This document shows positions 1-27,097 of a stretch of DNA of 27,097 nucleotides, piece by piece. Below the pieces are notes generated by a model, which was not told where the DNA came from, made no database searches, and saw only the letters and a list, made by a program, of their open reading frames with translations. Each line of letters starts with the position of its first letter. Position 1 is the stretch's first letter. This DNA is from an uncultured Candidatus Saccharibacteria bacterium. GTDB lineage: Bacteria; Patescibacteriota; Minisyncoccia; Phycocordibacterales; DATDWN01. The stretch spans positions 1 through 27,097 of the forward strand of contig CAYUID010000001.1 of assembly GCA_964444765.1 (NCBI GenBank), given 5' to 3'. A program made the translations under genes and the position numbers.

Positions 1-97
1 ACTCATTTATATTAAATTTTAAAAAACTTTTGTAAAAATTTGCTTACCCGACTATCAATTTTATCTTATTAAAAATAAAACAATCAAAGAAAGAGGT

Positions 98-364
98 TTA
101 TTTCTTTAAACCAATCTTTTTGACCAAAGCGTTGTATCTCTTTGGGTTTTTCTTCTCCAAATACTTCATATGAGCCTTTCTATCAGCCACCATCTGCAAA
201 AGTCCCCTTCTTGAGTGGTTATCCTTTGCATTCTTCTTTAAATGGGAAGCTAGCTCATCAATCCTCTTGCTCAAAAGAGCTATCTGGACCTCAGGAGAGC
301 CAGTATCCTTGTCATGGACTCTGGTATCCTGGATTATCTTGGATTTCTTTGATTTGGTAAGCAT
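98..364 (-). CDS. rpsO: 30S ribosomal protein S15
   Basis: Motifs DTGSPEVQIALL and DNHSRRGLLQMV. Start moved from 400 to the ATG at 364 (MLTKSKK), which gives the typical 88 aa and lies 8 nt after a TGaTATTGT extended -10. Confidence 0.97.
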   Translation of the reverse strand: MLTKSKKSKIIQDTRVHDKDTGSPEVQIALLSKRIDELASHLKKNAKDNHSRRGLLQMVADRKAHMKYLEKKNPKRYNALVKKIGLKK

Positions 365-463
365 CGAGGCCACAATATCACAAATCTCTTTATTTTGCAA
401 GGTTAAATTTGGGCGGGATTGGATCGATCATGTCGCACAATATTTTTGTGATAGAATTTATTT

Positions 464-1384
464 GTGGCTTCTTTAAGCAAACTCAAAAGGCAATTTCTCG
501 AATACATCGAGATAGAAAAGGGCCGATCTCTTAAGACCATTGAGAATTACGACCATTACTTGGATGTTTTTTTGAATTTTTTGAAAAAAGATGACCCAGA
601 AGAAGTAAGTGACAAATCTGTCAGAGAGTTTAGACTCTGGCTTAACAGACAACCGGTTGGAAATGGCGGAAAAACTGTCTCAAGAAAAACCCAAAACTAC
701 TACCTCATTGCTCTTAGAGCTTTTTTAAAATATCTAGCTCGCCAGGAGGTAAAAACCTTACCTGCTGAGAGAATAGAGTTGGCGAAGGTTTCAGAAAGAT
801 CGCTTGACCTAATAACTAGAGAGGAACTCGAAAGGCTCTTAAATGCCCCAAAAGGTGGCGATATAAAATCCCTGCGAGATAGGGCCATTTTGGAACTCCT
901 TTTCTCTACTGGTCTACGTGTTTCAGAGTTATATTCCCTAACAAGAGACATAAATCTTAAAAGTGATGAGCTTTCCATTAGGGGCAAGGGAGGAAAAGTC
1001 CGTGTCGTTTTTATATCCGATGATGCCAGAAAGTACCTCAAGGCCTATCTAGACCAAAGAAAAGACTTAAATGATGCTCTTTTTGTTCAAGCGGGCAGAG
1101 AGATAAAGGGTAAAAATATTGGACCAAAAGAAATCGGTCCTTTAACCAAGAGGTCGGTCGAGAGAATAGTTAAACACTATGCTATAAGGGCTGGTATACC
1201 TAAAAAGGTTACCCCGCATGTTATTCGCCATTGTTTTGCCACTGATCTTCTATCAAACGGCGCAGATTTGCGTTCTGTACAAGCCCTCCTGGGCCATTCT
1301 AGTATCACTACCACTCAAATCTACACTCATGTTACCGATAAACATTTAAGAGATGTCCATAAGAAATTTCACAATAAAAACTGA
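464..1384 (+). CDS. XerC/XerD-family tyrosine recombinase
   Basis: N-terminal SAM-like domain. Catalytic set intact: STGLRVSEL (R), GKGGK (K), PHVIRH (HxxR), LLGH (H), TTQIYTH (Y). GTG start. Confidence 0.93.
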   Translation: MASLSKLKRQFLEYIEIEKGRSLKTIENYDHYLDVFLNFLKKDDPEEVSDKSVREFRLWLNRQPVGNGGKTVSRKTQNYYLIALRAFLKYLARQEVKTLPAERIELAKVSERSLDLITREELERLLNAPKGGDIKSLRDRAILELLFSTGLRVSELYSLTRDINLKSDELSIRGKGGKVRVVFISDDARKYLKAYLDQRKDLNDALFVQAGREIKGKNIGPKEIGPLTKRSVERIVKHYAIRAGIPKKVTPHVIRHCFATDLLSNGADLRSVQALLGHSSITTTQIYTHVTDKHLRDVHKKFHNKN

Positions 1385-1421
1385 CCTTTTGTCTTACCTC
1401 ACCATTTGCTAGAATCATTTT

Positions 1422-2219
1422 ATGAAAATTATCTCTTGGAATGTAAACGGTATTAGGGCAGTTCACAAAAAGGGCTTACTTCTGCCTTTTATAGAAAAAT
1501 TTGATCCAGATATTCTTTGTCTCCAGGAGACCAAGTCGGAAAAGAGTCAGCATGAAGTTGATCTGCCGAAATATGGGGAGTATTGGAATTCAGCAGTTAG
1601 GAAAGGCTATAGTGGAACGGCTATATTTACAAAGGAAAAACCTTTATCTGTAGCCATGGATTTACCAGAAGATGTTTGTAAAAAAGCTTCCCTTTCTGAC
1701 AAATATGGTGATCCAAACACAGAAGGCAGGGTTATAGCCATGGAGTTCAAGAATTTTTACTTAGTAAATGTATATACTCCGAATGCTAAGGAAGATTTAA
1801 CTCGCATTCCCCTACGCCATAAGGGTTGGGACCCATGTTTTCTTAAGTATGTTGAAAAACTAAACAAAAAGAAGCCAGTTATATTTTGCGGGGATTTGAA
1901 TGTGGCCCATACTGGAGATGATTTGGCCCGACCAAAAGAGAACGAAGGTAAAAAAGGTTTCACAAAAGAAGAAAGAGAAGGAATGGATAAAATGATAGAC
2001 GCAGGTTTTATTGATACATTCAGATTATTTACAAAAGGAAATGGTCACTATACTTGGTGGAGTCACTTCGCAAATGCCAGGGCAAGGAATATTGGCTGGA
2101 GGATCGATTACTTTTTCGTTTCGGAAAAATTAAAATCAAAAATCAAAAAATCTCTTATTCATGCAAATGTCTTGGGGTCTGACCATTGTCCGATAGAGCT
2201 AGATATCTCGATAAAATAA
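1422..2219 (+). CDS. xth: exodeoxyribonuclease III / AP endonuclease
   Basis: Motifs SWNVNGIRA, LCLQETK, GYSG, GDLNVAH, GWRIDYF, SDHCP. Confidence 0.96.
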   Translation: MKIISWNVNGIRAVHKKGLLLPFIEKFDPDILCLQETKSEKSQHEVDLPKYGEYWNSAVRKGYSGTAIFTKEKPLSVAMDLPEDVCKKASLSDKYGDPNTEGRVIAMEFKNFYLVNVYTPNAKEDLTRIPLRHKGWDPCFLKYVEKLNKKKPVIFCGDLNVAHTGDDLARPKENEGKKGFTKEEREGMDKMIDAGFIDTFRLFTKGNGHYTWWSHFANARARNIGWRIDYFFVSEKLKSKIKKSLIHANVLGSDHCPIELDISIK

Positions 2220-2232
2220 AGTTTTTTTGAAC

Positions 2233-2241
2233 TTATCCACA
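2233..2241 (+). promoter_or_regulatory. perfect DnaA box
   Basis: TTATCCACA, an exact consensus match, in intergenic DNA. Confidence 0.5.
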
Positions 2242-2266
2242 TTTATTTTAGCAAATGTCCTTTACA

Positions 2267-2282
2267 GTCTTTTATAAAAGAC
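2267..2282. repeat. perfect 16-bp palindrome
   Basis: GTCTTTTATAAAAGAC equals its own reverse complement. Confidence 0.8.
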
Positions 2283-2365
2283 ATAAAATATTTTTAGAAC
2301 CAGATTTGATGTCCTATAACTTTTGGATTGATTTTTTGGTTTCGGTTCTTTGAGTTGTACTTTTT

Positions 2366-2379
2366 AAGTTACGTAACTT
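2366..2379. repeat. perfect 14-bp palindrome
   Basis: AAGTTACGTAACTT equals its own reverse complement. Confidence 0.8.
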
Positions 2380-2460
2380 CCCCATTAGAAGTCATTCTGG
2401 TCTAGGTCTTGTTGGATCTTCAACACATCTCCAACTTTATCTATTATTTTATTTAGTTTC

Positions 2461-2567
2461 GTGATGCTGTTCCCCCGACAGTATCTTCGCTGGAATGCTC
2501 TTTTCACTTAAACCGCTCAATGATGAGGTGCTGTCTAGTACGGCCATTCATCATTGGGCGGTTTTTT
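2461..2567 (+). ncRNA. candidate structured RNA ending in a long terminator-like hairpin
   Basis: Stem 2463-2470/2478-2485, a 17-bp stem 2510-2526/2548-2564 and a T-run. Stem mismatches are G-U compatible only on the + strand. Family not recognised. Confidence 0.45.
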
Positions 2568-2574
2568 ATTGACC

Positions 2575-4047
2575 TTATTTAACCCAATGTTTCCCTCTTA
2601 TTTTTTTTACTTCTCCTTGATCTACTTCTTCCTTTCTTATCTTTCCACTCTGGCCAAGCTTTATGATCTCATTGTCCTCTAATTTAGATAGATTTTTGGC
2701 CATATTTTCCAGATATTCAGCATTGTTTTTGCTTGGGTCATCTAGCACTTCCTCTAATAGGGCATGTAAAATAAAGCCAATTTTCGGTCCAGCTTTTAGC
2801 TCTGTCACTTCCATTAATCTTTTACCATCTATTTTCAACATACTGACTGAAATTGGATCTCTGAGGGCTTCCTCAATCATAGAATGGTATTTACGAAGTC
2901 TATAAGGATCTTCCTTTGGTCTGCCTGTTCCTATTCTGTCTGAAACCCTCAAGTCCATCAGGTCCCAAATATTTTCCTTTCCAACGTTCACAATCATTCT
3001 ACGAACTGCAGAAAGTGAAATTTGTTCCGTGTCAGAGAAAAACATATGCCATCTGACTAATTTTGTCACTTTCTCAACTATTTCATTTGGAAACCTAAGA
3101 TTTGTCAATATCCTCTTTGTGTTTCTGGCACCCAAAACTTCATGGCCATAGAAAGTCCAAGTTTTTGTACTTTCTGACCATCTACGAGATTCAGGTTTGG
3201 AAATATCGTGAAATAGAGCCGCTAAACGGACATCCAATGGGTAATTCTTATCTGCGGCATGCTGAAGTGATCTAAGTAAATGTTCTCCTACATCAAATGA
3301 ATGAGCCTTGTTCTGCTCCACCCCAAAGGCTTTTTCTAGTTCAGGTAAGATGAAACTTAAAACCCCAGTTTTTTTCATTAGAGACAGACCATACATTGGT
3401 CTTGGAGACATGATTATTTTTATTAGTTCATCTCTAATACGTTCTTTTGATATATTTTTCAATAAACTAGCATTTTCCAGTATAGACTTCTCTGTTTTTT
3501 GTTCTATCTCAAAATCTAATTCTGTGGCAAGTCTGATTGCTCTAAGAATTCTAAGACCATCTTCTGTGAAGCGTTTCTCTGGATCCCCTACTGCTCTTAT
3601 AATTTTATTTTTTATGTCATCTTGGCCCCCAAAATAATCTAAGGTTTGGTCTTTTGAAATAGAGTAAGCCAAGGAATTAACTGTAAAATCCCTTCTCTTC
3701 AGATCATCTTCAATTTTTTGGCTAAAAATAACACTATCCGGGTGTCTGTTGTCCGAATATGTTCCCTCCAGCCTATAAGGCGTAACCTCAACAGTTTTTA
3801 GGTTCTGGTTTTCTGTATTCTCACAAACAACCCCAACTGTTCCGAATGTATTTTCATAAAAAGTTTTAGGAAAAATAGATATAATTTCCTCAGGTTTTGC
3901 GTTAGTAGTTATATCCCAGTCTTTCGGTTCTCTTTCCATTAATAGGTCTCTAACACAGCCGCCAACCAAAAAAGCCTCAAATCCAGAATTTTCTAGGTTT
4001 TGAGCAATATTTTGGACCTCCTTTAGTATAGAGAATTTACCTTTCAT
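2575..4047 (-). CDS. cca: tRNA nucleotidyltransferase (CCA-adding/poly(A) polymerase family) with HD domain
   Basis: Motifs LVGGCVRDLL, DWDIT (DxD), DLKRRDFTVN, EDGLRILR, and an HD motif (ALFHDISK). CCA versus CC/A specificity cannot be determined by eye. Confidence 0.9.
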   Translation of the reverse strand: MKGKFSILKEVQNIAQNLENSGFEAFLVGGCVRDLLMEREPKDWDITTNAKPEEIISIFPKTFYENTFGTVGVVCENTENQNLKTVEVTPYRLEGTYSDNRHPDSVIFSQKIEDDLKRRDFTVNSLAYSISKDQTLDYFGGQDDIKNKIIRAVGDPEKRFTEDGLRILRAIRLATELDFEIEQKTEKSILENASLLKNISKERIRDELIKIIMSPRPMYGLSLMKKTGVLSFILPELEKAFGVEQNKAHSFDVGEHLLRSLQHAADKNYPLDVRLAALFHDISKPESRRWSESTKTWTFYGHEVLGARNTKRILTNLRFPNEIVEKVTKLVRWHMFFSDTEQISLSAVRRMIVNVGKENIWDLMDLRVSDRIGTGRPKEDPYRLRKYHSMIEEALRDPISVSMLKIDGKRLMEVTELKAGPKIGFILHALLEEVLDDPSKNNAEYLENMAKNLSKLEDNEIIKLGQSGKIRKEEVDQGEVKKIRGKHWVK

Positions 4048-4091
4048 TTTGATTTATAGCAGTTTTATTATATTATACACTGGTTAAATTT

Positions 4092-4162
4092 GCGGTTATG
4101 GTTTAGTGGTAGAACACGTCCTTGCCAAGGACGAGATCCGGGTTCGATTCCCGGTAGCCGCA
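4092..4162 (+). tRNA. tRNA-Gly(GCC), CCA not encoded
   Basis: Acceptor GCGGTTA/TAGCCGC, anticodon arm CGTCC-TTGCCAA-GGACG, T arm CCGGG-TTCGATT-CCCGG. Confidence 0.97.
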
Positions 4163-4204
4163 CAAAATTCAATAAAAACCAGTATAATTCTTGGGGTTCT
4201 TTGT

Positions 4205-4294
4205 GGTCAGGCATAATTTTCCATTGAAAATTTGCCCGACCCGGACTCGCGCCGTCGCGCTCCGTCTTGCACAAAGTGCCCCGCACTTTGTGCA
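4205..4294 (-). repeat. palindromic element in the tRNA-Arg trailer
   Basis: 12-bp inverted repeat TGCACAAAGTGC/GCACTTTGTGCA (4268-4294) overlapping the tRNA 3' end, plus a long hairpin at 4205-4241 with an AATTTTC..GAAAATT core. Confidence 0.7.
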
Positions 4295-4362
4295 CCCGCT
4301 AGGAGTCGAACCCAGATCAGCGGTTCCGAAGACCGCTACTTTATCCATTAAGCTACGGGTGC
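4291..4362 (-). tRNA. tRNA-Arg(TCG), CCA not encoded
   Basis: Acceptor GCACCCG/CGGGTGC, anticodon arm GCGGT-CTTCGGA-ACCGC, T arm CTGGG-TTCGACT-CCTAG. Confidence 0.95.
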
Positions 4363-4422
4363 TTGCAGAAACCATACCATTTTAGTCTATTCATGGCAAT
4401 TTATTGAATTTATGATGAAATG

Positions 4423-4431
4423 TGTGGATAA
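4423..4431 (-). promoter_or_regulatory. perfect DnaA box followed by two degenerate boxes
   Basis: TGTGGATAA at 4423-4431, then TGTGGAGAT (4435) and TGTGTATTA (4443). Confidence 0.5.
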
Positions 4432-4578
4432 ACATGTGGAGATGTGTATTAAGGACAAGTCCTTGACCAATACTTTTTCAACAAAATTTCTTGCCGAGAT
4501 TTTTAATTTCAGGCTTATAAATAATGGTTTTTTAATCAGACATGTTCTTGGTTTTGTCTTTATTACTGATCAATTACT

Positions 4579-4618
4579 AATTTCACGTGAAATCAATCAA
4601 TATGTTATTTATGAAACA
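4579..4618. promoter_or_regulatory. two parS-like sites
   Basis: AATTTCACGTGAAATC (12/16 match to TGTTTCACGTGAAACA) and TGTTATTTATGAAACA (11/16). Confidence 0.45.
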
Positions 4619-4654
4619 TTTGTTTTATAATACCAAGTCAATAATATAAGTTTC

Positions 4655-5065
4655 ATGAATAACGGTAATTCAAACGACAAATTAACTCAAAAGCAAATTA
4701 TTGGCAGAAAAGGGGAGGATATTGCTTGTGATTATCTTAAGAATTCAGGCTTTAAAATTATAGAAAGAAATTATTTGAGAAAGTGGGGGGAATTGGACAT
4801 AGTTGCACAAAAGGCTAAAACTTTACATTTTATCGAGGTTAAAACAGTTTCTAGAGATTTAAGTGTTATTCATGAAACACAAGATGCATATAGACCAGAG
4901 GATAATATGCATCCATGGAAACTAAAAAGACTAAGCAGAGCAATACAAACATTTCTTATGGAGGGGGAACTGGATGATGAGTGGCTATTTGATTTAATTA
5001 CTGTTTATATAGATGAAAAAAATAAAAAAAGCCAAGTGTCTTTTATAGAAGATATTGTCCTTTAA
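4655..5065 (+). CDS. yraN: YraN family (UPF0102) PD-(D/E)XK nuclease-like protein
   Basis: Motifs GRKGEDIACDYL, IIERNY..WGELDIV, FIEVKT. Confidence 0.9.
   Translation: MNNGNSNDKLTQKQIIGRKGEDIACDYLKNSGFKIIERNYLRKWGELDIVAQKAKTLHFIEVKTVSRDLSVIHETQDAYRPEDNMHPWKLKRLSRAIQTFLMEGELDDEWLFDLITVYIDEKNKKSQVSFIEDIVL
4864..4879. promoter_or_regulatory. parS-like site inside yraN
   Basis: TGTTATTCATGAAACA, 12/16 to consensus and 15/16 identical to the intergenic copy at 4603. Confidence 0.4.
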
Positions 5066-5072
5066 AACTCTG

Positions 5073-5145
5073 TCGGAGTGCTGGGATTCGAACCCAGAGT
5101 CGCCTGTTCCCAAAACAGGAATGTTAGCCGTTACACTACACTCCG
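5073..5145 (-). tRNA. tRNA-Pro(TGG), CCA not encoded
   Basis: Acceptor CGGAGTG/CACTCCG, anticodon arm CCTGT-TTTGGGA-ACAGG, T arm CTGGG-TTCGAAT-CCCAG. Confidence 0.96.
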
Positions 5146-5185
5146 AAACATCAAATACTTGAAGAGTTTAGCATAGAGAAACGAA

Positions 5186-5212
5186 AGTCCCAAGGGTTTT
5201 AGCCTTGGGACT
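5186..5212 (-). terminator. intrinsic terminator of dnaB
   Basis: On the - strand AGTCCCAAGG-N7-CCTTGGGACT followed by TTCGTTT. Confidence 0.8.
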
Positions 5213-5225
5213 GCAGAACTCGGTA

Positions 5226-6581
5226 CTAGGTACCGATGGCCAGGTTTTCGAACCTGGTGAATTCTTTCAAGAAGGCCAGCTTGACTTCACCGGTTGGGCC
5301 ATTGCGTTGTTTACCGATGATAAGTTCAGCTAAGCCCAGGAGCTCTGGGTAGTCCCTACCAGTTTGGTACTGGTCCTCTCTGTGTATGAAGATCACAACG
5401 TCAGCATCTTGCTCGAGTGCTCCAGACTCTCTAAGGTCAGAGAGACGTGGTCTGTGGTTCGATCTGGTTTCAGGAGCACGGCTAAGCTGTGAGAGAACGA
5501 TGATTGGCACCTTCAGTTCTTTGGCCAGGCCCTTGAGCGCCCGGGAGATTGAGGCCAACTCGAGAGTTCTGTTCTCAAATTTGCCTCGACCTTGCATCAG
5601 CTGAATGTAGTCAACAATGACCAAATGCAGCCCATGCTCGGCTTGTAGACGTCGACACTTGGCTCTCATTTCCAGGACGGTCGGATTTGTGGCGTCGTCT
5701 ATGAAGATCTTGGCCTCACTCAAGTTCCTTAGTGCGGCCGAGAGCTTACCCCAGTCTCTGTCTCCAAGGAAACCTGCTTTCATCCTATGAGAGTCGATCC
5801 TGGCTTCGGAACAGAGCATCCGAAGCAGGAGTTGATCACGTGAGGTCTCGAGACTGAAGATCCCGACGGTACTGTCGGTTTTTAAGCCGACATGGTTAGC
5901 TATGTTCAAGACCAAAGAGGTTTTACCCATCGATGGTCGGGCTGCGATGATGATGAGATCCGAAGGCTGGAAGCCCATAGTCATCTCATCGAGTTCGGTG
6001 AGACCACTCGGAACACCGGTGACAAGCTCTTTTCTGTCATGAAGTCTCTCGATCATGTCGAGACTTCCCTGTGCTAGATCCCTCATTGACGTGAACCCGT
6101 CTCGGATCCTATCGTCAGCCACGGAGAAGATTGCGTGCTGGGCCTGGTCGACGATGACGTCAGCTTCCTCCTCTGCACCATATGCGTTCGCCAAAATCTT
6201 GTTGGAGGCGAAGATCAGATTGCGAAGAGTGGCTTTCTCCTTCACAATCCGAGCGTAGTACTCCACGTTAGTTGAACGTGGGACACCATCAACAAGCTTG
6301 GCGATGTAGGCAGGTCCGCCAACTTCTTCCAGCTCATTGGTTCGACCAAGCCCCTCTTTCAAGGTCACCAAGTCGATTACTTCTCCACGTTCAGCCAGTT
6401 TGACCATCTTCTCCCAGATTCGTCTGTGAGCGTCTCTGAAGAAATCGCTTCCATCGATCACTTCTGCAGCCAAGTCAAAAGCTTCATTGTGAAGGAGGAT
6501 AGCACCGAGAACTGATGTTTCAGCTTCGAGGTTGTGGGGGAGGGTCCGTTCAGCGACGGACATCCCGTCGCTATTGGACAT
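5226..6581 (-). CDS. dnaB: replicative DNA helicase DnaB, compositionally foreign
   Basis: Motifs PHNLEAE, Walker A AARPSMGKT, FSLE, DYIQLM, SQLSR, SDLRESGALEQDAD, KQRNGPTG. Three hand-counted 60-nt lines are 55-60% GC versus 35% in a yraN line. Confidence 0.96.
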   Translation of the reverse strand: MSNSDGMSVAERTLPHNLEAETSVLGAILLHNEAFDLAAEVIDGSDFFRDAHRRIWEKMVKLAERGEVIDLVTLKEGLGRTNELEEVGGPAYIAKLVDGVPRSTNVEYYARIVKEKATLRNLIFASNKILANAYGAEEEADVIVDQAQHAIFSVADDRIRDGFTSMRDLAQGSLDMIERLHDRKELVTGVPSGLTELDEMTMGFQPSDLIIIAARPSMGKTSLVLNIANHVGLKTDSTVGIFSLETSRDQLLLRMLCSEARIDSHRMKAGFLGDRDWGKLSAALRNLSEAKIFIDDATNPTVLEMRAKCRRLQAEHGLHLVIVDYIQLMQGRGKFENRTLELASISRALKGLAKELKVPIIVLSQLSRAPETRSNHRPRLSDLRESGALEQDADVVIFIHREDQYQTGRDYPELLGLAELIIGKQRNGPTGEVKLAFLKEFTRFENLAIGT

Positions 6582-6711
6582 TTTGCCCTTCCTTGGCCGT
6601 AATTGGCCTTGTTAAACAACTTTTGACCGAGATTCGGCCAAATTCTGATTTCTATCTTTATCTTTTTATAGATATTGTCAATTTTTGTTAAATTTGTATA
6701 AATTAATCTAA

Positions 6712-7023
6712 ATGTCTTTCAAAAAAACTAAAGAAGATTTTAAATGTCAAAATTGTGGTTTTGTGACTATAGGTAATGGCTATACTAACCATTGTCCGGA
6801 GTGTTTGTGGTCAAAACATGTAGATATTTTCCCAGGTGACAGAAAAAACGTCTGTGGAGGATTAATGAAGCCTGTTAATGTAATAAAAAAAGGAAAAGAG
6901 TACACAATAATTCATAAATGCATAGTTTGTGGCAAGGAAAAATTAAACAAAGCCAGTAAAAAAGATAATTTTCAGATTTTGGTTCAGATAGCGGCTGAAA
7001 ATACAAAAGAATTTCTGAATTAA
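6712..7023 (+). CDS. RNHCP-domain zinc-ribbon protein
   Basis: FKCQNCG, YTNHCPECLWSKHVD..PGDR, CGGLM, HKCIVCG. Confidence 0.85.
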   Translation: MSFKKTKEDFKCQNCGFVTIGNGYTNHCPECLWSKHVDIFPGDRKNVCGGLMKPVNVIKKGKEYTIIHKCIVCGKEKLNKASKKDNFQILVQIAAENTKEFLN

Positions 7024-8165
7024 TTTTTATTGAGTTCGTCGGATATGGTTTTGGTAAGTATCGGAGCGGCTGTGCTGGCAAAAATTTGGCCAAACTCTTT
7101 TGGATCCTGAAGTAAAAACTGAAACAAACTCATTTTCAGCTCGCTTTGCAGTTCTCTGTTTATATAAGGCACAGTAATAGCATTCAAAGCTCTGTCGCTT
7201 GTGCTGTTTGCGTCAGAACTGGTTGTAATTATGCCAAGGAGAGTCCCATTTTTATCTATGACCGCTCCGCCAGAAGAGCCTTTTTGAGAAACAACAGTAC
7301 CGCCGACTGCGATTACATCAACTGTGTTAGCTTTAAATGTAAAAACATCTTGAATTCTTGTCGTAGCGCTAGTTATACTCAAATCTTGGAGAATGGAAAG
7401 GCCTCCTAGGAAGCCAGCAGGGTAGGAGACCAGAAGGACAGGAGAGTTTTTATTTATATTCTCACCAATATTTGGAACAATAAAAGGAAAACTGCTTGGC
7501 AGATTTGATCCATCTGTCATCTCGCTTATTCTCAAAAATGAATAGTCATGCTCTCCAGTGCCTTTTGGGTCGCTTTGTTTCAATAAATCTTTATTATCCG
7601 CGACCCAACTTGGGGAAATGAAAACCAAATCCAACTTGTAGCGAGGGTAAGCGGGACTTCCTGTTCTAGCCACACAACTTATATAATTTTTCTCTCTCAA
7701 GTCTTTCAGTAGGAGATATTGTCCAATATGGGCGTTGGTCAGTATGAGTCCATCGCCATTTATAATTACCCCGGTACCGGAAATAGGGGAGAGATCACCA
7801 TACTTTGTTGTACATAAAATATTTATCAAAGCGCTTCTGGAGGATGAATTTATGTTAGTAAAGTCTACATTTTCTTCAGAAATAAATATGTTTTGAGGTG
7901 TAGTACTGGCAGGGAAAATAGTCAATGTTGGTTTTTTCTCTGGTTCAGCCTTTTTTGCCTTAACCTCTTTTTTTAAAGTTTTTGTCGAGGTGGCAGATGA
8001 TGAATCACTCAAAACAATTTTTGGAGAAGTGGTGGCAACTTGCTGTTTTAATACCGGCGCGTCAGATTTATTTGTTGGGGCGTTTAATAAGCCCAGGATT
8101 ACAAAGGTTTGGATTAAGAGGGAGGAAAGAAGTTTCTTTAAAAACATTTCTAAATTATACATCAC
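7020..8165 (-). CDS. secreted/membrane-anchored trypsin-like serine protease
   Basis: Hydrophobic N-terminus and Ser/Thr-rich linker. Catalytic triad motifs LTNAH, HDYSFL, KGSSGGAV. Start may be at 8147. Confidence 0.8.
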   Translation of the reverse strand: MMYNLEMFLKKLLSSLLIQTFVILGLLNAPTNKSDAPVLKQQVATTSPKIVLSDSSSATSTKTLKKEVKAKKAEPEKKPTLTIFPASTTPQNIFISEENVDFTNINSSSRSALINILCTTKYGDLSPISGTGVIINGDGLILTNAHIGQYLLLKDLREKNYISCVARTGSPAYPRYKLDLVFISPSWVADNKDLLKQSDPKGTGEHDYSFLRISEMTDGSNLPSSFPFIVPNIGENINKNSPVLLVSYPAGFLGGLSILQDLSITSATTRIQDVFTFKANTVDVIAVGGTVVSQKGSSGGAVIDKNGTLLGIITTSSDANSTSDRALNAITVPYINRELQSELKMSLFQFLLQDPKEFGQIFASTAAPILTKTISDELNKN

Positions 8166-8234
8166 TGAAAATACAATCTAAATCAGGATTTATTAATTGC
8201 GAGAGCCATTTTTTTCTGATAACATGAGCCAATC

Positions 8235-8308
8235 GCGGGATTAGTTTATCGGTAAAATAACAGTTTTCCAAACTGTGGTGAGCGGTTCGACTCCGCTATC
8301 CCGCACCA
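8235..8308 (+). tRNA. tRNA-Gly(TCC), CCA encoded
   Basis: Acceptor GCGGGAT/ATCCCGC-A-CCA, anticodon arm ACAGT-TTTCCAA-ACTGT, T arm GCGG-TTCGACT-CCGC. Confidence 0.95.
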
Positions 8309-8450
8309 AAAGCGTAGCTTTTGCGTGGCGGAGTCGAACCGGATTGTCGGTCCACGAACCTAGTAGGGTTTGTCGACAATCCGGCGCCTAGAATTTTCTT
8401 GAGTGACGACGAAGGAAAATTCGGAGGGCGAATCTCCGCTATCCCGCACC
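8309..8450 (+). repeat. 143-bp palindromic tRNA-associated mini-element
   Basis: Hairpin AAAAGC/GCTTTT, 14-nt antisense copy of the T arm (8328-8341), 11-bp IR 8339-8349/8374-8384, AATTTTC..GAAAATT hairpin, then a 17-bp duplication of the tRNA 3' end (8434-8450 = 8291-8307). Confidence 0.75.
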
Positions 8451-8481
8451 GACATAAAAAGAATTTCCGAATAAGAATTAA

Positions 8482-8985
8482 ATGGAAATAAAATCTCAAT
8501 TTGAGAATAGGAGTAAAACTTATAAGGTTATCTACAATGATGGAGTTCCTAAGACTGAAACTGACCCTAAAATGCTAGATGGCGTTCATACTTATTGTTT
8601 TTATGGTGATAAGTTGGTCATTGTCAGTTCAGCTGAAAACCATTGGACTCCCCCAGGTGGAGCAATAGAAAAAGGAGAAACATATTCCGAAGCAGCTGTT
8701 AGGGAGATAAAAGAAGAATCAAACATGAATGTTTTGCGAATGGAATGTATTGGTTATCAAGACATTGAAATTCCCTGGGAAAGCAGAACAATAAGACAAT
8801 TTAGAATGTTTGCCATTGTTGAACCAGAAGGAGAATTTGAATCTGACCCAGACGGAGATATTTTTGAAATAAAGCTAATTAACCCAGAAGACTACAAAGA
8901 ATATATTAAATGGGGTGAAGTTGGAGACCACCTTATGAAAAGAGCATTGGAATTGAAGACTAAGTATAATAACTCTAAATTCTAA
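8482..8985 (+). CDS. NUDIX hydrolase (cargo of unit 2)
   Basis: Nudix box GGAIEKGETYSEAAVREIKEES. Confidence 0.88.
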   Translation: MEIKSQFENRSKTYKVIYNDGVPKTETDPKMLDGVHTYCFYGDKLVIVSSAENHWTPPGGAIEKGETYSEAAVREIKEESNMNVLRMECIGYQDIEIPWESRTIRQFRMFAIVEPEGEFESDPDGDIFEIKLINPEDYKEYIKWGEVGDHLMKRALELKTKYNNSKF

Positions 8986-8994
8986 TCATCTTAA

Positions 8995-9087
8995 CTAGAC
9001 TTTAGCTTCTGTTAACGATAATCTAGGTATATAGAAAATGGCGTTAGACTCTAGAAAACAGGTTCTAACGTCATTCACTATCCCGCA
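8995..9087 (-). pseudogene. start-less C-terminal protein tail crossing the att core (copy 1)
   Basis: Translates CGIVNDVRTCFLESNAIFYIPRLSLTEAKV*. No in-frame ATG upstream before a stop. Confidence 0.65.
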
Positions 9088-9094
9088 CCAAAAG
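9078..9094 (+). repeat. att-like direct repeat of the tRNA-Gly 3' end
   Basis: CTATCCCGCACCAAAAG, identical to 8296-8312. Confidence 0.9.
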
Positions 9095-9209
9095 TGTAAA
9101 TTTCTAACGTTTTTCTGAAAGTGTATGAATCTGTAACGATTCTTGGCGGTTATACTCTAGTTGTATAGAAATACAGAAGACTGATAGTTTTTGGACATGA
9201 ATATTGATT

Positions 9210-9266
9210 TTATGTTGATAAATATACGGTTTCATTAGTTTTTACTGCGGTTCTAACTTTAACGAA
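9210..9266 (-). pseudogene. possible third, degenerate tail relic
   Basis: Shares GGTTCTAAC (9249-9257) with both tails and translates FVKVRTAVKTNETVYLST*. It has no att core. Confidence 0.3.
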
Positions 9267-9268
9267 AA

Positions 9269-9290
9269 GGCCACCAGTATTCCGGTGGCC
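9269..9290 (-). terminator. intrinsic terminator of the HTH gene
   Basis: GGCCACCGG-AATA-CTGGTGGCC followed by TTTT on the - strand. Confidence 0.8.
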
Positions 9291-9306
9291 ATTCTCACTT
9301 GATTTG

Positions 9307-9690
9307 CTATTTCTGTGACAGCAAATCAAGTGCCGTATCCAAGTTTATAGGTCCTGATACCTCGACAATTTTAAGAAGGTATTCCAACTCCTCTCTACCA
9401 AGTTTTTTCTTTGGAGACGCAGCTTTGATGGTCATGTTCGGTAGTCCAAGCTTTTCAAGCCACTCCTCATGGTTGAAGCCAAGAACAACCCCGAGAGATT
9501 TCAAAGCCCTTCCTTGGCCTCTCTGTTGGTGGGGAGAGAGCTTGCCGTTTTTTGGCCACTTTTCTTTTTCAATCAAGCAGATGGTTTTTGTGCTGACACC
9601 TGCTCTGATAGCTAATTCTGCTTGGCCAATACCTAGCTGGTCTCTTTTCTCACGAATCATTGCAGAATATTCTCTCAGTTCCTTGATCAT
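9307..9690 (-). CDS. XRE/Cro-family helix-turn-helix protein
   Basis: IREKRDQLGIGQAELAIRAGVSTKTICLIEK HTH pattern, GAGGGAG RBS, about 53% GC in a sampled line. Confidence 0.8.
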   Translation of the reverse strand: MIKELREYSAMIREKRDQLGIGQAELAIRAGVSTKTICLIEKEKWPKNGKLSPHQQRGQGRALKSLGVVLGFNHEEWLEKLGLPNMTIKAASPKKKLGREELEYLLKIVEVSGPINLDTALDLLSQK

Positions 9691-9712
9691 TTTCTCACTC
9701 CCTCTTTCAAGA

Positions 9713-9786
9713 ATTATAGACTAAAGTATTAAATTGTCAACTAGTGTCGGACAAATGTTGACATTATTTTGACAACAGACTATACT
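9713..9786. promoter_or_regulatory. back-to-back sigma70 promoters
   Basis: - strand TTGACA(9740-9735)-16 nt-TATAAT(9718-9713). + strand TTGACA(9758-9763)-17 nt-TATACT(9781-9786). Confidence 0.85.
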
Positions 9787-9792
9787 GAGGAT

Positions 9793-10542
9793 ATGAAAGA
9801 AATTTTGGAAAATCTTGGCTTAAATAAAGGCGAAATAAACGTCTATTTAGTAGTTTTTAGAAATAAGAGAATTAAACCTGTTGAACTATCTAAGCTAACA
9901 AAAATCAAAAGGACTACGATATACAACATTACCAAATCTTTAGTTTCTAAAGGTCTTATTGTTGAAGATCTTGGTAAAGGGAAAAAGGAATTTGTCTTGG
10001 CAGATTCAAATGATATCAAATTAGTTTTAAGAAAAGAGGAAAATGACTTTAAGAAAAAGGAGGAATTGTTTAAAAGAATAATAGATGATCTAGAGGATTC
10101 TAACATTGGCAAGAGTTATAATCCTCCAAGAATAAGGTTTATTGAAGAGGATAAGGTAGGAGATTATATGATTTCAAGAAATAAAGTATGGAATGACAGC
10201 ATTCTTAAACATGATAATCATTGGTGGGGTTTTCAGGATCATACTTTTTTAGATAAATATACAAAATGGGTGGATTCTTTTTGGAAGCAGGCTTCAAAAG
10301 ATCTAAAACTCAAACTTTTGAGTAACGAATCTGATATAGAAAGGAAAATTAGAGGGAAATATCCAAATAGAGAAATCAAATACTGGAATAAAGGCAATTT
10401 TACCGCTACCACTTGGGTAGTGGGTGATTACCTTGTTTTAATTAGAACAGATAGTCATCCATTTTATTTAGTAGAGATACATGACTCTGTCCTCGCAAGC
10501 AATATGAGGGAATTATTTAAGAATATATGGGGAATAGTTTAA
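9793..10542 (+). CDS. TrmB-family winged-helix transcriptional regulator
   Basis: LENLGLNKGEINVY..ELSKLTKIKRTTIYNITKSLVSKGLI wHTH plus a C-terminal effector domain. Start moved to ATG 9793. Confidence 0.82.
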   Translation: MKEILENLGLNKGEINVYLVVFRNKRIKPVELSKLTKIKRTTIYNITKSLVSKGLIVEDLGKGKKEFVLADSNDIKLVLRKEENDFKKKEELFKRIIDDLEDSNIGKSYNPPRIRFIEEDKVGDYMISRNKVWNDSILKHDNHWWGFQDHTFLDKYTKWVDSFWKQASKDLKLKLLSNESDIERKIRGKYPNREIKYWNKGNFTATTWVVGDYLVLIRTDSHPFYLVEIHDSVLASNMRELFKNIWGIV

Positions 10543-10634
10543 TTGATTTTAACTTCAGTCAGAGATAAACTTGGGATATAGAATTGACTAGGACTGTAGA
10601 GAAAAAAGGTTCTAACATCATTCACTATCCCGCA
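10539..10634 (-). pseudogene. start-less C-terminal protein tail crossing the att core (copy 2)
   Basis: Translates CGIVNDVRTFFLYSPSQFYIPSLSLTEVKIN*, 22/30 identical to copy 1. Confidence 0.65.
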
Positions 10635-10636
10635 CC
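10625..10636 (+). repeat. distal att-like direct repeat
   Basis: CTATCCCGCACC, preceded by the same GGTTCTAACRTCATTCA as the 9078 copy. Confidence 0.88.
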
Positions 10637-10652
10637 GAAAGCGGAGTTTTTA

Positions 10653-10694
10653 AGTAGTTCAAAAAAGCGCTTTTTGGCGCTTTTTTGAACTACT
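10653..10694. terminator. bidirectional terminator
   Basis: Perfect 18-bp IR AGTAGTTCAAAAAAGCGC/GCGCTTTTTTGAACTACT between convergent trmB and hup. Confidence 0.85.
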
Positions 10695-10708
10695 AATCTA
10701 GAACAGTT

Positions 10709-10981
10709 TTATTTAACTGCTTCCTTCAGAGCTTTTGCTGCTCTAAACTTAGGCACTTTCATTGAAGGAACGGAGATAGTCTCACCAGTTCGAGGGTTTC
10801 TAGCTTGTCTAGCTGCTCTTGTTTTTGTTGAGAAAATTCCAAGACCAGCCACCGAAACTTCTCCTCCCTTCTTTAATGTATCAACTATGGAGTTAATCAT
10901 TAAATCAACGACTTCCTCTGCTTGAACTTTCGTTCCGCCGAGTTTTTCGTGTACTGCGTCTACGATTGATGCTTTATTCAT
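10709..10981 (-). CDS. hup: HU DNA-binding protein
   Basis: MNKASIVDAV, VAGLGIF, RQARNPRTGE, PKFRAAKALKEAV. Confidence 0.95.
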   Translation of the reverse strand: MNKASIVDAVHEKLGGTKVQAEEVVDLMINSIVDTLKKGGEVSVAGLGIFSTKTRAARQARNPRTGETISVPSMKVPKFRAAKALKEAVK

Positions 10982-11078
10982 ATTTTGTTCTCTTAATAAA
11001 AAATAAACTAAACCAATCTACTACAAGCTATTATATAGCAAGGCTTTTTTGGCGCAACATATTGACAGACAGCTAAAT

Positions 11079-12608
11079 CTATCTCGCAAATTCGATGTTT
11101 CTGGACTCTCTTATGACCGTAACTTTGATTTCTCCAGGGTATTTTAGCTCTGATTCTATTCTCAGGGCTATGTCCCTGGCCATTTTCTTCGCTTCTAGGT
11201 CTGTTACATCAGTCGGAGTAACAAAAATCCTTATTTCTCGGCCTGCTTGGAGAGCATAAGCCTTCTCAACCCCTTTAAATGAAGTAGCCACAGCTTCTAA
11301 ATCCTTCAGTCTCTTTAGGTAATTTTCTATGCTGTCCCTTCTTGCCCCAGGTCTGCCTCCTGAAATAGCATCTGCTGACTGTACGATCATGGATTCAAGG
11401 GTTTCGTAAGGATATTCCTCGTGGTGTGACTGCATGGCTTTGATTACTGCCTCATCAGCACCAAATTTTTGCAGGATTCTTCTGCCTATCTCGACATGGG
11501 TGCCGACTACCTCATGGTCCAGGGCTTTTCCTATGTCATGAACCAAGGCACCAGCTTTGGCTACAGCCACATTTGCCCCAATTTCTTCGGCTATCATGCC
11601 GGCAATATGAGCCATTTCTACCGAATGAGCCAAAACGTTCTGGCCGTAGCTTGTTCTAAAGTGAAGCCTGCCGAGGATAGAAACAATTCTTGGATCAAGG
11701 CCAAGGACACCGGTTTCATAAACTGCCTCCTCACCCTTTTCCTTAATAGTTTTGTTTATTTCTTGCTCTGAAACTTTGACCATCTCCTCAATTTTAGCTG
11801 GTTGAATTCTGCCATCAGCCACCAGTTTCTCAAGAGCATTCTTAGCGATCTGTCTTCTGACTGGATCAAAAGATGAAATGGTGATTGAACCAGGAGTATC
11901 ATCAACAATAACCTCAACCCCAGTAGCTCTTTCAAAAGCTTTTATATTTCTTCCTTCCTTTCCAATAATTTTCCCTTTTATCTCATCAGAGGGGATAGCT
12001 ACATGGCTTGTTAGCATGTCGGATGAGACAGAATTGGACAATCTCTGGATCGAAGTGGCCAAAATTGACTTGGCTTTCTCTTCCAATCTCTCTTGTCCAA
12101 CAGTTTCCATTTTTTTCATTCTAACCAAAATATCTTCCTCAGATGACCTTTCAACAGATTTTAGTATTTCTTCTTTGGCTTCAGAAGAAGTCATCCTTCC
12201 TATCTTTTCAAGCTCGTTTGTCTTTCTGGCCTCGATCTTTTCGGCATTTTCTCGAATAGCCCTGACCTCTTGGATTCTCTTCTTTATCTCTTCGACTTCC
12301 TTGTCAATTTCTGTTTGCCTATGATCAAGAAGCTCGTCTTTTTTGACCAGACGATCTTCTGTTTTTTTGTTATCCTCCTCTTTTTGTTTTATCTCAACCC
12401 TCGCGACTTTGAGCAGGTCCTCTGCTTTTTTCTCTGCTTCGTCTATGATTTTCTTCTCCCTATCTTTGGCCTCGAGCATCATCTGCTTTATGTCGAGTTC
12501 CATCGAACCTTTCTTACCCAAGGAAATTATGAGACGCAAATAATAACCCAAGCCAAGTGAGATTAGGGATGATGCGGATAGAAGCAGAGCAACTAATTTT
12601 AATGACAT
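11079..12608 (-). CDS. rny: ribonuclease Y
   Basis: N-terminal TM segment, coiled coil, KH domain (KGKIIGKEGRNI), HD domain (LVHDIGKA), RPGARR motif. Confidence 0.97.
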   Translation of the reverse strand: MSLKLVALLLSASSLISLGLGYYLRLIISLGKKGSMELDIKQMMLEAKDREKKIIDEAEKKAEDLLKVARVEIKQKEEDNKKTEDRLVKKDELLDHRQTEIDKEVEEIKKRIQEVRAIRENAEKIEARKTNELEKIGRMTSSEAKEEILKSVERSSEEDILVRMKKMETVGQERLEEKAKSILATSIQRLSNSVSSDMLTSHVAIPSDEIKGKIIGKEGRNIKAFERATGVEVIVDDTPGSITISSFDPVRRQIAKNALEKLVADGRIQPAKIEEMVKVSEQEINKTIKEKGEEAVYETGVLGLDPRIVSILGRLHFRTSYGQNVLAHSVEMAHIAGMIAEEIGANVAVAKAGALVHDIGKALDHEVVGTHVEIGRRILQKFGADEAVIKAMQSHHEEYPYETLESMIVQSADAISGGRPGARRDSIENYLKRLKDLEAVATSFKGVEKAYALQAGREIRIFVTPTDVTDLEAKKMARDIALRIESELKYPGEIKVTVIRESRNIEFAR

Positions 12609-12614
12609 GTTTGC

Positions 12615-12770
12615 GGAAATCCGCCCTAGTTTTTTCTAAGTTTTACTATTATTTCTATTTAACCTTTCAGAAAACAAGAATTTCGGAGTGGTTTGCCAGC
12701 CAGGAAGTATTCTAGGAAAAAATTTAAAAGCGAACGGTGTTAATTATTGATTAAGTTGAACATTCTTACT
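12615..12770 (-). ncRNA. possible 6S RNA upstream of rny
   Basis: 171-nt gap without an ORF upstream of rny, a known syntenic position for 6S in several phyla. Weak GTTCG and GAAAGGTT-like motifs. Structure not convincingly resolved. Confidence 0.2.
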
Positions 12771-12779
12771 ATATATCCT

Positions 12780-13352
12780 CTAGAGAACTTTGTCTATTAT
12801 GCCGTATTTTTTGGCATCTTCTGCCGACATCCAATAATCTCTATCCATGTCTTTCTCAACTTGTGCAATTGGTTTGCCAGTATTTTTTGAGAAAATTTTA
12901 CCCAAGTTTTCCTTATTTTTAAGCATTTGTTTTGTTGAGATCTCTATATCAGAAACCTTTCCTTCTATTCCTCCTCCCCAAGGTTGATGGATCATTATTT
13001 CGGCATTTGGAAGGGCAAATCTTTTACCTTTCTTCCCAGAGGCTAGTATATGAGCTCCCATTGATACGGCCATACCTACGGCAAGAGTAGAGATGTCGTT
13101 TTTTATATGATTCATGGTGTCAATAATTGCAAGGCCTGCAGTAACTGAGCCTCCAGGGGAATTTATGTAAAATGAAATATCCTTTTTTGGATCCTCGGAC
13201 TGTAGAAATAACATTTGGGCAATTATCAAATTTGCCACATGGTCGTCTATAGGACCATCAAGAAATATAATATTATCCCTCAAAAGTCTGGAGAAAATAT
13301 CGTAAGCTCTCTCTCCAAATTGTGATTTTTCTATAACTGTTGGTATTAACAT
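12780..13352 (-). CDS. clpP: ATP-dependent Clp protease proteolytic subunit
   Basis: [25 protein letters not shown] (catalytic S), IMIHQP (H), DMDRDYWM (D). Confidence 0.97.
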
Positions 13353-13359
13353 AGGGGAG

Positions 13360-13387
13360 AGTATAACAGAAAGAGGAAAGCAGTCAA
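13360..13387 (-). promoter_or_regulatory. clpP promoter, probably leaderless
   Basis: TTGACT-16 nt-TATACT with the ATG 8 nt downstream. Confidence 0.65.
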
Positions 13388-13419
13388 AATTATGATATAT
13401 TGAGACAAGAGGGCATCCT

Positions 13420-13623
13420 ATGTCTGAAAACTCCGGAACGTGTAAGTTGTGTGGGAGAAAATTGGCCTGGAGAAACCTGACTGGTCAGTGTTTCTTCCAC
13501 ACGGTGAGTCCTTTAACCGATACGGCAACAAGGGACGATAGGGTTCCTCCAGTTAAGATTGGAGGCGTCTGGAGGCAAATGGACCGAACCAGGAGGGAAT
13601 TTATTCAATCCGTAAAGGATTAA
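13420..13623 (+). CDS. small hypothetical protein with CxxC..CxxH zinc-finger pattern
   Basis: CKLC..CFFH, GAGGG RBS, about 47-48% GC in sampled lines, downstream hairpin. Confidence 0.55.
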
Positions 13624-13643
13624 CGGGGCAGAGATGCCCCGTT
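13622..13643 (+). terminator. GNRA-loop hairpin after the small ORF
   Basis: AACGGGGCA-GAGA-TGCCCCGTT. No clear U-tract. Confidence 0.55.
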
Positions 13644-13676
13644 CGCAATTTAAATAATTGATGTATTATTATCGCC

Positions 13677-14375
13677 ATGAGACTCCATCGATTTTTTGTG
13701 GAGAATCCAATAGAGAAAAAGACTTTTGATATTACAAATCAAGATCTTATACATCAGTGGAGGACAGTTTTTCGTTACAATGTAGGTAGCCAAGTCATCG
13801 TTTTTGATGGAAGTGGAGTAGATTATCTTTGCATTATTACATCTCTGCGAAACTTGGGGGCTACAGTTACAGTTTTGGAGAAAATGGAAGGAGGGAAAAA
13901 ACAAAAAAGAATTGTTTGGGTTTGTCTTTCTCTAATAAAGAAAAATAATTTTGAATTGGCGGTAGAGAAAATAACCGAGATCGGAGTCTCTAATATTGTT
14001 CCTGTGCTCTCGGAGAGAAGCGAGAAGAAAAATTTGAACCTTGAGAGACTAAAGAAGATTGTAAAAGAATCCTCCGAGCAATCTGGTAGGGCAGATGTAC
14101 CGGTTATTCATCCGATTATTATGCTGAAAGAGATTTTAAATTCAGAATTATTACCAAAAAAGAAAATTGTTCTTCATTTGGAAGGAAAATACATTAAAGA
14201 TCTTGTTAGAGAGAGTGATTTTGATCTAGCAGTGTTTATTGGACCAGAAGGAGGTTTTAGTCAGGGTGAAATTGGTCAGTTTTCGGAAAAAAATATTCCA
14301 AGTGTTTGTTTTGGTGAGCCAGTTCTTAGGAGTGAGACGGCTGCCATCGCCGTTTCGAGCTTACTCTTACTTTAA
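13677..14375 (+). CDS. rsmE: 16S rRNA m3U1498 methyltransferase
   Basis: MRLHRFF, ESSEQSGR, IGPEGGFS, VLRSETAAI. Confidence 0.93.
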   Translation: MRLHRFFVENPIEKKTFDITNQDLIHQWRTVFRYNVGSQVIVFDGSGVDYLCIITSLRNLGATVTVLEKMEGGKKQKRIVWVCLSLIKKNNFELAVEKITEIGVSNIVPVLSERSEKKNLNLERLKKIVKESSEQSGRADVPVIHPIIMLKEILNSELLPKKKIVLHLEGKYIKDLVRESDFDLAVFIGPEGGFSQGEIGQFSEKNIPSVCFGEPVLRSETAAIAVSSLLLL

Positions 14376-14376
14376 A

Positions 14377-15447
14377 CTATTTTTGATTTTCCAAAAATTG
14401 AAAAACCAGCTCATTGGTCATAAAGTTTTCAACATACATCCTAACTCTAAATCTGTCGGCGTCCTTGTTGTGACTAAGTATGTGATCCATTTCTCTTTTA
14501 ACGGCTGTTTCCTCTGGTGAAATAGACTCTTTCTTTGCGATTGTATTGAGAATAAGTTGGGACTTGGCTCTCTTTGTGGCGATATCTCTCCATTCTGCTT
14601 TTAAATCACCTTCACTCTTTTTGACCGATTTAAGATAACGATCGAATTCCACACCAGAGAGTGATAAATCGTTTTTGAATTGAGCTAATATTTTGTCGTT
14701 TTCCGTTTCGATTATTATTTTTGGTAATTCAATCTTTGATTTTTCTATTATTTTATCCAAAAATTCTATTCTTTTTTTGTCTTTTTCCTTTAATTCTTTC
14801 TCAAGAAGAATATTTTCTTTTATTTTTGATTTCAAATCATCTAGGTCTTTAAAATTTCCCAACATTTTCAGAAAATTTGAATCGAGAGGCGGTAGGTCTT
14901 CGTCTTTCATTTCTCCATGGTCGTGGTTATGGTGATGAGGATCATCATTTTCGTGCATTTTCTGATGAGCTACATTTTTCCTTAAGTTCAGTATTGTTTC
15001 CTCGATTTCTTTTTCTGTAACTTCTGGCTTTTTTATCTCTTCGGAATTTTTTTCCTTGGCAATTTTTTTATAATTTGCAATTTCTATGACCGGAGTTAGA
15101 GAAGTTTTGGCTTTAAACTCGAGATCATTTCCTGGAGCGATTTTGGTTATGGTTATTTCTGGTCTGCCTATGGCGTCAATCTTGTTTTCTTCCAAAATGT
15201 TTGGATACTCTTCGGACAAAGCAATTTCAGCCGCTTCTTCAAGAAGTCTAAATTCACCGACTTTTTGAGCTACCAAATTTTCCGGAGCATTGCCTTTTCT
15301 AAAACCCGGGATTTCAACCGAATCTTTAAACTTGAGAAGTGCCTTATCTCTTAGAGCACTCATTCTTTCAGCGGCAATAGCTCCAAGTATCTCAACTTCT
15401 CTTTCCGGCAAGCTATTTATCTTTATATTTTTGTAGTTTTTACTCAC
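14377..15447 (-). CDS. tig: trigger factor lacking the FKBP PPIase domain
   Basis: Ribosome-binding motif GFRKGNAP and C-terminal domain present. A His-rich linker replaces the PPIase domain. GTG start. Confidence 0.88.
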   Translation of the reverse strand: MSKNYKNIKINSLPEREVEILGAIAAERMSALRDKALLKFKDSVEIPGFRKGNAPENLVAQKVGEFRLLEEAAEIALSEEYPNILEENKIDAIGRPEITITKIAPGNDLEFKAKTSLTPVIEIANYKKIAKEKNSEEIKKPEVTEKEIEETILNLRKNVAHQKMHENDDPHHHNHDHGEMKDEDLPPLDSNFLKMLGNFKDLDDLKSKIKENILLEKELKEKDKKRIEFLDKIIEKSKIELPKIIIETENDKILAQFKNDLSLSGVEFDRYLKSVKKSEGDLKAEWRDIATKRAKSQLILNTIAKKESISPEETAVKREMDHILSHNKDADRFRVRMYVENFMTNELVFQFLENQK

Positions 15448-15488
15448 AGCTTCTCCAGTCTATATATTAAACTTCCTCTTAGCAAGCC

Positions 15489-15524
15489 AAAATAAAACTG
15501 CCCAGATTTGAGCAGTTTTATTTT
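15489..15524. terminator. intrinsic terminator-like inverted repeat
   Basis: AAAATAAAACTGC/GCAGTTTTATTTT. Confidence 0.7.
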
Positions 15525-15542
15525 TTATCTACCTGTTTTTTG

Positions 15543-15815
15543 TTAGTTTAATTCCGGAGAAAGGTTGTCGACATTTGTGGCATTAATGTCGGTCTGAATT
15601 GAATTTAGATCATCGGATGAACTGGTACTTCTTATGGCAGCCGCTTCCTGGTTTTCTGTTGATGTTGGTTGCTGCGTAGTCTGAGAAATCAAAGCTTCTT
15701 TGGCTTTAGAATCCTCGATCCTCTTGCCCCAAAAGTACAATCCACCGAGAATGATCAAAGCGATAATGACAATTGTTCCGATTATCGAGCCGATTGATGA
15801 TTTGTTTTGTTCCAT
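15543..15815 (-). CDS. small single-pass membrane protein, hypothetical
   Basis: N-terminal TM helix IIGTIVIIALIILGGLYFW and a polar S/T/Q tail. Confidence 0.75.
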   Translation of the reverse strand: MEQNKSSIGSIIGTIVIIALIILGGLYFWGKRIEDSKAKEALISQTTQQPTSTENQEAAAIRSTSSSDDLNSIQTDINATNVDNLSPELN

Positions 15816-15817
15816 GT

Positions 15818-16429
15818 TTAGCTTTGTACGTTAGCTGATGTGGTTGCGTGTAATTGGGACTGACCTCTTAGGCTACCTACGGTTTTCATGAGAGCCTGGT
15901 GCCCCTCTCTTAGGTGTTCCTCTACGGTTTTGGCCAATTTTCTCAAATTTGCCCGAGCGTTTCTAGCTTCTGTTGTCGAAGCATTGACATCTATACCTAT
16001 AGAGGCGTCAGCGGCTGCCTTGAGAGCGGCTAGGGAAGTGCTGGCCTCATCGATATGCATCTTTGCCTCAAGGGAGAATTTTTCTGCTTCAGTAGTATTG
16101 CCTCCCATTGACTTTATTTTCAATATTCTTGTCTCGATCCTAGCTCTGATAGCGTTTTCTCTGTCTATTGTTGCCTGGAGTCTATCAAAGAGTCTATCGA
16201 AACGATGTTCAAACTTGGCCTTCATCATCATTAAAAAGTTTTCCTTGTTTGTTGATGATGAGTTTTGTCTCTCCATCATTCTCTCTTTTAATTCCTCCAT
16301 CATGCCACCTCTGGTGGTGCTAGCATTGACGTTTACAGAAGCGTTGGCCGATACAGTCAAAGCGTAAGCAGCTGACCCGGGTCCAAAGACCAGAGCTAGT
16401 GCTGCAATATGCAATAGTATTTTTTTCAT
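15818..16429 (-). CDS. secreted coiled-coil hypothetical protein
   Basis: Sec signal peptide ending SAAYA, helical Arg/Glu-rich body. Stop lies 2 nt before the next ATG. Confidence 0.75.
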   Translation of the reverse strand: MKKILLHIAALALVFGPGSAAYALTVSANASVNVNASTTRGGMMEELKERMMERQNSSSTNKENFLMMMKAKFEHRFDRLFDRLQATIDRENAIRARIETRILKIKSMGGNTTEAEKFSLEAKMHIDEASTSLAALKAAADASIGIDVNASTTEARNARANLRKLAKTVEEHLREGHQALMKTVGSLRGQSQLHATTSANVQS

Positions 16430-16543
16430 TTTGTGAAGTTAATTATGATAATTGAGCATTATACACCTATGTTTTTATCCAGTAAACGCTCAGTTTAATA
16501 GACGAAATTTGATTAATATTATTACTAATTGTATATTTTGAGC

Positions 16544-17473
16544 ATGATAAAAGTTTTCGGACACATTTCCCCTGACACAGATACAACAGGTAGTGCCATA
16601 GTTTGGGCATGGTACTTGAACAAACATAGGTCGGAACCAGCCACACCTTATGTTTTGGGGCCACTTAATAAAGAAGCTAGCTTTGTCCTCTCCAGATGGA
16701 AAACTCCCGAGCCAGAGCTTCTAGAGACCATAAATCCGGGTGAGGATGTGGCCATAGTTGATACAAACAATCCACAAGAATTGCCAATAAATATAGGGGA
16801 AGCCAACATTATCTCGATTATTGATCACCACAAACTCTCTGGTCTTTCAACCAAGTCTCCAACAGAAGTTATTGTAAAACCTCTAGCCTCTACGGCCACT
16901 CTTCTTTACGATCTCATGGGAGAAGATAACCAGAATCTGCCAGAAAACATATCGGGTATACTTCTTTCGTGCATTCTCTCTGACACTTTGGCTTTTCGAT
17001 CGCCAACAACAACTTCTCACGACAAAGATGTAGCAGAAAAATTGGCAAAAAAATTAAAAATAAATATAAATAGTTACGCTGATGAATTATTTTCAGCCAA
17101 ATCTGATGTCTCTGACTTTACCGATACTGGTCTCATCCATATTGATAGTAAAAAATTTGAAGTTGGAAGCAAAAACATCCGCGTTTCAGTTATAGAAACG
17201 ACAAATCCAAAATCTATTCTCGATAGAAAATCTGGTTTGGTCTCCGCTATAAAAGGAATTTTAGCCGAAGAGAAAGATACATTTGATGTTCTCCTTTTTG
17301 TTATAGATATTTTCAAAGAAGAAGCAACAGTTTTGACCTACAATCAATTTACAAAGGATTTATTCGCCAACTCTTTTGGTGTTTCGGTTGATAGCGACAC
17401 AAAAATCCTACCCGGAGTTGTTTCCAGGAAAAAACAAATCATTCCAAGCTTAAAGTTACCTCCAGGTTACTGA
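16544..17473 (+). CDS. ppaC: manganese-dependent inorganic pyrophosphatase (family II, DHH)
   Basis: GHISPDTD, VDTN, IIDHH, ILSDT, VVSRKKQIIP. Start moved to 16544. Confidence 0.93.
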   Translation: MIKVFGHISPDTDTTGSAIVWAWYLNKHRSEPATPYVLGPLNKEASFVLSRWKTPEPELLETINPGEDVAIVDTNNPQELPINIGEANIISIIDHHKLSGLSTKSPTEVIVKPLASTATLLYDLMGEDNQNLPENISGILLSCILSDTLAFRSPTTTSHDKDVAEKLAKKLKININSYADELFSAKSDVSDFTDTGLIHIDSKKFEVGSKNIRVSVIETTNPKSILDRKSGLVSAIKGILAEEKDTFDVLLFVIDIFKEEATVLTYNQFTKDLFANSFGVSVDSDTKILPGVVSRKKQIIPSLKLPPGY

Positions 17474-18646
17474 TTACTCCTCAGAGACTTCTTCGGAAAT
17501 CTCATCTTTTAGAACGGCAGCTTCTTTCAATTCTTCTTTTTTACCTCCAAGAGATTGAATATCAATCTTCCAACCAGTTAGTTTTGCCGCTAGCCTGACA
17601 TTTTGTCCACCTTTTCCTATAGCAAGCGATTGCTGGTCTTCAGAGACCATTACCGAAGCTTGTTTTTCCGCCTCATTTATTGTTACTGATAAAGTTTTGG
17701 CAGGGGAAAGAGCATCCTCAATAAATTTTTTAGGATCCTCTGACCATTCTATAATGTCTATTTTCTCTCCGTGGAGCTCGGCCATAACAGTGGACACTCT
17801 TACTCCTCTCTGCCCGACCATGGAACCAACAGGGTCAATATGAGGATCTTTTGATAGAACCGCCACTTTTGTTCTTGAGCCAGCTTCTCTAGCGATTGAT
17901 TTTATTATGACTACACCATTAGCGATTTCAGGAGCCTCGGTTTCAAAAAGTTTTTCCATAAATTTTGGATGACTTCGAGAAAGTCTGAGGAAAACACCCT
18001 TTCCAGATTCTTCAACTCTATACAAATATGCTCGAAGTCTCTCTCCTTGGGCGAATCTCTCTCCGGGTATCTGTTCCTCGTAAGGAAGCAGGCCAGTGGC
18101 CCTACCCATATCGACAAATATGTTTCCTCTTTCTATTCTTTGAACTGTTCCGGTGACAATTTCACCCTCTCTTTTGCCGTACTCACTCATGACAGAAACT
18201 TTTTCTGCCTCACGGATTTTTTGCATGATGACTTGCTTGGCAGTTTGAGCAGCAATTCGGCCGTAATCCTCCTGATGTTCTAGAGGGAAAATCATTTCCT
18301 CACCCAATGCCGCATCTTTCTTTATTCTTCGAGCATCACTCAAGAGAATATGTTTTTCAGGATTATATAATTCTTTTTCTATCTCACCTTCGGCCAATGT
18401 TTCTGGCAGTTCACTCTCGTCCATTGCCACAGTCGAACTGTCGACGACGATTTTGACCTGAAACATTTCAGTTTTTCCAGTATTGAGATCAAATTTGGCT
18501 CTGATTATCTGACCCTTCTTGCCATACTGCCTTTTATAGGCAGTAGCTAAAGCCAGCTCTATGGCCTCCATTATTTTTTCTCGAGGTATTCCTCTCTCTT
18601 CTTCTAGCTGAGTCAGAACTGACCCTATTACTTTTAAATCAACCAT
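17474..18646 (-). CDS. nusA: transcription termination/antitermination factor NusA
   Basis: GRIAAQTAKQVI, S1 domain, AREAGSRTKVAV, LAIGKGGQNVRLAAKLTGWKID. Confidence 0.97.
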   Translation of the reverse strand: MVDLKVIGSVLTQLEEERGIPREKIMEAIELALATAYKRQYGKKGQIIRAKFDLNTGKTEMFQVKIVVDSSTVAMDESELPETLAEGEIEKELYNPEKHILLSDARRIKKDAALGEEMIFPLEHQEDYGRIAAQTAKQVIMQKIREAEKVSVMSEYGKREGEIVTGTVQRIERGNIFVDMGRATGLLPYEEQIPGERFAQGERLRAYLYRVEESGKGVFLRLSRSHPKFMEKLFETEAPEIANGVVIIKSIAREAGSRTKVAVLSKDPHIDPVGSMVGQRGVRVSTVMAELHGEKIDIIEWSEDPKKFIEDALSPAKTLSVTINEAEKQASVMVSEDQQSLAIGKGGQNVRLAAKLTGWKIDIQSLGGKKEELKEAAVLKDEISEEVSEE

Positions 18647-18675
18647 ACGATTTTTATGAATTTTGGTAAAAAATT

Positions 18676-18695
18676 AGCCCGCCGGGAGGCGAACT
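18676..18695 (-). promoter_or_regulatory. hairpin plus U-rich tract in the nusA leader
   Basis: AGTTCGCC-TCCC-GGCGGGCT followed by AATTTTT, about 30 nt before the nusA ATG. Confidence 0.45.
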
Positions 18696-18814
18696 TCATC
18701 CACCCCATACTATCACTACCCATTATCATTGTCAAATATTTCATATTTTATCCCTTGTGAATACGGCCATACGATATTAATCTCCATTTTGCTATAATTA
18801 ATTCATAATTTTCT

Positions 18815-20566
18815 ATGCACATTGAGGAATCTCAATTAAAAAATTTTATTCTCGACTCTGGTCTGGTGTCAAAAGCTGATATTGAAGAGGCCGAGAAAGA
18901 ATCCAAAGAAAAAGGGGCAAACTTGGGTAAAATTTTGATAAACCAAGGCAAGCTTACCGAAGACGATGTCCGAAGAATGCAGGCCTACATACTCGGTATA
19001 CCATTTGTAGATCTGAAAGGAGAGAAGATTACTTTTGATGTCCTATCTCTTATTCCTGAACCAATTGCCAGAAACCACAACATCGTAGCTTTCAAGAAAA
19101 GTGATACTGCTCTTGAGGTTGCCATGCTTGATACCGAGGACTTAACAGCCATAGATTTCATAAAAAAGAAAGTTGGTCTCAAAATTTTGCCGAGATTAAC
19201 CGATGCTGACTCAATAAAGAGTGCAGTCCTGCAGTATCAGAAATCTCTCAAGGCAGAATTTGGCGATCTTATCCAATCAGACGTTGGCCAAGTGAAAAGT
19301 ATTCCTGAAGACAAGTTGGAAGAGCTTGGAGCGGAGGATTTGAAGAAAATGGCTGACGATATTCCTATGATTCGTATCGTCGATACTCTCTTAAAACACG
19401 CCATCATACAAAAAGCATCTGATATTCATATAGAACCACAAGAGGCACAACTACTTATTCGTTACAGAATAGATGGAATTCTTCATGATGCCATGGTTTT
19501 ACCAAAAAATATGGCGCCGAGTATCGTTGCCCGTATAAAAGTTCTTTCTTCTTTGAAACTCGATGAAAAAAGATTGCCTCAAGATGGTAGATTCAAAATA
19601 GATTCTGATGGAGATAAAGTTTCCTTCCGTGTTTCAACTCTGCCAACTCATTTTGGTGAAAAAATTGTTATGAGGTTACTTAGAGATGATGTTTCTGGTT
19701 TTACTCTTGAAGATTTGGCTTTTCATGGAGAAGGTTTGGAAAGAATTCATAGGGCTCTTAAATCTACAACCGGGATGATTTTGGCCACAGGACCAACAGG
19801 CTCAGGAAAAACTACAACCCTCTATACAATTTTGGATATTTTGAATACACCGGACGTCAATATTTCCACAATTGAAGATCCAATCGAGTACCAAATGAAA
19901 AGAGTTAACCAAACTCAAGTTAGACCAGAAATTGGTTTTTCTTTTGCATCTGGTTTGAGAACACTTGTTCGTCAGGACCCTGACATTATTATGGTTGGAG
20001 AGATTCGTGATAATGAAACTGCCTCTTTGGCAGTTAACGCCTCCCTTACAGGACATGTTGTTCTCTCGACTCTCCACACAAACTCTGCTGCAGGAGCTAT
20101 CCCAAGGCTTATAGACATGAAAGTTGAGCCGTTTCTTATAGTTTCGACTGTAAATATAATCATTGGACAAAGGCTTGTTAGAAAATTGACCGATCAAAAA
20201 GATAAATATTTTTTGACTAAGGCTGAGATCTCGACTCTTGAGAAGTCGGTTAACCTTAAAAAGGTTTTGGATGCACTAAGAGAAGAAAAAATTGTTGGAA
20301 AATCAGATGATTGGGACAAAATTCCGTTTTACAGACCTAAAAAAGGAGCAAAAGAGGATGAAGCTTTTTCTGGAAGAAGTGGAATTCATGAAGTACTGAA
20401 GGTTTCTCCTGCAATAAAGGATGTTATTTTGAAATCTGGTACATCAGACGACATTCAAAAGGTTGCTGATGCAGAAGGCATGCTAACCATGATGGAGGAT
20501 GGGATTTTCCAAGCCGTTCAGGGTCGAACAACCATTGAGGAGGTGCTTCGAGCCATTTCAGATTAA
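18815..20566 (+). CDS. pilB: type IV pilus assembly ATPase PilB/GspE
   Basis: ASDIHIEP, RLPQDGRF, Walker A GPTGSGKTTT, EDPIEY, RQDPDIIMVGEIRD, TGHVVLSTLH. Confidence 0.93.
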   Translation: MHIEESQLKNFILDSGLVSKADIEEAEKESKEKGANLGKILINQGKLTEDDVRRMQAYILGIPFVDLKGEKITFDVLSLIPEPIARNHNIVAFKKSDTALEVAMLDTEDLTAIDFIKKKVGLKILPRLTDADSIKSAVLQYQKSLKAEFGDLIQSDVGQVKSIPEDKLEELGAEDLKKMADDIPMIRIVDTLLKHAIIQKASDIHIEPQEAQLLIRYRIDGILHDAMVLPKNMAPSIVARIKVLSSLKLDEKRLPQDGRFKIDSDGDKVSFRVSTLPTHFGEKIVMRLLRDDVSGFTLEDLAFHGEGLERIHRALKSTTGMILATGPTGSGKTTTLYTILDILNTPDVNISTIEDPIEYQMKRVNQTQVRPEIGFSFASGLRTLVRQDPDIIMVGEIRDNETASLAVNASLTGHVVLSTLHTNSAAGAIPRLIDMKVEPFLIVSTVNIIIGQRLVRKLTDQKDKYFLTKAEISTLEKSVNLKKVLDALREEKIVGKSDDWDKIPFYRPKKGAKEDEAFSGRSGIHEVLKVSPAIKDVILKSGTSDDIQKVADAEGMLTMMEDGIFQAVQGRTTIEEVLRAISD

Positions 20567-20570
20567 AATT

Positions 20571-21785
20571 ATGCCACTTTTTCGCTACAAAACATTGAGC
20601 CCTGATGGTCGAATAGTCGAAGGAATTCAGGAGGCCAAAGATAGATTTGCTCTTTACCATTCTGTAAAACAAGATGGTAGTACTGTTATTTTTGCCACTG
20701 AAGCTAAACAGAAAAATCTATTCCTCACCACATCTCTTGCTCTGTTTAACACGGTTGGTACTCACGATAAAATTCTTTTCGCTAGAAACTTGGCAAAGAT
20801 GCTCCAGGCGGGGCTACCTTTAACTAGAGGCATATCGATTATAGAAAGGGAGTCCAGGGGAGAATTCAAGAAAATTCTTGGAAAGATTAATGATTCATTG
20901 GCAAAAGGGGATACTCTAGGGGATTCTCTCAAGATGTATCCAAAAGTTTTTTCCTCACTTTTTGTATCTATGGTTAAAGCTGGTGAAGAGTCAGGAAACC
21001 TTTCCAATGCCTTGGAGAATGTCAGTACTCAAATGGAGAAGACATATCTCTTGAATAAAAAAATCAGAGGAGCACTCATCTATCCAGCGGTTATCCTCTG
21101 TCTTATGGTGGCAATTGGAGTTTTGATGATGATATATATGGTGCCAACACTGACGTCGACGTTTAATGGTCTCGGAATAAAACTCCCTCTATCAACTAGA
21201 ATAATAATTGGTTTAAGCAATTTTCTTGTCTCTTATTTTGTTTTGGTTGTTATAGGAGTTGTTGGTCTGTTTTTCCTTACACTTTTCTCCATTCGAACAG
21301 AGAAAGGTCAAAGAATGCTTGATTTTCTCTTTCTTCACATACCTATAGTCAAAAATATGGTTAAACAAGTGAATGCTGCACGTACTGCCAGGACGCTTTC
21401 TTCTCTAGTTTCATCTGGTGTAGACATCGTTATCGCTATAAGTGTAACAAAAGATGTTCTTCAGAATTCTTATTACAAAAAAGTTCTAAGTGAGATAGAG
21501 TCTGTCATTCAAAAAGGTGGTCTAGTCTCTGCCGTTTTTTCATCCCATCAGGATCTCTATCCAGTTTTTGTCTCCGAAATGGTTGCAGTGGGTGAAGAGA
21601 CAGGAAAAATAGGGGATATGCTTCTCTCCGTTGCCAATTTTTACGAGGAGGAGATAGATCAGAAGACAAAAGATATGTCATCCGTCATAGAACCCTTCCT
21701 GATGATTTTTATCGGTCTTGCAGTAGGATTTTTTGCCATCTCGGTTATTACTCCAATTTATTCGATAGGTCAAAGTATAAGTTAA
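20571..21785 (+). CDS. pilC: type IV pilus platform protein PilC/GspF
   Basis: Two T2SSF repeats (KAGEESGNL, VGEETGKI). Start moved to MPLFRY at 20571. Confidence 0.93.
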   Translation: MPLFRYKTLSPDGRIVEGIQEAKDRFALYHSVKQDGSTVIFATEAKQKNLFLTTSLALFNTVGTHDKILFARNLAKMLQAGLPLTRGISIIERESRGEFKKILGKINDSLAKGDTLGDSLKMYPKVFSSLFVSMVKAGEESGNLSNALENVSTQMEKTYLLNKKIRGALIYPAVILCLMVAIGVLMMIYMVPTLTSTFNGLGIKLPLSTRIIIGLSNFLVSYFVLVVIGVVGLFFLTLFSIRTEKGQRMLDFLFLHIPIVKNMVKQVNAARTARTLSSLVSSGVDIVIAISVTKDVLQNSYYKKVLSEIESVIQKGGLVSAVFSSHQDLYPVFVSEMVAVGEETGKIGDMLLSVANFYEEEIDQKTKDMSSVIEPFLMIFIGLAVGFFAISVITPIYSIGQSIS

Positions 21786-22250
21786 ATGAAAAAAATATAT
21801 AAAAAAGGATTCACAGTTGTCGAACTTCTGGTTATCTTGGGAGTATTGATTCTTTTAGTTTCGATTTTTCTCTCAACTTTTGTTCAGTTTCGAAAACACC
21901 AATCTCTTCTAATGGACACGGACACTATTGTCGGAGTTCTAAGACAGGCCAGAAACCAAACTCTGTCTTCACAAAACTCGGTCAATTATGGGGTTCACAT
22001 CACCGCTCCAACCGTCACTCTTTTTGTTGGTCCATCATACTCTGCCGGCGCGGGTAACAATCAGGTTTTCAGCCTTAGCTCCACTGACACTATAGTTAAT
22101 GTGGCCCTAACTGGCGGAGGTAGTGACGTTATTTTCAACCGGCTTTCTGGTGAGACAGCTCAAAATGGTTCAATCACTGTTTCATCTCCTGGTATACCAG
22201 AGAATAAAACTGTTACAATATATAAAACTGGCCTGGTCGACTCCCAGTAG
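21786..22250 (+). CDS. minor pilin (FimU/GspH-like)
   Basis: Class III signal KKG|FTVVELLV. Confidence 0.85.
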   Translation: MKKIYKKGFTVVELLVILGVLILLVSIFLSTFVQFRKHQSLLMDTDTIVGVLRQARNQTLSSQNSVNYGVHITAPTVTLFVGPSYSAGAGNNQVFSLSSTDTIVNVALTGGGSDVIFNRLSGETAQNGSITVSSPGIPENKTVTIYKTGLVDSQ

Positions 22251-22251
22251 A

Positions 22252-22719
22252 ATGAAAAAAACAAAAGGCATAACTTTAGTTGAAGTTTTGATTGGAGCAG
22301 CTATTATCTCCGTTGGTGTTCTTGCTGCCATTTCTTCTTTCAATGTCTATGTTAGTTATGCTCTAGCAAATGAGAAAAATGTTGGGGCTGCATACCTGCT
22401 AGAAGAGGGAGTTGAAGTCATGACTTTTATGAGGGATCAAAACTGGGTCAATATTTCAAAACTTAGTACAACAACAACATACTATCTGACATGGAACGGC
22501 AGTGCTTGGGCCACAACGACCACCCCACAATATGTAGATGGAGTTTATTTAAGAAGCATAACAGTTTCTGATCTACAAAGGGATGCCAATGACGATATCG
22601 TCCAGAACGGAGGGACATACGATCCGAATACAAAGCAGATAAATTCCACTGTTTCATACTGGCAAGGTCATGCTACAACAACCAAAACCGTTTCAACTTA
22701 TTTGGGTAATTTTTATTAG
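22252..22719 (+). CDS. minor pilin (PilV-like)
   Basis: Class III signal KG|ITLVEVLIG. Start moved to 22252. Confidence 0.85.
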   Translation: MKKTKGITLVEVLIGAAIISVGVLAAISSFNVYVSYALANEKNVGAAYLLEEGVEVMTFMRDQNWVNISKLSTTTTYYLTWNGSAWATTTTPQYVDGVYLRSITVSDLQRDANDDIVQNGGTYDPNTKQINSTVSYWQGHATTTKTVSTYLGNFY

Positions 22720-23229
22720 ATGAAAATAAAATCTTTTAAAAAAGGATATTCTTTAGTCGAAATGCTGATTTACGTCGGTATTCTTTCCATCACTTCTCTC
22801 CTTATTGTTAACACAGTTATTTCTTTCTCACGTTCTTATAAAGATGTTGTGGCTTTGAGGATCGTCGATAACTCGGCCATGGATGCACTGGAGAGAATAA
22901 CTCGTGATATTCGTGGAGCAACAAGTATAGATACTGGAAACAGTACTTTCAACTCGAGCCCGGGAGTTTTGACTTTAGTTAAAACCACAAACGGTGTTAG
23001 CACAACGACAAAATATTATATTCAAAACGGAATTATAAAAGCGGATGTAAATGGAACATATTTTGGTCCTGTCACTCTTTCCTCCGCTAGTGTCACAAGT
23101 CTTATATTCCGTAAGATAGATAGTGCAAACTCGAGTGCTATAAAGATCGACATGACAATTACTGGCACATCGGGGCAATCAAGTAAGACCAAAAATTATT
23201 ACGTAACCACGGTGATGAAGATAATATAA
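22720..23229 (+). CDS. minor pilin (PilW-like)
   Basis: Class III signal KKG|YSLVEMLIY. Confidence 0.85.
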   Translation: MKIKSFKKGYSLVEMLIYVGILSITSLLIVNTVISFSRSYKDVVALRIVDNSAMDALERITRDIRGATSIDTGNSTFNSSPGVLTLVKTTNGVSTTTKYYIQNGIIKADVNGTYFGPVTLSSASVTSLIFRKIDSANSSAIKIDMTITGTSGQSSKTKNYYVTTVMKII

Positions 23230-24572
23230 TGGAAGAAAATTTTAAAAATTTTTTGAAAGAAAGAAAAAATAGGGGAGTAGCTATGCTCGTTGCTGTTATT
23301 TTCTTTCTTTTTGCCTCCATGACGATTATCCTGGGCATAATTGCGCCAATTTTGAAACAAGCAAGCATTTCAAAAAATATTATCGCCTCCAAGCAAAGCT
23401 TTTATACTTCCGAAGCTTCTCTGGAGGAACTTCTCTATCGTCTGAAGGCTTCAAAGCAAAATGGCAATCTCGAAACTGTTTCTCTAAACGGTGGTTACGC
23501 TACTACGACTATCACCAGTACAGCTACAGGTAAGCAAATGGTTTCAGTTGGATCAGTAAACAGTCTAATCAGAAAAATTGAACTCGATTTAAATTTAGGA
23601 ACAGGTATCTCCTTTCACTATGGTGTCCAGGCTGGAAACGGAGGTTTCACTTTGGCCAACTCTTCAAGTATAACCGGTAACGTTTTCTCTTCTGGTCCAA
23701 TAGTCGGAGCAGGAAACTATATATATGGTGATGCTATTTCATCTGGTGCCTCGGGATCTGTTTACGGTATTCATGCTACAGGTACAGTCAGAGCCCACAC
23801 CATTGGATTAGTCTCTGGTAATGCCACAATTGTAGACAAAGATGCTTACTATCAAAATGTTGCTGCAAATGTGACAGTTTCTGGCACAAGATATCCGAAC
23901 AGCGCTGACCAATCAAACGCTCAATTGCCTATAAGTGACGCTCAAATATCTCAATGGGAGTCGGACGCTGCTGCTGGTGGCACAATGCTCTCATCGGCTT
24001 GTGACAATTACAACTCTAGCAGTAATACCTGCACGGTCAGCTCCACACGTTCCTTGGGTCCTTTAAAAATTCCTTTCAATCTTCTTATAAAAAGTTCTTC
24101 TGGTGTTTTGACTGTTACTGGTCCGCTTTGGGTCATAGGAAATATTACAACACAAACTGGACCAACCATAAGAATGTCGCCGGCTCTCGGAGGAACAAAT
24201 GTGGCTATTATTGCTGACGATCAAGCCAATGCTTCGACAAAAGGAATAATAGATATTGGACAAAGCACGGTATTTGCAGGTTCTGGTACAGTAGGCTCTT
24301 TCGTTTTTATGATCTCATTTAATAGGAGTGCTGAACTTGGTGGTTCGACCAATGCAATTGTCATGGCCCAAGGCGCTTCAGCTCTTGTGGCTTATGCTAG
24401 TCACGGTCAGATTTCGCTTAGCCAAAGCGTCAGTATAAAAGAAGTAACTGCATACAAAATAAATTTAAGTCAGTCTGCCAATGTGACATATGACACTGGT
24501 TTGCCTAGTGTTCTTTTTGAAGCTGGTCCATCGGGTGGATATGATATTCTCGCTTGGGGTGAAGTCCAGTAA
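23229..24572 (+). CDS. large PilX-like minor pilin/adhesin
   Basis: RG|VAMLV signal without E5, QSFYTSEASLE PilX-type segment, long Gly/Ser-rich beta-type C-terminus ending WGEVQ. Confidence 0.8.
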   Translation: MEENFKNFLKERKNRGVAMLVAVIFFLFASMTIILGIIAPILKQASISKNIIASKQSFYTSEASLEELLYRLKASKQNGNLETVSLNGGYATTTITSTATGKQMVSVGSVNSLIRKIELDLNLGTGISFHYGVQAGNGGFTLANSSSITGNVFSSGPIVGAGNYIYGDAISSGASGSVYGIHATGTVRAHTIGLVSGNATIVDKDAYYQNVAANVTVSGTRYPNSADQSNAQLPISDAQISQWESDAAAGGTMLSSACDNYNSSSNTCTVSSTRSLGPLKIPFNLLIKSSSGVLTVTGPLWVIGNITTQTGPTIRMSPALGGTNVAIIADDQANASTKGIIDIGQSTVFAGSGTVGSFVFMISFNRSAELGGSTNAIVMAQGASALVAYASHGQISLSQSVSIKEVTAYKINLSQSANVTYDTGLPSVLFEAGPSGGYDILAWGEVQ

Positions 24573-24724
24573 AATTTCCCAAATTTAGCGAACTCTTTTG
24601 TCGAATATCGTAAAATAATTCTCACTTTATAGACATAAAGCTCAAATTATTTTCCTCATTCTCCTCAGATTTCATCTAAATTTGAAAATTTTATTAAATC
24701 GGTGGGATTTGCTATATTGTAAGC

Positions 24725-25486
24725 ATGAAAAAAGCAAAAAGGCTGGTTGTTGGAAACTGGAAGATGAATCCTGTACACAAAGATGAGGCCAAAGAAATAG
24801 CTCTTGCTGTCAAAAGATCTCTTAAAAATGTTAGAAAAACCAATGTTGTTATTTGCCCACCATTTGTTTATTTAGAAACCCTATCCAAATTTGCCAGTAA
24901 TTCTCTCCTCCTTGGAGCTCAAAATGCTAACCAAGAAACTCTCGGAGCTTTAACCGGCGAAGTCTCCTACTCTCAATTGGGCCAGTTCAGGGTAAGTTTT
25001 GTAATCATCGGACACTCCGAGAGGAGGAAAATGGGGGAAAGTGATGAAACTATCAATAAAAAAGTTAAATCGGTTGTTAGTGAAGGCATGACGGCTATAG
25101 TTTGTGTTGGTGAGGGAGTTCGTGATCACAATGGAGAGTATTTTTCTTTCATAAAAAATCAAATCCAGTCCGCTCTAAAAGATGTAAACAGAAAATTCCT
25201 CGACAGAATTGTCATTGCTTACGAACCTCTTTGGGCAGTTGGTGCAAAATATGCTATTACTCCGAGGGATCTACATGAAATGTCTATTTTTATAAAAAAA
25301 GTTTTGAATGACATCTTTGGTTCGCTTTCTCTATCCATCAGAATCATTTATGGTGGTGATGCTGATAGGGTCAATGCGGACTCTCTTGTTAGGGATGGTA
25401 ATGTTTCAGGCTTACTCGTAGGCAGAGAGAGCTTGAGAGCTAAAGATTTTGTCGAAATGATAAAGCTTGTCGACAATATAAAATGA
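24725..25486 (+). CDS. tpiA: triosephosphate isomerase
   Basis: GNWKMN, GHSERR, AYEPLWAVG. Catalytic K, H and E present. Confidence 0.92.
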   Translation: MKKAKRLVVGNWKMNPVHKDEAKEIALAVKRSLKNVRKTNVVICPPFVYLETLSKFASNSLLLGAQNANQETLGALTGEVSYSQLGQFRVSFVIIGHSERRKMGESDETINKKVKSVVSEGMTAIVCVGEGVRDHNGEYFSFIKNQIQSALKDVNRKFLDRIVIAYEPLWAVGAKYAITPRDLHEMSIFIKKVLNDIFGSLSLSIRIIYGGDADRVNADSLVRDGNVSGLLVGRESLRAKDFVEMIKLVDNIK

Positions 25487-26628
25487 TTCGTTACATTGAT
25501 GAACTAAGTAAAGATGATTTAAAAGGCAAGCATGTTCTTCTTCGTCTTGATTTAAATGTTCCTGTGGTGGAGGCAAAGGTTTCAGACGACTTTGATATTC
25601 AAAAAATTATCGGAACAATCGATTTCTTAAGAGAAAAAGAAGCTCGGACAATTATTATTGCCCACATCGAAGATAAAAGTGGAAATCCAACAACACTTCT
25701 ACCTGTTTTGGACTATTTAAACGGATATTTTAAAGTTACGTTTTCCCCAAATTATTTTACTCCAGGGGCCGTGGATAAAATTTTAAAATTGGAAGATAAA
25801 GGAGTCCTTCTCTTTGAAAATATTCGGTACAACGATGGGGAAACAAAAAATGATCCTGAATTTTCAAAAAAATTATCACAAATGGCCGACATCTATGTTA
25901 ACGATGCCTTTGGGGTCTCACACAGAAGACATTCGTCTATTGTCGGTGTTCCAGAATTTCTACCACATTATGCCGGTCCTCTAATGAGGCAGGAAATAGA
26001 GCATCTCTCAAAGGTTTTTAACCCAGAGCATCCGTTTGTTTTTATACTTGGTGGGGCTAAATTTTCGACAAAACTTCCAATAATAAAAAAATATTTGGAG
26101 AGGGCAGATAAAGTTTTTGTTGGTGGAGCTTTGGCTAATGATTTACTTAAAGAAAAAGGATATGAAGTAGGGACTTCACTTGTCTCGAAGGATAAACTAG
26201 ATTTGAAGAGTATAGTTTCCAGCTCAAAACTTTCTCTGCCAGATGATGTTACTGTAGTGAACGACAACACTTCTTTTCACAAGACGTCCACCGAAGTCTT
26301 AGTCGATGAATGTATAGCAGATGTAGGACCTAAAACCCTTGATCAATTGAATGCTCTTTTAAATGGAGCAAAAACTGTTGTCTGGAATGGCCCGCTTGGA
26401 AATTATGAAGCTGGTTTTAAAGATTCGAGTTTAAACTTGGCCAAATTGATTTCGGAAAGAACTGAAAGAGATCAAGTAATGAGTGTGCTTGGGGGAGGTG
26501 ATACGGTCGCAGTTGTAAAAGAATTAGGAATTGACAATAAATTTAGTTTTGTTTCGACTGGTGGCGGAGCGATGATCGATTTTTTGGTTAATGAGACACT
26601 TCCAGGAATTGAAGCATTGAAAAAATAA
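25483..26628 (+). CDS. pgk: phosphoglycerate kinase (divergent)
   Basis: RLDLNVP, ENIRY, YVNDAFG..HR, LGGAK, WNGPLG, GGGDT, STGGGA. Confidence 0.9.
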   Translation: MIRYIDELSKDDLKGKHVLLRLDLNVPVVEAKVSDDFDIQKIIGTIDFLREKEARTIIIAHIEDKSGNPTTLLPVLDYLNGYFKVTFSPNYFTPGAVDKILKLEDKGVLLFENIRYNDGETKNDPEFSKKLSQMADIYVNDAFGVSHRRHSSIVGVPEFLPHYAGPLMRQEIEHLSKVFNPEHPFVFILGGAKFSTKLPIIKKYLERADKVFVGGALANDLLKEKGYEVGTSLVSKDKLDLKSIVSSSKLSLPDDVTVVNDNTSFHKTSTEVLVDECIADVGPKTLDQLNALLNGAKTVVWNGPLGNYEAGFKDSSLNLAKLISERTERDQVMSVLGGGDTVAVVKELGIDNKFSFVSTGGGAMIDFLVNETLPGIEALKK

Positions 26629-27000
26629 TTATTTTAGAGCCTGTCTTATTTTTTCTGCGTTTCCATCAAAATCTTTTTTATCTCCTCTGGCCTCATTACT
26701 AGGATAAATCCAAATGTGAGCATGATGGACTTCGTCTCCAACAATATTCGAGATAATCATGTCGGTCTCGAAAGCTTTTCTTTGTGCCAAGGCAATTTTC
26801 CTGGTTACTTCAAAATATTCTCCTATGTTTGGAACATCCCAGACCCAACGATAGTGTTTTTTACTTATAACCTGAACGTGGCCAGGTGATCTTGGGTTTA
26901 TATCGATTATTCCAAGAAAATTTTCATCCTCATAGACCTTTCTGGTCGGTACTTCCCCTTTGACAATTTTGCAAAATATGCAGTTTTCCTGTTTTTCCAT
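26629..27000 (-). CDS. HIT family nucleotide hydrolase
   Basis: CIFCKIVKGE, PRSPGHVQVI, HAHIW motif. Start moved to the ATG at 27000, 8 nt after TGgTATAAT. Confidence 0.88.
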   Translation of the reverse strand: MEKQENCIFCKIVKGEVPTRKVYEDENFLGIIDINPRSPGHVQVISKKHYRWVWDVPNIGEYFEVTRKIALAQRKAFETDMIISNIVGDEVHHAHIWIYPSNEARGDKKDFDGNAEKIRQALK

Positions 27001-27097
27001 TGGGTCCATTATACCATGTGCTAAACTGTCTCCATGTCAAAAAATTATCTATTAAGAAACACTATTCCAGAAAAATTAGATAAAGCTATCGAACAAA

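Follow-up and report, generated by a model that had tools for sequence, protein, structure and literature searches.

The stretch of DNA analysed here, called the window (27,097 nucleotides in all), raises the question of how a tRNA-Gly gene came to be followed by a row of small units that are bounded by copies of the tRNA 3′ end and that carry no recombinase. The original prediction was that all of these units are gene cassettes of an integron-like system that uses the tRNA as its insertion site and is mobilized in trans, with the serial decay of larger islands as the alternative. The framework of the locus is as follows:

8235–8308, + strand: tRNA-Gly(TCC) gene, the anchor (ARAGORN; Rfam RF00005 at 61.5 bits)
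8296–8307, + strand: core copy 1, the last 12 nt of tRNA-Gly(TCC)
9078–9089, + strand: core copy 3, an exact repeat of the tRNA-Gly 3′ end at the junction of units 2 and 3
10625–10636, + strand: core copy 4, an exact repeat, followed by the native tRNA-hup spacer
10653–10694: two-way terminator in the native tRNA-hup spacer (I1, an 18-nt perfect inverted repeat)

The core sequence, CTATCCCGCACC, was found exactly at 8296, 8439, 9078 and 10625, always on the + strand, as had been predicted. Shuffled sequences averaged 0.74 matches when up to 2 mismatches were allowed, and none of 100 shuffles reached 5; beyond the four copies in the window there were none in the 505-kb assembly. The copy at 8439 has a true length of 17 nt (CTCCGCTATCCCGCACC), and ∼15 nt past the core are common to copies 1, 3 and 4. 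The units delimited in this way measure 143, 639 and 1547 bp, the sizes first proposed, and tandem units bounded by direct repeats of a tRNA 3′ end (here, the four exact 12-nt copies) follow the same design at other tRNAs. No recombinase lies between tRNA-Gly and hup in the window, so that the predicted lack of an integrase in any unit also held. The terminator in the native spacer is of the type found directly 3′ of the tRNA in the empty sites of two relatives (G021 and G026).

Variation between relatives at the level of single units, which had been suggested as a check, was found when we compared the locus in 26 same-genus genomes. The distance from tRNA-Gly to hup ranged from 135 bp (empty) to 3.4 kb, with differing cargo, and none of the 26 spacers contained a recombinase. 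The flanks, orf103-protease-tRNA on one side and hup-RNase Y-ClpP on the other, were syntenic in 24 same-genus loci. The cargo differed in nearly every species and included NUDIX, ASCH, DUF3850, bPH_2, zeta-like kinase, HD 5′-nucleotidase, methyltransferase, AAA kinase, Schlafen/AlbA_2, deoxyribosyltransferase and wHTH families. The locus is therefore a hot spot. Three runs from one rock-metagenome study, with contigs only at 3–5× depth, yielded no circles, empty-site joints or within-sample polymorphism, a result that weighs neither for nor against movement of the units.

The first unit proved to differ in kind from the other two, contrary to the expectation that all three were cassettes of one family. 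Its features are:

8309–8450, + strand: unit 1, a structured tRNA-trailing element termed ‘type A’
8328–8341: inverted copy of the T-loop and T-stem within unit 1
8434–8450: direct copy (17 nt) of the tRNA 3′ end, containing core copy 2

Type A has at least 25 copies, spread over 16 of 41 same-genus genomes, and every copy lies immediately 3′ of a tRNA in the same orientation; the tRNAs concerned are those for Gly, Ser, Leu, Cys, Lys, Gln, Glu and Asn, and the ends of each copy match its own tRNA. Unit 1 has three conserved hairpins; the leading hairpin and the anti-acceptor segment of its relatives are absent here. The structure is strongly supported by covariation, with compensatory changes at 26 of the 36 consensus pairs. 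Across the alignment, 94.9% of cells were paired as compared to 76% in shuffles (none of 500 reached the observed value) and 38–53% in slid controls. In 18 of 23 copies, a conserved G-U pair identifies the tRNA-sense strand. At the Rfam gathering threshold only the tRNA was matched in the window, and a search at E ≤ 1 of four loci holding type A copies likewise gave no match other than tRNA. Unit 1 is thus a non-coding, structured, multi-copy element, separate from units 2 and 3, that copies the 3′ end of whichever tRNA precedes it. Such tRNA-trailing elements, whose ends match their own tRNA, pose a separate question from that of the cassettes.

Units 2 and 3 carry the genes predicted for them (NUDIX in one, HTH and TrmB in the other), as judged from Pfam matches:

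8482–8985, + strand: NUDIX hydrolase gene, cargo of unit 2 (Pfam PF00293, E = 1.4e-14)
9090–9300, + strand: non-coding left end of unit 3 (repeat family D6)
9102–9115: degenerate second copy of the motif described below, in the left end of unit 3
9269–9290, − strand: terminator for the HTH gene (terminator scan)
9307–9690, − strand: Xre-like HTH gene, cargo of unit 3 (Pfam Xre-like-HTH and HTH_19, both weak)
9740–9713, − strand: sigma-70-like promoter of the HTH gene, 12/12 (promoter scan)
9758–9786: promoter of the TrmB-type gene, 11/12 (promoter scan)
9769–10542, + strand: TrmB-type winged-helix gene, cargo of unit 3 (Pfam TrmB, E = 1.9e-10)

The TrmB-type gene, which is divergent from the HTH gene, probably starts at an in-frame ATG at 9793. 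The left end of unit 3 recurs with different cargo in two relatives, at 82% identity over 133 nt after a core copy in G024 and at 78% over 91 nt in G014. The order of tRNA, trailing element and NUDIX gene is also present in two relatives (G031 and G018). We considered whether the NUDIX gene itself was a travelling cassette and rejected this, as paralogues with 74–76% DNA identity lie in ordinary neighbourhoods without tRNAs in relatives. In G031 the NUDIX gene is followed by neither the conserved right end nor the core; the gene and the first right end may therefore have arrived separately.

The part shared by units 2 and 3 is their right end. A common end of ∼90 bp had been predicted, and the segments 8998–9089 and 10545–10636 are indeed 79% identical over 94 nt. 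The relevant features are:

8998–9077, − strand: right end of unit 2, putative orphan C-terminal tail of a large serine recombinase (LSR), ending ...CGIVNDVRTCFLESNAIFYIPRLSLTEAKV and then a stop (frame open 8998–9156)
9060–9077: phylum-wide motif in the right end of unit 2
10542–10624, − strand: right end of unit 3, second putative orphan LSR tail, ending ...CGIVNDVRTFFLYSPSQFYIPSLSLTEVKIN and then a stop
10607–10624: phylum-wide motif in the right end of unit 3

The core motif of the right end is AGGTTCTAACRTCRTYCA followed by the copy of the tRNA end. The two tails in the window share 79% DNA identity and 21 of 30 residues, and the sequence (D/N)DVRT is encoded on the minus strand at 240 of 240 motif sites. 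Intact LSRs have native tails to which these right ends are homologous. Judged by this homology, the right end is most probably the orphaned last ∼30 codons of an LSR gene with its attachment site inside the gene, rather than the integron-type (attC-like) site that had been proposed. The system would therefore be related to tandem islands of the LSR type and not to integrons. Two other roles were rejected: no sigma-70-like site passed the scan for a promoter in the right end, and a mini-ORF that would cross the core on the plus strand is open in copy 3 and closed in copy 4.

The right end is not restricted to this locus. It was seen at the same tRNA-Gly/hup site in three relatives (G005, G014 and G015), and G062 has a homologous tail with a tRNA-Gly-type core after it, on a contig whose downstream genes differ. 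Other families of the order have the right end at tRNA-Ser, with the tRNA-Ser end copied in the bases that come next. Altogether, the motif with a tRNA-end copy was found in at least 120 genome loci, mostly of CPR (Patescibacteria). Among 400 genomes drawn evenly from the phylum, 21 had the motif, with 32 matches as compared to 5 for a reversed control pattern; in 9 of 27 loci, as compared to 1.9 expected, at least 8 of 10 positions of the tRNA-end copy agreed with the upstream tRNA. The prediction that the shared end would be met with other cargo and at other tRNA loci is thus borne out across the phylum, often in long arrays devoid of recombinases. We found no description of these arrays in Patescibacteria in the literature searched.

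Such arrays can reach 10 cassettes or more and stand behind several tRNA types. The median spacing is 779 bp (n = 91). In 59 of 77 cassettes the longest ORF points the same way as the array, and the cargo is unrelated. Promoters and terminators are part of the cassettes themselves. The complete 516-kb genome G438 has ∼24 motif sites in two arrays, one of which begins 1 kb behind the only tRNA-Asn.

Where, then, is the recombinase? Another suggested check was to look elsewhere in the genome for a recombinase next to a tRNA core. It gave an LSR of the motif-linked family on another contig (C2, 11226–12779, − strand), antisense to tRNA-Gln with a 63-nt overlap. A second copy of the tRNA-Gln end, which would mark the attachment site of this element, was not found on that contig. 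Of the 120 best LSR relatives, 69 end in GNWL...DSN..., which corresponds to a tRNA read in antisense, and tails of the GNWL..VDDFRT type are found in a minority. In G440, tRNA-Asn is followed by an overlapping LSR gene, 9 kb of DNA and an array of 11 motif copies. L268 has an intact LSR whose tail crosses the junction of motif and tRNA-Gln core, behind NUDIX and methyltransferase cassettes. L164 and L186 are full elements, with the LSR proximal to the tRNA and the tail at the far end. An LSR was found neither in the locus studied here nor in any of the 26 loci of the genus, and G438, although complete, has none at all; only 2 of 121 motif loci had one within 8 kb. The link to the enzyme therefore rests on the 30-codon homology and a few intact examples. 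We also found no IS110, TnpB, rve or DDE_Tnp_1 in five array-bearing genomes. Reverse transcriptases were present in three of the five, with no link to the arrays.

We consider it likely that two unrelated kinds of element have inserted at the 3′ end of tRNA-Gly(TCC) and built up the stack seen in the window, with units 2 and 3 being recombinase-less cassettes of a Patescibacteria-wide LSR family. In the free or tandem form of such an element, the LSR gene would run antisense to the tRNA and cross the attachment core, its last ∼30 codons lying beyond the core. Integration into the tRNA 3′ end would split the gene. The body would stay beside the tRNA and gain a substitute tail encoded by the tRNA antisense, and the native tail would remain at the distal junction, where the displaced tRNA-end copy follows it immediately. 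Every pair of right end and core in the window would represent a junction of this sort. The cassettes carry cargo equipped with promoters and terminators, and no recombinase; units 2 and 3 would most likely have been inserted, and are possibly still moved, by an LSR supplied in trans, which would make them cis-mobilizable. The LSR encoded in this genome is a candidate, although its position on tRNA-Gln counts against it as the mover of the tRNA-Gly units. Canonical LSRs recombine only attP with attB and need no long identity; the stacking at internal junctions and the repeats of 12–17 nt fall outside this textbook reaction and are not explained by it.

The strongest competing account is that the units are inert scars, each being what is left of an LSR-bearing island after deletion of its recombinase module, so that the array records past integrations. 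Full elements running from LSR to tail exist (L164, L186 and G440), and module-less islands are also known among the Dehalococcoides ssrA islands considered below; the tails are orphaned and not translatable as part of a gene, the two in the window have diverged by 21%, and G031 keeps the NUDIX gene with no tail or core. Against such decay, tblastn searches of the 26 genus spacers and of 14 kb of the G438 arrays recovered no fragment of an LSR body, and the cassettes are uniformly small, mostly co-oriented and found 10 or more in a row. Moreover, the 12-nt cores and the 18-nt motif have stayed intact while their surroundings diverged, and one and the same cassette has differing neighbours in different genomes. 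The serial decay of larger islands is thereby weakened, and we regard the inert-scar account as somewhat unlikely.

Cassettes might instead be exchanged by homologous recombination after DNA uptake, with junctions of 30–45 nt acting as portable homology and no role for a site-specific enzyme after a junction has formed. Within an array, junctions are near-identical over ∼30 nt, often including the following terminator, the tRNA-end copies resemble each other more than the resident tRNA, and arrays persist in genomes that have no LSR. However, thirty nucleotides is near the lower limit for RecA-dependent exchange, and neither the first junction at a tRNA end nor the constancy of the motif across the classes of the phylum would be explained. 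We regard this account as improbable.

We can largely dismiss the idea that the one Xer-type tyrosine recombinase of the host operates an integron-like platform in the manner of IMEX elements or pdif modules, with the motif as binding site. In its favour, the array-bearing genomes examined each have a single tyrosine recombinase, of the Xer type, serine recombinases, IS110, TnpB and DDE transposases are all absent from the complete genome G438, and direct repeats of 11–17 nt are typical of tyrosine recombinases. Against it, the motif is fully explained as LSR coding sequence, the recombinase scores below the integron-integrase cut-off, and the best dif candidate in G438 (at 498,206, with two 11-nt arms around a 6-nt spacer, close to the xer gene and the peak of GC skew) is unlike the motif, whose reverse complement is only faintly similar to a XerD arm.

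The reading of units 2 and 3 as cassettes of an LSR family can be set beside known systems, of which the closest to the cassette arrays is that of the Dehalococcoides ssrA islands. These islands lie in tandem 3′ of a small stable-RNA gene, are bounded by ∼20-nt direct repeats of the ssrA 3′ end, and encode a recombinase (the LSR DsiB) of ∼540 amino acids on the reverse strand next to attL; the cargo is strain-specific, and some islands that have no module were proposed to be cis-mobilizable (McMurdie et al. 2011, PMC3146451). Both systems consist of tandem units behind a stable-RNA gene and bounded by repeats of its 3′ end. A reverse-strand LSR next to attL is absent from the locus studied here and is present on contig C2 of the same genome and in G440, L164 and L186. 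The Patescibacteria system differs in having many tRNA targets and units ∼10 times smaller, which usually hold one or two genes and are nearly always without a recombinase. It also differs in that the LSR gene appears to span the attachment site, a putative orphan tail marks each junction, and the system extends across Patescibacteria.

Integrons, sedentary chromosomal integrons and CALINs (clusters of attC sites without an integrase) consist of small cassettes that are for the most part co-oriented and single-gene and are unrelated in function. The arrays described here resemble them in their length, in the recombination site that ends each cassette, in their share of the genome (∼3% of one complete genome, with arrays behind at least five tRNA types) and in often having no recombinase nearby. 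Unlike integrons, they have no IntI-type tyrosine recombinase, are anchored by a tRNA gene rather than attI and hold cassettes with their own promoters and terminators; their site would be LSR coding sequence plus a tRNA end, not an attC hairpin with R and L boxes. The only tyrosine recombinase (464–1384 of the window, 7 kb away) is of the XerD/XerC/XerA type and scores 144.8 bits, as compared to a cut-off of 265 for TIGR02249. Inspection by eye showed a fixed 18-nt motif and a tRNA end in place of the RYYYAAC ... GTTRRRY arrangement of attC. Of the idea of integron-like cassettes at a tRNA, the variation in units and the arrays therefore stand, whereas unit 1 is a separate element and the right end is most probably an LSR tail.

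Other systems share single aspects. CIMEs and their accretion and mobilization are known from streptococcal ICEs; they derive from ICEs with tyrosine recombinases, number few per genome and are kilobases long. Units 2 and 3 are likewise flanked by att sites of the LSR family with no recombinase or transfer genes, and the cassettes similarly stand in tandem with, or are kin to, an autonomous element that uses the same site; here, however, there are dozens of units below a kilobase. In SSV1-type archaeal-virus integrases, which are tyrosine recombinases, attP lies inside the int gene and integration splits the gene near its middle, inactivating it. The attachment site inside the recombinase ORF, the partitioned gene and the tRNA targets are common to both, but the serine recombinase would lose only its ∼30 last codons and gain an antisense-tRNA tail. 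A serine recombinase gene that is cut by its own reaction and then reads into tRNA antisense would be an unusual arrangement. Lastly, the tycheposons of Prochlorococcus form tRNA-seeded islands with scattered partial tRNA repeats, in which newer elements push older ones outward (bioRxiv 10.1101/2020.12.28.424599). They too occur at tRNAs in streamlined genomes; they are much larger, with their own integrase and replication modules, and no conserved orphan-tail motif has been reported for them.

Patescibacteria have genomes of 0.5–1 Mb with few recognized mobile elements, yet their gene content varies between strains. Such cells could use the arrays as a concrete means of storing and exchanging accessory genes; among the cargo so far are enzymes that handle nucleotides, small regulators, and defence-like and arsenic-related genes. 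A wider proposal, which we put forward only tentatively, is that Patescibacteria possess an LSR-based, integron-like gene-capture platform in which an LSR acting in trans inserts recombinase-less cassettes of less than a kilobase at tRNA 3′ ends and stacks and reshuffles them there. The swap between native and antisense-tRNA tails might then act as a switch of direction or activity, and elements of the unit 1 type might be a second, RNA-shaped class of passenger.

We also considered a phage origin for the motif and rejected it, since nearly all of the 20 motif matches on viral contigs were coding coincidences. At L248, phage structural genes lie beside one genuine-looking site at a contig end, and this instance may be real.

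The region between tRNA-Gly and hup in the window contains NUDIX, Xre-type HTH and TrmB-type winged-helix genes, and no recombinase gene. The window is one complete 27-kb contig of an assembly of 505 kb (83 contigs, 79% complete). The main features of the locus are:

8235–8308, tRNA-Gly(TCC)
8998–9089, right end of the 639-bp unit (unit 2)
10545–10636, right end of the 1547-bp unit (unit 3)
10709–10981, minus strand, hup, the right boundary of the locus

The last 12 nt of tRNA-Gly, CTATCCCGCACC, are repeated exactly and on the same strand at 8439, 9078 and 10625. These copies are the only ones in the whole assembly; shuffled sequence gave a mean of 0.74 matches, even with two mismatches permitted. 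The right ends of the two larger units are 79% identical over 94 nt. The original prediction, made from the sequence alone, was therefore accurate as a description of the locus, with its core repeats, three genes, missing recombinase and common right end of the larger units. Within unit 3 (9713–9786), near-consensus sigma-70-like promoters (12/12 and 11/12) lie back to back and serve the divergent Xre-HTH and TrmB-type genes, making this unit a self-contained regulator pair.

The orthologous tRNA-Gly/hup region was then retrieved from genomes of the same genus. The flanks are kept in all of these loci, with orf103 and a trypsin-like protease upstream and hup, RNase Y and ClpP downstream. The tRNA-to-hup spacing ranges from 135–136 bp (G026 and G021), where only a two-way terminator parts the two genes, to 3.1–3.4 kb (G024 and G014). 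The cargo differs in almost every species and includes ASCH and DUF3850, bPH_2, a zeta-toxin-like kinase, an HD 5′-deoxynucleotidase, DUF2784, a methyltransferase with an AAA kinase, Schlafen/AlbA_2, a nucleoside deoxyribosyltransferase and further winged-helix proteins. None of the same-genus spacers encodes a recombinase. The unit-level variation by which the cassette reading was to be judged is thus present, both in spacer length and in species-specific cargo.

The right end is also found with other cargo and at other tRNAs, as had been anticipated. It accompanies different cargo at the tRNA-Gly/hup locus of three genomes of the genus (G005, G014 and G015), and in G062 the tail is followed by a tRNA-Gly-type core on a contig with other downstream genes. 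Among 400 genomes of the order, it was found in other families behind tRNA-Ser(GGA) and tRNA-Ser(GCT), in each case after one cargo gene and followed by bases that copy the end of that tRNA-Ser. Its most conserved part, AGGTTCTAACRTCRTYCA, occurs in at least 120 loci in a scan of species-representative genomes, overwhelmingly Patescibacteria MAGs of many classes. About 140 matches are expected by chance over the full 596 Gb, so that lone matches outside Patescibacteria carry little weight. Of 400 genomes drawn evenly from the phylum, 21 contained the motif, with 32 matches against 5 for a reversed control pattern. The 11–13 nt after the motif resemble a tRNA acceptor 3′ strand. In the 27 loci with a same-strand tRNA upstream, the core matched this tRNA at 8 or more of 10 positions in nine loci, compared with a mean of 1.9 and a maximum of 5 under shuffled pairing. 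Prevalence relative to the control, the tRNA-like follow-on and the fit to the upstream tRNA all support the motif pattern as real.

The minus strand has an open frame that runs through the core and has its stop codon inside the right end. The tails of the window read ...CGIVNDVRTCFLESNAIFYIPRLSLTEAKV and ...CGIVNDVRTFFLYSPSQFYIPSLSLTEVKIN, that of G062 reads ...CGIVNDVRTYFQTNNAYFYIPSLSLTEAKIN, and (D/N)DVRT is present in this frame at 240 of 240 motif sites. The genome of the window encodes a 517-residue large serine recombinase (LSR) on another contig (C2, 11215–12779), with Resolvase, Recombinase and zinc-ribbon domains; a recombinase gene abutting a tRNA-Gly core elsewhere in the genome had been named as something to look for. 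With its final 63 nt the gene overlaps tRNA-Gln(CTG), which lies on the other strand, and the last ∼20 residues of the LSR are therefore encoded by tRNA antisense. The 22-kb contig showed no further copy of the tRNA-Gln end. The LSR family has more than 1300 relatives. Among the best 120, 69 have the ending ...GNWL...DSN(Q/P)...SYH, as read in antisense from a tRNA T-loop and 3′ end; a smaller group finishes with ...GNWL..VDDFRT, VDAVRT or the like, resembling the tails of the window. At locus L268 an intact recombinase with a native tail spans the junction of motif and tRNA-Gln core, behind NUDIX and methyltransferase cassettes and 4.6 kb from tRNA-Gln. G440 has tRNA-Asn followed by an antisense overlapping recombinase, 9 kb of genes and then an array of 11 motif copies.

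These elements would have their attachment site inside the 3′ end of their own recombinase gene. When an element integrates at a tRNA end, it would leave the recombinase body beside the tRNA with a substitute, tRNA-encoded tail, and the native tail at the far junction, ahead of the displaced tRNA end. The right ends of units 2 and 3 would then be two such far junctions. We consider this general model of LSR elements probable; that units 2 and 3 are mobile at the present day seems rather doubtful.

Many loci have multiple copies of the motif. The complete 516,640-bp chromosome of G438 has ∼24, with at least 10 in an array that begins 1 kb behind the sole tRNA-Asn, at least 11 in a second array on the opposite replichore, and a few more behind each of the two tRNA-Gln genes. 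The two large arrays are co-directional with replication. Over all loci the median motif spacing was 779 bp (n = 91), and in 59 of 77 cassettes the longest ORF had the orientation of the array. Cargo is unrelated between cassettes (an ArsR-thioredoxin-ArsP-DsbD set, a subtilase, a DNA alkylation repair protein, GNAT and many unknowns). One G438 cassette recurs in two further genomes at 81–88% DNA identity, with other neighbours. In the G440 array (L267:13042–16236), motif pairs lie just 55 nt apart in four places; these look like ‘empty’ units with little beyond two junction halves.

The cassettes that lack a recombinase may be units mobilised in trans, given that they are small and uniform, retain no detectable remnant of a recombinase body, preserve their junction sequences and are common to different genomes, and that a recombinase lies within 8 kb at only 2 of 121 loci. 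They may instead be inert scars, as their tails are orphaned and diverged and the NUDIX gene of G031 has no tail. Contigs from reads at 3–5x depth showed no excision junctions. For a cassette system driven by Xer no support was found, the best dif candidate of G438 being unlike the motif.

The array-bearing genomes examined each have one tyrosine recombinase, of the Xer type, and G438 lacks serine recombinases as well as IS110, TnpB, rve and DDE_Tnp_1. A perfect 11-6-11 palindrome with arms ..ATGATAA / TTATCAT.. lies at ∼498,206 in G438, close to the peak of cumulative GC skew and at a distance of 3.4 kb from the sole xer gene; it is plausibly the dif site of a single-Xer lineage. Reverse transcriptase genes, probably of diversity-generating retroelements, are present in three of the 4–5 array-bearing genomes checked (G438 at 437,814–438,341, G439 and G440); no link between them and the arrays was seen. 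Locus L248 is an IMG/VR contig that carries phage terminase, portal and capsid genes. At its end (oriented position 96) the motif and a tRNA end meet in one junction that looks genuine, and the contig may be a prophage beside, or using, such a junction.

Of the systems described so far, the closest is found in Dehalococcoides, where islands lie in tandem at ssrA and the serine recombinase is DsiB (PMC3146451). These islands likewise have 20-nt repeats copied from the end of the RNA gene, a recombinase at attL on the reverse strand and certain units without modules. In contrast, the Patescibacteria system is phylum-wide and targets tRNA genes, its units are ten-fold smaller and mostly lack a recombinase, and its recombinase gene spans its own site. 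The integron-like claim holds in part: the arrays work like those of integrons, yet the defining features, IntI and (as judged by eye) attC, are absent. No description of these arrays in Patescibacteria was found in the literature searched.

Unit 1 (143 bp), taken originally for a cassette like the other two, is a different kind of element, a structured tRNA trailer (type A; window 8309–8450, loci L057–L080) that accounts for the second core copy. At least 25 matches to it are spread over 16 of 41 genomes of the genus, always 0–70 nt 3′ of a tRNA gene and in the same orientation, behind tRNAs such as Gly, four Ser isoacceptors, Leu, Cys, Lys, Gln, Glu and Asn. A three-hairpin core is conserved, and the ends vary by copy to match the adjacent tRNA. 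Among the 17 copies with the tRNA T-loop inside the examined stretch, the left part holds an inverted copy of the 3′ portion of its own tRNA (exact over at least 10 nt in 14) and the right end holds a direct copy of the final bases of that tRNA (exact over at least 11 nt in 10). Of the 36 pairs in the consensus fold, 26 show compensatory changes, and pairing holds in 94.9% of cells, compared with 76% in column shuffles (0 of 500 as high) and 38–53% with slid partners. A G-U pair is kept in 18 of 23 copies; the opposite strand would have a C-A mismatch here, so the constrained strand is tRNA-sense. Rfam gave no family match for the element.

Two more trailer types, unrelated to type A, occur behind tRNA-Gly of relatives. 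Type B lies just after tRNA-Gly (L027:3103–3245, L039, L032 and L046), has GGGGTCGGGAAAG... and GGGAAAACC..GGTTTCCC hairpins and is also bracketed by inverted and direct copies of the tRNA-Gly 3′ end; that of G007 sits inside a type A copy. The third type (GGAGCGCGACGGCGCGAG..GGGTCGGG...CCTGACC) lies behind tRNA-Arg(TCG) in the window (4205–4289, minus strand) and behind tRNA-Gly(TCC) in G002 and G008.

Follow-up and report, generated by a model that had tools for sequence, protein, structure and literature searches.

Large serine recombinases (LSRs) use short attachment (att) sites of 40-50 bp with a central 2-bp crossover, from which the half-sites reach about 20-25 bp, and they need neither arm sites nor host factors. 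For the integrases of phiC31, Bxb1, A118 and SPbeta, attP lies beside int, not inside it, and the targets are protein genes or intergenic DNA. In Mx8, attP is located in the 3′ part of int, and integration exchanges the C-terminus of the integrase (intP to intX). In the 2014 Islander paper, Mx8 Int was described as extending across attP, and serine integrases were stated not to be known to target tRNA genes (PMC4383910). The "suicidal" integrases of SSV1, pTN3 and pT26-2 are known only from archaea, and an intact copy of them is needed for excision (PMC8371274). The closest precedent for the locus reported here is dsiB of Dehalococcoides. DsiB, encoded in the ssrA islands, is a serine integrase of the CcrB family (McMurdie et al., 2011, PMC3146451). 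The dsiB gene lies at the left edge of the island with its 3′ end always overlapping attL, and tandem ssrA islands are bounded by direct repeats of the RNA gene 3′ end, with a short conserved motif just upstream of each repeat (PMC3146451). According to a suggestion of McMurdie et al., full function of dsiB may be limited to the circular form or to a gene copy whose neighbouring island provides the 3′ fragment (PMC3146451).

Here, we describe a window, a stretch of 27,097 nucleotides from an uncultured Candidatus Saccharibacteria bacterium, in which two short frames, tails A and B, lie behind tRNA-Gly(TCC). Both frames are very probably displaced native 3′ ends (the last about 30 codons) of LSR genes from integrative elements.

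The locus behind tRNA-Gly(TCC)

The repeated core of the locus is the acceptor 3′ strand of tRNA-Gly(TCC). The features are as follows, with the strand in parentheses.

8235-8308 (+): tRNA-Gly(TCC), integration target, attB/attL side (ARAGORN; Rfam tRNA, 61.5 bits)
8309-8450 (strand not given): mini-insert of 142 nt (repeat families D3 and I3)
8451-9089 (+): islet 2, NUDIX hydrolase gene, then tail A and a core copy (repeats)
8995-9087 (-): tail A, very probably the last 30 codons of an LSR gene, CGIVNDVRT..FYIPRLSLTEAKV and stop (HMM match 7.7e-21)
9061-9089 (+): attR-type junction beside tail A, half-site GGTTCTAACGTCATTCAC and a 12-nt copy of the tRNA acceptor 3′ end
9090-10636 (+): islet 3, XRE-type HTH gene, TrmB-like regulator, tail B and a core copy (Pfam, repeats)
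9090-9156 (-): LSR-body stub, about 22 codons from the end of the body, continuing in frame into the core and tail A; forms the left end of islet 3
10539-10634 (-): tail B, very probably the last 31 codons of an LSR gene, CGIVNDVRT..FYIPSLSLTEVKIN and stop (HMM match 4.2e-23)
10608-10636 (+): outermost attR junction, half-site GGTTCTAACATCATTCAC and a core copy

The core copies repeat the tRNA-Gly(TCC) 3′ end, CTATCCCGCACC, at 9078-9089 and 10625-10636, and tails A and B adjoin them on the left. The mini-insert closes with another repeat of the tRNA 3′ end, the second one and 17 nt in length (8434-8450), and includes an antisense T-arm copy (8326-8341), with neither an ORF nor a tail. The NUDIX gene of islet 2 occupies 8482-8985 (Pfam NUDIX, 1.4e-14), and islet 3 has the XRE-type HTH gene at 9307-9690 (-) and the TrmB-like regulator at 9769-10542 (+); no intact recombinase ORF was found in the two islets, in which only these three products are encoded according to Pfam. 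Next to the outermost junction is the original trailer of the tRNA; a terminator hairpin (10653-10694) and then the HU gene (10709-10981) come after it. The element-side half-site GGTTCTAACGTCATTCAC is conserved and is a T-loop-like word, and the word TTCTAAC occurs at 9063, 9102 and 10610.

An Rfam scan of 7900-11000 detected the tRNA alone, the remaining matches being far under threshold. Two other readings of the repeats were dropped: an RNA structure, as the GGGATA/TATCCC acceptor-like pairing and the GTTAGA/TCTAAC hairpin recognized by eye are absent from the other copies, and an integron attC site, as the GTTRRRY-like words have the inverted arrangement in only two copies.

Two minus-strand frames at this locus had been noted in a preliminary description. 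Both translations, CGIVNDVRTCFLESNAIFYIPRLSLTEAKV (9087-8995) and CGIVNDVRTFFLYSPSQFYIPSLSLTEVKIN (10634-10539), each followed by a stop codon, were reproduced exactly, together with the identity of 22 residues out of 30 without indels and the use of differing synonymous codons for eight of the identical residues (D, L, S, I, P, S, L, T). The open frames 9156-8995 and 10649-10539 contain no ATG, and their sole start-type codon is GTG at 9078 and 10625. From this GTG, present in both copies, each tail might be a stand-alone micropeptide gene of 27-28 aa, as the preliminary description had offered as an alternative; a core-less copy in G022 starts with ATG (MSTPLGSNYFQ...), and in G324 and G408 the motif is preceded by an ATG at a distance of three codons. 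However, G048 has TTA in place of the GTG, several other genomes of the order have GTA, the only upstream purine-rich stretch (GGGA) stops two bases short of it, and start positions vary while the C-terminal position within LSRs is constant. A micropeptide gene is exceedingly unlikely.

Upstream of tail B there is chromosomal flank only (5 open codons). The frame of tail A runs across the core into the stub at 9090-9156, which is closed upstream by a stop at 9157-9159. The translated segment 9156-8998 has 46% identity to residues 279-335 of P0060 (BLASTP, E 8e-12) and also matches LSR C-termini by tblastn, and tail A itself matches the LSR C-termini of P0060 and P0006 (tblastn). The left arm at the stub is conserved with indels in G022. 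The stub and tail A together are very probably what remains of an LSR gene that had been made whole again where two tandem elements meet.

Identity and spread of the tails

The frames had been taken for the tails of an att-split gene, probably encoding a recombinase, with excision as the only state in which the gene is whole, and this proposal is supported. A tail profile was searched against 1.84 billion proteins with a cut-off of E<=1e-3 and matched 169 protein clusters, in nearly all of which the match is the extreme C-terminus. P0093 and P0060, both 5′-truncated records, have Recombinase (PF07508) and Zn_ribbon_recom (PF13408) domains along with the tail, and the parent LSRs have these domains in the order PF07508, PF13408. 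P0006, P0056, P0053, P0028, P0046 and P0077 have in common the post-zinc-ribbon LSR region and the tail. An intact LSR of 552 aa (Resolvase, Recombinase, Zn ribbon) in G601:C7 ends in VYNVRTIFEEQDEHIYIPDLKLIEVEI and a stop codon, and natural uninterrupted forms of LSR plus tail are seen in L078, L079 and G601. The resolvase domain PF00239 was found in the LSRs of G324, G292, contig C2 of the source genome and G601 (1.1e-23). In an AlphaFold model of P0093, two long helices (266-313 and 319-370) following the ribbon fit a coiled-coil insertion; the body is confident (mean pLDDT 86.6), and the last about 50 residues including the tail have values of 41-53, at which no structural role for the tail is evident from the model. 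The parent genes are serine recombinases and do not have a tyrosine recombinase fold (PF16795 / PF00589). A tyrosine integrase as the parent was also considered and rejected: the sole PF00589 gene in the genome is Xer-like (464-1384) and lies 7 kb off.

Besides the source genome, five members of the family have homologous tails with the motif VV(D/N)(D/E)VRTYFQT..FYIPxL; the corresponding counts are about 25 genomes for the order and, for the phylum, 50 of the 401 genomes sampled. In the contexts inspected, they follow a tRNA gene in antisense orientation, beside a copy of the acceptor 3′ strand of that tRNA; at nine loci, the core beside the tail matches the acceptor strand of the local tRNA. 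An identical 18-mer half-site precedes copies of the Gly, Ser and Asn tRNA acceptor strands in other genomes. Of the att sites, only shared cores of 5-12 nt and this conserved 18-nt half-site are seen. Tandem arrays of two to five tails are common in the phylum, an example being G716:C36 with five, two of them read. Scanning the loci of other LSR lineages with the tail profile revealed only short N(E/K)(V/I)RTFFQ tails in elements at tRNA-Gln(CTG), and the tails of LSR lineages inserted at tRNA-Thr and tRNA-Gln(TTG) are unrelated to the motif; the motif is therefore lineage-specific. Profile matches of the type FLRASASSFFIPSLSL in frames of 100-220 aa were discarded as low-complexity sequences without LSR context.

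Integrated recombinase genes and in silico excision

The relatives in the family have 27 complete LSR ORFs, 22 of which are antisense to a tRNA gene and enter it at its 3′ end; the tRNAs concerned are those for Gln, Asn, Ser, Tyr, Leu, Thr and Val. The source genome itself has such a gene on contig C2 (11226-12779, minus strand), which runs antisense into tRNA-Gln; a search of the assembly for a second copy of the tRNA-Gln end, the attR of the C2 element, did not find one, and a tRNA-Gly-specific LSR was not found in this 79%-complete assembly. Logan contigs, of low depth (about 4-5x), were without joints for an excised circle or an empty site.

Two complete elements allow both ends to be compared: one in tRNA-Ser (G324, 10.4 kb, with restriction-modification and ATPase genes as cargo) and the other in tRNA-Asn (G292, 10.2 kb). 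Their opposite ends are the tail and the LSR. The integrated LSR of G324 aligns with P0093 and P0006 as far as the core, past which it consists of tRNA-antisense residues, exactly where P0093 and P0006 go on with VVDDVRT. When the two elements were excised in silico across the shared core (GCGGAG and GCTCC, respectively), the LSR body and the tail were joined in frame into a continuous ORF in both. Thus G324 and G292 each show the att-split arrangement, with the core inside the ORF, fragments at both ends and an in-frame join.

Codon-level and DNA-level constraint

The preliminary description had further regarded the tails as being under purifying selection. Tails A and B alone have 8, 6 and 13 differences at codon positions 1, 2 and 3, a weak bias between two sequences. 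In a larger alignment the bias is present in the distal codons (FYIPSLSLTEVKI), where variation is chiefly at third positions: the last 13 codons of seven family-level copies have 5/4/12 variable columns and 42/30/111 pairwise differences at positions 1/2/3 (pN/pS 0.18), and the mean column entropy of FYIPxL in 19 order-wide copies is 0.47/0.33/1.31. The middle eight codons show no bias (pN/pS 0.94). Because the VRT codons, GTT AGA ACC, are almost unchanged at all three positions, they must be constrained also as DNA. The codon statistics speak for the distal tail being coding sequence, and the codon-level signal is most simply explained by divergence of the parent LSR genes, not by selection on the orphan pieces in the window.

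Could the conservation be purely at the DNA level, with the approximately 90 nt left of the core serving as a binding arm for the recombinase or an accessory protein and the frame being incidental? The near fixation of GTT AGA ACC and its flanks at every codon position across the order, the repetition of TTCTAAC and the usual span of an LSR half-site agree with such an arm. Farther than about 30 nt from the core, however, third positions dominate the variation, as the above entropy and pN/pS values indicate; hardly any copy has its frame interrupted, the plus-strand frame having stops in most; and the same residues end real LSR proteins. As the sole explanation, DNA-level conservation is already contradicted and very unlikely.

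The seven family-level orphan tails have no internal stops or indels. This is a little unexpected if they are pure relics, and it leaves some room for use in situ. If the tails still worked in place, under selection there, they would form a landing pad that completes the LSR of the next or neighbouring tandem element, so that arrays would keep recombinases full-length and cassettes mobile. An equivalent idea was put forward for dsiB (McMurdie et al., 2011, PMC3146451), and it agrees with the position of tail A in frame with the LSR stub of the neighbouring islet, with the frequent tandem arrays and with the graded series of 5′-truncated LSR remnants fused to intact tails (P0006, 235 aa; P0056, 189; P0046, 156; P0053, 133; P0028, 110). 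These fused remnants are nevertheless truncated and so not functional, and the window has no LSR body to complete. Moreover, there are signs of decay, namely an early stop in tail A, by one codon compared with relatives, as well as TAA codons within the tails of G384, G471, G492 and G824, and the conservation can derive from active parent genes. In-place function of the tails is considered improbable.

A model for the displaced 3′ ends

How, then, would two such tails have come to lie behind one tRNA gene? In the proposed explanation, in which the tails are displaced LSR gene ends, attP would sit within the LSR gene about 30 codons ahead of its stop, and crossover would occur, at a position that can be placed only approximately, in a stretch mimicking the acceptor 3′ strand of the tRNA. 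The six codons that follow, V-x-D-V-R-T (read as GGTTCTAACRTCRTY on the tRNA strand), would be coding sequence and element-side half-site at once. Integration at the tRNA 3′ end would leave the LSR body beside the tRNA and antisense into it, ending in tRNA-encoded residues; the native tail would come to lie at the opposite border of the island, adjoining the tRNA-end copy displaced with it. The full LSR gene would be restored by excision or by a second element landing alongside. Three successive insertions behind tRNA-Gly(TCC) very probably gave rise to the two tails in the window, whose LSR genes were presumably lost later by deletion, with the 22-codon stub fused in frame to tail A as the only survivor. 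Since the islets would have lost their LSR except for this stub, the tails would be relics, not genes, probably not translated, and their codon-like conservation would be a record of the divergence of once-active parent genes.

A more far-reaching possibility, tentative and rather doubtful, is that integration acts as a switch of directionality and life cycle. The full-length enzyme ending in FYIPxL would be produced only from the circle or a tandem junction and catalyse attP x attB recombination, and the integrated form with its tRNA-antisense C-terminus would be inactive or altered in directionality. Orphan tails might then re-complete the recombinases of incoming neighbours, yielding integron-like cassette platforms at tRNA 3′ ends run by a serine recombinase.

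These genomes have mini-islands without an integrase behind tRNA genes, with cargo that is largely defence and regulatory genes, and the displacement of LSR gene ends would account for them. For annotation, conserved 30-codon frames by tRNA-end repeats should be taken as integrase 3′ fragments and island boundaries rather than micropeptide genes. The lineage, with up to eight copies per genome of 0.6-0.9 Mb, seems to use a T-loop-like half-site that is fixed together with an acceptor-stem part that varies, a composition that suggests easy retargeting between tRNAs.

Comparison with known systems

The parent enzymes resemble the integrases of phiC31, Bxb1, A118 and SPbeta in their Resolvase, Recombinase and Zn-ribbon/coiled-coil architecture and short common cores, but differ from these classical phage LSRs in having attP inside the gene and tRNA genes as targets. 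Against the 2014 statement on serine integrases (PMC4383910), a whole LSR lineage uses tRNA genes across a phylum of tiny-genome bacteria. Literature searches yielded no relevant work on serine recombinases in Patescibacteria or CPR.

SSV1, Mx8 and BPs, cited as precedents in the preliminary description, are valid as analogies only, the enzyme here being a serine and not a tyrosine recombinase. As in SSV1, pTN3 and pT26-2, attP lies inside the integrase gene, and integration into a tRNA gene partitions it into fragments that border the element; in those tyrosine recombinases, however, the catalytic C-terminal domain is separated (PMC8371274), whereas the serine recombinase here loses only the last about 30 residues, with its catalytic and DNA-binding domains complete. 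Mx8 also differs in being a single phage with a tyrosine recombinase, without a phylum-wide family or arrays of orphan tails.

With the Dehalococcoides ssrA islands, the present system shares an LSR 3′ end overlapping attL at the left island edge, tandem islands bounded by repeats of the RNA gene 3′ end with a short conserved motif shortly before each repeat, and a tRNA-like target gene used near the T-loop and 3′ end. It differs in having many tRNA targets (Gly, Ser, Asn, Gln and others) instead of the single tmRNA gene ssrA, in its hosts, which are tiny-genome bacteria of a different phylum, and in the conserved tail of about 30 codons with codon-level constraint; the C-termini of DsiB were reported to be divergent, and a conserved tail was not shown (PMC3146451). 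Because the conserved tail motif marks the displaced piece, the suggestion left open for dsiB becomes testable here, in what would be a bacterial, serine-family counterpart of the att-split integrases.

Recombinase Origin of the Tails

Two minus-strand frames are concerned here:

9087-8995, minus strand: tail A
10634-10539, minus strand: tail B

They are as the preliminary description had them: 22 of 30 residues are in common, 8 of these with synonymous codons, without an indel and without an ATG. A profile of the tail gave 169 matches at E ≤ 1e-3 among 1.84 billion representative proteins, most of them short ORFs, and the match sits at the extreme C-terminus in nearly all. Protein clusters P0093 (470 aa) and P0060 (336 aa) have both the Recombinase domain and the zinc ribbon of large serine recombinases (LSRs), and the LSR region following the zinc ribbon is common to P0006, P0056, P0053, P0028, P0046 and P0077. 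An intact LSR of 552 aa (genome G601, contig C7), with Resolvase, Recombinase and Zn-ribbon domains, ends with the tail motif, and in the contiguous DNA of loci L078-L080 the tRNA-like core lies within the ORF, directly before VVDDVRT. The AlphaFold model of an LSR is confident for the body, and the last ~50 residues have a pLDDT of 41-53; a flexible peptide motif is one possibility for the tail.

About 30 codons before the core, LSR bodies of the tail lineage also include a second T-loop-like word (GGTTCGAACC or GTTAGAACC; VRTS, GFEPA or LEPE in the protein):

Locus L078, about 1250-1290: second T-loop-like word
Locus L079, about 1640: second T-loop-like word
Locus L126, about 11590: second T-loop-like word
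Window, 9102-9110: second T-loop-like word

In L078 it forms a perfect hairpin with a 6-bp stem and a 7-nt loop. It may be an additional site for the recombinase, or it may remain from an earlier tRNA capture.

Integration into tRNA Genes and Excision in silico

At nine loci the tail is antisense to a tRNA gene (Gly-TCC, Gly-CCC, Ser-GGA, Ser-TGA, Ser-GCT or Asn-GTT), 0.6-8 kb downstream of it. On the tRNA strand the tail is followed by GGTTCTAACRTCRTYYAC and then by 5-9 nt matching the acceptor 3′ strand of the local tRNA; the element thus supplies the conserved part and the target the short core. Between tRNA and tail the elements have varied cargo, including NUDIX, XRE, TrmB, a cytidylyltransferase, unknowns and a type III restriction-modification system. 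Larger elements have defence-type cargo: an HpaII-type restriction-modification system with Vsr and an SMC-like (SMC/AAA_13) ATPase in G324:C1 (locus L126, 1658-6647), and a type III restriction-modification system with a 938-aa unknown protein in G266:C1 (locus L072, 10086-17377).

Of the 63 genomes of the family, 40 have LSR homologs, with as many as 8 copies in a genome of 0.6-0.9 Mb, a striking abundance for genomes so small. Among 27 complete LSR ORFs that were inspected, 22 read antisense into a tRNA gene at its 3′ end. The genome containing the window has on its contig C2 an LSR of 517 aa (11226-12779, minus strand), the last ~20 codons of which are the antisense of tRNA-Gln(CTG). This LSR is seemingly intact and integrated into that tRNA gene (C2, 11215-12827); on that contig of 22 kb the element's far end was not found.

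Both ends are available in two elements. In G324:C1 a 10.4-kb element has the tail at one end and, at the other, a 586-aa LSR reading into tRNA-Ser(GGA); a 10.2-kb element in G292:C2 has the same layout with tRNA-Asn. The sequence common to both ends is GCGGAG in the former and GCTCC in the latter, and the common codon is in the same frame in each, so that excision in silico joins the LSR body to the tail in one continuous frame, giving ...NCSNW-R-SLVDDVRTYWQTTADRFFIPRLSLESAQIV* (G324:C1) and ...SIPNW-L-HIVSEVRTYFQTHSGYFYIPDLAK* (G292:C2). When aligned, the G324 LSR tracks P0093 and P0006 as far as the core and then has tRNA-encoded residues where those two enter the tail. Thus, LSR homology, LSR ends antisense to tRNAs and in-frame joins support the earlier proposal of an att-split gene, probably a recombinase, with displaced tails. 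No excision junction was found in public data, which comprised only low-depth contigs. Where the crossover lies, what the tail does and whether the exchange of C-termini alters activity or directionality are points of inference.

The Array Behind tRNA-Gly

The window is contig C1 of a genome that comprises 505 kb in 83 contigs (79% complete), its relatives having genomes of 0.4-1.5 Mb. Genomes this small suit the candidate-phyla-radiation/Patescibacteria type assumed in the preliminary description, to which they probably belong. Three copies of the tRNA-Gly 3′ end delimit three insertions:

8235-8308: tRNA-Gly(TCC)
8434-8450, 9073-9089 and 10620-10636: copies of its 3′ end
8309-8450: mini-insert of 142 nt
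8451-9089: NUDIX islet
9090-10636: XRE/TrmB islet

None of the three has a recombinase gene, and to the right of the array are a terminator hairpin and an HU gene. The mini-insert separates the true tRNA-Gly 3′ end from a second copy that matches it perfectly over 17 nt. In it are long hairpins and, at 8326-8341, the T arm plus CCA repeated in antisense; it has neither an ORF nor a tail. G028:C14 has a comparable 137-nt duplication of the tRNA end behind its tRNA-Arg(GCG) (locus L116, 10287 and 10424). A Logan contig from run X1 covers 8234-10072 with zero mismatches, and upstream of the tRNA 102 nt differ from window positions 8133-8234; either strain variation or a join made in assembly at the tRNA gene could explain this.

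The frame of tail A continues upstream through the core without a stop for 22 further codons (9090-9156, minus strand), and this stretch aligns with the end of an LSR body (46% identity to P0060 279-335, E 8e-12). Tail A, the core and this stub are therefore the remnant of one LSR gene. The gene would have been formed by the left end of the XRE/TrmB islet and the right end of the NUDIX islet, the remainder having since been deleted. Genome G022 retains the left arm of the XRE/TrmB islet, with indels. Tail B is adjoined by chromosomal flank only. Metagenomes contain a graded series of 5′-truncated LSR remnants fused to tails, which fits progressive decay of junction LSR genes. A Gly-specific LSR was not found in the incomplete (79%) assembly. 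We conclude that tail A and tail B are relics.

Similar tails occur in other genomes. A DNA search of 63 genomes of the family gave full tail copies in G048, G015, G009 and G008 and a core-less copy in G022, and a 7-sequence profile gave about 25 true tails in 401 genomes of the order. With a 21-sequence profile, 50 of 401 genomes sampled across the phylum had tails, often in tandem groups of 2-5. Their consensus is VV(D/N)(D/E)VRTYFQT-xxxx-FYIPxL, then 0-12 residues and a stop. Behind tRNA-Gln(TTG) in G716:C36 (locus L130, 1016-6000) there are five tails, two of which were read directly. Arrays of 2-5 orphan tails, spaced by 0.3-7 kb, occur in other families of the phylum, also in G492:C10, G824:C29 and G688:C127. 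These tandem arrays have the same architecture as that in the window.

Coding and DNA-Level Constraint

The tail is conserved both as coding sequence and as a DNA site, in different parts. Between tails A and B alone, differences number 8/6/13 at codon positions 1/2/3, only a weak third-position excess. In the last 13 codons of seven family-level copies, variable columns number 5/4/12 and pairwise differences 42/30/111, with pS 0.71 and pN 0.13 (ratio 0.18), and mean column entropy of FYIPxL in 19 order-wide copies is 0.47/0.33/1.31. The complementary plus-strand frame has stops in most copies. The middle linker, with a pN/pS ratio of 0.94, is without constraint, and GTT AGA ACC, the codons nearest the core, are near-invariant at all three positions, which marks constraint at the DNA level. 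Conservation purely as a DNA binding site, which would leave no codon-position bias in a larger alignment, does not account for the coding-like distal tail. The bias in the last 13 codons looks like purifying selection, as claimed for the two tails; in the window's relics, the simplest source of this apparent signal is descent from active parent genes.

Comparison with Known Systems

The results support a phylum-wide lineage of tRNA-targeting serine integrases with attP inside their own 3′ end, and likewise a conserved detachable tail in this lineage, which leaves arrays of integrase-less islets. No account of this lineage was found in the literature searched, the incomplete coverage of which makes this weak evidence of novelty. 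According to the Islander paper (PMC4383910), tRNA genes were not among the known targets of serine integrases. Archaeal "suicidal" integrases (PMC8371274) and Mx8 are functional analogues, but these are tyrosine recombinases, another recombinase family. The closest precedent is dsiB, the serine integrase gene of Dehalococcoides ssrA islands: its 3′ end always overlaps attL, and it has been proposed that dsiB is possibly complete only on the circle or beside a neighbouring island (McMurdie et al., 2011; PMC3146451).
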